From an uncultured Spirochaetota bacterium (GTDB lineage Bacteria > Spirochaetota > Spirochaetia > SZUA-6 > Fen-1364), in contig CAWGAA010000003.1 of NCBI GenBank assembly GCA_963820525.1, forward strand, positions 224,001 through 288,000: a stretch of 64,000 nt of DNA, in the 5' to 3' direction. The notes beneath the pieces were generated by a model. The model was not told the origin of the DNA. It saw only the letters and a program-made list of their open reading frames with translations, and searched no databases. How positions within the stretch are numbered: position 1 is the first letter of the stretch; every line of letters begins with the position of its first letter. Of the stretch, positions 1 to 64,000 are shown piece after piece. A program made the position numbers and the translations under genes.

Positions 1-3000
1 CCATCACGTCGTCTTCTCCGAAGATGGCGTTGACCGTTCCATCTACCGAGTCCAGAGTTAGGCTCAAGCTGGATGGGACTTCGACAATTCCCGTTAAGGT
101 CACGGGGCCTGTCCAGTACTCACTTGTGAAGAGCGTACCGGCCGTTGTGTTATGAACCTCTACAGGGATGCTTGCAACCTGGCTCTTACCCCAAAAATCG
201 CTTACTGTGAGCTTCAGCGTATAGCTGGTCTGCTGATTCCTTCCAAATTGGAAGTACGCCGCTGTGTTCCCCGCATCCGGCCATGCAAAGACCACTTTCT
301 GTTGATCCGAGAAGTCGATCGGGCTTCCTCCGCCCAGATTCCAGGAGTACGTAATGGGGTAATCTCGCTCTTCGTCTTCCACTCGAACAAGTTTCTCCAG
401 GGTGAGCGGCGCCCCTGGCGTTGTCATAACGCTTGCTCCACCGCCCGCTATCGAAACCGCCGGCGCCGCGTTGAAGCGGAGCACATCTCCCATCGTCGTT
501 TTATTGCCGTAGAGATCGGTCCCAATTACGCTAAAGTCCGCCGTACCGGGCCCCGAAACCGTCACGGTGCCATAGGAGTTGATTGATGTATCCGACGAGC
601 CCGGCGGCCGTCCATTTTTCGTCACGGGCTGTGAGCCGTACAGGGCGCTGTTCACGGAGAGCTCGAATGCAGTGCCCTCCTTCCCCGAGGTGAACGTAAG
701 CATCTCCGCCTGTTCGTTGGTAAGCGCATTCCCGTCTCTTTCTTTTAGAACTGTATTGGAATAGATCAATCCGAGCACCGGAGCCGTCCAATTGATATCC
801 ACCTGGTACTCGCTTGCTATCGCGGGGCCCCAGTCCTCAGTGCCGTTCCGGAACCGAACGAAGGCGTAGTAGCTCCTCTGTTGGGATGCGCGCTCTATCC
901 CCACACCCGCCGTACTCCAATCGACGGCCGGAAGATTGTCGGCTATGGAAACGGGGAGGGTTGCCATGCTCCAATCAGGATCAAGGTCCATTGATAGCAT
1001 AGTCTGGTAGGCTAGCAGGCCGCTTTGGCTGTCCTTGGCCGCTAGCGTCCACCCATCAATTACTCCCGTATTTCCCGAAGCGTTGCTATATCTGCTGGCA
1101 CGAGATATGGAGATGCCGCTTGCCGGAGTTTCGTCGACCAGAATCGTCTCACTGGGCGTTGTAACGCTCCAGATTCCCGTTCTGCTCTGCGCCTTCACCT
1201 CGAGGGCAAGCGTCTGTCCGTCCACCGGGATCATATGCGCATCCGATATCATCGCCGTATAAGGAGCTTTCCACTCGGTGTTCGCCATTCCCCTGTAGTC
1301 CGAGGTCCAGTCCTGGAGAATCTGCCCCGTGAAGGCATCAGTAAGCTTCCACTGGATCTGCTGCACACTTCCTGGACCCTTCACCGGAGTGTAATTAACC
1401 GCTTTCACATTGAAGTGGTCGCTAAAGTACTTGGTGTATTTGAAATCGGCCAGCACAGGTACAGTGGTGCAGATCGTCATGGAAACAGTTTTTGATCCGC
1501 CCAACCCCAAAGCCGTTACTGGCCATACGGTCGCGTGAATCTCATCTCCTTCTTTGTAGCCCAACTCCTTCCAACTGCCGCTCCAAAGCTTCTGCGTTTG
1601 CACGATCGGAGTCTTGTCCCCGATTATGAGCTGGTAGTTCTGAATGAAGTCCGAATCGCTATCGACTTGCCAACTGAAGCTCACCGAGTTTTCGCTTAAG
1701 TTCATCTGCAGAGCAGCGATCGCGGGGAAGCTACCTTCGGCCCTGAAGGCGGGACTGTAGAGCACGCTCTCGTTTCCCGCATTGTCCACCGCATGGCCCT
1801 TGAGCATCCAGATCGAGCCTACCTGAGCCGTCTGTGAGCCGGACCCCAGAGAAAGAGCCGGCGAATATTGTAGCTGTGCGGCCGATATGTTGGAGCCTTC
1901 AACCGGGTCTCCCACCGCGAGGAAACCTGTAGCATTATTCCAGGTCCCTGCCTGAACGTCAAAACCCTTGAGCCCGGATTCGTAGTCACCTGAATCTACC
2001 TGGCCGAGGACCGATGGCGGACTTCCAAGCGCTGTAAGCTGTACGTGGCCGGCGATCGCCGTTTTTACGCCGCCGCTCGACGTAACGGCGATCACCGTAT
2101 TGACCCACGGCGCTTTGCTGTCAAGAACGACCCCCCTGCTGTAGCCCACACTCTCAAGGCCCACCCCGTTCACCGCCTTGACCGCGAAGAAAAGCACTGT
2201 GCCGTCGGAATATGTCCCCGAATCGGACCCGTACCTCAACTGCGAGAAATCCAATCCGCTTACCGAGGTTCCTCCGCTCACCTGAGTCCAGGGGTTCGTT
2301 GTAAGCTCGCCTGTATTCGTGTATGCCTTCCAGTAATACTTGACGGTGCCGCTTTCAGGGTCCGGCGATGTGAAGTTCCAGTTGAAACTCAAAGTCTGGT
2401 ATCGGCTGCCCAGCGGATCGCCCTGCACACCGCTTGGCTTGTAGCGAACCGCCTCCGCCATCGGCATCACAAACGGAGCCGGCGGCGCGGTGCCGTCTAC
2501 AATCATGATCCCGCTTTCCTGCGTTGTGGTAAGCCCGGCCCCATTTTCAACGGATACTTCCACTACAATCCGGTCCGCGGTCGCAACACCCCCCGTCCCG
2601 CTCAAGTCGATATCAAGCCGCTGCCCTGCTGCCTCGATGGACGCGAGGTTATCCTGCCTCACAAGCGCCCACGCCCAGCTCCCATCGGGCTGAATAACCG
2701 AACGCTTCACCAACACGGTGCCTCCGGTGGCCCCGGATTGCGTATCCGACCCCGTGAATGTTAGCCACACGTCATTCGGTGCCACATAGACGGGAACGGC
2801 GGTGAGCGCCACCACAGGCGGTGTCGTGTCGACCACACTCCCCGCGCTTGTCACATCCGCAAGCACATTGCCGTCGGCGTCGAAGGCCTCCACCTCCACC
2901 GCAACGGATTCCCCGTCGCTGAGCGTGACGCTCGAGGCCTGCGTCGTAACATCCAGGTCCAGTATGGTTGATGTCGTTTGCTGTTGGACGCTCCAATCCC

Positions 3001-6000
3001 GAAGGGCCGCCCTGTCGCCTAGTCGAATCCAACGGTTGGCATAGCTTGCTGGACTTCCCCCTGCGTACCCCCAGCGTGCCACTATCTTGCCGGTTCCCGC
3101 GTTGAAGTTCTGATTGTTGACGAAAAGCCCGGTGCCGGACACCGTCATCACGATCGGCGATGCGCTCACTGAGATTCCCGAGCCGCTTGTCGCAGTGAAT
3201 ACAACACTAAACGTTCCCGCAGATGGGATGACGATATCGCTTCCCGGACGGTACCCCTGGCTTTCACCCGCTCCCGTGGCACCGAGGCTCTGATACGACC
3301 AGCTCCATTGCACTGTTCCGCACTGGTCCGTTGCCGCTGTATGTACCTGGATGCTCTGCCCTACGATAAACTCGCTTCCCACAATCGAGGCCGTGACCCC
3401 CTGCGGGCCGATTCCATCCTTGATAAACACCGGGCTTGAAAGCACCGGACCCACAACGTCGTTTGCGTTTCTCACCTGAAGCTGCACTCTGTAACACTGC
3501 CCATCACTGCTTATGCGGCTTCGAACCTCCTCGAACGTCTGGCCCCACTGGCTCCACTCATCGCCATTCTCCTGGGCAGTCCCGTTTTGTTCGACAAGCT
3601 GTACATTCCACCGCGCGTCTTTCACCGGGTTTGCGCCGCTTGTATCCGTTGGAACATAGCTCACCGAAAGATCCGATGCCTGCCGAATCCAATTGCGACC
3701 CGAGGCGTTTCTCATTCCGCCTACCGACAACGCCACGTCCGGCCCAGCCGCCGAATACCTGACGGCCCAAGCGCTGCTGCCGGAGGCCGGCCATTCCGAA
3801 CTGTTCCCGGCCTTATCCGTCAGCTTTATGTGCAATTTTCGAACGCCGTCTTGCGCCCCCGCGAATGTCAGAGAGTAGGTGTCTGTGGAATGGGGAACAT
3901 CGAAAAGCGCTGTTGGAACGGGCGAAACAACCGCCGCCGTCCATACCGACGTCGTTGGCGCCTGACCTTCGGTCCACTGGTATGCCGCTTCCGCAAGACC
4001 TGCCCCACCGTTCTCGTTCACCTCGATGACCGCCGTGATGGCTCCGTCCGCTCCGACATACGTGTTTCCTTCGGGGTCCGTCTCTGAAGTCACAAAATGG
4101 AAAGAGTTGGCCACCAGAACCGGCGGGGTTGTGTCCAATACCTTTGGTATCGCAGATGTGTTGAATTGATTTCCTGCATTGTCCTCCGCGATTACCTGAA
4201 TTGAATACTGCTCATCTGCAAGCGGAAGAGGGAAGTTGAAATTTCCCGCTGAATCGAAACTCACTGACTGGGGATCAACAAACGATTGGGTGCTGCCCCC
4301 CACAATTGGAGCCCAGCTTACCTTGACGCTCCTTAGCCCACTCCCTTCGGTATTATCACTGGCCGTCCCGGAGACCGTCTTTGAGTTCGTGGCAACGTTC
4401 GCGCTTGCCATCATCCCGGAAAAGGTTATCTGCGGTGGATCGACATCCCAATTGATGTTTCCGAAGGACAGCTGCTTGTAAGCATTAAGATTACTTGGGA
4501 CAGAAAAATCGGCAGGCTCTGTATCGATCCATTCGTCAAGCTTGATGAGAATCTTATTTGACTGGAGGACACCCTTGAGCTGGCTCAGTGAGTTGGTATT
4601 CGAGTCCAACTTACACATCTTCCATAAGTTATAGTCGCAAATAAGGTCATAAATTGGATCCGTTTCTTGACCGGATACGTTAATCGACGGTGTAATCGTC
4701 TGCTTTTCATAGGAGGTGGATGTGCTAAACTCACCATGGCCGTTATCAATCCCAAGCTCGAATCTGTAGTGGATGGTGTTGCCGTCCTCCGTTTGGATAA
4801 GAATATTGTGTTGGGTTAGCCTCGCTTTGGCTCCAAGCCACTGTGTTCCCAGGGCCAATTGCGGCAATGATGAGTATGGCACCTGGTATGATAGTGCCGC
4901 TGGTGCCTCGATCCGGATGTTTTGAGTGATGTTCACGTTTTCGGTATGGCCTGGGTCCGCCGTAATTTCGATGTATGGTTCATAATAGACTGTTTTCCCC
5001 GCTATCAAGTCGCTGCTATAATAGGGCGTCGCTCCTTGTACTTTTACACAGTCACTGTTTGGAGAGAGTTCAATCCCAGTTGCGTTGGTTACCTCAGTTG
5101 CCGGATTGGCGATGCAAGTGCCATCCGTTCCTATTCCCCACTTCAAGCCCCGTGTTCCGTTGCCTATTGTCTGATTCTGCCAGAATATTCCTGAAAGCGC
5201 TCCATCAAATGGCTGACGCGCCGGCGCCATGAAAGGCCCTGCAGAGCCCCACTGGGGTTTGAAGATCCGTACCGTCTTGGAAATCGAAGGCTTCCCAGTC
5301 TCGTCTTTAGCCTGAACGATCAGTTTACGGCTGTTTTCCGCGCCCCAGGCGAAAACGTAGCTTGCGCAACTGCTCACCAGATTAAGCTCTGTTGAAGTAT
5401 TTGCCGTCAAATCCGTGATCTCGATTTTGTAGCTCGGAAGTGTAGACAGTGTAGAATCGAGCTCCGAGTCTTGGTATCTAATGATTAAGGTGTCGGAGGC
5501 GAGTACTGAAGGAACTTTATCAGCCAGTAAACCCCAAAACCCGTCATCTTTGAGACTCCAAGCGTCGGAATCACCATACTTGCGTTCGAGCATCGAAAGA
5601 CTGACGGGGCTAGGTTGGGCCCGATGGAGAGAAAAGGTTATGGTTCCGGTGCTGAACATCCCCGAGGCATCCGTAAGTTTGTATTTGAGCGTATAGGGTC
5701 CGTCAGTAAAAGAATGTCCATTAGCGTCAGTGAAAGGAATCGCAGCAGTGTACTTCCCGCTGCTGTCGACTGCGAAATCTATTGCTGCGCTGCTATAGGA
5801 TACTGTCGCGTCATTGCGCTTGAGAGAGGTGACTTCTACTTTTTGGGGAGGCGCGTAGCAGCCAGCGCTGTAGGTTTTAGTAATGAGGTCCTGGTTAAAT
5901 GATAAAATTAAATGATCTGCGTTGATTGGTTTGGTGGGATCGAGTTCCATGTCTGCATTATTAGTAAATAAGTCAGTATATCTTTTATTCTGCGCGCCAA

Positions 6001-7618
6001 GTGAAATTGCTACATTATTTCCTGTGATCGTGTATATAGATGCTGACGTGTTGCCTGCATTATCGGTGGCTGTGATTATATATTCATAAGCTCCGGTAAT
6101 GGGTGTAAAGCTGGTGGCATCACCTGTGATGTCATTGCCGCTCTTTGTATATTTATAACTAATTGATTTGAAGCCACTAGTGGTATCTGTCGAAGAGAAC
6201 CCCACCGACCCATGAACATAATAGCTGCCGCGCGGTATCCATCCGCTTGGTGGAGTTATGATGGGCGAATATCGATCGATTTTTATATTCTCATTAGGTG
6301 ATTCAGGAAGTATTTTTTCATTGCCAACAGCATCTTCTGCCTTGAATCGAATACTGTATTTACCATCTAAAAGCACAGTATCAAGCCACGTAGAAGGACG
6401 TGTTCCTCCTCCAAGCGAGATCCAGTCTTTTTGATTCAGGTGTCCCTCCCGAGATACCTCAAGTCCAGCACCTAACGCGTCTGTAGCGGAGATTGCAAGA
6501 GGGTGATAAGCTTCAAATCCGAACCAAGCCGAATTATACCAGCCCGTTGTGCTGTCAGGTGGTGGTATTATAATATCAGGAGCGCTAGCCAGTATTTTTC
6601 GATATACTGTTATATTATTGTCCGCTTGATTACCAGCAGCGTCTTTCACTTTGAAGGTGAGGGTATATACTCCAGAATTGCCTGCTGAAAAAGACGCAGT
6701 TGCAGTTGTATTATTTGCCGGATTGCCATCATTTAGAGTTAGGTCTTTAAATGTGCGAGAAGCATTATCCTTATCGACATACGTTTCATCATATGTGAAA
6801 CAGGATACAATAAACCCACTTCCATCAGAGTTGTCCGTAGCTTGCAGCGTTATTTGATCCGATGATTTCCCAGGTGGAAGCCGACCATATTCGTCCGGTG
6901 CCGGCGAAGAGATAATTGAAAGAGATGGCGGTACTTTGTCGATAGTGGTTACTCTATAGTCTGTTGGATCACTGATATTTCCAACTTTATCTATTGCGCG
7001 AAACCAAACTGTGGTCTTATTCTCGGTTACAGTGCAACTATCGCCAGGGGACCAATTCGTATCACCTTGGATCTTATGTTCATACCCATACAAGCCCGAT
7101 CCAGTGTCTGTGCTTATTCCAGTGTTCTTTACTACCACCTTATCATTAGTCCAGGAGTCTGGGGATATTGTTATATCTTCAAGGAGCGGCGCTGTTGGTT
7201 TGGTTGTGTCGCTTATGAAAGTAAAAGATTCATGAATAATGACATATGTATTGAGCCCCATATGTGCTATTATTGAAATAACAAGGTTTACGTTACCAAA
7301 AACAGTAAAAGGCACATCTACAGTATTCGCGTCATCGTCCACATAAGTAGGGGGATGCAGTGTCCCATCGGGCCTGAAGACATAACAACTATACCATGGT
7401 GTATCCAAGCCAGGGTCTTCGTCTTTCTGAAAGCGAAATCCAAGCGATGAGCCCTTATAATAGTAAGTGTTTGCGTCGATTGCAGAAAGATTATCGCTGA
7501 GCGCAATGAGCCTTACGTAATAAAGATAACTTGAAGGGGAGCCATTATAGATCATTGTATCAGCAAAACTATATGACACTGAGAAAAGTACTACCAAGAT
7601 TACCAAAACTTTCTTCAT
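1..7618 (-). CDS. Giant secreted/cell-surface protein with repeated Ig-like beta-sandwich modules (>2539 aa, 3' end beyond window)
   Basis: ATG at 7618 gives a signal-peptide-like MKKVLVILVVLFSVSYSFAD. Spot translations near 7450, 5250, 4100, 3270, 800 and 1-60 are all open in the same frame. Recurrent DTTPP-type and 'D.AGN' Ig-like motifs. Missing from the ORF track, as expected for an ORF with no stop in the window. Confidence 0.85.
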   Translation of the reverse strand, partial: MKKVLVILVVLFSVSYSFADTMIYNGSPSSYLYYVRLIALSDNLSAIDANTYYYKGSSLGFRFQKDEDPGLDTPWYSCYVFRPDGTLHPPTYVDDDANTVDVPFTVFGNVNLVISIIAHMGLNTYVIIHESFTFISDTTKPTAPLLEDITISPDSWTNDKVVVKNTGISTDTGSGLYGYEHKIQGDTNWSPGDSCTVTENKTTVWFRAIDKVGNISDPTDYRVTTIDKVPPSLSIISSPAPDEYGRLPPGKSSDQITLQATDNSDGSGFIVSCFTYDETYVDKDNASRTFKDLTLNDGNPANNTTATASFSAGNSGVYTLTFKVKDAAGNQADNNITVYRKILASAPDIIIPPPDSTTGWYNSAWFGFEAYHPLAISATDALGAGLEVSREGHLNQKDWISLGGGTRPSTWLDTVLLDGKYSIRFKAEDAVGNEKILPESPNENIKIDRYSPIITPPSGWIPRGSYYVHGSVGFSSTDTTSGFKSISYKYTKSGNDITGDATSFTPITGAYEYIITATDNAGNTSASIYTITGNNVAISLGAQNKRYTDLFTNNADMELDPTKPINADHLILSFNQDLITKTYSAGCYAPPQKVEVTSLKRNDATVSYSSAAIDFAVDSSGKYTAAIPFTDANGHSFTDGPYTLKYKLTDASGMFSTGTITFSLHRAQPSPVSLSMLERKYGDSDAWSLKDDGFWGLLADKVPSVLASDTLIIRYQDSELDSTLSTLPSYKIEITDLTANTSTELNLVSSCASYVFAWGAENSRKLIVQAKDETGKPSISKTVRIFKPQWGSAGPFMAPARQPFDGALSGIFWQNQTIGNGTRGLKWGIGTDGTCIANPATEVTNATGIELSPNSDCVKVQGATPYYSSDLIAGKTVYYEPYIEITADPGHTENVNITQNIRIEAPAALSYQVPYSSLPQLALGTQWLGAKARLTQHNILIQTEDGNTIHYRFELGIDNGHGEFSTSTSYEKQTITPSINVSGQETDPIYDLICDYNLWKMCKLDSNTNSLSQLKGVLQSNKILIKLDEWIDTEPADFSVPSNLNAYKQLSFGNINWDVDPPQITFSGMMASANVATNSKTVSGTASDNTEGSGLRSVKVSWAPIVGGSTQSFVDPQSVSFDSAGNFNFPLPLADEQYSIQVIAEDNAGNQFNTSAIPKVLDTTPPVLVANSFHFVTSETDPEGNTYVGADGAITAVIEVNENGGAGLAEAAYQWTEGQAPTTSVWTAAVVSPVPTALFDVPHSTDTYSLTFAGAQDGVRKLHIKLTDKAGNSSEWPASGSSAWAVRYSAAGPDVALSVGGMRNASGRNWIRQASDLSVSYVPTDTSGANPVKDARWNVQLVEQNGTAQENGDEWSQWGQTFEEVRSRISSDGQCYRVQLQVRNANDVVGPVLSSPVFIKDGIGPQGVTASIVGSEFIVGQSIQVHTAATDQCGTVQWSWSYQSLGATGAGESQGYRPGSDIVIPSAGTFSVVFTATSGSGISVSASPIVMTVSGTGLFVNNQNFNAGTGKIVARWGYAGGSPASYANRWIRLGDRAALRDWSVQQQTTSTILDLDVTTQASSVTLSDGESVAVEVEAFDADGNVLADVTSAGSVVDTTPPVVALTAVPVYVAPNDVWLTFTGSDTQSGATGGTVLVKRSVIQPDGSWAWALVRQDNLASIEAAGQRLDIDLSGTGGVATADRIVVEVSVENGAGLTTTQESGIMIVDGTAPPAPFVMPMAEAVRYKPSGVQGDPLGSRYQTLSFNWNFTSPDPESGTVKYYWKAYTNTGELTTNPWTQVSGGTSVSGLDFSQLRYGSDSGTYSDGTVLFFAVKAVNGVGLESVGYSRGVVLDSKAPWVNTVIAVTSSGGVKTAIAGHVQLTALGSPPSVLGQVDSGDYESGLKGFDVQAGTWNNATGFLAVGDPVEGSNISAAQLQYSPALSLGSGSQTAQVGSIWMLKGHAVDNAGNESVLYSPAFRAEGSFPAIAALQMNLSENSVSFSWQVDSDSDFIQNYQLIIGDKTPIVQTQKLWSGSWKELGYKEGDEIHATVWPVTALGLGGSKTVSMTICTTVPVLADFKYTKYFSDHFNVKAVNYTPVKGPGSVQQIQWKLTDAFTGQILQDWTSDYRGMANTEWKAPYTAMISDAHMIPVDGQTLALEVKAQSRTGIWSVTTPSETILVDETPASGISISRASRYSNASGNTGVIDGWTLAAKDSQSGLLAYQTMLSMDLDPDWSMATLPVSIADNLPAVDWSTAGVGIERASQQRSYYAFVRFRNGTEDWGPAIASEYQVDINWTAPVLGLIYSNTVLKERDGNALTNEQAEMLTFTSGKEGTAFELSVNSALYGSQPVTKNGRPPGSSDTSINSYGTVTVSGPGTADFSVIGTDLYGNKTTMGDVLRFNAAPAVSIAGGGASVMTTPGAPLTLEKLVRVEDEERDYPITYSWNLGGGSPIDFSDQQKVVFAWPDAGNTAAYFQFGRNQQTSYTLKLTVSDFWGKSQVASIPVEVHNTTAGTLFTSEYWTGPVTLTGIVEVPSSLSLTLDSVDGTVNAIFGEDDVM

Positions 7619-7688
7619 AACAAGTCAGCTCCCTTCTAAGCTTTTAATTGCGGTCCAACTATCCCAGACCGGATTCCCTCATTCTTCT

Positions 7689-9393
7689 CTATGGCTTAAC
7701 GCCCGCCACAAGATTTATTCCTGAACGTGTCTCACCATTGGACAACGAAAAGTTTGGCACTGCTGGAGGATTTGCCCCAGAACCTCCGTAATAGCCAATG
7801 TAATCTCCGGATGAGAATTGGTTATCGTCATCCATATCAACCCAAACCCACAGGTAGAAAGTTCCAGGGATAATGCCAGAAACTGAATAGCTCTGGGTTG
7901 TGCCCGTTCCTGACCAATCTTGTAATGGGGAGTATTGCACAAGGCCAAAGTTGCTATTATAGAGCGTGCTTATGCTTGAAACGATCACAGCCCATGTTTT
8001 GCCGTTAGCATTCCCTGCTGCAATTGTGACCGTCCCATTCACCGATGCGTTCGCTGCGGGGTATGTGCTTAAAGTGATATTAATGTTTGAAAGCGTTCCT
8101 GAAGAGGGGACAACAAGGTTTGGCGCTGAAGGCATCAACACGCCGCTGACACCATACCATCCCAAATAATCCCCCTGTGTGGGCGACAAGCTCGCATCCA
8201 TATCAATAAAGACGGACATAAAGCATGTCCCTGCAGGCACGCTAGAGACTGTATAAGTGGCGGTTGTGCCTGAGCTTCCAAGCAAAGTTCGTATATGCTA
8301 TTACATATGGATTGGTTGGAGAGCTTATTATAATAGAAACGTTTTTCCCGTTTGCATTTGCTGATGGAATTGTCAAAGTTCCCGTGACGCTGGCTGCTGT
8401 ATAGGTGGATAATGCTATATTTTGTATTACCGTTCCCGTGTAAGAAACAGAGACATCCGATGCCGTTCCATAGTAATCGCCGTTGGTAAGCAAGCCATTG
8501 CCATCCATATCAATATGGACTGAAATATCATATATGCCTTCTGGGATATCAGTAGCAGTATATGTGGCTGTCGAATTATTTATCCAGGATAGAAGCACGG
8601 AATAAGAGGTGCCACTTTCAGCTCGGAGAAATGCCGTCCCCCCGCCATATGCGCTCGCGTCTGGTGCCGGAAGAGTCACGGTTCCGGAGACAATTGCTTT
8701 CGGAAGCAGATTGGCCGTCACTTGGTACGTCTGAGTAGTGGTATCACCCGCAGTGACTGTGTAGATCACAGGTACACCATCAGTGAAGGTCTGTGCAACT
8801 CCGCTTCCAGGGTTGACTGATGCGCCGGTAATTTGTATGGATGGTTTTAATGAGATAAGACTCGTACCTGCAGCAACACCGACCGAAACAGTATGATTAT
8901 TATTATCTACCGTTCCAATGAAATCATGCGATAGTGTTGGATTATCAGCCTTCTTGAAAGCAAAGCTAATGATGTTCTTTTCATTTGCTCCAGGCCGTGT
9001 GACAACTATAGTATATGTTATAACTGTTGTTCCATCTTCAGCATTTACTGCTATCGAGATTGTCGTGCTAGAGCCAATAGGTAAGGCAATAGGATTGCAT
9101 GCAGATCCGGATGTAATTGAAATCCCATTAACTTGGATTGTAGCTTTTGAGCTTGTGGCTGTGGGCGTCACTGTTATTGAGAAATCGGCGTAAGATACTG
9201 TCGCATTATAGCTCGTCGTAGCCGAGGCGAAGCTTGGTGTCAATGAGCCCGCAGAAATCTCAATGCCGGAGAGTGTCGCATCACTAGACTTGCTATTTTG
9301 TTGTTGGTTACCACTTGGCATTGAACAAGATAATAATACTATCAATAAAAATATCGAGATGATATAATATATAGATAGTTTATAAAATAACAT
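7689..9393 (-). CDS. Lipoprotein with cadherin-like beta-sandwich domain and repeated C-terminal modules; split by a frameshift near 8280 (ORFs 8242-9393 and 7689-8285)
   Basis: Lipobox LLSC. SSDATLSGIEISAGSLTPSF resembles the cadherin-like beta-sandwich family. Three DMD...GDY.G repeats continue across the two overlapping ORFs. Confidence 0.75.
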
Positions 9394-9444
9394 TTTAGTC
9401 CTCTCTTTTTTTAAAAGAAATCGTTCTTAAGACTGAGTAACGCG

Positions 9445-9510
9445 TTTATAACATGGAGTACTTGAGAATGCAAGGAATATTTTTCGAAGGTATCACTATG
9501 ATACCTTCGA
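9445..9510 (-). promoter_or_regulatory. Putative sigma70 promoter for the lipoprotein/giant protein genes with an upstream 12-bp palindrome
   Basis: Minus strand TTGCAT(9473-9468)-17 nt-TATAAA(9450-9445). Perfect inverted repeat TCGAAGGTATCA-CTA-TGATACCTTCGA at 9484-9510. Confidence 0.55.
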
Positions 9511-9590
9511 GTAGGACCTCACTGAACACAACTCATTTAAAGACCGCATTATATTTGTCAGTTTCGCTGGGGCTGTAAGGAATTTTATTT

Positions 9591-9975
9591 GCCTTCGGTG
9601 GCCACTTATTAAGCGACAACGCGCGCCCACTATGCCCACTGCTGACCTTCTGTCCACCCATCCCCCTCGCCTCGCGGCAGGGGTAGCTCATCGAGCAGAT
9701 GGACAGATCTCACAGGGTAATGCGCACCCACCTGCCCGCTTATGTCCGCTGCATCTACTTTCATGAGTTCCGTACAGGTATTGGACTTTGAGTTTAATAG
9801 CCCTCTTGTCCCTTATAGCTGCCTCATGCAGTTTCTGTTCGTCAGGCCAGTGCTTTGCCTGCGGCTTCTTGGGATTCCGCCTCGCGACGGACAACCTTGC
9901 CGCCCGGCTAACTGTTCCCCTGTCAGGCTAGTAGAGGACTTTCGCCTCCAAGTGAGTGCGCCCTGCCGGGCGCAC
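9591..9975 (-). mobile_element. 3'-truncated class C group II intron fragment (domains I-III only)
   Basis: Starts GTGCGCCCGGCAGGGCGC. Shares blocks with the full intron (GACGAACAGAAACT, CAGAAG(G)TCAGCA..GGGCATAGT, CCGAAGGC), then breaks into AT-rich DNA with no ORF or domain V. Confidence 0.8.
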
Positions 9976-10069
9976 CACTAAATCGACATAGGTAGACCCT
10001 CACGGGTTTTCCCTGTCACACCACCGTACATGCGGGTCTCGCATACGGCGGTTCGGTGGGATTGAGCGC

Positions 10070-11073
10070 TCAGGAAACAAGCGCCGGGAGTCCGAGGGAG
10101 TCAAAGAAAGCATTCGGTAGCGCACGGGTCAGAGCGGGGCTGTTGCTCAGCCTCCATGGTCCGTGCGCACTCCCTACCGTCTCTGCGGCAAGGTCTACAC
10201 TGATCCCCCGGTTCCTTAGCTCTTTGAAGCGGATCTTTCCACGCCTCCACTGCTTCCAGAGGAAGCAGCGCAGCCGCCTTCGGGTCCACCCGTCCAACGT
10301 GCTGAGTATGCTGGGGGTCTCGCAGAATCCGAAGTAGCCCCGCCATCCGATCATGTACCTGCGAAGCTCTCCTATCATCCGCTCGATACTGATTCCGCGT
10401 GTTCGCCGCGTCAGCTCACGAATTCGTTCCTTGAAGCGGAGGATGGATTGGGGCGCCATACGCCTCCTGATCACCTCCCCGCTGGTGAAGCTGAATCCGA
10501 GAAACTTCCGATTCCTTGGCCGCGCCACCGCGCTCTTTGATTCGTTCACCTTGAGCTTGAGCCTTCGAGTGAGAAAGCGCTTCACGCCTTCCATCACCCG
10601 TTGACCCGCTCGCTCGCTCTTCACGTAGATATTGCAATCATCCGCGTAGCGAACGAAACGGTGTCTGCGTTGCTCCAGCTCTCGGTCTAGCTCGTCGAGC
10701 AGCAGGTTGGAAAGAAGGGGGGAGAGGGGTCCGCCTTGCGGCGTGCCTTCCCCCGTCGGTCCCACTAGTCCGTTCTCCATCACTCCAGAGTTCAGAAACC
10801 CTCGGATCAGTTTCAGCATACGCTTGTCACTGATCCTTTTGGCTACGCGACTCATCAACACGTCGTGGTTCACACGGTCGAAGAACTTCTCCAAGTCAAT
10901 GTCCACGACCCAGTCGTAGCCTTGCTGGATGTACTCTTGCGCCTTCACCACTGCCTGGTGTGCCGATCGCCCAGGCCTGAATCCGAAGCTGAACTCGCTG
11001 AACGTGGGGTCCCACCGCTTTTGCAGCACCTGCAGCACCGCCTGTTGCACGAATCGGTCTCCCACCGTCGGGA
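10070..11073 (-). pseudogene. ltrA: Group II intron RT/maturase, C-terminal part (interrupted)
   Basis: PTVGDRFVQQA, SFGFRPGRSAHQA, DLEKFFD, GTPQGGPLSPLLSN and YADD motifs followed by a maturase X domain. Confidence 0.93.
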
Positions 11074-11094
11074 CGGTCAACGCTAAACGCACTC

Positions 11095-11385
11095 TTGCAC
11101 AACGCCGATTTGGGATCGGCCAAAGTCACCCACCCCTTCCATCCGCTCCGTCACCAAAGCTTTAAAATCCTCAAGACACGGAAGGTCGCAGGAATGGATA
11201 CCCTGATCCTTCAAGGAACTGAAAATGGTACATTCGCCGTTCCTCGGGAATGGACCGATCAAGCAGACCCATGCCTATTCGATTCACGCAAACGAGCTGT
11301 CCCTATCTTCTCCTTCTCCTGTCTCCGAGAGTTGCTCGACCTGGTCGATCGAATTGGGAACGGAAAAAATTGCGAAAGGTATTGA
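11095..11385 (+). CDS. DUF5372 (Y4bD-like) small protein; probable true start lies at the other end of the element (14564)
   Basis: VTHPFHPL and VPREWTD motifs. Only a TTG without an evident RBS is available locally. Confidence 0.7.
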   Translation: MHNADLGSAKVTHPFHPLRHQSFKILKTRKVAGMDTLILQGTENGTFAVPREWTDQADPCLFDSRKRAVPIFSFSCLRELLDLVDRIGNGKNCERY

Positions 11386-11436
11386 CAAATGCATAAAGCC
11401 TTAGTAGAATCTGTACAGTTTATTAACTGTACAGAT
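11382..11436 (+). promoter_or_regulatory. Near-consensus sigma70 promoter with overlapping operator-like palindrome
   Basis: TTGACA(11382-11387)-17 nt-TAGAAT(11405-11410). Perfect inverted repeat ATCTGTACAGTT-TATT-AACTGTACAGAT (11409-11436) reaches the ATG at 11435. Confidence 0.8.
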
Positions 11437-11776
11437 GAACCTACAGGAAAAATCGACAACCTTCTTACGAAGAAGGCGAACCTCCCTCCTCACCCAGGTA
11501 GCCGCTATCGACCCCCACATCCTCCGTGGCTCTCTCATCGAACGCTACATCCGTTGTGGAAAACCAGAATGCAAGTGCGCACGGGGCTCTGGTCATGGCC
11601 CCAAGTACTACCTGTCCGTCAGTTATCCCGATCAGAAACCCCAGCAAGACTACGTTCCTCAGCAATTCCAGAAACTCGTTGTACAGTCTCTCGCCAACTA
11701 CCAAAAACTGAAAACCCGCATAGAAACCATTTGCGACATCAATCGGGAACTCCTGCGAAGGAGGGAAGAGTCCTAA
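11435..11776 (+). CDS. DUF6788-like small Cys/His protein
   Basis: RGSLIERYIRCGKPECKCARGSGHGPKYYLS signature; 113 aa. Confidence 0.8.
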   Translation: MNLQEKSTTFLRRRRTSLLTQVAAIDPHILRGSLIERYIRCGKPECKCARGSGHGPKYYLSVSYPDQKPQQDYVPQQFQKLVVQSLANYQKLKTRIETICDINRELLRRREES

Positions 11777-12337
11777 ACCACCCCCGACTTAAGTCGGGGG
11801 GTTTGCGCTTGTCGGCTAAAGCCGACTGGGGCCGACATCACGGTTCTACTTTGAAGTCGGCATCTTGGTCCCGCTCTGTGTCCTGCTGATTCTCGATGTA
11901 GCGGGCGATCATCTCTTCGGTCACGTTCCCTGTGCTCGCCACGAAATACCCGCGGGCCCAAAGATGCCTGCCCCAGAATGTTTTGTTCAACCCTTTGTTT
12001 TCCATGAGCAGCTTCCGTGATGTCAGCCCCTTCATGCGCTGCACGAGCCTGGATACCGATAGAGTCGGCGGCACGCTCAGCAGCAGATGCACGTGATCGC
12101 GGCTGATGTTCCCTTTCACGATCTCTACGTCCAGGCTCGCGCAAATCATTCGTATCAGATCTCTTACGCGGGTTCCTATCTCTTTCCCCAACACTGGCTT
12201 GCGGTACTTGGTGATCCACACTATATGATACTTCAAATCATAGACGCAGTGCGACGCTTTTCGATACTGCTTCATCGTACCGCAAGCCTACTAAAGTCTT
12301 CGTCTAAAGACGAGGGGGTTTCTCCCCGTAGGAGACT
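11773..12337 (-). mobile_element. IS200-type element (tnpA only), 565 bp
   Basis: Subterminal hairpins CCCCCGACTTAAGTCGGGGG (~11781-11800) and CTTCGTCTAAAGACGAGG (~12298-12315). Both junctions carry CTAA (TTAG on the tnpA strand). Confidence 0.85.
11838..12275 (-). CDS. tnpA: IS200/IS605 family Y1 (HUH) transposase
   Basis: YHIVWITKYRK, DHVHLL (HUH), LWARGYF and RYIENQ motifs. Confidence 0.95.
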   Translation of the reverse strand: MKQYRKASHCVYDLKYHIVWITKYRKPVLGKEIGTRVRDLIRMICASLDVEIVKGNISRDHVHLLLSVPPTLSVSRLVQRMKGLTSRKLLMENKGLNKTFWGRHLWARGYFVASTGNVTEEMIARYIENQQDTERDQDADFKVEP

Positions 12338-12471
12338 CTAACAGATGGATGCCTCGCTCTCCAGCCAGATTCCCGTCGATATCGAGGCCGTCGCAACAAT
12401 CCTGGCCAATATGCTCCATGGTCATTTGGCTACGAGCAAAGGTTGCACGATGGATCTTTGGGAGGATATCG

Positions 12472-14541
12472 ATGATGACGAAAATCACTGCGACCCATAC
12501 AGACCGAATGGCGTATGTCTACCTGCGCCAATCGACCATGGGGCAGGTCCTCCACCATCAGGAGAGTACCGAAAGGCAATATGCTCTGAAGAACCGCGCC
12601 TTGCAATGCGGTTGGACGACAGACAAAATCAGAGTCTTGGATGGCGACCTGGGCATCTCGGGCGCCCACATGACCAATCGGGAGGACTTCAAGTCCTTGG
12701 TCGCGGACGTCTCCCTGAACAAGGTGGGGGCGATCTTCGCCCTAGAAGCCTCACGACTGTCCCGTTCCTCCAACGATTGGAATCGCCTCTTCGAGTTGTG
12801 TTCACTCACCGATACTCTGATAATCGACGAGGACGGATGTTACAACCCCACCGATTTCAACGACCAGCTGCTGCTGGGCTTGAAGGGGATGATGTCGCAA
12901 GCCGAATTGCACTTCATCCGCGCCCGCCTCCAAGGGGGAAAACTGAACAAGGCCAAGCGAGGGGCGCTTCATTTCCCCCTACCCGTCGGATACTGCTACG
13001 ATGAGGAAGGCACGATCGTTCTGGACTCCGACGAGGAGGTCCGCAGTGTCGTGAAGCTTATGTTTGATACATTCCAGCAGACCGGTAGCGGCTACGCGGT
13101 TGTCAAAAAGTTCACCCATCTGAACCTGAAGTTTCCCAAACGTGCCTACGGAGGAGTCTGGAAGGGCAAGCTCATCTGGGGACGACTGACATACGAGCGA
13201 GTGCACGGTATCCTGAAGAACCCTTCCTATGCGGGCGTGTACGTGTACGGACGCTACAAATACAGAAAAATCCTATCGACAGACGGCGGCATTTGCTCCA
13301 AAATAGAGTCCGTGCCGATGTCCCGCTGGCAGGTGACCATCAAGGACCATCATGAGGGCTATATCAGTTGGGATCAATTCCTTCACAACAACATGATCCT
13401 GCAGCAGAACCAGACCAACGGGATTGAAACGATGCTCCCTTCTGCTGCCAGAGAGGGAATCGCCCTTCTTCAAGGCATGCTCATTTGCGGAATCTGCGGG
13501 CGACGCCTGACCGTCCGCTACCAAGGCAACGGGGGGCTCTATCCCATCTACGAATGTAACTGGCGCAGACGGGAAGGGCTGGCGGATAAATCCTGCATGA
13601 TGTTCCGCTGCGATATCGCCGATGAGACAATAAGCGTACGCCTCCTCGAAGTATTGAAGCCGGAGCAGTTTGAGCTCGCGCTGAAGGCGATGGAAGAGGT
13701 CGAGAATCGGAACAAGGCGATTGATGCGCAATGGCGTATGAGAGTTCAAAGGGCCGACTACGAAGCGTCCCTGGCCCAAAGGCGATATGAAGAAGTCGAT
13801 CCGTCCAATCGCCTGGTCGCATCCACGTTGGAGAAACGCTGGAATGAGGCTCTCATAAACCTCGAGCAGGTCAAGCAGCAGCATCGGGAGTTCAGCCAAA
13901 AAGAGCAGATGGTAATGACTTCTGAGCAACGGCAGAAGGTATTCGCTCTGGCGCTGGATCTGCCACGTCTTTGGAAGGCGCCAACGACCCAGGCAAAGGA
14001 TCGAAAGCGCATCCTCAGGTTGCTTATCAAGGACATCACTGTTCAAAAGCTTGCCGAACCGAAAAAGCTCATCTTGCACGTGCGCTGGCAGGGGGGTGCC
14101 ACGCAAGACATCTCATGCGATTTGCCTCCAAAGGCGTGTGACAAAATCCGGTATGGGCAGGAGATTGTCCAGAAGGTCAAAGATCTCGCGAAAAATATGC
14201 GAGATGATCAAATAGCCGAGGTATTCAATAAAGAGGGACTGATCAGCTCGAAAGGAGGACAGTTCACGGAATCTAAGATACGTAATATCCGGAGTACCCA
14301 TGCTATTCCCTCGCCCAAACTGAAACATCCGGAAGAACTCACTATCAAAGAAGTCGCCGACAAGTTTAAGGTTAGTACGCAGGTCGTCTATTATTGGATA
14401 GAACGAGGATATGTGACAGCTCGAAAAACGAAGTATGGGTTACCGTTCTGGATCACACTTAAAAACCAAGATGAAGAAATACTCCGAAGACGTGTCGCTG
14501 AGTCATATAAACTCAACGAGGTGAAAACTTCACATTCCTAA
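12472..14541 (+). CDS. Large serine recombinase (resolvase, recombinase, Zn-ribbon/coiled-coil domains) with C-terminal HTH
   Basis: AYVYLRQST catalytic Ser motif, EASRLSR, ILKNPSYAG, LLQGMLICGICG. C-terminal LTIKEVADKFKVSTQVVYYWIERG. GGAGG RBS precedes ATG 12472 (ORF track start 12349). Confidence 0.93.
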   Translation: MMTKITATHTDRMAYVYLRQSTMGQVLHHQESTERQYALKNRALQCGWTTDKIRVLDGDLGISGAHMTNREDFKSLVADVSLNKVGAIFALEASRLSRSSNDWNRLFELCSLTDTLIIDEDGCYNPTDFNDQLLLGLKGMMSQAELHFIRARLQGGKLNKAKRGALHFPLPVGYCYDEEGTIVLDSDEEVRSVVKLMFDTFQQTGSGYAVVKKFTHLNLKFPKRAYGGVWKGKLIWGRLTYERVHGILKNPSYAGVYVYGRYKYRKILSTDGGICSKIESVPMSRWQVTIKDHHEGYISWDQFLHNNMILQQNQTNGIETMLPSAAREGIALLQGMLICGICGRRLTVRYQGNGGLYPIYECNWRRREGLADKSCMMFRCDIADETISVRLLEVLKPEQFELALKAMEEVENRNKAIDAQWRMRVQRADYEASLAQRRYEEVDPSNRLVASTLEKRWNEALINLEQVKQQHREFSQKEQMVMTSEQRQKVFALALDLPRLWKAPTTQAKDRKRILRLLIKDITVQKLAEPKKLILHVRWQGGATQDISCDLPPKACDKIRYGQEIVQKVKDLAKNMRDDQIAEVFNKEGLISSKGGQFTESKIRNIRSTHAIPSPKLKHPEELTIKEVADKFKVSTQVVYYWIERGYVTARKTKYGLPFWITLKNQDEEILRRRVAESYKLNEVKTSHS

Positions 14542-14581
14542 AGGCTGATATAGGAGGTGCAGTATGAATACACCGTCGGGA

Positions 14582-14948
14582 TGCCGAGTTTCCTCGTGCC
14601 TCCTCCCGCCTTGGGTATCTCCACTCGTCTCACGGGCTGGGGCTTGTACGCGCCCGCAATAAGCTGCTCCTTCAGTCGCGGCCAGTTCTCCCGCAGGAAC
14701 TCAGGTAGTTCCTTGACGCTCATGCCGTCAATCCCTGCCGCCCCTGCGTTGGCTTTCACGCGTCTCAGTGCTTCCTTCAGGTTCTCCTTCTCGCATGCCT
14801 CCTCGATCAGCTTGTCCGTGTTCGCTTGGCTTTCCGCGCTGAGTTTCGCCGTCGTGGATTCGATCCCTTTCTTGGGCGTCACAGGGGCTTCACCCCTTGC
14901 CTCGCCCTCGAAGGCCAGTTCATGCTGGATTTTCTGTCGCTTGTCCAC
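14582..14948 (-). pseudogene. ltrA: Group II intron RT/maturase, N-terminal part (interrupted)
   Basis: NLKEALRRVKANAGAAGIDG and YKPQPVRRVEIPKAGGGTRKLGIPTV; similarity stops at the att core. Confidence 0.92.
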
Positions 14949-15358
14949 TCCGAGTCGCTCCCCCTACTCGCCTTCCCGCCGTTCGGGCCTTCGGGTCAAC
15001 AACCCTACTATGCCCTTTGCTGACTTCTGACAGGCGATCAGAGACTCTCGCGAATCCCTCAGTCCCGATTCCAGGACACCTGCCAGATCTCCTGGGGTAA
15101 GCTCACCCGCCTTCGGCGCACAACCGCTGGATTTACAACCCGAGCCCTTGATGGATATGGGCTTGTCGGTCATTTGCCCGCTCGCCCGACTCGGTATGCC
15201 TCCTATCCAGTTTCTGTTCGTCGGCTCGCGCCTTTGCTCTACGCTTCTTTCGGACACGCTCTCGCGAGATAGGTGCCCTTGCGCTTCGCTACGCCTTCAC
15301 CTCCATCAGGTTGGCGAGGGGACTTCCACCCCAAAGCTGGTGAACATGCCCAGCACAC

Positions 15359-15393
15359 AAAAAAGCCGGCGACGCGTGGGCGCCGCCGGCTTT
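15359..15393 (-). terminator. Rho-independent terminator; target site of the class C intron
   Basis: AAAGCCGGCGGCGCCCACGCGTCGCCGGCTTTTTT, just after the stop at 15412 and abutting the intron 5' end. Confidence 0.85.
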
Positions 15394-15411
15394 CGCATCC
15401 ATGCAAATCCG

Positions 15412-16542
15412 TCAGTATGCGATGCCAACGCCAACGGCGATGCCCGTCAACAGGAGATCCTGACCAGCGGGAAAGAAGTCTGAGGTTGTGAAGGTCATCG
15501 ATGTAATAGTAAACTTAGAGCTCAAAGTGAGAAAGTTGAATAGAATGATATCAAGACCGGCTTCAGCACCATAGCAGAAATCTCCTTGAGAACTTCCCGG
15601 AGAAGGGATAATCCAGAATGATCCATAAGTAACCGTTTGATACCCTATAACTACTCCGAGGTATGCCTGGAAACTCCCGCCTATGGGTAAACCGATTCCC
15701 GCGCCTATCAAGCCATCGAAAACATCGTAGAAGCCGTAACTAGTGCCTGACACATCTATCTGCTCGCTTGCTCCATCGATGGCGGCTGAAAGGTAAAATA
15801 TATCGCCAAAGGCTTGCAGCCAATGCACGCTCCAGCCCAAAGCTGAAATCGATTCCGAACTCACTGTGTAGCTGAGGAGATAGGAGTCAACCTGTCCGGA
15901 AGGTATAGGATATGTGAAGGTCAAGATCAGATGCGACTTCAGCCCAGCGCTCGGCTTCCGCGGCGTTGGAGCCGGGGCCTTCGGTGCCGGCGCCGGCTCA
16001 GGCTCAGGAGTCGGCTTGGGTGCCGGTGCCGGAGCTGCAGTCGGCTCTTCGGCCACCTGCACGGACTCCTTGGCGCCGACCGAGAGCTTCTTTCCAACCA
16101 CCTGGGCGATCTGGAGGGTAACGGCGATCCCGCCCTCCGACTCGTAGGAGGCCTGGGCGGTGATCTCCCCGGTCTTGATGTCTATCATTTTGGCGCTGAC
16201 GAAGTACGTTTGCCCCACCTGGGAAACCCGGCCGACGACGACGTAGGTTGCGCCGAGTCGGGAATTGAGCTGCTCTCCCGCCTTCTTGATGTCGGCATCG
16301 CTCACAAGACCCGACATCTGGAACTCGATCTCCTTGAGGCTCTGTCCCACCGTTGTTCTGTCAAGCACGGTGTACTTGCCCGAGTTCACGAGCTCTTCGC
16401 TGATCTTCTCCGTGACGCCGATGGAAACGTTCTTGTCCATGTTCTCGGGCAGAACGGCATCGAGCACGGCCACTTTCGGCAAAGCCGCCAGGGAGGCGGC
16501 GCAGGCCACGAGCAGGAGGAGGACGATTATCCTGGCTTTCAT
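15412..16542 (-). CDS. Secreted protein: CsgG/HfaB-like N-terminal domain, Pro/Ala linker, probable outer-membrane beta-barrel
   Basis: Signal peptide MKARIIVLLLL after an AAGGAG RBS. SGKYTVLDR..LKEIEFQMSGLV motif, PAPAP linker, C-terminal VGVGIAY. Confidence 0.7.
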   Translation of the reverse strand: MKARIIVLLLLVACAASLAALPKVAVLDAVLPENMDKNVSIGVTEKISEELVNSGKYTVLDRTTVGQSLKEIEFQMSGLVSDADIKKAGEQLNSRLGATYVVVGRVSQVGQTYFVSAKMIDIKTGEITAQASYESEGGIAVTLQIAQVVGKKLSVGAKESVQVAEEPTAAPAPAPKPTPEPEPAPAPKAPAPTPRKPSAGLKSHLILTFTYPIPSGQVDSYLLSYTVSSESISALGWSVHWLQAFGDIFYLSAAIDGASEQIDVSGTSYGFYDVFDGLIGAGIGLPIGGSFQAYLGVVIGYQTVTYGSFWIIPSPGSSQGDFCYGAEAGLDIILFNFLTLSSKFTITSMTFTTSDFFPAGQDLLLTGIAVGVGIAY

Positions 16543-16644
16543 TTGCAGCTCCTTTTTCAGGCGTTTCGGCGCTTTCTCATAATGATAGCCCGTTTTTTTC
16601 AATCCCGCAAGGGTGCGCTGTCGGCGGAGCGTTTCCGGGGCCTG

Positions 16645-17595
16645 CTACAACCCCGCCCCTTCGATCACCGAAGAGACGAATCGCGCCGATGCGAGGAGTT
16701 TTTCGTCATCCTCGCGGGAGAGGGCGAAGTCGAGGGCCCTCTCGGCGCCGCCCGCTCCCACGATCGTGGGGAAGCTGAAAGCGGTGAGCTTGATGCCCCG
16801 ATAATCGAGGCGCACCGTTGAAACGGGCAGGATGCGCCGCTCGTTCCTCAATATCGCCTGGATGATCACGGACGCCGCCTGGGCGATGGCATAGAAAGTT
16901 GCCCCCTTTGCCTGGATGATTCGGTAGGCGGCTGCCCGCACGTACTCCTGCGCCTCGATGAACAGGCTCTCCGTTTCGCATCCGTGCCCGCAGACGGGAC
17001 AGAAGTCGGCCAGGCTCACTCCGCCGATCGTGGTGAGCGACCATGCGGGGAAAGAGGTATCTCCATGCTCTCCCAGCACGTAGCCGTGGATATTCATGGG
17101 GTTAATGCCGCAGCGGTGCGCCAAAAACTCGCGAAGCCGGGAAGAATCCAGCACGGTGCCGGAGCCGATAACGCGCGAGGCGGGGAATCCCGCCTCCTGG
17201 GAGGCGATGCGCCAGGCGATATAGGTGAGCACGTCAACGGGGTTCGAGATGATGAGCAGAATCCCGCGAAAGCCCGAGGAGAGCACGGAGCGGACGATGT
17301 CGCGCATGAGACCCGCGTTCCTGCCCAGAAGCTCCACGCGGGTCTCCCCCGGCTTCTGCTTGGCCCCCGCCGTCACCACGGTAATGGCCGCATCCGCGCA
17401 TGCCCCATAGTCCGAAGCGTATACCTTCACAGGCTCGCCCAGCGGCATGCCATGGGTGATGTCCAGGACCTCTGCCTCGGCTTTCTCGCGGTTCACGTCA
17501 ATGAGGGCAAGCTCGTCGACTACGCCCTTGATCGTCAGGTTATAGGCCAGGGTGGCTCCCACCGAACCGGCGCCGATAATGGCGACCTTTCCCAT
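16645..17595 (-). CDS. ldh: L-lactate dehydrogenase
   Basis: GAGSVG, TAGAKQKPGETR, SNPVD, GSGTVLDSSR, GEHGDT. Confidence 0.93.
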   Translation of the reverse strand: MGKVAIIGAGSVGATLAYNLTIKGVVDELALIDVNREKAEAEVLDITHGMPLGEPVKVYASDYGACADAAITVVTAGAKQKPGETRVELLGRNAGLMRDIVRSVLSSGFRGILLIISNPVDVLTYIAWRIASQEAGFPASRVIGSGTVLDSSRLREFLAHRCGINPMNIHGYVLGEHGDTSFPAWSLTTIGGVSLADFCPVCGHGCETESLFIEAQEYVRAAAYRIIQAKGATFYAIAQAASVIIQAILRNERRILPVSTVRLDYRGIKLTAFSFPTIVGAGGAERALDFALSREDDEKLLASARFVSSVIEGAGL

Positions 17596-17628
17596 GCGTA
17601 TCCCTCCGTTTCCCGGGCTCAATAATAC

Positions 17629-18552
17629 CTAGATCCGCGAGGAAAGAAAGCTCTCGATCTCCTGGCGTGACGGCATCGAATCCTGGGCGCCGGGCCGCGT
17701 ACAGGAGATGGCTGCCCCGGCCGATGCCCGGCGCAGAGCGTCCTTCACATGCATGCCCTCGGCAAGCGCGGCGGCAAAGACCCCGCAGAAGCAATCCCCG
17801 GCGCCCACCGTATCCACGGCATCCACGGGAAACGCCGGCTGCCTCTCCACTCCGGCGGCGCTCACCCAGAGCGAGCCATCCTTTCCCAGGGTCACGATCA
17901 TGTTCTCGACGCCCCAGGAAAGGGGCTTGCGGGCAAGCTCCTCCACGGAGCCCGCATCCTCCGTGACGAGCGCGGAAAGCTCGTTCCTGTTGCAGATGAG
18001 ATAAGATACCGCGGCCAGTATTTCCCTCTCCGGCTTCCTGCCGATGGTCGGAGCCAGGTTCCAGATAACCACGTGCCCCGCGGCCCTGGCGCGGGCGATA
18101 AGCTCTTCGGTAGTCTTTCGGGGAATCTCGTTCTGGAACAGCCAGATGCAGCGTTCGCCCGGCGCCGCCGTCGTCGATTCGATGGGGGGAGTATCGAAGA
18201 GGAAGTTGGCGCCGGGGGCTACCGCAATCGTGTTTTCCCCGCGCGCGTCAACGGCGATCTGGGCAACTCCGGAATGCGTCCCGGCGAGAAGCCGGATCCC
18301 CCGAGTGGAAACCCCCGTTTTCTGGAGGCTCTCCAGCCTCTCATGCCCGAAGCGGTCGTTTCCCAGACAGCCGAACAGCTCCACCTTGCCGCCCGCGCGC
18401 GCGGCGGCAACCGCCTGATTGGCGCCCTTGCCGCCGGGAAAAGAAGCGAACCTCCCTCCGGTGACCGTCTCTCCGGGCATGGGCAGCCTCTCCACGTACA
18501 CGACCAGATCCGTATTGATGCTTCCGAAGACGAGTATTCGCGCGCTCATCAA
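17629..18552 (-). CDS. rbsK: Ribokinase (PfkB family)
   Basis: GSINTDLV, PGGKGANQAVAAAR, DTVGAGDCFCG. Confidence 0.9.
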   Translation of the reverse strand: MMSARILVFGSINTDLVVYVERLPMPGETVTGGRFASFPGGKGANQAVAAARAGGKVELFGCLGNDRFGHERLESLQKTGVSTRGIRLLAGTHSGVAQIAVDARGENTIAVAPGANFLFDTPPIESTTAAPGERCIWLFQNEIPRKTTEELIARARAAGHVVIWNLAPTIGRKPEREILAAVSYLICNRNELSALVTEDAGSVEELARKPLSWGVENMIVTLGKDGSLWVSAAGVERQPAFPVDAVDTVGAGDCFCGVFAAALAEGMHVKDALRRASAGAAISCTRPGAQDSMPSRQEIESFLSSRI

Positions 18553-18657
18553 CGCCCCTCCCGTATGGTAGGAATGGCGGCTCTCGATGTCAATTCAATA
18601 ACGCGGCCGCGGCCGTTTGTTGCCACCGTTCACTCCTTTTGCTATTATCCTCCCCAC

Positions 18658-21507
<2,850 letters not shown>

Positions 21508-21508
21508 A

Positions 21509-22355
21509 GTGGAGCCCCTTCGGGAGTCCCTCGACTCCCTCTATTCGAAGCTCAACCGCAGGCGCTTCGTTCATCCCGATCCGCTCGAGTTCCTCTATCG
21601 ATACGACAGCGCTCAGGACCAGGAGATCGCGGGCCTGGTATCGGCCTGTCTCGCCTACGGAAGGGTGGCACAGATCCTGTCGAGCGTGGGACGCGTTCTG
21701 GACCCCATGGGGGAAAGCCCCAGAGGATTCCTCGATCGGTACGCCCGAGGCCGATATCTCCTCCATCTTTGCCGGCTTCGTCCATCGCTTCACGTCGGGG
21801 CGGGAGCTTGCTGCGCTCCTCATCGGGGTGAAAAGGGCCCTCTCGCGGTACGGGAGCCTGGAGGAGCTTTTCAGGAGGGGACAAGGGGCGGGCGACGAGA
21901 CGATCCTTCCGGCTCTGTCCGCCTTCGTGGCCGGGCTCCGCGTCCTGTCGGAGAGCGGCTGCCCCAGCCTCATGCCATCCCCCCAGGACGGCAGCGCCTG
22001 CAAGAGGCTGAACCTCTACCTCAGATGGATGGCGCGAGCTGATGCGGTGGATCCCGGCCCGTGGAAAAAGGTTTCGGCCGCCAGGCTCGTCGTTCCCCTG
22101 GACACCCACATGCACAGGATCTCGCGCGCCCTCGGTCTCACAAAACGGAAGCAGGCAGACTTGAAGACCGCCCTCGAGGTGACCCGCGCCTTCCGGGAGC
22201 TTCGCCCCCGCGACCCCGTCCGATACGACTTCGCCCTCACCCGCCTGGGGATACGCAAGGACTGCGCGGAGAATCCGTTTTCCCGCGCGATGGAAGGGAA
22301 CATCAGCCGATATCGAGGACCTCGCGAACCGTGCGGGCAAGAGACTCCCTCGTGA
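21509..22355 (+). CDS. TIGR02757/DUF2400 family protein, frameshifted near 21740
   Basis: HPDPLEF..DQEIAGLVSACLAYGRV in one frame; SACKRLNLYLRWM, PLDTHM, DPVRYDFAL in another. Confidence 0.8.
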
Positions 22356-24288
22356 AAGGCTTTTGGAGGAGCTTCGATCCTCCCTCTCTCTTCTTCCCGT
22401 CCATCGGTACTTCGGCGGTATAGCCGGATACGAAAAGGACCCGGCATTCGGGGTACCGCTCCGTGAGCTGCTCGGCGAGGAGCGGCCCGCTCATGAGGGG
22501 CATGACGATATCCGTCACGAGTAGATCGATGGGCTCCTGGCCGTGCTCTCCAACCGTCCGCAGGGCATCGATCCCGTTCTCGGCCTCGCTCACGCGATAA
22601 CCCTCTTCCTCGAGCACGCGGACGATCAGCTGCCGCACGAGCGGCTCGTCCTCTACGACGAGCACCCTCTCTCCCCTGCCGGGCGTCCGGAGAGCCGGCT
22701 CGGCGGGATGGTCCGCCTGCGCCTCCAGCTCAAGCGCGGGAAGGTAGACCCGGAACATGGACCCGCTGCCCCGCTCGCTTTCCACTTCGATATGGCCGCC
22801 GCTTTGCGCCACGATTCCGTACACGGTGGACAGGCCCAGGCCCGTCCCTTTGCCCAGCTCCTTGGTCGTAAAGAACGGCTCGAAGATCCGTGAGCGGGTA
22901 TTATCATCCATTCCCGTGCCGGTGTCGCTCACCGAGATGGCGGCGTAGCGTCCCGGATTGACGCCGATGTGCGAGCGGGCGTACCCCTCGTCCAGATCGA
23001 CGTTTCTGGTGGAGATCGCGAGCCTTCCTCCCTCGGCCATCGCGTCGCGGGCGTTCACGGCAAGGTTCAGGATCACCTGGTGAATCTGCCCCGGATCTCC
23101 TTCAACCCGTCCCAGCTCGGGATCCAGATTCGTCGCCAGGGCTATGTCCTCCCCGATGAGCCGACGGAGCATGGCCGTGATCTCGGAGATCACGGCGTTG
23201 ATGTCCACGACGGTCCGTTTGAGCATTTGCTTCCTGCCGAATGCGAGAAGCTGTTGGGTGAGGGAGGCGGCACGTTCCGCCATCTTCTTGATCTGGGAGA
23301 CATCGTCGCGCATGTCGCTGCCCGCCGGCATATTGAGCAGCAGCAGGTCGCTCAGCCCGAGAATCAGGGTCAGAATGTTGTTGAAATCGTGGGCAATCCC
23401 CCCGGCGAGAGTCCCAATCGCCTCCATTTTCTGGGCCTGCCGCAGCTGCTCCTCGAGAAGCATCTTCTCCTCTTCCATTCGTTTGCGCTCGGTGATGTCG
23501 GAGAAGAGGCCGAAGGCGAAGATCCTGCCCGATACCTCGGCAGTCGTGCGCGCGCGATCATGGATCCAGATCCAGCGGCCGTCCTTCCGCCGGATCCTGT
23601 ATTGCTGATCGAAATCCTTTCCCTCGGAGAACAGGAGCCGGTAATTCAGCTTCACCCTCTCCGAATCCTCGGGATGTAGCCGCCCGAACCAGATCTCTTC
23701 GCCCCCCTGATAGACTTCCTCCGCGGTGAATCCGTAGATGCCCTTCACATTGGAGCTGATGAATATCGTCCGCCCTTCCTGGTCGGATGACCAGATGCAG
23801 GTCGGGATGTTCTCGATGATCAGGCGGTATCTCTCTTCGCTTTCCCGCAGTCTCCGCTCGGCATCCTTCAGCTCGGAGATCTCGACGGCGATCCCCCGGA
23901 CCCCCGCGGGCTTGCCTCCCCGGAGGATGGCCTTGCTGTAGATGAGCACGGGATAGGAGCTTCCGTCCTTTCTCACAAAGAGGTACTCATGCCCGCTTCC
24001 CTGCTCTCCCGCCAGAACGCTTTCGATATTCTGACGCGCCCGCGCGCGGTCCTGCGAGGCGACCAGGCTGAGCACGGAGATGCCGCGTTCCATGTCCTCA
24101 TGCGAATAGCCGGTGGAGACGAATCCATGCTGGTTCGAGTAGGTGAGCCTTCCGTTTATGTCCATCTCGAAGACGAGCTGGGGAAGCAGATCCGCGAGCT
24201 CCCTGAAGTGCTCCCGGCTTTCATTGAGCGCGTGGCTGGATTCTTGGGGTGCGATGGGATCGGTTTTTTTCGATAACCTGCGGCTCAT
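22303..24288 (-). CDS. PAS-PAS hybrid sensor histidine kinase/response regulator
   Basis: Two PAS domains, AGGIAHDFNN H-box, NLAVNARDAM, FEPFFTTK, GTGLGL, C-terminal receiver domain. Confidence 0.93.
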   Translation of the reverse strand: MSRRLSKKTDPIAPQESSHALNESREHFRELADLLPQLVFEMDINGRLTYSNQHGFVSTGYSHEDMERGISVLSLVASQDRARARQNIESVLAGEQGSGHEYLFVRKDGSSYPVLIYSKAILRGGKPAGVRGIAVEISELKDAERRLRESEERYRLIIENIPTCIWSSDQEGRTIFISSNVKGIYGFTAEEVYQGGEEIWFGRLHPEDSERVKLNYRLLFSEGKDFDQQYRIRRKDGRWIWIHDRARTTAEVSGRIFAFGLFSDITERKRMEEEKMLLEEQLRQAQKMEAIGTLAGGIAHDFNNILTLILGLSDLLLLNMPAGSDMRDDVSQIKKMAERAASLTQQLLAFGRKQMLKRTVVDINAVISEITAMLRRLIGEDIALATNLDPELGRVEGDPGQIHQVILNLAVNARDAMAEGGRLAISTRNVDLDEGYARSHIGVNPGRYAAISVSDTGTGMDDNTRSRIFEPFFTTKELGKGTGLGLSTVYGIVAQSGGHIEVESERGSGSMFRVYLPALELEAQADHPAEPALRTPGRGERVLVVEDEPLVRQLIVRVLEEEGYRVSEAENGIDALRTVGEHGQEPIDLLVTDIVMPLMSGPLLAEQLTERYPECRVLFVSGYTAEVPMDGKKREGGSKLLQKPFTRESLARTVREVLDIG

Positions 24289-24450
24289 CGGCTTTCAATT
24301 CCGATTCTATCTCCGCACCGCAAGGAATGTAAAGCTTCGCCGCCGGGCCCCGCCCGAGCCTTATCAAGCCATGGGGGAATTGGTACCTTTTTATGGGGCC
24401 TCAGGAATTACACGGCAACGCGCCGGTTGGGCGGACGCGAGGAGGTGAAA

Positions 24451-25665
24451 ATGTCGGTAAGATCCATCATCGAAAACGCCCTGGAGCAGGGCAAGGGCAT
24501 TCTCCGGCTGGCGCCGAACTGGGTGCCGAGGGTCTTCTGCGTGCCAGGCAGGCGGATCAAGCTGCATCCCGACGACTACTATGCCCTGGGCGGAGATCGG
24601 GGCGGAATAGATGAACGCTGGTTCTCTTCCACTACCCCCGCCGACAATGGGCCCAAGACGAGCCCGAACGAGGGCCTTTCCTTCATTATATTCGAGGACG
24701 GAGGCCGCGTTGAGAAGGCGCTTTTGCGCGACGCCGTTTCGGAGCTGAAGGAAAACATCATCGGCCGGCGGATCTGGAGCGCCTGCAAGAGCTGGCCCAT
24801 GTATTCCAAGTTCTTCGACAACAAGGGCGCCCTGCCTCACCACGTGCATCACCGCGACCAGCACGCAAAGCTGCTCGGCCAGTCGGGCAAGCCGGAAGCC
24901 TACTTCTTTCCTACCCAGCTCAATAACTACGGCGGGGACTTTCCCTTCTCGTTCTTCGGCCTCAATCCGGGCACCACGAAAGACCAGGTGAGGGAGTGCC
25001 TGAGAAACTTCGCCGCGGGAGACAACAAGATCACCAATCTCTCCCAGGCCTCCCGCCTGGAGCTCGGCACGGGCTGGGACGTGCCCGCAGGTGTCCTGCA
25101 TGCGCCTGGAAGCCTCTGCACCTACGAGCCGCAGAAGGCCTCCGACGTGTTCTCGATGTTCCAGTCCCTTGCGGGAGACGCGATCATCCCCGAGGAGCTG
25201 TTGTGGAAAAACGTGCCCAAGGAAAGACGGGGCGACATCGACTTCCTCATCGAGATCCTGGACTGGGAAGCCAATGTGGATCCCGATTTCGCGGCCAAGC
25301 ACTTCATGAGGCCCAAGCCGGCCAGGCAGGCCGAGAATACCGAGGCTGAAGGCTGGCGGGAGAACTGGATCGTCTATCGCTCGGCCGTTTTCAGCGCCAA
25401 GGAGCTGACGGTTCTGCCCGGAAAAACCGTGACGGCCAATGACAGCGCCGCCTATGGGATGATCCTGCTCCAGGGTCACGGCAAGATGGGGGTGTGGGAC
25501 ATCGACACGCCGGCCCTTATCCGCTACGGCCAGCTCACCATGGATGAGTTCTTCGTGACCGAGGACGCCGCTCGCGCGGGGGTCGTCATCTCAAACCCCT
25601 CCAGAACCGACCCCATCGTGATATTGAAGCACTTCGGGCCGGAGAACCCGGACCTCACGCTGTAG
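24451..25665 (+). CDS. Conserved cupin-fold protein, mannose-6-phosphate-isomerase-like
   Basis: GGAGG RBS; LPHHVHH, GKPEAYFF, GVLHAPG and YEPQ cupin metal-ligand pattern. Confidence 0.65.
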   Translation: MSVRSIIENALEQGKGILRLAPNWVPRVFCVPGRRIKLHPDDYYALGGDRGGIDERWFSSTTPADNGPKTSPNEGLSFIIFEDGGRVEKALLRDAVSELKENIIGRRIWSACKSWPMYSKFFDNKGALPHHVHHRDQHAKLLGQSGKPEAYFFPTQLNNYGGDFPFSFFGLNPGTTKDQVRECLRNFAAGDNKITNLSQASRLELGTGWDVPAGVLHAPGSLCTYEPQKASDVFSMFQSLAGDAIIPEELLWKNVPKERRGDIDFLIEILDWEANVDPDFAAKHFMRPKPARQAENTEAEGWRENWIVYRSAVFSAKELTVLPGKTVTANDSAAYGMILLQGHGKMGVWDIDTPALIRYGQLTMDEFFVTEDAARAGVVISNPSRTDPIVILKHFGPENPDLTL

Positions 25666-25703
25666 GGCGAAAGTCGCTGGCTCGCGCCCGCGGCGGCAAG
25701 CCC

Positions 25704-26084
25704 TCAGGGCTGCACCAGCCAATCCTTTGCTTCTTCCGGCTTGTCGAACATGGTGAGCTTGGCCCGAGAAACGAAATTGATGATGTTCATCAGGACTTTT
25801 TGGATGCTGGACACGCCGACAACGCACTCCTTTTCCACGATCTGTTTCGCGTTGGTGTAAGCGGCCAGCTTCTTCAGCTCGTCAAGGATTTGCTGATCCG
25901 GAATCGAGTTGGTAACGTCGGAGAGAAACAGCGTCTTGGAATTCAAGCCGTCCGCGATTTCCTTCACTTTCTTGATCGTCTCCATCGCCTGCGTCTTCTG
26001 CTCGGGTATGGATGCGCGAAGGTTCGTATAGTCGATATACAGAATCTGTTTCCCTTTGTGTTCGACCCACCGCACTCTTTCCAT
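25704..26084 (-). CDS. Hypothetical protein (STAS/SEC14-like)
   Basis: HKGKQILYIDY start and FDKPEEAKDWL end; GAGGGG RBS. Confidence 0.65.
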   Translation of the reverse strand: MERVRWVEHKGKQILYIDYTNLRASIPEQKTQAMETIKKVKEIADGLNSKTLFLSDVTNSIPDQQILDELKKLAAYTNAKQIVEKECVVGVSSIQKVLMNIINFVSRAKLTMFDKPEEAKDWLVQP

Positions 26085-26180
26085 GCTGCCCCCCTCAACG
26101 ATTCAATATTGAATAAATATACAATCAGCTATTGTTTTTTTCAATGCGGGAGCATGGCAGAGGGCGGGGCCGCGGTTGGC

Positions 26181-27044
26181 TCACCCCCGCCCTTTGCCCG
26201 CCCTGCCCCTCCGCTTCAGAAAATCCTCGAGCACATCGCCATGATCGAAGGCGAGCGTGAGGTCTCGAATCTCTTCCGGTTCGGCCACGAGGACGTCCGC
26301 CGCGTCGTCACCGGCTCTAGGAGTGCCTTCCGCGCGGGCGCTGAATACGGTAGTGACAGTGTGAAAGCGCGGGTCTCGCAGGGGATTCGAATACGTGTGG
26401 AATTGCTCCAGATCGAGAAGCTCCATGCCCGTTTCCTCGCGCGCTTCTCTTCGCACCGCCTCCTCCAGGCTCTCGCCGTAGTCCACGAACCCGCCGGGGA
26501 GGGCGTACCCGAAGGGGGGACTTGACCGCTTCACGAGCACGATGCCGACGGATTGCGCCCGCTGCACCTCGATGATCGCATCCACCGTAACGAAGGGCCC
26601 CCAGATGAGGACGTCGAGGAAATGCCGGATGTAGCCCGTGGCCGCCTTTTCGAACTCGGCGAAAGCGGGCCCATCGGGATGGCGGAGCCGGATCGAGCGC
26701 AGCGCGGATCCGCCGCTTCGCGCCAGGCGGATGGCCTCCTGCGCCATGATCTTCGCCGAGGCGACGGGCGAAAGTCCGCCGGGCCGGCACCCGAGCGCGG
26801 GAAGCGCAATGGAGGAGAGCTTCAGGGAATCCGCCTCGGAAAGGCAGCGGGCGCAGGCGGCCCGGACCGAACGCTCATCGGGGGCGCCGGTTGAAGCCGC
26901 CGTGGAAACTCGGAAGAGCGCCGGTTTGCCGCGGCCGGCTGGCTCGATGACGAATCCCTCAGCCGTTTCCACGACCACGACTGATACGTGAGCCTCGGCG
27001 GATTCCATCCGCTCCACGCGGATCTCGATACCCTTGATATTCAC
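26181..27044 (-). CDS. NUDIX hydrolase fused to an N-terminal macrodomain-like region
   Basis: Nudix box GGFVDYGESLEEAVRREAREETG and RDPR motif. N-terminal SIALPALGC..GG resembles the macrodomain SIAFPAIGTG motif. Confidence 0.8.
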   Translation of the reverse strand: MNIKGIEIRVERMESAEAHVSVVVVETAEGFVIEPAGRGKPALFRVSTAASTGAPDERSVRAACARCLSEADSLKLSSIALPALGCRPGGLSPVASAKIMAQEAIRLARSGGSALRSIRLRHPDGPAFAEFEKAATGYIRHFLDVLIWGPFVTVDAIIEVQRAQSVGIVLVKRSSPPFGYALPGGFVDYGESLEEAVRREAREETGMELLDLEQFHTYSNPLRDPRFHTVTTVFSARAEGTPRAGDDAADVLVAEPEEIRDLTLAFDHGDVLEDFLKRRGRAGKGRG

Positions 27045-27802
27045 GGTTGGCCTCCATCACGCGCTCCACGCGGAAAGACTATCTCCATCGGCAGGCCCAA
27101 TTCGTCCCGCACAGGTATGCCTGCAAGCGCGACAAGCCCCGCCCGGCGCGACTGGAGCGCGCTTGCCGCGAGCGCCAAAGCGTCTATGATGTCATCCGCC
27201 GCGCAATCCCGCCGGGGATACCGATCCAGCGACTCGCGCAGGATCTTTCCCGGCTCGGCGATGAAGTGCCGCAGGAGCCGTATCCTCTCCTCCCGACCCG
27301 CGAAGGTTTTCTTCCGATGGCGAAGACCCCTGCCCTTCATGGCTCGAAAACAGACCTCGGGATGAGATTCCCGCACGAGCCCCCTGGCTCCGCCGATGCC
27401 GCGAAGAAACCGGTCCAGCTCGCGGATCTTCGCCGTGATCCCGAGGCTCTGGCGGGAGAGCCCCTTGCCCGTCAGGCGTCTCTGGGCGGCGAGTGCCGCC
27501 GCGGGGCTCGAAGCAAACACGGCATCCCTGCAGGGCACGGGAAAGACGCTCGAAGCGCTCGGCCCGCCCCGGGAACCTTTTCCCAGAATGGCCCTGGCAA
27601 GAGAGTCGCAGCGCCTTCCGCCTTTGCCGCCGGGCAGCCCGATCGGCATGTCTATGAGAATGAGCGATGCCCTCCGCCACCGCGACCACAGCTCTCCAAG
27701 AGTGGGAAAGAGCTCCGCTTCCCACGACCGCGGCCCGCAAAGGGCAACGCCAAACCATCCCGCCCTGCATCCGTCAACGCCGCAGAAAAATGGCATCCTC
27801 AC
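27041..27802 (-). CDS. DUF429 family protein
   Basis: GVDGCRAGW, IDMPIGL, ESHPEVCF, DDIIDA. Confidence 0.85.
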   Translation of the reverse strand: MRMPFFCGVDGCRAGWFGVALCGPRSWEAELFPTLGELWSRWRRASLILIDMPIGLPGGKGGRRCDSLARAILGKGSRGGPSASSVFPVPCRDAVFASSPAAALAAQRRLTGKGLSRQSLGITAKIRELDRFLRGIGGARGLVRESHPEVCFRAMKGRGLRHRKKTFAGREERIRLLRHFIAEPGKILRESLDRYPRRDCAADDIIDALALAASALQSRRAGLVALAGIPVRDELGLPMEIVFPRGARDGGQP

Positions 27803-27931
27803 GGGGCAAGTATAGAAGCCGATGGTAATGCGGGCAAGGCGGCGGTTGTCCGGGCCTTTTTCGAGTATGATACAATCCGCCCTATGCTCCCGAATATCCC
27901 TCTGCTCCCGTATATTTGAAGGGAGGCCGGC

Positions 27932-28756
27932 ATGGAAAACGAAATCGTCTTCGAGAACGTTTCATTCCGCTATCCCGAAACCGAGAGAGACGTGTTCAGC
28001 GGCCTCTCGCTCGCCCTCCCCGGAGGCATCGTTTCTCTCATCGGTCAGAACGGAACGGGAAAATCTACTCTCCTGCTCCTCGCCGCGGGAAGCCTTCTGC
28101 CCTCGGAAGGCAAGGTGCTCCTGAAGGGCCTGGACACGCGCGACCTGCGCGACGAAGAGGAGCGGCATCGGCACATCTCTTTCATTTATCAGAACATGGA
28201 GTTTGAAACTGAAGAGCCGATCTCCCGGCTCCTCCAGTTCGTGTACGAGGACGGTTTCCACGCCAGGAAAAGCCCTGAGTTCATCCAGGAGCTTGTCGAG
28301 GTATTCGAGCTCTCGCCCGTCCTGGGCAGGAAGACCCAGGAGGTGAGCAAGGGGGAGCTGCAGCGGACCATCCTCGCCTTCAGCCTTCTGTACGGCTCTC
28401 CCGTGCTCGTGATGGACGAGCCGATTTTCGCCCTGGAGGATTACCAGAAGAAAAGGGCGATGGATTACCTCCAGGGGTACGTGCGGCGGACGGGGGTGAG
28501 CCTGTATTACTCGGTTCACGAGCTTGACATCTCGGAAAAATATTCCGACTACATCCTGCTTTTTTCCCGCGCTGCCGAACCCCGCCTGGGCCCCACCGCG
28601 GAGCTCTTTACGCGGGACACGATCGAAAAGGCCTACGAGGTTCCCTACTTCATGCTGAAGCGCAGGGAAGAGCTGTATCGCAAGTACCTCGTGGAGCTGT
28701 TGAAGACGCGCGGCCGGCGGGGGAAAGAAAACGCGGGAGAGAATTCCGAAGTTTGA
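27932..28756 (+). CDS. ABC transporter ATP-binding protein
   Basis: GQNGTGKST Walker A, VSKGE signature, VMDEP Walker B. Confidence 0.85.
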   Translation: MENEIVFENVSFRYPETERDVFSGLSLALPGGIVSLIGQNGTGKSTLLLLAAGSLLPSEGKVLLKGLDTRDLRDEEERHRHISFIYQNMEFETEEPISRLLQFVYEDGFHARKSPEFIQELVEVFELSPVLGRKTQEVSKGELQRTILAFSLLYGSPVLVMDEPIFALEDYQKKRAMDYLQGYVRRTGVSLYYSVHELDISEKYSDYILLFSRAAEPRLGPTAELFTRDTIEKAYEVPYFMLKRREELYRKYLVELLKTRGRRGKENAGENSEV

Positions 28757-28816
28757 AAGGGCGGCCTGCGGGCAGAGGCGTGGTTCTTCAGCGGGGCTTG
28801 GAGGAGCGAAGCGTTG

Positions 28817-30034
28817 CTAGCGCTTGAAGGCGTGCAGCACCTTCTTCACCCCGGCGATGCACAAATCGATGTGCGATCTCTCCCACGATGGGTGGACAAA
28901 GAGGACCACGGTCCGGGCCCGGAGCCTCTCCGCTGTTTCACAGGGAGTCTTTCCGCCCCACAGCGCGGCGATGTCGTGGAAGGCAGGCTCCTCGTAGGCT
29001 TCCCGCCAGCGGACCGAGGCGCAGGGAATCCCCTCTGCCGCGAGCGCCTGGCGGAAGGTATCAGCCCCACAGGTAAGTTTCTCCGTGTCGAGCTGAACGG
29101 GGTACTGCCAATAGGCGCATTTCCTCGCCTCGTTGGAGAGGGGAAGGGCCCCAATCCCGTAGAGCTGCCCAAGCGCGTGATCGTATGCCTTTGCGTAGCC
29201 GAAGCGGCGGGACAGGTTCCACGAATCCAACCGCGTGAGCTCCGCCATTCCGATGGCGGACTGAATTTCAGTGAGGCGATAGTTGTAGCCCACCCGCCTG
29301 TTGGCGGCCGGCGGCTGCTCGTCTCCGGGCGCGAGGAGGAGCCAGCCCTCCGCGTCGTAGCCTTGATCCCGGATGGAGCGAAGCTCACGGGCAAGCTCGC
29401 CGTCGTTCGTGACGAGCATCCCGCCCTCGCCCCCCGTGGTCAGGTGCTTGTTCTGGGAGAAGCTGAAGCAGCCCACATCTCCCAGCGTTCCCGCCTTCTT
29501 CCCCCTGTATTCCCCGCCGATGCACTGGGCGCAGTCCTCGACCACGGAAAGGCCGCCGGCGCGGGCCACTTGGAGGATCGCTCCCATGTCGCAGACGACC
29601 CCGTAGAGGTGCACCACGATCACGGCGCGGGTCTTCTCCGTGATCAAGCCTTCGAGCCTACGTGGATCGATCGTGTGATCGGCGGATGCGTCACAGAACA
29701 CGGGGACGGCGCCGGTGTGGAGGACGGAAAATGCCGAGGCGATGAAGGAGTGGGACGGGACGATGACCTCGTCACCCGAGCCGATTCCGAGGGCGACCAG
29801 CGCCGCGTGCAGGGCCGCGGTTCCGCTGGAACAGGAAACGGCGTTCGGCGAGCCCAGCCACTCCGCCCACCTCCTCTCGAACTGGCGGCCTTTCGAGCCG
29901 GCCCAGTAGGTGAGCCTGCCCGATCGGAGAGTCTCGATTGCCTCGACGCTGGCCCGCTCGGAGAGCTGGGGCCATGAGGGAAACGGCTCCCGAGTGACGG
30001 GTTCGCCGCCGAAGATCGCCAGCTTATCGGACAT
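28817..30034 (-). CDS. DegT/DnrJ/EryC1/StrS PLP-dependent aminotransferase
   Basis: SSGTAALH, VEDCAQ, SFSQNKHLTTGGEGG, GYNYRL. Confidence 0.9.
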   Translation of the reverse strand: MSDKLAIFGGEPVTREPFPSWPQLSERASVEAIETLRSGRLTYWAGSKGRQFERRWAEWLGSPNAVSCSSGTAALHAALVALGIGSGDEVIVPSHSFIASAFSVLHTGAVPVFCDASADHTIDPRRLEGLITEKTRAVIVVHLYGVVCDMGAILQVARAGGLSVVEDCAQCIGGEYRGKKAGTLGDVGCFSFSQNKHLTTGGEGGMLVTNDGELARELRSIRDQGYDAEGWLLLAPGDEQPPAANRRVGYNYRLTEIQSAIGMAELTRLDSWNLSRRFGYAKAYDHALGQLYGIGALPLSNEARKCAYWQYPVQLDTEKLTCGADTFRQALAAEGIPCASVRWREAYEEPAFHDIAALWGGKTPCETAERLRARTVVLFVHPSWERSHIDLCIAGVKKVLHAFKR

Positions 30035-30082
30035 GACGAGCGGATCCCGACCCATACTATCATGATCTCGCCGACCGTCAAC

Positions 30083-30186
30083 TCTGCGGCGGCTTGATGG
30101 CGCGAAGCGCCCCCGAACGCCGCATCTGCGGCGGCTTGACGGCGCGAAGCGCCCCCGAACGCCGCATCTGCGGCGGCTTGACGGCG
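30083..30186. repeat. Intergenic 42-bp tandem repeat (~2.5 copies), REP-like
   Basis: Unit TCTGCGGCGGCTTGAYGGCGCGAAGCGCCCCCGAACGCCGCA; unit junctions form the hairpin GCCGCATCTGCGGC. Confidence 0.85.
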
Positions 30187-30257
30187 GGCATCAGGCGCAG
30201 CCCGCCCGGCGCAGGGCGCCACGAGTCTTCCCGTTTTTTCTGCGGCCTCCTTGACCC

Positions 30258-30695
30258 ATGGGATGCCTCACGCTACATTTGTTTCCTTACGGAGTCCCTG
30301 TGCATCATACCGTTGTTTCCAGCGCCCTGTTGCTCTACCTGCTCGCCCCCATGGTCGTGGTCTGGGTGTACCACCTTGCCCAGAGGAGATATGCGGAGGC
30401 CGGGGAGAAGAAGCGAACGGCGAGTCTCCTGTTCGCTCTGGTCTTCGTCGGGCTCTGGGTTGCCTCGTATGCCCTTCGGCAATTCAATGCCGACGACGTT
30501 TTTCTCATCCCTGTGTTCTTTCTCGCTTTTACCGTCATATCCTGGAGGCGGAAGGATTTCTTTCCCTTTCGATTTTCCTGCGCGCGGTGCGGGAAACCCT
30601 TGAGCCTTCAAAAAATCCTCTTCTACGACTCTAACGCATGCGACGCATGCGACCCACCGGCACGAAAATCGATACAAGGAGGCGGAATGCCATGA
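30258..30695 (+). CDS. Small membrane protein with C-terminal CxxC..CxxC motif
   Basis: Three hydrophobic segments, CARCG and CDACD; stop overlaps next start (ATGA). Start codon uncertain. Confidence 0.55.
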   Translation: MGCLTLHLFPYGVPVHHTVVSSALLLYLLAPMVVVWVYHLAQRRYAEAGEKKRTASLLFALVFVGLWVASYALRQFNADDVFLIPVFFLAFTVISWRRKDFFPFRFSCARCGKPLSLQKILFYDSNACDACDPPARKSIQGGGMP

Positions 30696-31897
30696 GGAAC
30701 AGGAAACTCTCCATGCCGTTCTGGTGCGTAGGCAATCCGGTCGGCGACCCGTTCGGACCGGCCGTGATGGACAGGATATCGAGCCTCGAAGTGTGCGACC
30801 TGTTGTGCAAAGCGCACCAGGAGAAGCTCATCGACTTCACGGCGGCCCATGACGACGATCTGGTGCCCTGGGATCCCAAGCACCTCGAGGACGACCTCGA
30901 TCCTTCAAGCCCCGCGTCGCAGACCCTCAAGAGCCTGAAGGAAAAGCTCGACGCGGTGGAGCTGAAGTTCGTCAACATGACCACCAACCTGCATTCCAAC
31001 CCCGTATTCCGAAACGGCGGGCTCACAAACCCCAACCCCGAGGTGCGGCTGCTCGCCGCGCGCAAGGTGATGCGATCCATCCGCATCGGCAACTTCTTGG
31101 GAGCCGAGTACCTCACCTATTGGGTTGCGCGCGACGGCTTCGAATGCCAGTTCGCCGTGCCCTGGGACAGGTCGTACCGCTATCTGATGGAGGGGCTGAA
31201 TCTGGCCGAAAAGTACGCCAAGGAGCAGAACGGCACCATCCGGCGAGGATCCATCGAGCCCAAGCCGAACGAGCCTCGCGGGGAGATGTTCCTGCCCACC
31301 ACGGGGCATGCCCTGGGGATGATCGCCATGCTGAGCGATCCCTCTTTCTGGGGCGTGAACCCCGAGATCCTCCAGCATGAAGGCATGACCAACTTGAGCG
31401 CAACCGTCGCCGTTGCAATTGCCATGAGCGCCGGGAAGCTCTTCTTCCTCCATCTGGGAAACCAGAAGCCGGGTCAGTTCGACAACGACCTGCCGACTCT
31501 CGTCGGCATGGACGGAGTGAAGGAGATCGTATCGGTGATCTGGCTGCTGGACAGGATGGGGTGGCAGGGACACGTGGAGTTCGACAACCACATCCTGCGC
31601 ACCGACACGGCTCCGGGCAAGGAGAACAGCGTTCGAATCCGCATGGACTTCATCCGGCAGAACGTGGAGAACTACAAGATGGCAGAGAAGAAGGCGAAGG
31701 AGATCGGCGCCGATGCGGACCTGTCCAAGCTCATGGCCGCGCTGTGGGACAGGGAGCCGGCGCTGGCCAAGCTCCTCTCCCAGGCGGAGTCCTCGGCCAT
31801 CCTGAAGGCGCCCATTGATTACGACAAGATCAACGCGACGGCCCTCCAGGTGGCGCGTCTGGACGCGCAGGTGACCAAGAAGCTGCTGGGCGGCTGA
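30692..31897 (+). CDS. Xylose isomerase-like TIM-barrel sugar isomerase
   Basis: GDPFG, HDDDL, TTNL, EPKPNEPRG, GVNPE; AGGAGG RBS. Confidence 0.85.
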   Translation: MRNRKLSMPFWCVGNPVGDPFGPAVMDRISSLEVCDLLCKAHQEKLIDFTAAHDDDLVPWDPKHLEDDLDPSSPASQTLKSLKEKLDAVELKFVNMTTNLHSNPVFRNGGLTNPNPEVRLLAARKVMRSIRIGNFLGAEYLTYWVARDGFECQFAVPWDRSYRYLMEGLNLAEKYAKEQNGTIRRGSIEPKPNEPRGEMFLPTTGHALGMIAMLSDPSFWGVNPEILQHEGMTNLSATVAVAIAMSAGKLFFLHLGNQKPGQFDNDLPTLVGMDGVKEIVSVIWLLDRMGWQGHVEFDNHILRTDTAPGKENSVRIRMDFIRQNVENYKMAEKKAKEIGADADLSKLMAALWDREPALAKLLSQAESSAILKAPIDYDKINATALQVARLDAQVTKKLLGG

Positions 31898-31913
31898 CGG
31901 GCGCCTTCGCTTC

Positions 31914-32861
31914 ATGAGTCAGCTCGTCTCGATTCTCACGCTTATCGGCGCCTTGGCCGTGGGCATCCTTGCGGGGCGTATTGCGGCAGTGGCGACGTTC
32001 GCCGGATCCCGGGTATTCACGGCTCTCCGAAATGCCATCCTTTTCCTCCTGGTTTTCACAATGGGCTTTCGGATCGGCAGGACGGACGAGGTCATCGGCA
32101 GCATCCCCACCCTCGGGCTCACCGCCCTGGCATTCGCCGCGGCCACGGTTTTTGGGACTCTTGCGCTCCTTGCCCTGCTTTTTTCTTTCCGAAGCGCAGC
32201 GGATCCTGCGCCCGCACCCGAGAGACGGCGGGGAAACGGCGGCGCCTCTGCCCTCCAGGTCCTGAAGGAACCTCTCACGCTCCTCGCCATCCTGATCGCC
32301 GGGTTTTTCTGCGGATTGCTCGTTCCTTTCTTCCGGCAGCTCACGGGAGCGGGGCTCATCACGGCCATCCTCTACGTGCTTCTGGTAGTGATCGGCGTCG
32401 GCTTGAGCGCTGGGGGAGTCAATATGAGCGAAATCATCACGCATCCCGCCCTGTTCCTCATCCCGCTGGCAACGGCCGCCGGATCGCTCCTGGGAGGGCT
32501 TGCCGCCGGCCTGGCCTTGCGCATGCGGATCGGCACCGCCCTCGCCCTCTCCTCGGGGTTCGGATGGTATTCCCTATCCGGGGTGATTCTTACACAGCTG
32601 GACGGGCCGATCACGGGCTCCATCGCGTTTCTTTCCAACATGCTTCGGGAATCCATGTCCCTCATCCTGATTCCCCTGCTCTCGCGGACCCGTTTCCCCT
32701 ACCTCGCGATCGGGGCCGGTGGCGCTACGAGCATGGACGTGACCCTGCCCCTGATCGTGAAGAACTGCGGGCCGCGGTCCGTCGGCTTTGCCTTGGCCTC
32801 GGGGGGGCTGCTCTCGCTGGCCGTTCCCATCCTTGTGCCGCTTCTCTACCATCTGGGGTAG
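31914..32861 (+). CDS. LysO (DUF340) family exporter
   Basis: SGFGWYSLSG, NMLRE, GGATSMDVTLP. Confidence 0.88.
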   Translation: MSQLVSILTLIGALAVGILAGRIAAVATFAGSRVFTALRNAILFLLVFTMGFRIGRTDEVIGSIPTLGLTALAFAAATVFGTLALLALLFSFRSAADPAPAPERRRGNGGASALQVLKEPLTLLAILIAGFFCGLLVPFFRQLTGAGLITAILYVLLVVIGVGLSAGGVNMSEIITHPALFLIPLATAAGSLLGGLAAGLALRMRIGTALALSSGFGWYSLSGVILTQLDGPITGSIAFLSNMLRESMSLILIPLLSRTRFPYLAIGAGGATSMDVTLPLIVKNCGPRSVGFALASGGLLSLAVPILVPLLYHLG

Positions 32862-33034
32862 CACGGCATCGCACGAATTGCGGCCGGAGCCGCGTCGCAG
32901 ATGAGCCTGCCGGGCATCGTGAAGCTGCGGCCCCCGAACGAGTGGCCGGCGCGCCCATTCGCGACTCATTCCGCCCTTCCCGCTCACCGCCCTTTTCGCT
33001 ATACTGGCCGCCACTTCAGATAAAGGAGCACACG

Positions 33035-34081
33035 ATGTACAAGATCGCGGTCATCCCCGGCGATGGCACGGGACCGGAAGTCATTCGAGAAGGAGTGAAG
33101 GTTCTCAAAACTGCGTCGAAAAAGTTCTCAATCCCCTTTTCCTTCAGAGAGTTCGACTACGGCGGCGCCCGTTACCTCAAAACGGGGGAAACCCTCCCCG
33201 CAGGAGCGATCGATGAGCTTCGCGCCTTCAGCGCGATCTACCTCGGGGCAATCGGCCATCCGGAGGTGAAGCCGGGGATCCTCGAGCAAGGAATCCTTTT
33301 GCGCCTGCGCTTCGAGCTGGATCAGTACATCAACCTGCGGCCGGTGAAGCTGTATCCCAACGTGGAGACTCCCCTGGCCCACAAGGGGCCGGAGGATATC
33401 GACTTCGTCATCGTTCGGGAGAACGTCGAGGGGTTGTACATCGGCTCCGGCGGTTTTCTCAAGAAAGGCACCCCCGACGAGGTGGCCATCCAGGAGATGG
33501 TATACACGCGGAAAGGCGTGGAACGCTGCGTGCGCTTCGCCTTCGACTATACCAGGAAGCGCGGCAGGAAGATGAAGCTCACCATGTCGGGAAAGACGAA
33601 CGTGCTCACCTACGTCCAGGACCTGTGGTACCGGACCTTCATGGAAGTGGCCAAGGAATACCCCGATATCGCCCCCGACTATGCCCATGTCGACGCCACA
33701 ACAATGTGGATGGTGAAGAATCCGGAGTGGTTCGACGTGATCGTCACGGAGAACATGTTCGGAGACATCATCACGGACCTCGGCGCGATGATCCAGGGAG
33801 GGATGGGAGTCGCGGCCGGCGGCAACATCAATCCCGAGGGCGTCTCGATGTTCGAACCCATCGGCGGCTCTGCTCCCAAGTATACGGGGCAGAACGTGAT
33901 CAACCCCATGGCCGCCATCCTGGCCGGCGCCATGATGCTGGATCAGCTCGGTGAGGCCAAGGCCGCCGCGGCCGTGGAGAAATCAGCTGTGTCCGTCATC
34001 GGCAAAATGAAAAGCATGGCCGCCGGCAAGATGGGCTTTTCAACCAGCGAGATCGGAGACATGGTGGCTGCCGGGATCTGA
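33035..34081 (+). CDS. leuB: 3-isopropylmalate dehydrogenase
   Basis: [44 protein letters not shown]. Confidence 0.9.
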
Positions 34082-34386
34082 GGCGGCGGGGCCGGCTTCA
34101 GGCCGGGCTGGCTCCAGCCTGGGACGCCTCCAGGCCGGGGCGCCTCCAGATCCGCCCTCTTGTTCTCCGCCCGCTTTTCCTTGCTCACCAGCCGGTTGAC
34201 GGCGCACGGTCGACAAGAGGCTGTTCGTCGCCGTCGCACAGAGCACCTGCCCTTCCATTGGGCCCCATCGAGGAGGCAATCCGCCACATCCCCGAAGATG
34301 TCTGGAAGCTTGACGGCCATTACCGCCTTCGATAGGTTTAGAGCATGCCCCGCGGGCCGGGGCGGCGAGAAACTCGGAGGTGCCAC

Positions 34387-35367
34387 ATGGAGTATGTTCG
34401 GCTGGGCAAGACGGGGCTCAAGGTTTCGCGGATCTGTCTGGGCACCATGACCTACGGCTCTTCCAAGTGGAGGGACTGGGTGCTCGACGAGCAGGAAGCC
34501 CGCCCATTTTTCAAGCGGGCCGTCGAGCTGGGCATCAACTTCTTCGATACTGCCGACATGTACTCGGTTGGCGCGAGCGAAGAGGTGACGGGACGCGCGC
34601 TCAAGGCGCTGGCGAAAAGAGAAGAAATCGTGGTTGCCACCAAGGTGTTCAACCCCATGGGACCGGACCCCAACGCCCGCGGCCTGTCCCGCAAGCACAT
34701 CATGGAGGGAATCGACGCATCCCTCAAACGGCTGGGAATGGATTACGTTGATCTCTACCAGATCCATCGCTGGGACCACGAAACGCCGATCGAGGAAACC
34801 CTCGAGGCCTTGAACGACGTCGTGCGCTCCGGCAAGGCGCGCTATATCGGCGCTTCCAGCATGTACGCATGGCAGTTCGCCAAGGCCCTTTACCTGACCG
34901 ATCTTCACGGCTGGACGCGCTTCTCCTCCATGCAGAACCACTACAATCTCATCTACCGCGAAGAGGAGCGGGAGATGATACCCTTGTGCATCGACCAGGG
35001 GATCGGCGTCATCCCGTGGAGCCCCATGGCGCGGGGCTTCCTGGCCGGAAACCGCACGCGGGACAAGAGCGGCGCCACAACCAGAAGCAAATCCGACGAC
35101 TACGCGCACATGATGTACTACCAGGACGAGGACTTCGATGTCGTGGAGCGCGTGAGCTCGGTGTCACGGGAGATCGGAAAGGCCATGTCGCAGGTAGCCC
35201 TGGCATGGATGCTCTCAAAGCCCTACATTACGGCGCCCATCGTGGGCGCGAGCAAGCTTCAGCACCTGGAGCAGGCGGTTGAAGCGGTTTCCCTCAAGCT
35301 CACGGCGGAACAGATTCAGAAACTGGAGGAGCCCTACAAGCCCCACCCGATCTATGGCCACCAATAG
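34387..35367 (+). CDS. Aldo/keto reductase
   Basis: LGKTGLKVSRICLGTM, FFDTADMY, DLYQIHRWD, PWSPMARG. Confidence 0.93.
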   Translation: MEYVRLGKTGLKVSRICLGTMTYGSSKWRDWVLDEQEARPFFKRAVELGINFFDTADMYSVGASEEVTGRALKALAKREEIVVATKVFNPMGPDPNARGLSRKHIMEGIDASLKRLGMDYVDLYQIHRWDHETPIEETLEALNDVVRSGKARYIGASSMYAWQFAKALYLTDLHGWTRFSSMQNHYNLIYREEEREMIPLCIDQGIGVIPWSPMARGFLAGNRTRDKSGATTRSKSDDYAHMMYYQDEDFDVVERVSSVSREIGKAMSQVALAWMLSKPYITAPIVGASKLQHLEQAVEAVSLKLTAEQIQKLEEPYKPHPIYGHQ

Positions 35368-35437
35368 CGGCTGAAACCGCCGCCCTTGACCGATCCGAAA
35401 ACCCGGCGCGATACTCTCTTCATTCGTGGAGGAGAAT

Positions 35438-36405
35438 ATGAAAAGGCATAAGCCGATTGCGCTCTTCTTCTGTCTTGCGTTCCTTTCCAGCGCCGCGCTC
35501 TAGTCCCAGGAGAACAGGATAGCGAACCCCGGGTTCGAGCTGAACCCCAGCGGCGTCAAGAGCCAGGACATTATTGATTGGCAGACCGTCTCCGACAAGG
35601 ACGCGGACGCGGATTTCGTGGAATCGGGATGGACGCATTCCGGAAGCAACAAGTTCACGCACTGGAAGGCGACGGATTTCAAAGTCTATACCTACCAAAC
35701 CGTCCAGAACCTGGAAAAGGGCACCTATAACTTCGAGTTCTGGTACGCCAACGGCGACGGGGGCGTGAACTGCTATGTCGAACTGAAGGACTACAGCGGA
35801 GATCCCATCCGGATCCCGGTTCCTCGAAGCGGCTCCTGGGTCAAGAAGGAAGTGAAGGATATCGTCATCACGACCGGCGGGGGCAAATTTTCCGATTTCA
35901 GCGGCAATCAGAGGGATGTCCTTGCCATCCTCAAGGAGAACGGCGTGAACTTCGTGAGGCTTCGCATCTGGAACGACCCGAAAAACGGCATCTGCGGAGA
36001 AGAATCGACTCTCGCCATGGCCAGGAGGATCAAAGCTGCGGGGCCGCGCTGACAGCGAAATACAAAAAGGACATTGTCATCGCCGAGACGGCCTACCCGT
36101 TCTGCCTGAACGATGCCGATGGACTGGAAAACATAATGGCCAGGGACGATCAGCTCAAGGCCACGGGCTACGTGCCGACCATCGCCGGCCAGAAGAAATT
36201 CCTCGAGGACCTCATCTCTGTCATCAAGCACACACCGAACGGAAGAGGATTGGGACTCTTCTACTGGGAGGGAGCATGGCTGCCCGTGAAGGGCGCGGGC
36301 TGGGACCCCGCTGACCCCAATTCCAAGGACGCCTGGGAAAACCAGTGCCTCTTCAATTTTTCCGGGTACGCGCTCGATTCAATAAAGGCGTTCAGGGCGC
36401 GGTGA
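35438..36405 (+). pseudogene. Decayed GH53 endo-1,4-beta-galactanase with N-terminal carbohydrate-binding-like domain
   Basis: RBS+ATG at 35438 followed by an early stop. LKENGVNFVRLRIWNDP and AMARRIKAAG jump directly to IAETAYPF, GLFYWEGAW and WENQCLF; the central catalytic region is missing. Confidence 0.8.
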
Positions 36406-36976
36406 TTCCCCGCAGAAGCCTGACCATGTTCCTGGCCAGGTTCTCCGCCATGCGAAGGCCCGTCTCGTCGTCCTTCGCCTCACCCGCGATCGCGGCGCCC
36501 GAATGCGAGAAGCCGGGGCCGTCGCTCACCGCCATCACGTGGAGCTGCATGAGAAACGTCGAGATGTTCTGAAGGGTCAGCTCCTGGCCGCCGTGCCTGA
36601 ACCCGGCGCAGGCTATCCCCCCGCCGATCTTGCCGCTCATGGCATAGGGCTTTTCGTAGGAGGGACGCAGCACAACGCAGCGCTCCATCACCGTCTTGAG
36701 CTGGCTGGACACGAGGCCGAAGTAGACGGGAGACCCGATGATGATGCCGTCACAGCGGCGCATCTCCTCCACGATCTCGCCCATATCGTCGTCATGGACG
36801 CATGTGCCCCTTTCAGCGCACGTCCAGCAGCCCAGGCAGGGCTCTATTTTCCTTCCCGCCACGGAGAGGTAGGCGGTGTCGGCCCCCTCCGCCGCGGCGG
36901 CTCGAAGCGCGTGCTTTACCGCGAATGCAGTACTTCCGTCGGCGCGGCGGCTGCCTGACAGGCCGAGTATTCTCAT
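36392..36976 (-). CDS. Flavodoxin-like iron-sulfur flavoprotein
   Basis: GSRRADGST, CLGCWTC..C, GSPVYFG, GGQE. Confidence 0.88.
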   Translation of the reverse strand: MRILGLSGSRRADGSTAFAVKHALRAAAAEGADTAYLSVAGRKIEPCLGCWTCAERGTCVHDDDMGEIVEEMRRCDGIIIGSPVYFGLVSSQLKTVMERCVVLRPSYEKPYAMSGKIGGGIACAGFRHGGQELTLQNISTFLMQLHVMAVSDGPGFSHSGAAIAGEAKDDETGLRMAENLARNMVRLLRGITAP

Positions 36977-37086
36977 GGCGCAAGGATACAGGCCGCGATT
37001 GCTCATGTAAAGGGAAGCCGGGGAGGCGAACCGCATCGTGACCGCCGGGCTGGCTTGCCGCGCTGATTCTGCTTATATTGGCAGGC

Positions 37087-38040
37087 ATGATCATCTTTTC
37101 AGCGGACGCACTTACCGACGAACAACTGGACCAGATCCGGACAATCGATCCCGCAGCACGCATAGTGGGCAAAGATGAATTGGAGGCGGACCCTGGGTTG
37201 ATCGGAAAGCTCGAGGTGATCTATGGCCATTTGCCTCCTGAATACTGGCCGCGCGCCGCCGGCATGAAATGGCTGCAAAGCACATGGGCCGGCCTGGACA
37301 TGATCCTCCAAGACCCAGCCGTAAGGGAACACCCCGCGATTATTACGAACGTTCATATCCATGCCGCGGCAATCTCCGAGCACCTCTGGGGTATGTGTCT
37401 TATGCTCACCCGCAATTTGCACGCCGCCGTGCGCGCACAAGATAGCCACCAATGGAACATGCAGCCCCTGATTCGAGGGCTGTCGAATCTGAGTGGACGA
37501 ACCCTGTGCGTGGTGGGCCTGGGAGAGATAGGGCGCCGGTGCGCGGCTATCGGCAAGGCGTTCGGAATGAGAGTGATAGGCATCAGGCGGCGCGGCGCTC
37601 TCGGGCCTGCCGTTCCGGAAGCGGACGAAATCCTTGGGCCGGATGATCGCCGCGATGCATTCGCCCGCTCTCGCGTGATAATGGCCACCCTCCCGCACAC
37701 CGAGAGGACAATTCGCTTCATTTCCCGCAGGGAAATGGACGTAATGAAGGACGTCTATCTTTTGAATGCCGGGCGGGGGAGCTGTATCGACACGGACGCT
37801 CTGGTCGAGGCCTTGCGGGCCGGGAAGGTACGCGGCTGCGGGCTTGATGTCACCGAACCGGAGCCCCTTCCCCCGGAGCATCCGCTCTGGGACATGCCCA
37901 ACGTAATCATCACGCCGCACTACTCCGGGATTCATCCCGGTTACGACAACGAAGCCTTCGCGGTATTCATCGACAATCTGAAAAGATACGTGCACGGCGA
38001 GCCGCTGTGCAACGTTGTGGATAAAAACGAGGGTTACTGA
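37087..38040 (+). CDS. D-2-hydroxyacid dehydrogenase
   Basis: GLGEIG, NAGRG, LDVTEPEPLP, ITPHYSG. Confidence 0.9.
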   Translation: MIIFSADALTDEQLDQIRTIDPAARIVGKDELEADPGLIGKLEVIYGHLPPEYWPRAAGMKWLQSTWAGLDMILQDPAVREHPAIITNVHIHAAAISEHLWGMCLMLTRNLHAAVRAQDSHQWNMQPLIRGLSNLSGRTLCVVGLGEIGRRCAAIGKAFGMRVIGIRRRGALGPAVPEADEILGPDDRRDAFARSRVIMATLPHTERTIRFISRREMDVMKDVYLLNAGRGSCIDTDALVEALRAGKVRGCGLDVTEPEPLPPEHPLWDMPNVIITPHYSGIHPGYDNEAFAVFIDNLKRYVHGEPLCNVVDKNEGY

Positions 38041-38086
38041 GCCCGCGATTGACCCCGTCAAGCGCCGCCGTATATCATCCTGGGAA

Positions 38087-38797
38087 ATGAGCGGATTCTT
38101 CGCGGGCCCGGAATCGCCGCTTCGGAGGTTCAGGCTCTTCTCTCCCTCACATCTGGCCGGCATTGGCACGTTCGCGGCAGTGAACATTCTCATCGCGCTC
38201 TTCGGCAGCCGCATCCGGGGAACACCGCTCGATACCGCCCTGCGCTTCGGCATCGGCGCCATCCTCTATGTAAACGAGATTCTCCTGTCGGCGTGGAGGC
38301 TGCGACACGGGATGTGGTCCGTCAAGACCTCCCTGCCCTTCCACCTCTGCGGCGTCTCCGTGGTGCTCTGCCCGATCATGCTGGGCACGGAGAGCTACAC
38401 GCTCTTCGAGCTCACGTATTTCTGGGCCATGGGAGGGGCACTCCAGGGTCTGCTCACGCCTGACGTGGAGGGCTTCGATTTCCCCCACTTCCGCTTCATC
38501 ACGACCTTCGTCTCCCACGGGCTCATCATAACGGCCAACCTGTACATGATCTTCGTGCTGGGGATGAGGCCGACCTTCCTTTCCTACGTGAAGTCGGTGG
38601 CCGTGTTGAACCTCTATGCGCTTGCGGCCCTTGCCTTCAATTGGGTCACGGGCGCCAACTACGGCTTTCTCTGCCGCAAGCCGGACGATCCCAGCCTCAT
38701 CGACTACCTGGGGCCGTGGCCGTGGTACCTCGCAAGCCTCGAAGCAGTTGCCGTCGGCCTTTCCTTCATTTTCTACATTCCGTTCATGATCTGGTGA
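38087..38797 (+). CDS. TIGR02206/YwaF family membrane protein
   Basis: LPFHLCG, QGLLTPD, ANYGFL..KP, LGPWPWY. Confidence 0.85.
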   Translation: MSGFFAGPESPLRRFRLFSPSHLAGIGTFAAVNILIALFGSRIRGTPLDTALRFGIGAILYVNEILLSAWRLRHGMWSVKTSLPFHLCGVSVVLCPIMLGTESYTLFELTYFWAMGGALQGLLTPDVEGFDFPHFRFITTFVSHGLIITANLYMIFVLGMRPTFLSYVKSVAVLNLYALAALAFNWVTGANYGFLCRKPDDPSLIDYLGPWPWYLASLEAVAVGLSFIFYIPFMIW

Positions 38798-38801
38798 AGC
38801 C

Positions 38802-40604
38802 TCACTTGTAAAGGCTGGCCAGGCGGCTGAACTCGCCCTTGGCCGCAAGCAGCTCGTCGTGCGTGCCGAACTCCACAAGGCGACTGCGGTGAAGCACGGC
38901 CAGCCGGTCCGCGTTTCGAATCGTCGAGAGGCGATGGGCCACGATAAGGGTGGTCCTGCCTCGGACCAACCGGTCCAGTGCCTGCTGGACCATGCGCTCG
39001 GATCCGACGTCGAGGGCGCTCGTGGCCTCGTCCAGGATGATGATCCGCGGATCCCGGATCAGGGCCCGTGCAATGGCGATGCGCTGCCGCTGGCCGCCGG
39101 AGAGCCTGCTTCCGTGCTCTCCCAGAAGGGTTTCGATGCCGTCGGGAAGCTCCTTGATGAACTGCCAGGCATTTGCCGCCTCCAGGGCCTGCCTGATGCG
39201 CTCCTCGTCGATGCCGTTGAACCCGTAGGTGACGTTCTCGCGGATAGTACCTGAAAAAAGTATGACGTTCTGGCTCACCACCGAGAGCTGACGGCGATAG
39301 TCCCTGAGGTCCAGCTCGTTCATGTCCCGACCGTCAAGAAGGATGCGGCCCCCGGTGGGACGATGGAAGCCGATGACCAGGTTCATGAGGGTGCTCTTGC
39401 CGGATCCCGACTCGCCGACAAATGCCACGATCTGTCCCGCCTCTATAGCGAGATCGATCTCGCACAGCGCAAGGGGAGCCTCCTCGGCGGCTCCATCGAG
39501 AGCCGCCCCCGGGCCGGCCGAGGGATAGCGGAAGCACACCCCCTCGAACGTGAATGCCCCGCGGACGCGCCCAACAGGGAACTTTCCCGTATTGCGCTCA
39601 ACGTCGGGAGACCTCAGCACCTCGCCGATGGACTGAATCGAGGTGATTCCCTTGGCAAGGTCCGGAATGACGTTGACCGTGGCGCTCACCCCGGCCACGA
39701 TGGAGGCGAAGTAGCCCTGGTAGAGGATAATGTCGCCGATGGGGATCTGGCCCTTGAGCGCCATGTATCCCGTGACCAGGAGGCACAGGAGGCTGAAGGC
39801 CTGGAACGCCACCCAGGAGCCGGCGCCGAAGATGCCGTTGAAGATGTCCAGCCTGCGGCCGGCCGTCGCCACCTGGTCCATGGTGCTGGAGATGCGCTGG
39901 ATCTCGTAGTCTTCCACGGCGTGCGCCCTGGTCACGGGGAGCATCGCGATCATCTCATTGACCCTGTTGCTCATGCCTTCCAGGGCCTGGCGGTAGGTCT
40001 GGTTGTTCTGCCTGATCGGCCGGTTGAAGACCCGCACCAGGGCGACGGCGATGGGGATAGTGATACCGTAGAACACCGCGACGACGGGCTTCCTGGTCAG
40101 GGTGAGACCGAGGGCGATCGCCACCGTCACCGCCGTGGAAAGAACCGTGCTGACGAACTGCGTGACCATGGTTCCCACGTTCTCCACGTCCCGCAGCACC
40201 TTGTTCTGCAGGGCCCCGGTGCGGGCGCGGTCGTGAAACCCGAAGGAGAGCTGCTGGAGCCGCAGCACGAGGCTCATCCTGGTGCGGGCTTCCATGGTGC
40301 GTACTCCGCCGTTCAGGAGCCAGACGAAGAGCGTGTGGGTGGGGATGTTCTGGACAATGACCAGGATCATGACGAAGCCGAGGAACAGGGAATGCTCCAG
40401 GGCGCCGGGCCCGCCGGCCGCCACAATGTTGATGATGCTCGCCGTGATGATGGGAGACAACCAGACTGGAGAGTGCTTGACAACGTAGGTGAAAGCGGAC
40501 GCGGCCAGCCGAGGCCACTGACCCTTGAACAGCATGCGAAGAGCGGCAAGAGGCTTTCGGGGCAGGACGTCCGTTTCCAGGAAGTCCGGTGTGCTCACTG
40601 CCAC
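38802..40604 (-). CDS. ABC transporter fused permease/ATP-binding protein
   Basis: TM domain, GESGSGKST, LSGGQRQR, LDEATSALD. Start approximate. Confidence 0.9.
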   Translation of the reverse strand: MAVSTPDFLETDVLPRKPLAALRMLFKGQWPRLAASAFTYVVKHSPVWLSPIITASIINIVAAGGPGALEHSLFLGFVMILVIVQNIPTHTLFVWLLNGGVRTMEARTRMSLVLRLQQLSFGFHDRARTGALQNKVLRDVENVGTMVTQFVSTVLSTAVTVAIALGLTLTRKPVVAVFYGITIPIAVALVRVFNRPIRQNNQTYRQALEGMSNRVNEMIAMLPVTRAHAVEDYEIQRISSTMDQVATAGRRLDIFNGIFGAGSWVAFQAFSLLCLLVTGYMALKGQIPIGDIILYQGYFASIVAGVSATVNVIPDLAKGITSIQSIGEVLRSPDVERNTGKFPVGRVRGAFTFEGVCFRYPSAGPGAALDGAAEEAPLALCEIDLAIEAGQIVAFVGESGSGKSTLMNLVIGFHRPTGGRILLDGRDMNELDLRDYRRQLSVVSQNVILFSGTIRENVTYGFNGIDEERIRQALEAANAWQFIKELPDGIETLLGEHGSRLSGGQRQRIAIARALIRDPRIIILDEATSALDVGSERMVQQALDRLVRGRTTLIVAHRLSTIRNADRLAVLHRSRLVEFGTHDELLAAKGEFSRLASLYK

Positions 40605-40644
40605 GGGGTTCTGCTCTTCCTCATTGGCGGCTCCTCCGTTGTCT

Positions 40645-41634
40645 TCACGTCTTCTCGCCGTACGCCTCGAGTATCCGATCCATCTCCGCATTGACGCCGG
40701 CATCCACGCGGCGGCGGCTCTCATCGGCCTCGAACCACGAAACCGTCCGGCGGATTCCCTCGCGGAAAGGAATGACGGCCTTGAACTCCGGAACGAACGA
40801 CTTGATCTTGGCGTTGTCGAAGGCAACGCTCCACGTCTTGTCGCCCAGAAGAGTCCCCGTGAGGGAAGGTGCCACGCGCGCGATGAACTCCGATGGGATG
40901 TGCACAACCCTCGCCCGAACGCCCAGGGCATCCGCGATCTCGCCATAGATCTGCTCCCAGGTGAGCACCTCGTCCGTGGTTATATGGAATGCGTGGCCCA
41001 CGGCCGCGAGGTTGCCGACCAGCCCCAGGAAGCCGCGCGCGAAGTCTTCGGAATGCGTCACCACCCACAGGGAGGAGCCGTCGCCGTGTACGATGATGGG
41101 CCGTCCCTTTTTCATGCGGTCCGCCAGCGTGTAGCAGCCCCAGCCGCCGATGGCGATGGGGAAGTTCCAGTCATAGGTGAGCGAGGGGCGGACAACGGTC
41201 GCCGGAAATCCCTCCTCGCGGTACGCCCGCGTGAGGCGCTCTTCGCAGGCGATCTTGTTCCGCGAATACTCCCAATAGGGATTGAAGAGCGGCGTCGATT
41301 CGGTGATGAGGTAGCGGGCGGGCGGCTTCTGGTATGCCGAGGCGGAGCTGATGAATATGAACTGCCTCACCTTGCCCCGGAACAGCTCCAGGTCGAGCTC
41401 GATGTCATCCGGCGTGTAGGCGATCCAGTCCACAACCACGTCGAACTGAAGGCCGCGGAGGGCTTTGTGCGCTTCCTCGGGCTTATGGAAATCCGCGGTG
41501 AGATGCTGGACGCCGGAAAGCCCGGCAGCGCGCGTCCCGCGGTTGAGCAGGTGCAGCTCCATGCCCCGCGCCGCAGCCATGCGGCTCACCGCCGTGCTGA
41601 TGAATCCTGTTCCGCCGATGAAAAGAACTCTCAT
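40645..41634 (-). CDS. NAD-dependent epimerase/dehydratase (extended SDR)
   Basis: GGTGFIS, FISSASAY, YSRNK. Confidence 0.88.
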   Translation of the reverse strand: MRVLFIGGTGFISTAVSRMAAARGMELHLLNRGTRAAGLSGVQHLTADFHKPEEAHKALRGLQFDVVVDWIAYTPDDIELDLELFRGKVRQFIFISSASAYQKPPARYLITESTPLFNPYWEYSRNKIACEERLTRAYREEGFPATVVRPSLTYDWNFPIAIGGWGCYTLADRMKKGRPIIVHGDGSSLWVVTHSEDFARGFLGLVGNLAAVGHAFHITTDEVLTWEQIYGEIADALGVRARVVHIPSEFIARVAPSLTGTLLGDKTWSVAFDNAKIKSFVPEFKAVIPFREGIRRTVSWFEADESRRRVDAGVNAEMDRILEAYGEKT

Positions 41635-41664
41635 GCCGAAGCCTTCAGTCCGCCGAGCGGCGCG

Positions 41665-45006
<3,342 letters not shown>

Positions 45007-45023
<17 letters not shown>

Positions 45024-45128
45024 CGCGTTCCCTTTCGGCCTCGGAGATTATGGCGAAGATATCGATGATGAGCGCCACCGTGCCGTCTCCCAGGATGGTC
45101 GCGCCGGAGATTCCCTGGTAGTTCTTGT
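45007..45128 (-). pseudogene. cheA: C-terminal remnant of cheA
   Basis: Reads KNYQGISGATILGDGTVALIIDIFAIISEAERERGGGKA*, the CheA P5 terminal motif, overlapping the cheR start; no upstream part. Confidence 0.8.
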
Positions 45129-45155
45129 TGCCATGGAAGCAAGTCTATTGAAAGC

Positions 45156-46243
45156 TCAGGAATTATCAAGCGCGTCGCCGCGCGGGGCGGGCGCGCCGCC
45201 CGAGACGCGGGCCCCTCCGCCCATCCGTTTCTTCACGGTGCGGAAGAAAAACATCCGGGCCCTCTCCGCGGCGGAGTACAGGGCGTGGCCCGCTCTAAGA
45301 TAGGGCACGTCCCATGTGCCCCACCTCTCCCGCACCCTATCGGAAAACCCCGTCTTGAACTGATACAGGCCGATCATTGGGTGCCCGGGATCGGGCCGAG
45401 GCGGAACCCCGTACAGATCGTACGACGTGCAGCCCGCAGCCTTCGCCATGCGGATCGCCTCCCACTGAAGGGCGTAGGTTGGCATGAGATTTCGCTTCGC
45501 CCCCGAGGATGCGCCCGTGAGGTAGACGGCCGCTGCCTTCCAGAAGACGACGATGTTGCCGGCGAGAAGCTCGCCATCCGCGAACGCGAGGAGGAGCTTC
45601 ACGGAAGGCCGGCGTCCGTCATAGGTGCCGGAGAGCTTCAGCAGGTCCGCGTAATAGTCTTTCGCGTGGATGGCTATCCGGTCGCGGCGGCTCGTCTCCC
45701 TGTACAGCTCGTACCAGGCGTCTATGTCTTCCTCCGCACCTTCCCTCACGATAACGCCCTTTTTTGCCGCCAGCCGGATGTTGTATCGCGTCTTCGTCTT
45801 CATTGCGGCAAGGATGGAATCGAGCGGCGGGGCGAGATCCACCACCACGGTGGATGGAGGCTGGATATCGTCGCGGGATTTTCTAACGTCGGAGCGGCAG
45901 AGGTCGCTCGCATCCCCGCCGCGCTCCCAGGGAAGGTCAAAGCGCAGCAGGAGGGTGTTCGCGGGAAGGTGGGGACGGACCGCTCCCGCGAGACGGGAGA
46001 GAAGCTCGCCCCTGCCGCTTTCCGGCTCGAGCGCGGGGCCGAAAGGCACGTAGCCGAGGGTGAAGATCGACGAAAGGCCGCGCGTCAGCACCAGAAGCCC
46101 GAAGCTTCGCCCGCCCGCCGACGCGGTGAAGGGGTGAGGAATCCAGCCGTGCGCTTTTTTGAAGTATCCCCAGAAACCGGACTGGAGGAGCTCCGCGCTC
46201 TCGTCCAGGGAGCGGAGCTCGGCCGGAAGGACGGATACCTCGA
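45156..46243 (-). CDS. FemAB/FemX-family peptidoglycan bridge aminoacyltransferase
   Basis: LLQSGFWGYFK..GW lies in frame upstream of the track start (46091). KTRYNIRLAAKKGV, YLTGAS, LQWEAI, YDLYG, GLYQFKTGF. No canonical start seen for the extended frame. Confidence 0.85.
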
Positions 46244-48399
46244 TTATTTCACCCTGCCCTTCTGAACCTTGGAGGTCGAAAGCTGCCTGTCCCCTACGCG
46301 CAGGGGAGTGGCGCCGACAACCACCTTGAAATCCTCCACCACGATGGGAATCGAGGCAAAGGTATCGATATCGATCTCCTGGAACGCGGCTCCCTGCGCG
46401 GTCTCGTCTCCGGAGAGCGCCACCGTGTCCCCCGGTTTTGCGTGGTCGGCGAAGAGAACCTCCACCGTCTTGCCTTCCTGGGCGGCGAGGAGCATCCCCT
46501 TGCTCTCCACCCCTCGAAGCATCGCGGGCTTGAGGTTTGTGACGATGACCACGTTTCTTCCCGCAAGCTCTTCTTCCGTATAATGCGGAACGAGCCCGGA
46601 GACGATCTCGCGCTGCTCGCCTCCGAGGTCCACGGTCTCGATATAGAGCTTCTCGGCCTCGGGGTGCCTCTTGATCTGGAGGATGCGCGCCACCTTCAGC
46701 TCGATCGTGCGGCTGAATTGCGCCGCAAGGTCCGCCTCCCTGGCTTCGGCGCGCTCCTTCTGGGTGCCGGAGAAACGGGCGCGAAGCTCCTCGATCTCCT
46801 TGTCTTCGAGCCTTTTGAACAGGATCTCGGGCCTGCCGATGGCTCCGATCCCGGCAAGCGCTCCCAGGTCATTCCACTCCAGCCTGTCGATGCCCATCAT
46901 GGCCGCGATACGCTCCGAGGTTGCGGGAATATAGGGGCCGGCCAGGATGGCGAGGTCCCGCACGAGATACGTCAGGTTCCAGATCAGGCTCGCCGTGGCG
47001 TCAGGGCTATCCTTGACGCCCCTCCAGGGCTCTCCGTCCTGGAACTTCTTGTTGCCGATGGAGGAGAGGGCGAAAATTTTCTGAAGGCCTCCCGAAGCTC
47101 GACCTTCTCCAGGAGCCCGGCGATCTCTCTTTCTGCAGCGTGCACTTCCCGCCAGAACGTCTGGTCCGCCGAGCCTTCGGGGAGCTTTTCGCCGTAGAAG
47201 CGCGAGACGAAGGAGAGGGTGCGGTTGACGAGGTTTCCCAGGTTGCCGATGAGCTCGGCGTTCACCTTTTCCTGGAAATCTTTCCACGTGAAGTCGAAGT
47301 CCGATTTCTCGGGCCTGTTGTAGTAGATGTAGAACCGCCACACGTCCGCCGGGATGCCGGTGTCCTTGGCATCGGAGCCAAAGACCCCGACGCCGCGGCT
47401 CTTGGAGAACTTCCCCCCCTCGTAATTCATGTACTCGGTGGAAGACATGTGGAAGAGCTTTGTCCACTTCTCTCCCGTGCCGATGAGGCTGGAGGGAAAG
47501 ATCACGGTATGGAAGGGGATGTTGTCCTTGCCGATGAACTGGTAGAGCTTCACCCGCTCGGGCTCGCGCCACCAGCTCTCCCATTCCCTGATATGCTCGG
47601 CGGTGATGGAGATGTAGCCGATGGGGGCGTCGAACCAGACGTAGAAGACCTTCTTCCGATAGCCGTCCAGCGGAACGGGGATGCCCCACGTGAGGTCGCG
47701 CGTAATGCACCGCTCCTTCAGGCCGTCGCGCATCCATGCGTAGGTCATCTGCACGGCGTTTCTCGCCCAGAAACCCTTCTCCGCCGCCCCCTCGATCCAG
47801 TTTCGAAGCTTGGGCAGGATCGCCATGAGGTCGATGAAGAGGTGCCTGGTCTCGCGCATCACGGGCTTTGTTCCGCACACGCTGCAGCGCGCGTCCACGA
47901 GCTCCGAGGGGTCCAGGAGCTTTCCGCAGTTCTCGCACTGGTCCCCCCGGGCGTCCTTGTAGCCGCAGTGAGGGCATGTGCCCAGAACGTAGCGGTCCGC
48001 GAGGAAGCGCCTGTCTTTCTCGCAGTAGGGCTGGCTCATGGTCCGCTGCCGGATGTAGCCGTTCTCGTTGAGCTTGCGGAAGATGCCTTGCGTGATCTCG
48101 GTATGCACCGGCACCGAGGTGCGGCCGAAGCGGTCGAAGGTGATCGTGAACCAGCTGTAGATGTCTCTGTGGATCGCGTGGTAGCGGTCGCACAGCTCGC
48201 GCGGAGTGATCCCCTCCTCCAGCGCCCGTGTTTCCGTAGCCGTGCCATACTCGTCCGTGCCGCAGACGTACAGCGTCTGGTACCCGGCCAGGCGGCAGTA
48301 GCGGGCGAACACGTCGGCGGAGAGGACCTGGATGAGGTTCCCCAGGTGCGGGATATTGTTCACGTAGGGCAGCGCCGAGGTGATGAGCCGTCGTTCCAT
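46244..48399 (-). CDS. metG: Methionine--tRNA ligase with C-terminal tRNA-binding domain, frameshifted near 47075
   Basis: SALPYVNNIPHLGN, YVWFDAPIGY, KFSKS; second frame carries the anticodon-binding and OB-fold (HPEAEKLY, MLRGVESKGMLLAA) domains. Confidence 0.93.
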
Positions 48400-48574
48400 A
48401 TGTTCGTAAAATCTAACCGCGCCTAGGAGGGGTGTCAAGCCGAGTGCAGCCGAAGGCTGCACTCACGGGGCCCCACGGCGGCAGCGGCGCACGCAAGGGT
48501 GCCGCGGGAGCCGTGGCGGGCTTTCCTTGACTGCCTCGGTCCTCTCCCCTACTATGGAAGGGAAAGGAGTCCCC

Positions 48575-49588
48575 ATGAGTGACGCAAGGCAGAGCAGCTG
48601 GCTGCGAGGGGTCACGCCCCGCACGGTGCTGATCGTGATCGGCGTGGTCATCCTCCTCATCGTCGTGTTCTCCAGCTTCTTCGTCGTGGACCAGAGGGAG
48701 GAGGCGGCCGTGCTGTATTTCGGAAAGTTCTCGCGCATCGTCGGGCCGGGGCTGCACTTCAAGATGCCCTTCGGCGTCGAACGCAACTACAACGTTCCCA
48801 CCCAGCGGATATTAAAGGAAGAGTTCGGGTTCCGCACCGAGAGACCCGGTATCGTCTCCGTTTATTCCTCTCAGGATTTCCCCGAGGAGTCCATCATGCT
48901 CACGGGAGACCTGAACATCATAGACGTGGAATGGATCATCCAGTACCAGGTGACCGACGTTCGGGCATGGCTTTTCAACGTGGACGACCAGCACAAGACG
49001 ATCCGCGACATCTCGCAATCCGTGGTCAACCAGCTCGTCGGAGACCGCACAATCTTCGACGTCATAGGGTCCGAGCGGGCCAACATCGAAACGCAGGGCC
49101 AGGACATGATGAACGACCTTTTCAAGGAGTACGGGCTGGGAATCCGCGTGATAACCGTGAAGCTCCAGAACATCGTGCCGCCCAAGGGGGCCGTCCAGGA
49201 CGCCTTCGAGGACGTGAACAAGGCAATCCAGGACAGGAGCAGGCTGATCAACGAGGGCAAGGAAGCCTACAACCAGTCGATACCCAGGGCCCGCGGACAG
49301 GCCGAACAGGTGATCCAGGAGGCCGAAGGCTACGCCACCGAGCGGGTGAACAGGGCGAAGGGAGACGTTGCGCGCTTCTCCGCCGTGCTGGGCGAATACC
49401 GCAAGGCGCCGGACCTGGTGCGAACACGGCTGTATTACGAGATGTACGACGACGTGTTCTCGAGCGCCCCCGCGGGGACCGACCTCATCGACAAAAACCT
49501 GAAGAACTTCATTCCGCTTAAAAGCATGAGCGGGACGCCTCCTGCGCCGCCCGCCCCGGCCGCTTCGACTCAAGGAGGCACCCAATGA
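48575..49588 (+). CDS. hflK: FtsH protease modulator HflK
   Basis: GPGLHFKMPFG, MLTGDLNI, VQDAFEDV, IPRARG. Confidence 0.93.
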   Translation: MSDARQSSWLRGVTPRTVLIVIGVVILLIVVFSSFFVVDQREEAAVLYFGKFSRIVGPGLHFKMPFGVERNYNVPTQRILKEEFGFRTERPGIVSVYSSQDFPEESIMLTGDLNIIDVEWIIQYQVTDVRAWLFNVDDQHKTIRDISQSVVNQLVGDRTIFDVIGSERANIETQGQDMMNDLFKEYGLGIRVITVKLQNIVPPKGAVQDAFEDVNKAIQDRSRLINEGKEAYNQSIPRARGQAEQVIQEAEGYATERVNRAKGDVARFSAVLGEYRKAPDLVRTRLYYEMYDDVFSSAPAGTDLIDKNLKNFIPLKSMSGTPPAPPAPAASTQGGTQ

Positions 49589-50574
49589 AAAAGACGATAA
49601 CCGTCATTCTCGTCGTCGCGGCGGTCCTCCTGATCCTTTCTCTCCTCGGGCCCTACTACACGGTGACCGAGGGGGAGCAAGCCGTGGTTGTACAGTTCGG
49701 AAGGATCGTACGCGTGGAGACGTCGGCGGGCCTGAAGATCAAGGTCCCCTTCGTTGAGAGCGTGGTCAAGTACTCGAAGAAAGTCCAGTCGTGGGACGGA
49801 GAGGCGCAACGCCTGCAGACGGCGGAAAACCAGTTCGTCTGGGTGGACACCACCGCGCGCTGGAAGATCGTGGACCCCAAGAAGTTCTACGAATCGGTGG
49901 GCAGCGTGCCCCAGGCGCACGCGCGGCTCGATGACGTGATCGATTCCGAAGTCAAGAAGATCATCGCCCGCAACTACTTCCGGGAAGCGGTGAGGAACTC
50001 CAACGTCATCAGCCAGATCAAGAGAGCCAACATGCTGATGAGCGTTGCGGGCACCGCCGAGAGCCCGGAGAGCCTGAGCAACATCTCGACGCTTGCTGAA
50101 ACAGCCTATGAGCCGATTACGAAAGGGCGGCGCGCTCTCTCCGAGGAGATGCTGGGCGAGTCGCGCACCATCATGCCCCAATACGGCATGGAGCTCATCG
50201 ACATCCTCATACGCCAGATCAAGTACTCCGACGACCTCACCCAGAGCGTCTTCGACCGGATGATCAAGGAGAGAAACCAGATCGCGCAGGCGTTCCGATC
50301 CGATGGGGAGGGAGAAAAGGCGAAATGGTTGGGACAGATGACAAGAGAGCTCCTTCTCATCCAGTCCGACGCGGACAGGAAGGCAAAGGAGATCAAGGGA
50401 AAGGCGGATGCCGAAGCCCTGGACATCCGCAACAAGGCCTACAGCCAGGACACGGACTTTGCAGACTACTGGATGGCGCTGGAGGAATACAAGGCGCTTC
50501 TCCCCAAGTTCAACAAGACTCTCACCACGGATTCCGACTTCTACAAGTATCTCTACAACAAACGGGGACGGTGA
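49585..50574 (+). CDS. hflC: FtsH protease modulator HflC
   Basis: GEQAVVVQFG, GLKIKVPF, VFDRMIKER..AFRSDG; ATGA overlap with hflK. Confidence 0.93.
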   Translation: MKKTITVILVVAAVLLILSLLGPYYTVTEGEQAVVVQFGRIVRVETSAGLKIKVPFVESVVKYSKKVQSWDGEAQRLQTAENQFVWVDTTARWKIVDPKKFYESVGSVPQAHARLDDVIDSEVKKIIARNYFREAVRNSNVISQIKRANMLMSVAGTAESPESLSNISTLAETAYEPITKGRRALSEEMLGESRTIMPQYGMELIDILIRQIKYSDDLTQSVFDRMIKERNQIAQAFRSDGEGEKAKWLGQMTRELLLIQSDADRKAKEIKGKADAEALDIRNKAYSQDTDFADYWMALEEYKALLPKFNKTLTTDSDFYKYLYNKRGR

Positions 50575-50600
50575 GGGCAGCGATTCGCCTGAAATGATGG

Positions 50601-50629
50601 GGCCCGCCGGAAGGCGGGCCTTTTTGTTT
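50601..50629 (+). terminator. Rho-independent terminator after hflC
   Basis: GGCCCGCC-GGAA-GGCGGGCC-TTTTTGTTT. Confidence 0.85.
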
Positions 50630-50694
50630 GGAGGCAAAGCGGCGGGGCGGGAGGGGCATGAAGGCTAATTTTCCCAACTGCCTTCTGCTTTTCC

Positions 50695-50732
50695 TTGACA
50701 ATGCATGCAATCTATGCCTATATTGCATGCAT
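50695..50732 (+). promoter_or_regulatory. Toxin-antitoxin promoter with palindromic operator
   Basis: TTGACA(50695)-18 nt-TATATT(50719). Inverted repeat ATGCATGCAAT(50701-50711)/ATTGCATGCAT(50722-50732) overlapping the ATG. Confidence 0.7.
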
Positions 50733-50991
50733 GAAAAGAAGGCAAACCGAGCAGTATACGATCCGCGGTGTCCCCGAGGCGGTGGGAGCAAGCTTGAGAG
50801 ATCGAGCTCGCAGAGAAGGGAAGAGTCTCAACAAGATTGCGATCGAAGCGCTTATGCGGGGGCTGGGCCTCTCTTCGGATATGATCCAATCCACCGACCT
50901 GGACGATCTAGCCGGGACATGGATCGAAGATCCCGCTTTCGACGAGGCAATCCGCGAAATGGATCGGGTTGACGAGGAGACCTGGAAGTGA
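50731..50991 (+). CDS. Antitoxin (ribbon-helix-helix type, VapB-like)
   Basis: QYTIRGVP..LRDRARREGKSLN, DLDDLAGTW; GTGA overlap with the PIN gene. Confidence 0.8.
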   Translation: MKRRQTEQYTIRGVPEAVGASLRDRARREGKSLNKIAIEALMRGLGLSSDMIQSTDLDDLAGTWIEDPAFDEAIREMDRVDEETWK

Positions 50992-51371
50992 GGCTCTTGA
51001 TAGACACAAACAGATATCGGGATTTTTGCGCGGGCATTGCCGAGATTGTCGAATTGTTCAGGGTTGCGGAGTCAATCTTCATCTCATTTGTGACAATTGC
51101 GGAGCTACGAGCGGGTTTTCTCCTCGGCTCTGCGGGCAAAAGGAACGAGAGGGTCCTCGGTCTTTTTCTCAACCGCCCTCGCGTCAGGACCCTCTGGCCT
51201 GATGAAGGCACCACCTATCACTACGCGCGTCTGTTCGTGCAATTGCGCGCGCAAGGCACACCGATTCCCACGAACGACATGTGGATAGCTGCTCTTTCGC
51301 TCCAGCACAATCTTGCCCTATGCTCGCGAGACGCTCATTTCGACTCGCTTCCCCAACTGCCAAGGATTTAA
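50988..51371 (+). CDS. vapC: VapC PIN-domain toxin
   Basis: LLIDTN, TIAEL, IPTNDMWIAA, SRDAHF. Confidence 0.92.
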   Translation: MRLLIDTNRYRDFCAGIAEIVELFRVAESIFISFVTIAELRAGFLLGSAGKRNERVLGLFLNRPRVRTLWPDEGTTYHYARLFVQLRAQGTPIPTNDMWIAALSLQHNLALCSRDAHFDSLPQLPRI

Positions 51372-51481
51372 TTCCATGCCATGCTGCCGGCATCATGGCG
51401 CTGAGCCATGACAGCGGGGCATGGAGGGCTGTTCCTGCATGCGCAGAAAATGTATCCTCATGGAGGGAAGAGGCGACTCAC

Positions 51482-52180
51482 ATGCAAAAACCGAAGATTC
51501 CGCAGAACGTGTCCCCATTCGCACATGCGTGTCTCGAAGCGCTCGCGGCGAAAGAGCTGGGAAGCTATGTATCGCTGGGCGGCGCTTTCGGGCTGGCTCA
51601 TTATATCGAGTATCGGACCACCCACGATATAGACGCCTGGTGGAATGAGCCTGTTCCAGGGAAAACCCGCGAAGAACTGATCAAGGCGATTTCGGACGCG
51701 CTGGGGCGCTTCGGCCGGGTGCGTCTGAGATCCTGGGGTGACGTGACAAGCGTGGAGCTGGAGAGAGAGGGAAAAACCGTCTTCAGCTTCCAGATCGCGG
51801 ACAGAAGCGCTCGAATAGATGAACCCACGATCAGCCCTTGGCCCGGCCACATCAAAATCGACACGCTGGATGAGCTTATTGCGAGCAAGATGAACGCGTT
51901 GGTGGAGCGCGGGGCGCCACGGGATTTTCGCGATATTTTTACAATCTGCCGGAGCCGAATCTCCAGCCCGGAAAACTGCTGGAAGCTGTGGGAAAAGCGC
52001 CGGCATCTGTCTCACGAAAATGCCGAAAAAACTCGGGCTTTCATTGCAATCAGATCTCACCTCTCCCGGCTGGAGGCTGCCCGCCCCCTTGAGGGCATCT
52101 CAGATCCCCATGAGCGGGATGAGGCTTCCCGGCTGCGCTCATGGTTTGAAAAGGAATTCCTTAATGAGCTTCCGAATTGA
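51482..52180 (+). CDS. AbiEii/AbiGii-like nucleotidyltransferase
   Basis: LGGAFGL..YRTTHDID, ASKMNALVERGAPRDFRDI. Confidence 0.8.
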   Translation: MQKPKIPQNVSPFAHACLEALAAKELGSYVSLGGAFGLAHYIEYRTTHDIDAWWNEPVPGKTREELIKAISDALGRFGRVRLRSWGDVTSVELEREGKTVFSFQIADRSARIDEPTISPWPGHIKIDTLDELIASKMNALVERGAPRDFRDIFTICRSRISSPENCWKLWEKRRHLSHENAEKTRAFIAIRSHLSRLEAARPLEGISDPHERDEASRLRSWFEKEFLNELPN

Positions 52181-52469
52181 CGGTTCCCTCTACCCCGACG
52201 AGAAACCTCCGGACAACCTGGACACGCTTCCGGCCAGAATCGACTTCATTTCCCGATTGTGCGCCGCGTGGGATTTCGGGATTCTCCCCGACCTTCAAAC
52301 CATTCAGGAGCTGCGCAAGCAAAAGTGGCGCGAGGCGGTGGATGGGTGCATGTTTTTGACCTCGCCGACATACCACCTTCTTCGCCGGTGGCACGGCTTA
52401 TCGCGCAAGCCGTTCCTCGGAACAATCCCCGCCTACATTCTCGAAGACCCGAATCTCAAACACGTCTGA
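52164..52469 (+). CDS. Hypothetical 101-aa protein coupled to the nucleotidyltransferase
   Basis: AAGGA RBS, ATG at 52164 overlapping the upstream gene end. Confidence 0.6.
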   Translation: MSFRIDGSLYPDEKPPDNLDTLPARIDFISRLCAAWDFGILPDLQTIQELRKQKWREAVDGCMFLTSPTYHLLRRWHGLSRKPFLGTIPAYILEDPNLKHV

Positions 52470-52624
52470 GGGGGGAGTATCCTCATGGATGCAAAAGAGA
52501 TTCTGGAGCTCAACGGAAACTTCAGATCCTCGCCGCTTATCGAGGCTGCTCATCGCTTCCACTTTGTCATTGTCGAGCGAAGCATGAAGACTACATGAAA
52601 GCGGGATTTGAGAAAACTACGCGG

Positions 52625-52837
52625 TCATTTCTGAAACCAGAGTGCGGGACTCCCGGAGACTACAAAGCGGGCAACTACAGTAGTTGAAGGCTCGCGTTTG
52701 AGGATCGCCTCAACGCAAGCAGCCACATCCAAAAGGTGCAATACTAGAGGATGGTAGGAAGTGCTTTCATGCGAACCTGTCTTGGCCCACAGGAAAGCTA
52801 GCGGCCCTGAAAACGTCTTGGCAGTGGAGTTGCCCAT
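52625..52837 (-). pseudogene. cas3: N-terminal stub of a Cas3 HD nuclease domain
   Basis: LWAKT..YHPLVLHLLDVAAC matches the start of type I-E-like Cas3 proteins; truncated after about 50 codons. Confidence 0.7.
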
Positions 52838-52942
52838 TCTTGAATTGCCTGCTTCGTCCTTACCTTCCTCCTTTGCTCTTCTTACCATTTGCTTCCACTC
52901 GTCTGAATTTTACTTGCCCTCTGTTGCAGCTACCGCAACCCC

Positions 52943-53932
52943 TCAGCCAATTCCGTAGAGCTCTTTCATCCGCCGGACTTCCTCGCAGAAGCGTTCCCTC
53001 AGCTCCTTCGGCTCCAGAATTTCCACGTCCGCTCCCCAGCCCCGGATCCAGGGATACATTTCCAGCGGTTCTGCGACAGCCGCGTCGAACAGGAGAGAGC
53101 CGTCAGGGCAATCTTCCAAAGTTTGACTTTCGTGCCAGACCGTCTCACGGACCCGCTCCGCGACGGCGGCGGAGAACCTCAGAACAATGGAAACGGGTTT
53201 GCTCCCGGCGCGCCCCCAAATCCCCCACACGGCGCAAGTGTACGCATCCACATCGAAATCGGCGGGCGGCGGGAAGCTCTCTTCCGTAGGCCGGACCGAA
53301 CGGATTCGTTCCAGCTTGAAAGTCCGCATCTCATTCAGGTCCGGGCACATTCCAATGGCATGGATTGAGTTTCCGTCAGGGTACGGTTCCAGGCAGTAGG
53401 GCTGGAACCGATACTCATCGGTCCGTCCTCTTCGCAGGGACAAATGGCGCAAGAGCACGGTTTTGTGTTCAGCGGATGCGGCTATGAGAGCCTCCATGAC
53501 TTCGCGGTATCGCCTTGTGAAAGCCGGGAAGCGATGGGAATCCAGTGAATCGGCGGTTTCCTGGAGCCTCCGCGAAAGGGTTGGAGAAGCGCGTTCGGCT
53601 GCCAGGGCCAGCTTGCGGAGTGAGGCGGCCGCATGGGGAAAAGGAAGGCGGATCTTGCGAAAGAAGAGCCTGAAGGCAAGCCTCACGCTCTCTATTTCGT
53701 GAGCCGTCAGCCGGACTGGCGCCAGGTATCTGGACCGGTCTATCCAGACTTTCCCGTCGTCCTCTTCCACCAGGGGAACAAGGTCCGTGAGTGCCGTGAC
53801 ATAGCGCCCGGCCGTGAATCGGTCCACTCCGAGCCGCGGCGCAATCTCGGCTTTGCGAAGCCCATCCGGATGTGAGAGAAGAAGCGCCTCCAGCTGAAGG
53901 AGCCTTTCAGCCTTGCTCAATGCTTTGCTCAT
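52943..53932 (-). CDS. HTH-WYL-WCX transcriptional regulator
   Basis: N-terminal HTH (KAERLL), RTFKLERI, VRETVWHESQ, WIRGWGADVEILEP. Confidence 0.9.
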   Translation of the reverse strand: MSKALSKAERLLQLEALLLSHPDGLRKAEIAPRLGVDRFTAGRYVTALTDLVPLVEEDDGKVWIDRSRYLAPVRLTAHEIESVRLAFRLFFRKIRLPFPHAAASLRKLALAAERASPTLSRRLQETADSLDSHRFPAFTRRYREVMEALIAASAEHKTVLLRHLSLRRGRTDEYRFQPYCLEPYPDGNSIHAIGMCPDLNEMRTFKLERIRSVRPTEESFPPPADFDVDAYTCAVWGIWGRAGSKPVSIVLRFSAAVAERVRETVWHESQTLEDCPDGSLLFDAAVAEPLEMYPWIRGWGADVEILEPKELRERFCEEVRRMKELYGIG

Positions 53933-54061
53933 TTTTTGCTTGACCGCTGAATATCCCTTTTACCACATGCCCATAAGAGCCCGCTTTAGGCTCTCAATGA
54001 TACATAAAACCTACAGGATGTCTTGACAAAGCTCTGGATGAACCGCACTCTCATCGAGAGA

Positions 54062-55375
54062 ATGAGCGCATACTCCCTCATCGCATTCAGCACATTCTTT
54101 ACCGCTTTCTTCCTCGGCATCTACATGCTCCTGATAGACGCTCGCAAGAGGACCCACCATTTGTTCTTTCTCGGCTCCCTCGTGGTGGCGCTCTGGAACC
54201 TGCTTGCGGCATTCTTCTTTTCCGCGCAATCGAAAGAGTCATTCCTGCTGCTCTTCCGCCTGGCGTCTACCCTGGGAATACTTTTCTACTCGATGATGCC
54301 GCACCTCACCGTGGTCTCGATCAAGAAACCGCGGAGCGGCTGGATCGTGTTCCTCTCTTATGCCCTGTCCGCGGTGGCGCATTACAGGAACTGGACCTCC
54401 TACTACCTTTTCCAGGATTTCACGAAAGTCGACGGCGTATGGGCGGCCCTGCCGGCTCTCAACTCCTTCTGGCAGTTCTACTGGCTGGTCTATTCCCGGG
54501 GCGCGATAGCCCTTTGCGTCATCCTTGTCTATCGCTGGATGAAAACGCGGACCTCTCCCCTGGAGAGAAAACACGGGGTCATCATTTCCCTTTCTTTTTC
54601 AGTCTTCCTCGCGCTCTCCTTTCTCGAGATCCCTGCCCTGGCTCCGTTCGCCGCCATCCCGCCGATCGGCTCCATGTTCGTCGTCATCGTGGTATTCGGT
54701 GTCTGGTTCGCCGTTTTCAAGTACAGGTTCCTCTCCATAACCGACACGATGGTGAGCAAGAGCATCCTGGAAAATATGGATGTTTTCATCATCCTCCTGG
54801 ACCCGACGCTCCGCGTGATGATGATCAACCGCAAGGCCGAAGCAATGCTGGGCAAGAATCCGAACAAGGTTGTCGGAAAGGATGTCACCCTGACCCTCTG
54901 CCTGACCCCGACGCTGCGCGACGGAATTCAGCGCGTCCTGGGAGAGCAGGTCCCCTCCTTCTCCTGCAACTACACGATAGATTGCGAGGGGCAGGACTCC
55001 GGGGAATCACCGATGATGGAGCTGAAGCTCTCCCTCGCGAGGGACCGCATGGGGGAGAAGCTGGGGATCCTGATCATCGGCCAGGAGGTGCTCGGCCTGA
55101 CGCATTTCTGCGCGCGTTTCCACATCACGCTCCGGGAATGGGAAGCTGTGCACTTCATCTGCTCCGGCGCCACAAACAAGGAGATCGCGGAGCGCCTCTA
55201 CATCACGGAGAGAACCGTCAAGGCGCATGTCACCCACATCTACGACAAGCTGGGAGTGAACAACAAGATGGGTCTGCTGAAGGTTTTGCGGGAATTCAAC
55301 CTCATGCCCGAAGCCGGCCTCGCCCTCGAGCCCAAGAGGGACAGAATCCGCCGCTCGAGGCCATTATCAGTCTGA
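54062..55375 (+). CDS. Membrane-bound one-component regulator: multi-TM sensor, PAS, LuxR HTH
   Basis: About 7 hydrophobic segments, PAS-like region, ITLREWEAV..GATNKEIAERLYITERTVKAHV..IYDKL. Start uncertain (54023-54062). Confidence 0.85.
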   Translation: MSAYSLIAFSTFFTAFFLGIYMLLIDARKRTHHLFFLGSLVVALWNLLAAFFFSAQSKESFLLLFRLASTLGILFYSMMPHLTVVSIKKPRSGWIVFLSYALSAVAHYRNWTSYYLFQDFTKVDGVWAALPALNSFWQFYWLVYSRGAIALCVILVYRWMKTRTSPLERKHGVIISLSFSVFLALSFLEIPALAPFAAIPPIGSMFVVIVVFGVWFAVFKYRFLSITDTMVSKSILENMDVFIILLDPTLRVMMINRKAEAMLGKNPNKVVGKDVTLTLCLTPTLRDGIQRVLGEQVPSFSCNYTIDCEGQDSGESPMMELKLSLARDRMGEKLGILIIGQEVLGLTHFCARFHITLREWEAVHFICSGATNKEIAERLYITERTVKAHVTHIYDKLGVNNKMGLLKVLREFNLMPEAGLALEPKRDRIRRSRPLSV

Positions 55376-55624
55376 TTTTGCCCTTCCTTTCCATATTCAT
55401 AGCGGCCCTCTAGTACTTTTGTACAATAGAAAAAACGCCCAATTGTACTTTCGTACGATGAATCCATCGGCTCAAAGCGATACAGTTGCACTCGATAGTG
55501 AGCTTGCCAAAAAGTAAGCGGGGAATGACAATAAGAATGTAAGGGATCGAAAAAGTGCCGGAAGTGGGAGCGCTGCTGCTCCTGGGCAGCGCCCCTGCTT
55601 CTCCGGACCTGATGCATGCCTCAG

Positions 55625-57313
55625 TCATCCCGATTGCTTCGGCTGATGTCCGAATCTCAAAGCGGCGGTACCCTCAATTTTCGAAAGACCCTCAAGAAAC
55701 GAAGCCGGGACGGCATGCTCCCTGGCGAATCCTTTCAGCTGTTCGAGAGTTTCCGCAAAGACCGCGCGGTATTTGCGGTGAGCGAATGAGCCGAGAAGCC
55801 TCAGGATATCCCTGAAAAACCGCCTCTGGAGAGACGCGTCCGCCCCTCCGGCAATGAGCCGGATAAGCACGTCGATTTCCTCCCGTCTGTCCGTGACGCG
55901 ACAGGGGGAGAGCGCGGCAATCACGGCTTCCCGCGCGCGGCGGGAGACCAGCCGAAGGGACCGCGCAGGCTCAAGGAAGCGATAGAAGCCGCACATCGGC
56001 AAAAGCAGGGGCTCGTGCCCTCCGATCTGAATGGCGATGGCGTTTCCCTCTACGGCAAAGGCCTTCCTGATCCGATCGGGGTGAAACGATGAGCGAAGGA
56101 GCCTTTCCAGACCGGCCTCGAGCATCAGCTCTTCAAGCCGGCCGCGCCGCTCCGGTCCGGCTTTCAAGCGGCGGTCAACAACGAAGAGCAGCTCGAGGTT
56201 CCTTACCGTCCTTCCAATGCTCTGCTTTCCCCCGGGGTACTTCACGTAGTCCCGGGCGTGCACGGTGAGGCTGCCCGTTTCGGCCAGGATATCGGCCAGC
56301 TCCTCCACGCCGACGATGCCCTCGTCGCTGTAGCTCACGCAGAGGAAGCGGCAGTCCGCCGCGGCCGCGAGAGCACGAAAGGCGGCAGGGGCCGAGGCGG
56401 GGGAACAGAAAGCGGAGCGCGTTGTCACCCAGTCCTTGCGGATCCCCGCCTTCTCCATGAACCTGCCGTCCGCGGTCCGCTGCGAGCTCACATCCGGCTT
56501 GTCCCACAGGGCGATCGTCGTGAGCATGAAATAGTTGCTGCCGTACTGGTGGCCGGCGTAGGGGGGGTCCAGGTAGCAGATGTCGGATCCGTTTGAAGCG
56601 ACGAATCGCCGGGCATCCTCGCAGAAGACACGGGAGGGGCGGGGTGAGTCGACAAGAACCGGAGGCCGCATGGCGATGGGCGCCATGATCCGCTTCAGGG
56701 CATCCTTTCCATGGCCGCCGAACCCGCGGTGATACGCCTTGAAGACCCCCGATGTATTTGTGTGGGTGGCCGCTTCGTAGAGCAGGGGACCGAGGAGGAC
56801 CATCTTCTCCTTGAAGGCGGTTTCATCAGGCGGGATCCTCGGATACAACTCCTCGATGCGCTCGCGCACCGCGTCAATGAACAGCGCGTTCTCCGCCGTA
56901 TAGAAGAGCCGGTCCCTGCGCCAGTCCCCTTCAGCCGTGTTTTGCGGAGCGAAATGGCGGGCGATATAGCGCTTCTCGGCCGCGGGCGTGGGCAGGGCCG
57001 ACAGCTCCTTCAGCATCGCCGCAAGCCCGCCGCGGCATCGAAAGAGGCCGGCAAGCTCGCTCTCGCTCACCCCGATATAGCAGGAGTTGATGGCGAAGGC
57101 GTAGCGTTCCCAATCGTTGGCGAGAACGGAAAACCCCATGAGCCTGGCCAGGCGCGAGACCGAGCCGCTTCCGGCGAAAGGGTCCGAGAAAGTCACCTCT
57201 GCGCTTCCATCCGCCAGCCGGGAGAACACGCCATGGAGGAAGGGCAGAAGGGCGCGCTTGTTTCCGATATACGCGATGAGCTGCTCGTTGAGATAGGGAT
57301 GGCGCAGGTCCAT
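55625..57313 (-). CDS. Orphan N6-adenine DNA methyltransferase (D12-class-like) with C-terminal extension
   Basis: YIGNKRALL, DPFAGSGSV (motif I), YLDPPY (motif IV), SYSDEG. Probable start 57313. Confidence 0.85.
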   Translation of the reverse strand: MDLRHPYLNEQLIAYIGNKRALLPFLHGVFSRLADGSAEVTFSDPFAGSGSVSRLARLMGFSVLANDWERYAFAINSCYIGVSESELAGLFRCRGGLAAMLKELSALPTPAAEKRYIARHFAPQNTAEGDWRRDRLFYTAENALFIDAVRERIEELYPRIPPDETAFKEKMVLLGPLLYEAATHTNTSGVFKAYHRGFGGHGKDALKRIMAPIAMRPPVLVDSPRPSRVFCEDARRFVASNGSDICYLDPPYAGHQYGSNYFMLTTIALWDKPDVSSQRTADGRFMEKAGIRKDWVTTRSAFCSPASAPAAFRALAAAADCRFLCVSYSDEGIVGVEELADILAETGSLTVHARDYVKYPGGKQSIGRTVRNLELLFVVDRRLKAGPERRGRLEELMLEAGLERLLRSSFHPDRIRKAFAVEGNAIAIQIGGHEPLLLPMCGFYRFLEPARSLRLVSRRAREAVIAALSPCRVTDRREEIDVLIRLIAGGADASLQRRFFRDILRLLGSFAHRKYRAVFAETLEQLKGFAREHAVPASFLEGLSKIEGTAALRFGHQPKQSG

Positions 57314-57321
57314 TCGCCCCC

Positions 57322-57687
57322 TCAGTCCGGCGAGTAGGTGGCGCGGCTGCCCTCGGTCTCGAACACCTCCACCAGGGAGATCCTCACCGCCGGAAGCTCG
57401 CTTTTCATCCGCCTGAATACGAAGCGGGCAATCCTCTCCGCGCTGGGAGCGCCGTCCTGGAATTCGGGATGATCGTTGAGGCTCGTATGGTCGAGCTCCG
57501 CCGTGATTTTGCCCAGCGCGCCCTTGAGGATGACGAAGTCCACGAGCATGCCGCCCTCGCCGAGCTCCGCGCCGGATGCCGTGACGCGCACCCTGTAGTT
57601 GTGGCCGTGGAGCCGCTCGCACTTGCCGTGGTAGTCGGCGAGGAAGTGTGCGGCAGCGAAGACGTCCTCCACGCGAACCGTGTACAT
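57322..57687 (-). CDS. queD: 6-carboxytetrahydropterin synthase
   Basis: FAAAHFL, CERLHGHNY, GMLVDF, LDH, PSAERIA, VFET. Confidence 0.92.
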   Translation of the reverse strand: MYTVRVEDVFAAAHFLADYHGKCERLHGHNYRVRVTASGAELGEGGMLVDFVILKGALGKITAELDHTSLNDHPEFQDGAPSAERIARFVFRRMKSELPAVRISLVEVFETEGSRATYSPD

Positions 57688-57870
57688 GCCTTTTCAGTTT
57701 CCTTCCAAGCAACTATTCTTTCCGCGGCGGCCGCCTGTCAAGTGGCGGGGGCGCACCGCTTGCGCGGCCGACGATGTGTCCCCTCCACGGCCGGCGCGCC
57801 ACTTGCGCGGCCGACGCACCCGGCAGCGCGCTCCCTTGATTCGAAGGCGGTCGATTGTTAGCATGTGCCG

Positions 57871-59394
57871 ATGCCGAAAACCCTGAGGGAGCTCGCCGGC
57901 TCCCTGCCGCAGCTTGAGATTTCGGGTGACGCGGACCGTCCCATCACGGGAATCGCCTACGATTCCCGCGACGTGAAGAACGGCTTCATCTTCGTCGCGC
58001 TGGATGGGCTTCACACCGACGGACATCGCTTCATCCCGGACGCGGTCCGCCGCGGAGCCGCGGCAGTCGTTCACGCGAGGCCGGTCAGAGCGAAGGCGGA
58101 CGGGGTGGGCTATGCCCGCGTCGCCGATACCAGATCGTTCCTCTCCCCCCTTTCAGCGGCTTTCTTCGACAATCCATCCCGCGCTCTCAAGGTCATCGGC
58201 GTGACGGGCACCGATGGAAAGAGCTCCACGGTGTGGTTCATCCAGCAGATCCTCCAGGCCCTGGGGAAACGCTCGGGATTCCTCTCCACGGTAAACTTCC
58301 AGACCGACGCGGACATGGTGAAGAATCCCTTCCGTCAGTCGACGCCCGAGGCCTCCGAAATCCATGGGATGCTCGCGGAGATGGCGGCCAACGGCAAGGA
58401 GTACGCCGTGGTCGAGGCAACCTCTCACGGGCTCTCCCCGAAGACAAACCGCCTGGGAGACGTGCTATTCGACGCGGCGGTGATGACCAATGTCACGCAC
58501 GAGCACCTCGAGTTCCACGGAAGCTTCGAGCAGTACCGCTCGGACAAGGCGAACCTCTTCCGCGCTCTGGAACGCTCAGGCGGCAAGCCTTTCTCCTGCC
58601 CGCGCTTCGGCGTGGTGAACGCGGATGATCCCAGCCAGGAATACTTCAGGGGATGCACGCATCTTCCCGTCTACCTCTACAGCGCCCGGGGGCCCGCGGA
58701 CCTCGCGGCCGAGGCCAGCGAAACCGATATTTCAGGCTGCTCCTTCACGATGGCTTACAAGGGAGCCCGCAGGCATGCCCGCATTCGGATTCCCGGGCCT
58801 TTCTGGGTGGAGAATGCGCTGGCCGCATGCCTTGCCGTCTCCCAGATCCTCTCCGTGGATCCTCTGGACCTGGCGCCCGGCCTGGCTCGCCTGCGCGGCG
58901 TCAAGGGAAGGATGGAGAGCGTGGAGCTGGGCCAGCCCTTCACCGTCATCGTGGATTATGCCCACACGCCCGGCGCCTTCGAGAAGCTCCTTCCCTGGGT
59001 GAAAGCGAACACCCGCGGAAGGCTCATCACGGTGTTCGGCTCCGCCGGGGAGAGGGATCTCGAGAAGCGTCCCATGCAGGGACGGATTGCGGCTGAAAGC
59101 GGCGATATCCTCGTCCTGACGGATGAGGACCCGCGCGGGGAGGATCGTGAATCGATCCTCGAGCAGATCGCGGCCGGGTGCCCGGGAAGGCGCAGGGGCG
59201 AGGACCTTTACCTGATTGCCGACCGCCCCGCGGCCATTCGCCGCGCTTTCTCCATCGCTGCCCCGGGGGACGCGGTTCTCCTCCTCGGAAAGGGGCACGA
59301 GGGAAGCATAATCTTCGCCGACGGCCCCCGCGAATACGACGAGAGAACCGAGGCTGAAAAGGCGCTCGCCGAGATGGGATTCGCCCGGCCCTGA
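57871..59394 (+). CDS. murE: UDP-MurNAc-tripeptide synthetase
   Basis: GVTGTDGKSS, EATSHGL, HEHLEFH, VDYAHTP, LLGKGHE. Confidence 0.93.
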   Translation: MPKTLRELAGSLPQLEISGDADRPITGIAYDSRDVKNGFIFVALDGLHTDGHRFIPDAVRRGAAAVVHARPVRAKADGVGYARVADTRSFLSPLSAAFFDNPSRALKVIGVTGTDGKSSTVWFIQQILQALGKRSGFLSTVNFQTDADMVKNPFRQSTPEASEIHGMLAEMAANGKEYAVVEATSHGLSPKTNRLGDVLFDAAVMTNVTHEHLEFHGSFEQYRSDKANLFRALERSGGKPFSCPRFGVVNADDPSQEYFRGCTHLPVYLYSARGPADLAAEASETDISGCSFTMAYKGARRHARIRIPGPFWVENALAACLAVSQILSVDPLDLAPGLARLRGVKGRMESVELGQPFTVIVDYAHTPGAFEKLLPWVKANTRGRLITVFGSAGERDLEKRPMQGRIAAESGDILVLTDEDPRGEDRESILEQIAAGCPGRRRGEDLYLIADRPAAIRRAFSIAAPGDAVLLLGKGHEGSIIFADGPREYDERTEAEKALAEMGFARP

Positions 59395-59525
59395 TCGGGG
59401 CCGCGCTTGGGCGCCGCTCAAAGCGGCCGCACAGGGCAGCATGCGGCCGCCCCCCTTGGGCGCCGCGTATCGGCCGCCCCCGCGGCGGACGCAGCTTGGA
59501 GCCTATCGATCAAGGAGTGAGACTG

Positions 59526-60614
59526 ATGAAGGTATGCGTCCTGTACGGCGGAAAGTCGGGAGAGCACGAGGTGTCCCTGAGGTCCGCCGCGTCAGTTGCG
59601 AAGAACCTGGATCCGGAAAAATACGAGATTGCGGCCGTCGGCATCGACAAGAGCGGCAGGTGGTTCCTCCAGGGCAAGCTCACGACAAAAAGCGGCCCCG
59701 AGGGCAACTCGCTTCTTGTAGCGGATACCTCCCAGATCGTCTCCTGCGTTCCCGGCGAAGGCCTGTTCGCCGGCGGCAGGCGGCTGGACGTGGCGTGCGC
59801 CTTTCCCGTCCTGCACGGGACCTACGGCGAGGACGGGACGGTTCAGGGGCTGCTCGAGCTTGCCGGGATTCCCTACGTCGGAGCCGGGGTGCTTGCAAGC
59901 TCCGTCTCGCTGGACAAGGAGAAGACAAAGTGCCTCTGGAGGGACGCGGGGCTTCCCGTCCTCGAGTTCTCCGTGGTGGGCGCCCGCCATGCGCCGGCCG
60001 AGCGGCTGGAAGCTGCGCGGCGCGTCGGCTTTCCGGTGTTCGTGAAGCCCTGCTCGGCAGGCTCATCCCTGGGCGCTTCCCGCGCGCGCACCGAGGGGGA
60101 CCTCGATGGGGCGATTCAGGAGGCGCTGCGCTACGACACGCGGGCGCTCGTCGAGCGCTTCGTCGACGCCAGGGAGATCGAGTGCTCGGTGATCGGAAAC
60201 CACTCACCGCGCGCTTTCCTGCCGGGAGAGGTGGTCCCCTCTCAAGCTCACCCCTTCTACGATTACGAGGCGAAATACACGGATCCCGACGGCGCGGCGC
60301 TCGTCGCTCCGGCCAGGCTGCCTCCCGAAGTCCAGGACCGGGTCATGCGCATGGCCGAGGCGGCATACGGCGCGGTGGGCTGCGAAGGCATGGCGCGCAT
60401 CGATTTCTTCCTTATAAAAGATTCCGGTGGAATCGTTTTGAACGAGATCAACACGATCCCCGGGTTCACAAGCATCAGCATGTTCCCGCGGATGTGCGAG
60501 ACTTCCGGGCTGTCGTATGGGAAGCTCCTCGACACCCTCATCGATCTCGCGATGGAGCGCGACAGGGAGCGAGCGAGCGTCTCATACTCGTTTGAAATCA
60601 CTCCGGGCGCTTGA
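59526..60614 (+). CDS. ddl: D-alanine--D-alanine ligase
   Basis: GGKSGEHEVS, LHGTYGEDG, FYDYEAKY, NEINTIPGFT. Confidence 0.95.
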   Translation: MKVCVLYGGKSGEHEVSLRSAASVAKNLDPEKYEIAAVGIDKSGRWFLQGKLTTKSGPEGNSLLVADTSQIVSCVPGEGLFAGGRRLDVACAFPVLHGTYGEDGTVQGLLELAGIPYVGAGVLASSVSLDKEKTKCLWRDAGLPVLEFSVVGARHAPAERLEAARRVGFPVFVKPCSAGSSLGASRARTEGDLDGAIQEALRYDTRALVERFVDAREIECSVIGNHSPRAFLPGEVVPSQAHPFYDYEAKYTDPDGAALVAPARLPPEVQDRVMRMAEAAYGAVGCEGMARIDFFLIKDSGGIVLNEINTIPGFTSISMFPRMCETSGLSYGKLLDTLIDLAMERDRERASVSYSFEITPGA

Positions 60615-60670
60615 CCGGCCGGCGCATTTATGCGACTAGTATAGCAGCAAACGTTGGAAGGAGAGTGGAA

Positions 60671-60928
60671 ATGGGCTGGAATACGGCATATCTGGTGATC
60701 TCGATAATCGCGGGCGTCCTGGGCATCTGGAACCTCGCCCGACAGAGGAATGTTTTCCTCGCCATCACGGGGATCTTTTGGTTCCTGGTGGTTCTGTTTC
60801 AGTTCTATGTTCCCCGGGTCTACAACTACGTTCTCATTTCCGGTCTCCCCGAAGTCGGTATTCTTCTGACCTTCGTCCTCGTCCCCGTATTCCTGATCCT
60901 CGCATTTTTCGCGAGCAACCGGCGTTAG
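60671..60928 (+). CDS. Small membrane protein
   Basis: AAGGAG RBS; 85 aa with three hydrophobic segments. Confidence 0.65.
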   Translation: MGWNTAYLVISIIAGVLGIWNLARQRNVFLAITGIFWFLVVLFQFYVPRVYNYVLISGLPEVGILLTFVLVPVFLILAFFASNRR

Positions 60929-61995
60929 TCGGACGCATCGATGTCAAACGGACGCCCGGTGAGCCTTTCCAATGCCCACCGGGCCGCTTCCCTCACTCCA
61001 GGGGCGGCATCATCGGTATGACGGCTCACGGCTTCGGCCAGCGAGGTTTCCCGCCTGTTTCCCGCCGCAATCAGGGCATTGCGAAGAAGCGCTTGGGTTG
61101 AAACCCACGACATCCCCATCGGCGTTTTCTTGAAGAATGCGCGCATCCCCTCGATATCCAGCGAGAGGATCGTGCGAAGGGGCACGCTCGGCCCGATCTC
61201 TCCCCTGCTCACGCGGCTTTCTTCACCGGCAGCCTCATTATAGGGACACGCGGACTGGCAGTCCTGGCAGCCGTAGAGACGGGAGCCCCATGCCTCACGT
61301 GCCTTGGGGGCAAACGGCACGGCCCGTGAAGCAAGGCCCTGGAGACAGCGATCGGGATCGACGAGCCCCCGTTCGACGATCGCGCCGGCGGGACACGCCT
61401 CCACGCACAGGGCGCAGGAACCGCACGGGTCCTCCGCAGCCGTGAAGGCCGAGGCCGGCATCTGTCGGGAGGGTATGGGGAGGACCGCTCCCGCGATCAC
61501 GAAGCGCGAACCGAGGACGGGAGCGATGGCCAGGCCGTTTGAGCCGATCCAAGCCAGCCCCGCGGCGGCCAGGAGAGGCTTCTCCGGAATCCGCGAGTTT
61601 GAAAAGATCCGGACGCTCTTGCGAGGGATGGAAAGCTCCGCGATAAATGGGGAAAGAGCGCTTCGAAGCATGGAAGCGGCCGCGGCGTAGAAGTTTCTTC
61701 TGGCAAAGGGCGCGATCAGGGCGTGGGGATCTTCCGGGGTCGAAAGGTCATCGGGCTCGGCTCGGAAAGTGGACAGGGCGCACACGAGGATGGAATGGCT
61801 TTCGGCCCATCCCTCCGGCTGGAGCACCCAGTCCAGCTCCATCTCCTGGAGTCCCGGTTTTTCGTACCATCCGCGCCCGCGAAGCGCGGCCGTCCGAGGG
61901 GCGAACGCGCCGAGGCGGCGCGGATCCACGAACCCCGCGAAGGAGAATCCGGCCTCCCGAGCGAGACGTGATGGGTCGAGGGATGCAGCCGTCAG
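60925..61995 (-). CDS. Epoxyqueuosine reductase QueG-like 4Fe-4S protein
   Basis: [51 protein letters not shown]. Start uncertain. Confidence 0.8.
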
Positions 61996-62156
61996 TCCGA
62001 TGCCTTCTCGAAATCTTCCTTGCCCGCGCCGCACACGGGGCAGACCCAGTCGGCGGGGAGGTTTTCGAAAGGAGTGCCGGGTTGTACGCCATTGGCGGGA
62101 TCGCCAACCGCGGGGTCGTATATGTATCCGCACACCGTGCAAACCCACTTCTGCAT
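61992..62156 (-). CDS. Rubredoxin
   Basis: [31 protein letters not shown]. Confidence 0.95.
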
Positions 62157-62296
62157 ACCTGCTCCTTTCTTCGCGGGGATACTACAGGAAAGGGGCGGGA
62201 TGTTCAATCCACGGGGGCTCGTGACGGCCCGCCGGGCTCCGCCGCCCATTCCGCCAAGATTGACAGCGCGCGGCGTTTCCCATAGGATTGCCTACC

Positions 62297-63865
62297 ATGG
62301 ACCCCCAGAGTCCGGAGGTGCCCGTCGTCCAGAAGACCGACGCCAAGGCGGCGGCGCAGCCCGGATTTTTCGAGAAGCTCTTCTCTTTCCTCCTCGTAAA
62401 CAATGACCCGGAGCGGCAGAAGCAGAAGCTGCTCAAGCAGATCGGCAAGGAGCTCAAGAAAAATCGTCCCCGCTACTTCAACCCGGCGCAGGGCCTCGCC
62501 GAACCGTCCCTGGCCCGCTTCTTCTACGAGTTCTACAAGGCATTCGCTCCGGCGCAGCTCCTCCTCCGCGGCGCGAGGGAGTCCGGCGTGCTGAAATCGA
62601 TCATCGTGGATCTGTCCCTGAGCGAGGACCAGGCCGGGATGAAGGAGCGGCTCTCCGAGAAGTCGATCGAGGAGCGGGCCAGGAGCGCGGATCCCACGAG
62701 CATCTCCGAGCAGCTGAAGGAGGAGGCGCACCGCTTCGTCCAGAGCTTCGACGTGAACTCGATGAACGAGATCGACGCCTCATACAATCGGATGGCGGTG
62801 CTCCTGGACCTGGCGGCCTTCGACTACTACTTCCTCCTTCGCAAGTTCGACTCCGCCATTCCCGAGCGGGACTTCAACTACCGGTCCCGCTTCGAAACCA
62901 TCAACTGCGAGTATGTCCTGGATGAGCTGAAGGACTTCCTGGAGATCATCCCCTCCGTGGACCCCGAGGCGGACTGGGAGCAGCTCCTGGCCATCCTGAA
63001 GGAATACCGGGGCGTGGAGGTTGTCTCGAGCGAGGGAATGCGCAAGGTGACGCAGCTCGTGCGGGACGTGCAGCGCTCCGGGGTGCTCCTCTCCATCGTC
63101 CGCTACATGGACAAGAACCCCTGGTACAAGCCCCTCCTGCGGGGGCATTACGAGCGCATCGTGGAGTCCTACATCACCAAGGTGAAAAGCCAGGCGGAGA
63201 TGACCATCGAAAAGATCGCCCAGAGCAGGAGGAGCCAGAAGCTCCAGGAGCTCACCCAACTCGTGTTCGGGACCGCCTCCGTCTCGCGCCTGCTCAACTA
63301 CTCCGAGAAGACGAACATGACCTTCTCGAAGAAGATGCTGGGCGGCTTCATCCACGTCTCCACGCTCAACTACCTCAAGGCGTTCCTCCTCGACTATTTC
63401 AAGAAGAACATCCGGGAGATCGTGGACCTGCTTCTTATCAAGGGCAAATGGGCCAACAACCAGCCCTCGCAGGCCGTCTCCGAGGCGTATCACCAGCTTT
63501 TGAAGATCTCGGAGGCCATCTCGCGCTTCGACGAGGCGCTTGCCGAGGACGGGGATCTGGGACGCAAGATGAAGAACGTGGTGGTGCGGGCAGACAGGGA
63601 CAAGAAGGCCATCACGAACCTGCGGGCCCTGCTCCAGGAGATCAACGACCAGGCCTGGAGCATGATCCAGGAGGCCGTGCAGCACCTGGTGGCCATCGGC
63701 AAGATCCTCAAGCTCGTCTACGAGGATTACGGCAAGACCCACTCCGAGCTCATCATCAACTGGCGCGAGCTGAAGTCCATGACGGACAAGGACATCAGGA
63801 ACCTCGTGGCCTCGGTGTACAAGCAGATCTACAACTTCGTCCAGCTCATCCAGTACTGCCGGTAG
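62297..63865 (+). CDS. Conserved alpha-helical protein, DUF5312-like (spirochaete-type)
   Basis: Long ORF with host codon usage; FDYYFLLRKFD and LIINWREL motifs. Family assignment from recall. Confidence 0.65.
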   Translation: MDPQSPEVPVVQKTDAKAAAQPGFFEKLFSFLLVNNDPERQKQKLLKQIGKELKKNRPRYFNPAQGLAEPSLARFFYEFYKAFAPAQLLLRGARESGVLKSIIVDLSLSEDQAGMKERLSEKSIEERARSADPTSISEQLKEEAHRFVQSFDVNSMNEIDASYNRMAVLLDLAAFDYYFLLRKFDSAIPERDFNYRSRFETINCEYVLDELKDFLEIIPSVDPEADWEQLLAILKEYRGVEVVSSEGMRKVTQLVRDVQRSGVLLSIVRYMDKNPWYKPLLRGHYERIVESYITKVKSQAEMTIEKIAQSRRSQKLQELTQLVFGTASVSRLLNYSEKTNMTFSKKMLGGFIHVSTLNYLKAFLLDYFKKNIREIVDLLLIKGKWANNQPSQAVSEAYHQLLKISEAISRFDEALAEDGDLGRKMKNVVVRADRDKKAITNLRALLQEINDQAWSMIQEAVQHLVAIGKILKLVYEDYGKTHSELIINWRELKSMTDKDIRNLVASVYKQIYNFVQLIQYCR

Positions 63866-63888
63866 GACCCGCGGCGACGCCCGCAGCC

Positions 63889-64000
63889 TCACGCGCCCGC
63901 GCTCTGGATCGACATCACCGAGGGGATGGTCCGCAGGCTCTTCATGACCTTGCCGAAGTCCTCGCGGTTGTCCAGCTCCACCGTGAAGGAGCCCCGCAGC
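63889..64000 (-). CDS. 3' end of a gene with a C-terminal ACT-like domain (possibly RelA/SpoT family), partial
   Basis: Reads LRGSFTVELDNREDFGKVMKSLRTIPSVMSIQSAGA*. Confidence 0.5.
   Translation of the reverse strand, partial: LRGSFTVELDNREDFGKVMKSLRTIPSVMSIQSAGA

Follow-up and report, generated by a model that had tools for sequence, protein, structure and literature searches.

The locus carries an element of 3,508 bp that is driven by a large serine recombinase (LSR), is bounded on both sides by an 11-bp repeat and interrupts a group II intron reverse transcriptase (RT) gene within the window, i.e., the whole stretch of 64,000 nucleotides from an uncultured Spirochaetota bacterium analysed here. 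The element is present once in its genome, where DUF5372 likewise has a single copy. The two repeat copies (family D13 of the repeat search) form the attL core (11063-11073, forward strand) and the attR core (14571-14581, forward strand), with the crossover dinucleotide GG at 11070-11071 and 14578-14579, respectively, a position deduced from the GG, CC and TT classes and the insertion orientation. The RT/maturase gene, read on the reverse strand, is split within its G-I-P-T codons into a downstream part (10070-11071; ORF fragment 10070-11092, with the Pfam domains RVT_1 and GIIM) and an upstream part (14582-14948; ORF fragment 14538-14948), the N-terminal piece of the same RT. An uninterrupted target is seen in a related intron, where the joint from 11062 to 14571 represents the empty site. 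GG-core elements lie antisense to their target RT and CC-core elements sense, and the att sites are imperfect inverted repeats around a 2-bp crossover, with the motifs GTGCA and ACCGTC common to both arms.

The left end is occupied by the body of a DUF5372 gene (11071-11385, forward strand; 104 codons and a stop), whose match to Pfam PF17342 (DUF5372; Y4bD/Y4pK) scores 68.1 bits against a cut-off of 25 and covers profile positions 1-77 of 78. Its stop codon is overlapped by the -35 box of a sigma-70-like promoter (11382-11410, forward strand; TTGACA, 17 nt, TAGAAT; 11 of 12 matches), which is conserved in position in most of the relatives listed and is predicted to drive DUF6788 and the LSR gene. 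The repeat search found a perfect 12-bp inverted repeat (I12, 11409-11436) in the interval from the promoter's -10 box to the beginning of DUF6788; it looks like an operator, and its two arms change together in relatives. DUF6788 (11435-11776, forward strand; 113 aa; PF20586, 92.1 bits against a cut-off of 27.2) is the variable middle gene, found in 36 of the 50 relatives with enough downstream sequence, while the other 14 are two-gene elements without it. It is separated from the LSR gene by a nested IS200/IS605-type insertion of 569 bp (11773-12341, reverse strand) with a Y1 transposase gene (11838-12275, reverse strand; PF01797), on which the first-pass annotation was silent; the insertion shows higher depth, loose ends at 11773 and 12341 and five identical copies in the genome. 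With this insertion between promoter and LSR gene and a single element copy in the genome, the copy in the window may now be immobile.

The LSR gene (12472-14541, forward strand; 689 aa), assigned by Pfam domains and structure search, is intact. Its resolvase catalytic domain (PF00239, 64 bits against a cut-off of 23.3, residues 14-165), with R19, Q20 and S21 invariant in 28 relatives, is followed by a recombinase domain (PF07508, 64 bits) and a zinc ribbon (PF13408, 39 bits), both over their cut-offs, and by an extra C-terminal helix-turn-helix of MerR or HTH_17 type below the Pfam cut-offs. Among solved structures, the SPbeta integrase YokA comes closest to this LSR, matching its catalytic and recombinase domains at E 2.8e-12; YokA has also been solved as a fusion with its factor YotN. 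As a whole, the locus is probably one instance of a minimal integrative element of about 2.7-3.5 kb that consists of an LSR gene, a variable middle gene (here DUF6788) and DUF5372.

A start codon and a gene body at opposite ends

Just behind the LSR stop codon (TAA, 14539-14541), the AGGAGG (14552-14557) and ATG (14564-14566) reported by the first-pass annotation were found in place. Together with GTGCA (14557-14561) and the first five codons of the joined gene they make up the P arm of attP (14552-14578, forward strand), delimited from the sequence and its relatives. In the integrated state the ATG opens, again as reported, an ORF of 32 codons (14564-14662) that runs into antisense intron sequence. 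Scored with one candidate per locus and only where the LSR 3' end was complete, 39 of the 41 right ends of relatives have a start codon (36 ATG and 3 GTG, the latter all in one clade) that lies upstream of the crossover dinucleotide at a distance of exactly 14 nt, and in 37/39 a Shine-Dalgarno-like site is found 4-16 nt upstream of this codon. The ATG and the LSR stop codon overlap as ATGA in 8 loci and likewise in three of the four TT-core plasmid loci. The ATG is invariant in the P arm only, the mirror positions being T, then A (0.55) and G (0.55), and AGGAG is conserved in the P arm with no mirror in the other arm; since neither is mirrored, ribosome site and start codon are not an artefact of att symmetry. 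The ORFs that this start opens in integrated relatives span 7-299 codons (median 28), so that it yields no conserved product in the integrated state.

The claims that the DUF5372 ORF has no evident ribosome-binding site and lies upstream of the only clear promoter both hold, since the first canonical in-frame start, TTG 11095, has no Shine-Dalgarno site and the sole strong sigma-70-like promoter follows the stop codon and points away. The frame stays open upstream through the 11-bp repeat, and the P' arm of attP (11072-11094, forward strand), recognised by its proximal GACGGT-type and distal GCAC motifs and its symmetry with the P arm, supplies codons 6-13 of the joined reading frame. Among relatives the DUF5372 frame has the same register in 72 of 73 scorable left ends. 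P' arm and crossover keep a constant distance from the HPFH motif, exactly 61 nt upstream of its first His codon and with no indels, in 58/58 left ends, and 14 further left ends scored via alignment show the same offset. Between core and domain, in-frame stops occur in none of 44 distinct sequences, compared with 32 and 27 of the 44 in the other two frames.

Third-position wobble is evident both in codons 14-19 after the core (entropies of 0.44/0.70/1.34 at the three codon positions) and in the DUF5372 domain (0.67/0.51/1.54), and translation must therefore start upstream of them. Codons 0-13 lack a wobble pattern (0.61/1.07/0.64 and 0.91/1.41/0.99) and the structure model is disordered at residues 1-10, on account of which what is maintained in the N-terminal extension seems to be an open frame and not a selected protein sequence. 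In-frame ATG, GTG and TTG are all missing from codons 0-14 in 26 of the 44 distinct left ends, and 39 of the 44 lack ATG, but in the clade of the window codon 8 after the core is a possible start in all nine members (TTG in the window, L011, L012, L013 and L015, ATG in L014, L016 and L017, GTG in L018). In this clade, an internal DUF5372 start with some expression from the integrated element is possible, to judge from the codons. In 94 database proteins, the DUF5372 start assigned by gene callers varies between 2 and 90 residues upstream of the motif, and at the plasmid loci the annotation pipeline uses a TTG or GTG start or calls no gene; a split gene would explain such inconsistent or missing annotations.

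Joining of the ends

Joining the two ends at the shared core gives the 109-residue product that the first-pass annotation had described, composed of five right-end codons and 104 codons from the left end (11071-11382). The same joining in silico leaves 37/37 two-ended elements in frame and without a stop; the cores are identical at both ends in 36 of 37, and one locus, L077, has unequal cores. The geometry is kept in six of seven plasmid copies from cultured bacteria, among them clades at 32-40% identity whose crossover is TT and whose targets are IS66 tnpB or IS21 istA. An in-frame stop was seen in L091, a decayed copy. A frame match that might have been fortuitous in one element is thus beyond chance given the constancy of right and left ends, with the proviso that these loci are related and not independent trials; the constant frame may in part be inherited geometry, att arms being intolerant of indels.

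Three database proteins bear on the junction directly. P0033, seen on three contigs, and P0019 begin exactly 25 residues before the motif and have as their N-terminus the peptide encoded by the right end, while P0095 aligns with residues 1-70 to the right end of an element and with residues 63-171 to the left end. Because they carry the predicted junction N-terminus, these records show that the joined form exists in nature; for the window genome's own copy, no circle-junction contig was seen among the assembled contigs, which are of low depth. Joined-form sequences and the empty related target are consistent with an LSR that recombines attP with attB and attL with attR, and comparative anatomy and the three junction-spanning records together support a split gene that is completed in frame across attP.

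Proposed mechanism and competing explanations

Integration would sever the DUF5372 gene between codons 5 and 6. At the right end, the LSR stop would be followed by the Shine-Dalgarno site, ATG and five codons, and at the left end there would be a body without a start, ahead of the promoter that the element carries. Excision by the LSR would release a circle on which both ends meet, and the transcript from the internal promoter would then comprise (DUF6788)-LSR-DUF5372, the operon order predicted earlier, which fits the conserved promoter position; DUF5372 would be translated right after the LSR or coupled to it. The best explanation, which we regard as likely, places attP within the 5' end of the DUF5372 gene and hence makes DUF5372 synthesis both report and depend on the free (attP) state.

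At this stage DUF5372 would act with the LSR or on att DNA, and it is probably a circle-stage partner of the recombinase. The protein is modelled as a small basic SH3-like barrel with a C-terminal helix. A fold search returned SH3/KOW/NdhS-type barrels (best Z 5.9), a generic match, Foldseek with the model gave no match at E <= 0.001, and known directionality factors are absent among the top fold matches listed, with no detectable sequence or fold relation. Within the best explanation, the most plausible function is to promote re-integration or to set directionality in some other way, an assignment that we hold at somewhat less than even confidence, with regulation or circle upkeep as the alternative. 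A more far-reaching and rather doubtful version would make DUF5372 a new kind of directionality factor, produced only from attP, translationally coupled to the LSR, that pushes integration or blocks re-excision until integration destroys the gene and resets the system, and would see the family as widespread hyper-parasites for which other mobile elements are the homing targets, at conserved codons of group II intron RT, IS66 tnpB and IS21 istA. If true, the element would be a two-state toggle with the recombination site itself as the sensor.

DUF5372 could instead be self-contained and use an internal TTG, GTG or ATG when integrated (TTG 11095 here), the right-end Shine-Dalgarno site and ATG being part of a recombinase binding site or a leftover. 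Such a gene would fit the interchange of TTG, ATG and GTG at one codon throughout the clade of the window, a TTG that is common at codon 13 in other clades, the internal starts used by annotation pipelines and the lack of protein-level selection on the N-terminal extension. It is nonetheless very unlikely, given that most distinct left ends offer no canonical in-frame start ahead of the conserved residues, that no Shine-Dalgarno site precedes the internal candidates and that the gene lies upstream of the element's promoter, whereas the right-end ATG and its Shine-Dalgarno site are conserved beyond att symmetry, with ATG to GTG as the only change and with ATGA overlaps at the LSR stop.

Two further explanations accept the split and differ in what it is for. 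In the LSRs studied, factors that drive excision also block attP x attB integration. Were DUF5372 a classical factor of this kind, integrated copies would be locked until a free copy supplied it in trans (helper-dependent excision), and its circle-only synthesis would make it harder for an element without replication genes to re-integrate. The fold matches listed also speak against it, although recombination directionality factors share, to our knowledge, neither a sequence family nor a common fold. On the other side, DUF5372 is the sole accessory protein in the two-gene elements, excision by LSRs generally depends on such a factor, as one study discusses (10.1101/2021.11.05.467528), and the accessible text of a review of suicidal integrases makes the same analogy (PMC8371274); on balance we consider an excision factor rather unlikely. 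It is also improbable that the split is real but serves no regulatory purpose, attP merely lying inside a gene that is needed or tolerated only on the free element and is inactivated by integration. Inheritance could maintain the geometry, since att arms resist indels, and archaeal integrase genes split by their own attP provide a precedent in the same text (PMC8371274). Against this stand the persistence of the layout over three crossover dinucleotides, three kinds of target and 32-40% protein identity, the 130-280 nt of intergenic DNA that the elements offer as a possible attP location, and the tight coupling to the LSR stop, which is maintained.

Relation to known systems

Known LSR directionality factors such as SPbeta SprB, phiC31 gp3 and Bxb1 gp47 promote excision, and their expression does not depend on the state of the att sites. 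DUF5372 resembles them as a small accessory protein encoded with an LSR, but its proposed circle-only synthesis argues for a different or opposite role. Recombination sites within reading frames are also found in the coding-sequence switches of serine invertases (the phage Mu Gin G segment and the R64 shufflon), where inversions swap alternative C-terminal parts of a host-range protein and so change which coding parts are joined; here, by contrast, a gene of the mobile element itself gains its translation start on excision and loses it on integration.

The archaeal suicidal integrases of the SSV1/pTN3/pT26-2 type are tyrosine integrases whose gene is split into two large pieces, a class called exclusive to archaea in the available part of the review (PMC8371274). 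As in that description, attP of the present element lies inside an element gene that integration parts and that is whole only on the free circle (PMC8371274). The system here, however, is bacterial, and what is detached is only the ribosome site, the start codon and five codons of a small accessory gene, DUF5372; the split gene is not the recombinase itself, since the serine recombinase gene is intact. State-dependent promoters that are assembled or repositioned are described, in the accessible text, for TnpX of Tn4451/Tn4453, Pcirc of ICEclc and P3'end of ICEKp1 (PMC13023037). There, too, joining of the ends on the circle switches on a gene of the free stage, and Tn4451 likewise uses a large serine recombinase (PMC13023037), but the promoter here is internal and constant (11382-11410), and coding sequence and translation start are assembled in its place. 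Membership in the Tn4451-type junction-promoter class was accordingly rejected, judged from this conserved strong promoter alone.

The Y4bD/Y4pK proteins on rhizobial and Burkholderiaceae plasmids of cultured strains, so called after the product names in their records, belong to the same family and have the same gene order, and are annotated only as hypothetical. A literature search found no paper that names DUF5372 or DUF6788 or describes Y4bD/Y4pK family proteins, and the layout, conserved in many bacteria as far as sequence comparison can tell, appears to have no earlier description. The family is widespread, both in environmental bacteria and among the plasmids that cultured rhizobia and Burkholderiaceae carry. 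For genome engineering, which uses LSRs as tools, it is a source of natural attP/attB pairs whose crossover dinucleotides are defined, and of a candidate LSR partner protein. In bacteria, state-dependence has so far been described at the promoter level, and attP-split genes were said, in the available text, to be confined to archaeal tyrosine integrases (PMC8371274). A recombination site placed between the start codon and the body of a gene would give these bacterial elements a compact means of sensing whether they are free or integrated.

An insertion in a group II intron gene and its relatives

The insertion comprises 3,508 bp (11063 to 14581), with the same 11-bp direct repeat at either end (11063-11073 and 14571-14581). 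The gene that it interrupts lies on the minus strand and encodes a group II intron reverse transcriptase (RT)/maturase; its fragments (10070-11092 and 14538-14948) meet inside conserved G-I-P-T codons. At the left end, the plus-strand DUF5372 ORF (PF17342, 68 bits) has its first canonical start at TTG 11095, and its frame is open leftwards across the repeat. A strong sigma-70-like promoter (11382-11410, plus strand), with a -35 box that overlaps the stop codon of DUF5372, and a perfect 12-bp inverted repeat (11409-11436) precede DUF6788 (11435-11776, plus strand). The large serine recombinase (LSR) gene (12472-14541, plus strand) encodes a protein of 689 aa that has the resolvase, recombinase and zinc-ribbon domains, along with weak matches to HTH domains towards its C-terminus. 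An AGGAGG (14552-14557, plus strand) lies 11 nt past the LSR stop and is followed by an ATG (14564, plus strand) that in the integrated state opens a 32-codon ORF only. On re-check of the window, all statements of the first-pass annotation on the sequence of the element were correct. The extra C-terminal region of the LSR (residues about 607-689; 14290-14541), in which matches to MerR, HTH_17 and HTH_23 all fall below cut-offs, is conserved among 28 aligned relatives.

The DUF5372 element is present in a single copy in its genome. A 569-bp IS200/IS605-type element with a Y1 transposase (11773-12341, minus strand) is nested in it, after the DUF6788 stop and ahead of the LSR gene; the genome holds five identical copies of this IS, and the close relatives L011-L013 lack it. 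The IS parts the promoter of the element from the LSR gene, and this copy may be crippled or immobilised by it.

DUF5372-seeded searches retrieved relatives at 8 loci in genome contigs and 72 in metagenome contigs, a sample biased to DUF5372-bearing loci, since retrieval used a DUF5372 peptide pattern. In the retrieved relatives DUF5372 invariably comes first and the LSR gene last, with DUF6788 or nothing between them; of the 50 loci with 1.5 kb or more of downstream sequence, 47 carry the LSR gene and 36 DUF6788. None of the 80 relative contigs has an LSR gene directly followed by DUF5372, the order of the attP form. Phage records gave no match to the element, and viral contigs a single integrated copy, decayed and with an in-frame stop (L091). 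One locus (L017) has a second, distant LSR gene (2596-4593, 37% identity) about 420 nt upstream of the left end of its element. The two-gene elements have a DUF5372-LSR spacer of 260-280 nt, which in one of them (L004, 6316-6567) holds an arginine-rich candidate ORF of 83 codons.

In most relatives the -35 box overlaps or adjoins the DUF5372 stop (11382-11436 in the window, with its counterpart in L011-L068). The -10 box is followed by an inverted repeat of 10-14 bp whose arms covary between clades, and which is found in DUF6788-bearing elements and is absent from two-gene elements. The repeat is more likely to be a site, and possibly the operator, for the product of the middle gene.

Geometry of the ends and the join across attP

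The first-pass annotation had proposed that the ribosome site and ATG of the right end join in frame, only after excision, with a DUF5372-like ORF that has no evident ribosome site. Right ends were scored at 41 loci with a complete LSR 3' end, the window included. In 39 of them a single start codon (36 ATG and 3 GTG, the latter confined to one clade) lies exactly 14 nt ahead of a GG or CC dinucleotide; the other two, L009 and L010, have no start-codon motif and look degenerate. This start comes 10 to 23 nt after the LSR stop or, in 8 loci, overlaps it as ATGA, and 37 of the 39 right ends carry a Shine-Dalgarno-like site.

At the left end, the core lies 61 nt ahead of the first His codon of a conserved motif. 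With a strict motif anchor the left att arm was found at this one fixed offset, free of indels, in 58/58 loci. A further 19 loci, whose motifs are variant, escaped this anchor, and rescoring through alignment added 14 left ends of identical geometry; 8 contigs were too short for scoring. In total 72 of 73 scorable loci fit, the sole misfit being a truncated copy without a left arm (L072). When homologues were circularised in silico, the frame across attP proved to be conserved in every two-ended element (37/37), each joined gene having 25 codons, neither more nor fewer, ahead of the conserved His. The junction peptides are varied (24 distinct among the first 29 joined elements). Between core and domain, 44 distinct 60-nt stretches contain no in-frame stop, and stops occur in 32/44 and 27/44 of them in the other two frames. 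Inheritance accounts for part of this constancy of frame, because the loci are related and att arms are intolerant of indels.

Stronger arguments than these frame counts come from other features of the sequence. GTGCA and ACCGTC are common to both att arms, but the ATG, for which GTG is the sole substitution seen, is invariant and AGGAG conserved in the right-end arm only, so that neither is due to the symmetry of recombinase binding. A coding-type wobble pattern in the DUF5372 domain and in the last six codons before the motif indicates that translation starts upstream of those six codons, and 26 of 44 distinct left-end sequences have no in-frame ATG, GTG or TTG upstream (39 of 44 have no ATG). 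In addition, the LSR stop and the junction start overlap throughout one clade, and in the integrated state DUF5372 has no obvious transcript, as it lies upstream of the conserved promoter of the element.

Some observations count against a start at the junction. In the clade of the window the codon that corresponds to TTG 11095 is always TTG, ATG or GTG, and integrated copies of this clade may express DUF5372 at a low level. Protein-level selection on the N-terminal extension was considered and rejected, since conservation in the first 13 codons past the core is of DNA type rather than protein type, with a codon-position pattern that fits constraint on the att site. The same codons are disordered in the structure model.

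Database proteins bear on the joined form directly. In 94 members of the DUF5372 family the called N-terminal length before the motif is scattered from 2 to 90 residues. P0033, found on 3 contigs, and P0019 have exactly 25 residues before the motif and begin with the right-end peptide. In their cluster mate P0095 (171 aa), residues 1-70 align with the right end of the element, a region that takes in the ribosome site and start codon as well as the 3' end of the LSR gene, read in another frame, and residues 63-171 align with the left end. Since these three proteins carry the joined form, contigs with an intact attP junction exist; known from protein records alone, the form may represent a circle, a tandem copy or a resident replicon. 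The circle junction of the window's own copy (14581 back to 11074) was absent from four low-depth runs of assembled contigs. One 151-nt contig from a sediment metagenome (run X3) joins 11062 to 14571 without the element; it shows 8 differences over 86 letters and therefore represents the target site, free of any insertion, of a related intron, which is no proof that this copy was excised. Taken together, the in-frame geometry of the relatives, the arm-specific ATG and AGGAG and the joined-form proteins give good support to reading DUF5372 as a state-dependent gene, predicted to be whole only across attP.

Crossover position, targets and plasmid copies

GG-core elements lie antisense to the target RT, which directly adjoins the element in 33 of the 37 left and 21 of the 24 right flanks, and CC-core elements lie in sense orientation (7 of 9 left and 5 of 6 right flanks). 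Such core-dependent orientation is as expected if the dinucleotide is an asymmetric serine-recombinase crossover. Left and right cores agree in 36 of 37 elements. In the exception, L077, the left flank and core mismatch the right end, and the locus looks rearranged; L059 and L010, the same element by their identical N-terminal region, have left flanks of opposite RT orientation. Both cases suggest rearrangement between copies. A fusion of RT and DUF5372 in sense-oriented insertions was rejected, as the frames, read by eye, are one base apart.

By tblastn, 47 plasmid records were matched, most of them from rhizobia, Cupriavidus or Paraburkholderia; in these the protein is labelled as DUF5372 or Y4bD/Y4pK family or has no annotation. 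The copies of Cupriavidus oxalaticus X32 (L083) and Paraburkholderia phymatum STM815 (L084, on plasmid pBPHY02) have the GG geometry, and their annotated starts disagree (TTG in one, GTG in the other). In plasmids of cultured strains (L083, L084, L085-L090), near-identical DUF5372 genes are annotated with a TTG or GTG start or are uncalled, an inconsistency that fits a gene with no genuine start while integrated. Six of seven plasmid loci fit the geometry; at the seventh, L087, the right end was not found. Four distant copies of 32-40% identity (Rhizobium tumorigenes, R. leguminosarum, Sinorhizobium and P. phenoliruptrix) all have a TT core and an HTH protein as middle gene, with the start codon 14 nt ahead of the core and the DUF5372 body in register. 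The target is IS66 tnpB in R. tumorigenes and IS21 istA in P. phenoliruptrix. The family comprises mobile elements that insert into other mobile elements at conserved codons. Group II intron RT genes are entered at their G-I-P-T codons (10070-11071 and 14582-14948 in the window; flanks of L003-L082), in one orientation or the other according to the GG or CC crossover, and members of the distant TT-crossover clades lie in IS66 tnpB or IS21 istA.

Possible role of DUF5372 and known split genes

In the structure model of DUF5372 (mean pLDDT 80.5), five strands form a small barrel over roughly residues 14-66, and a helix closes the C-terminus; the family is basic (median pI 9.35). The matches of a wide structural search were all generic barrels of the SH3, KOW, Tudor or NdhS kind, with no Z above 5.9. 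Sequence search found no solved relative (best E 1.6), Foldseek nothing at E <= 0.001, the protein atlas no usable match, and PHROGs and NCBIfam no match. DUF5372 would be made only from attP, adjoining or coupled to the LSR, which suggests a partner at the circle stage. A role in promoting integration or resetting directionality is favoured, albeit tentatively and at somewhat less than even probability. A trans-acting excision factor, a regulator or a product without adaptive role are the alternatives; a classical excision factor is disfavoured, because its synthesis only after excision would hinder re-integration.

The split-start layout of DUF5372 is real. Full-text literature searches returned no paper naming DUF5372 or DUF6788, nothing relevant on y4bD and nothing on such a layout. 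A term search of the main text of a large LSR survey preprint (10.1101/2021.11.05.467528) found neither group II introns nor reverse transcriptase mentioned among the targets. For Tn4451 TnpX, ICEclc and ICEKp1, promoters that depend on the junction or on the state of the element are described in passages of one article (PMC13023037). Archaeal 'suicidal' integrases, split by their own attP, are said in passages of another to be confined to archaea (PMC8371274). Whereas by that account it is the integrase gene that is split in archaea, the element described here is bacterial, encodes a serine recombinase and has its split in an accessory gene, at the fifth codon. Genes split by their own attP are thus already known from the archaeal integrases, and DUF5372 represents, as far as the full-text searches extend, a previously undescribed form of this arrangement.

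Follow-up and report, generated by a model that had tools for sequence, protein, structure and literature searches.

A small serine-recombinase element that splits a group II intron reverse transcriptase gene and probably targets its conserved LGIPTV motif

The window, the whole 64,000-nucleotide stretch of Spirochaetota DNA analysed here, contains a minus-strand group II intron whose reverse transcriptase (RT) gene is split between LGIP and TV by a 3508-bp insert; a sequence-only reading had reported this split, and we confirmed it. We consider it very probable, from comparison with related loci, that the insert is an integrated small IS-like element, whose sole enzyme is a large serine recombinase (LSR), targeting the RT motif of group II introns. 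Since its relatives cut intron RT genes at the same codon in many phyla, it would be a parasite of another mobile element. Full-text literature searches returned no description of this element family.

Results

The host intron and its split RT gene

The host was recognized as a bacterial group II intron by ribozyme domains that flank an RT with a maturase domain (RVT_1 and GIIM; Table 1). Because domains D1-D4 (14986-15271) and DV/DVI lie either side of the RT ORF on the same strand, the ORF is placed in domain IV, as had been proposed. The intron, about 1.87 kb long without the insert, begins with GTGTG directly behind a terminator hairpin and T-run. Class IIC introns are short, lack an endonuclease domain and prefer sites just behind transcription-terminator hairpins; by these criteria the host may be IIC-like, its joined RT having no domain beyond RVT_1 and GIIM. 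A fragment of a second group II intron is found directly behind the 3' end of the first.

Table 1. Features of the intron and of the inserted element (window coordinates).
Feature	Position	Strand	Basis or remarks
Group II intron, putatively IIC-like, host of the element	9982..15358	-	Rfam covariance matches; 5' end from sequence; 3' end approximate
RF02001 ribozyme match	15101..15271	-	123 bits
RF01998 ribozyme match	14986..15062	-	49.5 bits
RF00029 (DV/DVI) ribozyme match	9982..10053	-	39.5 bits, just below gathering score 40
Terminator-like hairpin (15365-15390) and T-run (15359-15364)	15359..15390	-	Sequence reading; belongs to upstream gene 15412-16602(-)
RT gene, N-terminal part, ends ...KLGI-P(CC)	14579..14948	-	ORF list and junction reconstruction
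RT gene, C-terminal part (RVT_1, GIIM, YADD), begins (P)TVGDR	10070..11070	-	ORF list, Pfam, junction reconstruction
5' fragment of second, RT-less group II intron	9590..9891	-	RF02001 at 9723-9891, E 1e-20; RF01998 at 9590-9686, below gathering score
LSR element, 3508 bp including nested IS200	11071..14578	+	Junction sequence and locus comparison
Left copy of 11-bp core	11063..11073	.	Inner half-site ACCGTC, centre GG, then GA; common to attL and attR
Right copy of 11-bp core	14571..14581	.	Sequence
DUF5372 gene body	11071..11385	+	PF17342, E 7e-19; open from crossover
Promoter-like site TTGACA-17-TAGAAT (11382-11410) and two CTGTACAG palindromes (11411-11418, 11427-11434)	11382..11434	+	
DUF6788 gene	11435..11776	+	PF20586, E 3e-26
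Nested IS200-type insertion sequence, flanked by hairpins	11773..12341	-	Y1 transposase ORF 11838-12275(-), PF01797, E 1e-43
Large serine recombinase, 689 aa	12472..14541	+	Pfam; 26-sequence alignment
SD GGAGG (14553-14557) and ATG (14564-14566), right end	14553..14566	+	Sequence; junction joining

The two RT pieces appear as separate ORFs (14538-14948 and 10070-11092, minus strand), and the C-terminal one matches RVT_1 (E 6e-40) and GIIM (E 6e-21) in Pfam. Joining them by script at the crossover gave a frame of 1371 nt and 456 aa, with no internal stop, YADD kept and LGIPTV at residues 121-126. The same restored RT had been claimed earlier with a split of 367+1004 nt instead of 370+1001 nt; the cut point within the 11-bp repeat is arbitrary and both give the same sum. 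The search for an uninterrupted copy of the host intron in the same assembly, also suggested earlier, was negative, and no second full RT was found in this genome, where element and host intron are each single-copy. With no second RT as a destination, this copy of the element may be stranded.

Content of the inserted element

The element carries DUF5372, DUF6788 and recombinase genes plus a nested IS200 copy, and measures about 2.94 kb without the latter (family median, 2946 bp). The recombinase consists of a Resolvase domain (PF00239, E 1.8e-17, residues 14-165), a Recombinase domain (PF07508, E 1.7e-17, residues 189-312, DBD1) and a Zn-ribbon (PF13408, E 1e-9, residues 332-388, DBD2), followed by a C-terminal extension with a MerR/HTH_17-like helix-turn-helix. 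Y15, R19, S21, R95 and R98 are invariant in an alignment of 26 sequences including the window's protein, which keeps all the invariant columns. By its domains and the form of its att sites the protein fits the large serine recombinases (general properties as given in PMC12286644), and catalysis is predicted.

DUF6788 has a CCCH zinc knuckle set between two long helices. Its gene is absent from some elements (2566-2789 bp) and is therefore not essential. Just 5' of it lie the promoter-like site, with 11/12 consensus matches, and an operator-like inverted repeat; a similar box and repeat are present in most of the 20 loci listed. DUF6788 and the recombinase would be read from this internal promoter. 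The folds of DUF5372 and DUF6788 gave no informative PDB match, and the roles suggested for both are based on gene layout only.

The nested unit (569 bp) belongs to IS200/IS605 by its Y1 HUH transposase, its defined ends and its multiple identical copies: four others are present in the genome, at 100% identity over 569-573 bp, and in Logan contigs it shows about 4x depth with contig ends at 11773 and 12341. It had been overlooked when the element was described as minimal. Because the IS200 landed inside, the element in the window is not quite minimal, although the recombinase is indeed the only enzyme of the element proper. In the window the last 1-2 codons and the stop of DUF6788 come from this insertion. 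The IS200 separates the promoter-like site from the recombinase gene, and its position between DUF6788 and that gene may have crippled recombinase expression.

Attachment sites and orientation

The sequence CACCGTCGGGA occurs twice, at an offset of 3508 bp. The duplication noted earlier is thus present, but it is not a target-site duplication: the 11 bp correspond to the identity of attP and attB around a 2-bp crossover, here GG (11070-11071 and 14578-14579). Joining the element ends yields attP, an imperfect palindrome with arms of about 21 bp on either side of the 2-bp centre; each arm has an outer GTGCA and an inner ACCGTC, and the inner half-site together with the centre mimics the Pro-Thr-Val codons as read on the antisense strand. 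The reconstructed attB, which agrees with the one predicted earlier, is the stretch of group II intron RT genes that encodes R-x-L-G-I-P-T-V-x-D-R, with the invariant CC of its Pro codon as crossover dinucleotide. All 49 unique attB sites retain this Pro and the upstream Arg, and the peptide LGIPT is restored in most loci. Symmetric arms around GG or CC and exact restoration of the RT frame are those of LSR att sites. Two contigs that contain only the element (L067 and L085) have both ends at the centre dinucleotide.

Among the best-scoring 80 of 545 loci, elements with a GG centre lie antisense to the RT (40 loci) and those with a CC centre sense (23 loci); no locus of this set with an unambiguous centre had the opposite orientation. 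The recombinases of L082 (CC, sense) and L086 (GG, antisense) are nearly identical, and on the recombinase tree the sense label requires at least six changes. Sequence comparison shows that the centre dinucleotide sets the orientation of insertion.

DUF5372 as a gene split between the element ends

The DUF5372 body lacks both a start codon and an SD upstream of a TTG at 11095. The right-end SD and ATG are inside the P arm of attP, and come in frame with DUF5372 only once the ends join. An in-frame start was found at the right end in 56 of 58 loci and an SD-like motif in 56, and none of the 58 has an ATG within the first 19 codons past the junction. Since the ribosome-binding site and ATG sit at the opposite end of the element, DUF5372 should be whole only in the excised circle, where the right-end signals would join the start-less body downstream of the recombinase gene; as its start signals would meet the body only there, the protein would be made only from the free form. 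Such a split gene would be a simple built-in sensor of the free versus integrated state, and is directly testable. We suggest, tentatively and as a reading somewhat below even chances, that DUF5372 is a circle-specific cofactor favouring re-integration.

Flanks of the family and alternative explanations

The survey covered 81 loci from many phyla, 80 loci being the best-scoring of 545; as a best-scoring subset that includes near-copies from a few Vicinamibacterales genomes, these loci are not independent samples. Tabulating the flanks of recombinase homologues, as had been proposed, bore out the RT preference: in this set (best 80 of 545) 111 of the 123 usable flanks (at least 150 nt) carry one half of an RT, interrupted at the same residue. 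Where both sides offer at least 150 nt (54 loci), RT halves abut the element on both sides in 45, on one in 6 and on none in 3. Every match places the break within RT_C residues 1-7 or RT_N residues 126-136 (residue 1 in 42/55 RT_C matches; residues 131-133 in 55/62 RT_N matches). RT specificity is not absolute, because the other 12 of the 123 flanks (best 80 of 545) have no RT half and two loci, L048 (centre GG) and L035 (centre GT), are clean non-RT insertions.

These exceptions, together with one further copy outside RT genes (L053), could be read as those of a low-specificity transposon, TnpX/TndX-like, whose association with RTs reflects survivorship in harmless introns. Multi-targeting LSR clades do exist, and PMC10083194 gives DUF4368 in 63% of the TnpX/TndX-like one. 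Survivorship would however scatter insertions along the intron, whereas 111 flanks share a break at a single codon, with the crossover in one dinucleotide, and the element ends carry the target's own hexamer. Pfam matches to the window's recombinase at E up to 0.01 do not include DUF4368, the domain that this paper links to the multi-targeting clade. We therefore rejected a TnpX/TndX-like multi-targeting transposase, the target being one codon position of one motif, and regard low specificity as very improbable.

A second explanation, slightly less probable still, is that the cassette was captured once, has no targeting of its own and has since been carried only by retrohoming introns, depending on RT that acts in trans. 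Some hitchhiking with the intron, as raised earlier, may occur. In L025/L029 the intron and element are duplicated exactly, as a unit (about 3450 to 9268) whose ends are those of the intron by Rfam and whose outer flanks are unrelated; L072/L073 have 5681 nt in common at 99.9%; and intact RTs coexist in such genomes (32 GIIM matches in that of L075). As the sole mechanism, however, this reading is contradicted. Three pairs of 100%-identical elements (L020/L021, L031/L032 and L075/L077, the last on a chromosome and a plasmid) lie within one genome each in unrelated introns, with flanks giving no blastn match, and the host introns of the family fall into at least five Rfam D1-D4 classes. L032 and L033 have 100% identical elements in intron flanks only 96-97% identical and look like independent insertions. 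The non-RT insertions (L035, L048), an attP that mimics the target and an orientation that follows the centre dinucleotide also argue against mere carriage.

The third possibility, a domesticated switch for RT production kept by host or intron in the manner of the skin, SPbeta and fdxN elements, has the same architecture in its favour, an LSR element interrupting a coding sequence that its excision is predicted to restore precisely, and XisF is the best NCBIfam match of the recombinase. That match (NF041201) reaches only 77.8 bits against an equivalog cut-off of 375, so that XisF identity was rejected. The element moreover occurs in multiple copies, which are spread across many phyla and intron classes, no close form was found in 60 relatives of the window's genome (best, 47% identity) and no tie to a developmental programme was seen here; we hold a switch to be highly unlikely.

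Finally, a chimeric join that put a recombinase contig inside an intron is next to impossible, even though the window is from a metagenome-type assembly, repeats break assemblies and most listed homologues are on roughly 3-kb contigs (114 of the 120 listed on contigs <10 kb): the RT frame is exactly restored on joining, complete genomes (e.g. L030, L075) show junctions of the same structure, and Logan contigs of two public runs, which may be the window's own source sample, cover 10800-11115 (X1), 14005-14649 (X1) and 14473-14850 (X2) with 0 mismatches and so bridge both junctions. The misassembly foreseen earlier as a possible objection is thus answered by independent contigs. Joints of excised or empty forms were not seen in the Logan contigs, which drop rare forms.

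Discussion

We favour an element with its own targeting, whose recombinase would excise it as a circle and restore the RT exactly; from conservative serine-recombinase chemistry, RT inactivation would be reversible. Introns would offer neutral, multi-copy and horizontally mobile sites with an RT motif that cannot drift, and hence a landing pad in many phyla to a hyperparasite. The flanks, the diversity of intron classes and the identical elements in unrelated introns support this interpretation, which the sequence-only reading had put forward.

Tn4451/Tn4453 (TnpX) and Tn5397 (TndX) are clostridial transposons moved by an LSR; they carry resistance or conjugation cargo and insert at short degenerate sites, and the Tn4451 circle joint creates a promoter for tnpX that is absent when integrated. 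Our element resembles them in having an LSR as its only mobility enzyme, an expected circular intermediate and a circle joint that would make an expression signal. It differs in lacking cargo and DUF4368, in a target of about 40 bp inside one protein-coding motif and, compared with Tn4451, in a joint completing a separate small gene, DUF5372, instead of the recombinase promoter. The gene-intervening elements skin (SpoIVCA, sigK), SPbeta (SprA, spsM) and fdxN (XisF) likewise sit inside a coding sequence that excision should rebuild exactly, but each of them is present in one copy, bound to its lineage and linked to the development of the host, whereas the present family is multi-copy, in many phyla and within a mobile element.

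The phage serine integrases Bxb1 and phiC31 use att sites of about 40-50 bp; these are imperfect palindromes, crossover spans 2 bp, and the central dinucleotide alone sets polarity. Domain order and att-site form are alike here, and the polarity rule is seen as a natural GG/CC split. Unlike these systems, there is no phage, the recombinase has about 150-190 extra C-terminal residues with the HTH, and DUF5372 and DUF6788 stand as accessory genes in place of a known directionality factor. Its attB, moreover, is not a single chromosomal locus: it is a conserved amino-acid motif found in thousands of diverged genes. Targeting of one mobile element by another is exemplified by nested group II introns, and the group II intron RmInt1 reportedly homes into ISRm2011-2. 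In those cases too a selfish element provides the harmless site of insertion; here a DNA element invades the intron, by conservative site-specific recombination, at a protein-coding motif of the intron and not at an RNA-guided DNA site.

More distant relatives extend the pattern. Plasmids of Nostoc and Streptomyces carry LSRs of only 40% identity that break the RT at the same residue, and a sister family (31-39% identical) uses the KF|FD motif of RT block 3. On a Nostoc plasmid a 'Y4bD/Y4pK family protein' with a sub-threshold DUF5372 match (E 8e-5) precedes an LSR of 41% identity, which again interrupts an RT at that residue. The name presumably comes from the repeated genes y4bA-D / y4pH-K of rhizobial symbiotic plasmids (pNGR234a), known only by name; we found no paper in the biological literature using the y4b/y4p names.

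The family gives context to two Pfam domains of unknown function, DUF5372 and DUF6788, and accounts for many short unplaced contigs of roughly 3 kb and for 'recombinase family protein / DUF5372 / DUF6788' trios in genome annotation. Its near-identical recombinase pair that differs in centre and orientation is a natural test of the central-dinucleotide polarity rule, and the family is a source, in many phyla, of integrases whose 40-50-bp sites are defined. An element of this kind would represent a new level in selfish-DNA ecology, a DNA element specialised on a retroelement through a stretch of gene that selection cannot change; phages that insert into tRNA genes follow the same logic, here turned on a parasite. 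We think it likely that there is an unnamed, large and ancient superfamily of serine-recombinase 'intron hunters', whose attachment sites are invariant RT codons, whose state is sensed by a circle-assembled gene and whose polarity is flipped through the 2-bp centre. If so, its members may check intron populations while riding intron-rich plasmids between phyla, and would be natural integrases whose target is set by a protein motif and not by one locus.

An insert divides the reverse transcriptase gene of a group II intron

The group II intron of the window starts with GTGTG (15358 downwards), directly after a GC-rich hairpin and T-run behind the gene at 15412-16602(-); a position behind a hairpin and T-run is the habit of class C introns. 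Its reverse transcriptase (RT) gene is in two pieces, the one at 10070-11092(-) carrying the RVT_1 and GIIM domains (Pfam). The sequence-only reading held that the gene is split at LGIPTV and that removal of the insert restores it, and this was borne out. When we joined the pieces at the crossover with a script, we obtained 1371 nt encoding 456 aa, with zero stops, YADD present and LGIPTV at residues 121-126. An uninterrupted copy of this intron, which we looked for in the same assembly, was not found, and the window's genome holds no second full RT. Immediately after the 3' end of the first intron comes a 5' fragment of a second group II intron, one that has no RT. The arrangement resembles class C-like introns piled up at a single terminator site, the older of which was cut short near 9480-9590.

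Features of the split RT gene and its insert
Feature	Position	Strand	Basis
Group II intron D1-D4	15101-15271	minus	Rfam model, 123 bits
Group II intron D1-D4, second match	14986-15062	minus	Rfam
Group II intron domain V/VI	9982-10053	minus	Rfam
Second intron, 5' fragment	9590-9891	minus	
RT ORF in domain IV, two pieces	14538-14948 and 10070-11092	minus	ORF calls
CACCGTCGGGA, two copies	11063-11073 and 14571-14581		
Centre GG, two copies	11070-11071 and 14578-14579		
DUF5372	11095-11385	plus	Pfam
Promoter TTGACA-17-TAGAAT	11382-11410		11/12 matches, near consensus
DUF6788	11435-11776	plus	Pfam
IS200-type Y1 transposase	11838-12275	minus	Pfam
Large serine recombinase, 689 aa	12472-14541	plus	Pfam: Resolvase, Recombinase and Zn-ribbon domains, with a C-terminal HTH
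GGAGG inside right end	14553-14557		
ATG inside right end	14564-14566		

That the split might be a misassembly, a possibility raised by the same reading, was ruled out by Logan contigs of two public sequencing runs that bridge both junctions at zero mismatches (10800-11115 and 14005-14649 in run X1, 14473-14850 in run X2). These contigs were assembled independently, from runs that may be the window's source sample; the stronger argument is the recurrence of the split RT across relatives. No circle or empty-site joint was seen in the public-run contigs aligned to the window, a kind of contig that drops rare variants, and no RNA dataset containing the window is listed among the public runs.

Four genes were identified in the insert. 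The stretch 11773-12341, which includes the IS200 transposase, occurs four more times in the same genome at 100% identity, while the intron and the remainder of the insert are each single-copy; its depth is about 4x that of its surroundings, and Logan contigs stop at 11773 and 12341. The IS200 is therefore a later, independent insertion and, given its four further identical copies, is currently or was recently active. Compared with the DUF6788 of relatives, it has replaced the last codon or two of that gene, and it stands between the recombinase gene and its promoter. Minus the IS200, the element measures about 2.94 kb, matching the median of its family (2946 bp). Other members are also enlarged by secondary insertions, namely those at loci L076 (817-4440), L079 and L081 (6375, 3580 and 3361 bp); the elements are themselves landing sites.

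Relatives split RT genes at the same position

A protein search with the recombinase gave thousands of matches. The 120 listed are all at least 59% identical, and 114 of them lie on contigs of less than 10 kb, most of them close to 3 kb long, as is typical of repeats at which assemblies break. A single-protein query found no related loci; an alignment query succeeded. When species-representative genomes were scanned with a profile, at least 599 stretches matched, 545 of which encode a relative, and the best 80 loci were kept. These come from Acidobacteriota, Planctomycetota, Pseudomonadota, Thermodesulfobacteriota, Myxococcota, Verrucomicrobiota, Spirochaetota, Nitrospirota, Bacteroidota and others.

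We then tabulated the flanks by tblastn with the window's two RT pieces over 81 loci (the best 80 of the 545 plus the window). The targeting of RT genes, proposed from the window alone, held across these loci: an RT half was present in 111 of the 123 flanks of at least 150 nt, broken at one position. The C-half alignment begins at residue 1 in 42 of 55 cases (in the others at residues 3-7), and the N-half alignment ends at residue 131-133 in 55 of 62. Both RT halves abut the element at 45 of the 54 loci with at least 150 nt on both sides, one half only at 6, and none at 3 (L035, L048 and L053). At most loci the peptide restored across the junction is LGIPT(V)xDR. In a set of 49 different reconstructed targets, Pro and the upstream Arg are conserved in all 49, Asp in 47, Leu in 46, Gly in 44 and Ile in 42. 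The flanking RTs are 26-73% identical to that of the window. Ribozyme parts were found at gathering score on the RT strand in 13 of the 16 loci scanned, the host introns belonging to Rfam classes D1-D4-1/3, -2, -4, -6 and -7; the remaining three (L072, L073 and L047) gave none.

More distantly, recombinases of about 40% identity on a Nostoc plasmid and a Streptomyces plasmid lie in an RT split at the same residue. On Nostoc plasmid NZ_CP026685.1 (locus L099), a 'Y4bD/Y4pK family protein' gene (2480-2995) with a sub-threshold DUF5372 match precedes a 41%-identical recombinase inside the split RT. Rhizobium, Sinorhizobium or Bradyrhizobium account for 207 of the 314 plasmid records with recombinase matches. 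In 60 relatives of the window's genome, no close copy of the element was found with the query used (best identity 47%).

A sister family, whose recombinase is 31-39% identical, was seen at L030 (2458-5209), L046 (2458-5209), L075 (2237-4878) and L083 (2435-4987). It has a DUF5372-like gene and the right-end SD-ATG, without DUF6788, and splits the same RT genes at another conserved motif, the RT block 3 sequence ...DLEKF/FD(x)VNHD. Two different recombinase elements are therefore present in some introns.

The central dinucleotide and the orientation of insertion

The junctions were set by anchoring on the conserved ends, a longest-repeat heuristic having picked out chance repeats in most loci. 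The element starts and stops at a 2-bp centre, as do both ends of the element-only contigs L067 and L085. The joined ends (attP) form an imperfect palindrome, each arm having an inner ACCGTC (GACGGT as the left arm's partner) and an outer GTGCA about 21 bp out. Read antisense, the target (attB) is AC.GT. + GG +.AT.CC, which corresponds to the Thr-Val, Pro and Gly-Ile codons on the other strand. The crossover is the CC of the Pro codon, which is immune to synonymous change. The 11 bases CACCGTCGGGA, described in the sequence-only reading as duplicated at the ends, are not a duplication generated by insertion: they consist of the inner hexamer with one additional base, the centre, and two more bases in which attP and attB coincide by chance.

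In serine integrases such as Bxb1 and phiC31, the central dinucleotide, being non-palindromic, is the sole determinant of polarity. A GG centre goes with an RT antisense to the recombinase at 40 loci, and a CC centre with a sense RT at 23 loci. For the other 7 RT-flanked loci the centre calls were ambiguous or degenerate, and the reverse pairing occurs in none of them. On a quick maximum-likelihood tree (IQ-TREE) of 65 recombinases, the sense/CC state required at least 6 changes, and L082 (CC) and L086 (GG) have nearly identical proteins and identical right-arm DNA. As judged from these sites, the orientation split matches the polarity rule of serine integrases and would constitute a natural experiment on it.

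At L055 (5539-8105) both junctions have GA as the centre, and the codon hit is TCN (Ser) in place of CCN (Pro); element centre and target codon have changed together. At L026 (1480-4440, centre GC) the RT N-terminal half is on both flanks, once sense and once antisense, as might result from an inversion or from exchange between two copies in opposite orientation.

Movement of the element alone and possibly with its intron

Three pairs of loci, each within one genome (L020/L021, L031/L032 and L075/L077, the last on a chromosome and a plasmid, respectively), have elements that are 100% identical over 2952-2958 nt and flanks without mutual blastn match. In L023/L058, also from one genome, one flank has no match and the other only 70%. 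L032/L033 have a 100% identical element in intron flanks of 96-97% identity, and two related introns were therefore hit separately. These comparisons indicate that the element moves on its own.

Clean insertions outside RT genes were found at L048 (5140-8094, centre GG) and L035 (1363-4323, centre GT at both junctions), and specificity is therefore high but not absolute; in L035 a changed centre dinucleotide went with a different target. The genome of L075 gave 32 maturase-domain hits and 10 recombinase hits, meaning that occupied and intact introns coexist. Four near-identical elements of Vicinamibacterales (L018, L020, L021 and L023) have N- and C-side RT flanks (QRGKF.. or KDGSE..; TVADR.. 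or CLRDR..) in all four combinations. This suggests that recombination between element copies shuffles intron halves and possibly rearranges the genome.

Joint movement with the intron was also considered. L025/L029 are identical from about 3450 to 9268, which are the intron's Rfam-defined ends, with unrelated outer flanks, and L072/L073 have 5681 nt in common at 99.9%. Retrohoming of the composite, helped by an RT acting in trans, would fit both pairs, and so would two new insertions of the element into identical introns.

A gene split between the two ends and a putative control region

From the right-end ATG, preceded by GGAGG, the frame runs for four more codons, crosses the centre and continues stop-free into the left-end DUF5372. 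We looked at this arrangement in the 58 loci with matching centres at both ends. In 56 of them the right-end start codon opens a reading frame that spans the joint and is at least 85 codons long, an SD-like motif lies upstream of it in 56, and none has an ATG in the first 19 codons after the left junction. In the circle form DUF5372 would also fall downstream of the recombinase gene.

All elements seen carry DUF5372, those of the sister family included, and the protein has invariant HP.HP and WT motifs. Its predicted fold (pLDDT 83), a small beta-barrel with a C-terminal helix, gave only weak matches to small beta-barrels (eS4 central domain, NdhS, Tudor, KOW; best E 8.6e-3). DUF6788, absent from shorter elements, has an invariant CCCH set and a predicted fold (pLDDT 92) of a helix, a zinc-knuckle sheet and a long helix; a fold search of this model gave no PDB match (best E 0.5). 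The promoter-like site overlaps the DUF5372 end, and two CTGTACAG palindromes lie after it, immediately ahead of the DUF6788 start. Of the 20 relatives inspected there, most have the same -35-like box and an inverted repeat in this position. DUF6788 and the recombinase gene thus look like an autoregulated operon with a putative operator.

Proposed cycle and relation to known systems

Altogether, the comparison of loci shows a site-specific large serine recombinase element whose attB is the DNA of group II RTs coding for LGIPTV, with the crossover in the Pro codon and the polarity set by the centre. From the known chemistry of the family, conservative excision to a circle would restore the RT, and attP x attB integration would follow. 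The gene layout leads us to propose, tentatively, that production of DUF5372 is confined to the circle and that the protein tilts the recombinase towards integration or assists it in finding diverged targets. More doubtfully still, DUF6788 would, from the same layout, be expressed in both states and could act as a factor for directionality or regulation. The window's copy may be stranded, with no other full RT in the genome and the IS200 in its operon.

By its domains and sites the recombinase is an ordinary large serine recombinase. It is not an XisF equivalog (77.8 bits versus a cut-off of 375), and by Pfam it lacks the DUF4368 that the TnpX/TndX-like multi-targeting clade has, according to the available part of PMC10083194. 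In that part 'reverse transcriptase' does not occur, and the supplementary target-gene Pfam enrichment of the same paper could bear on novelty. PMC4853749, as far as available, mentions serine recombinases and introns separately. Public records name the trio only as 'DUF5372 family protein', 'DUF6788 family protein' and 'recombinase family protein'. In the full-text literature, subscription journals aside, we found neither a description of a serine-recombinase element in group II intron RT genes nor a paper naming DUF5372 or DUF6788. Our analysis adds the centre-orientation rule, the attP symmetry, the control region and the nested IS200. The chemistry of these elements is already known; their lifestyle and circuitry are new.
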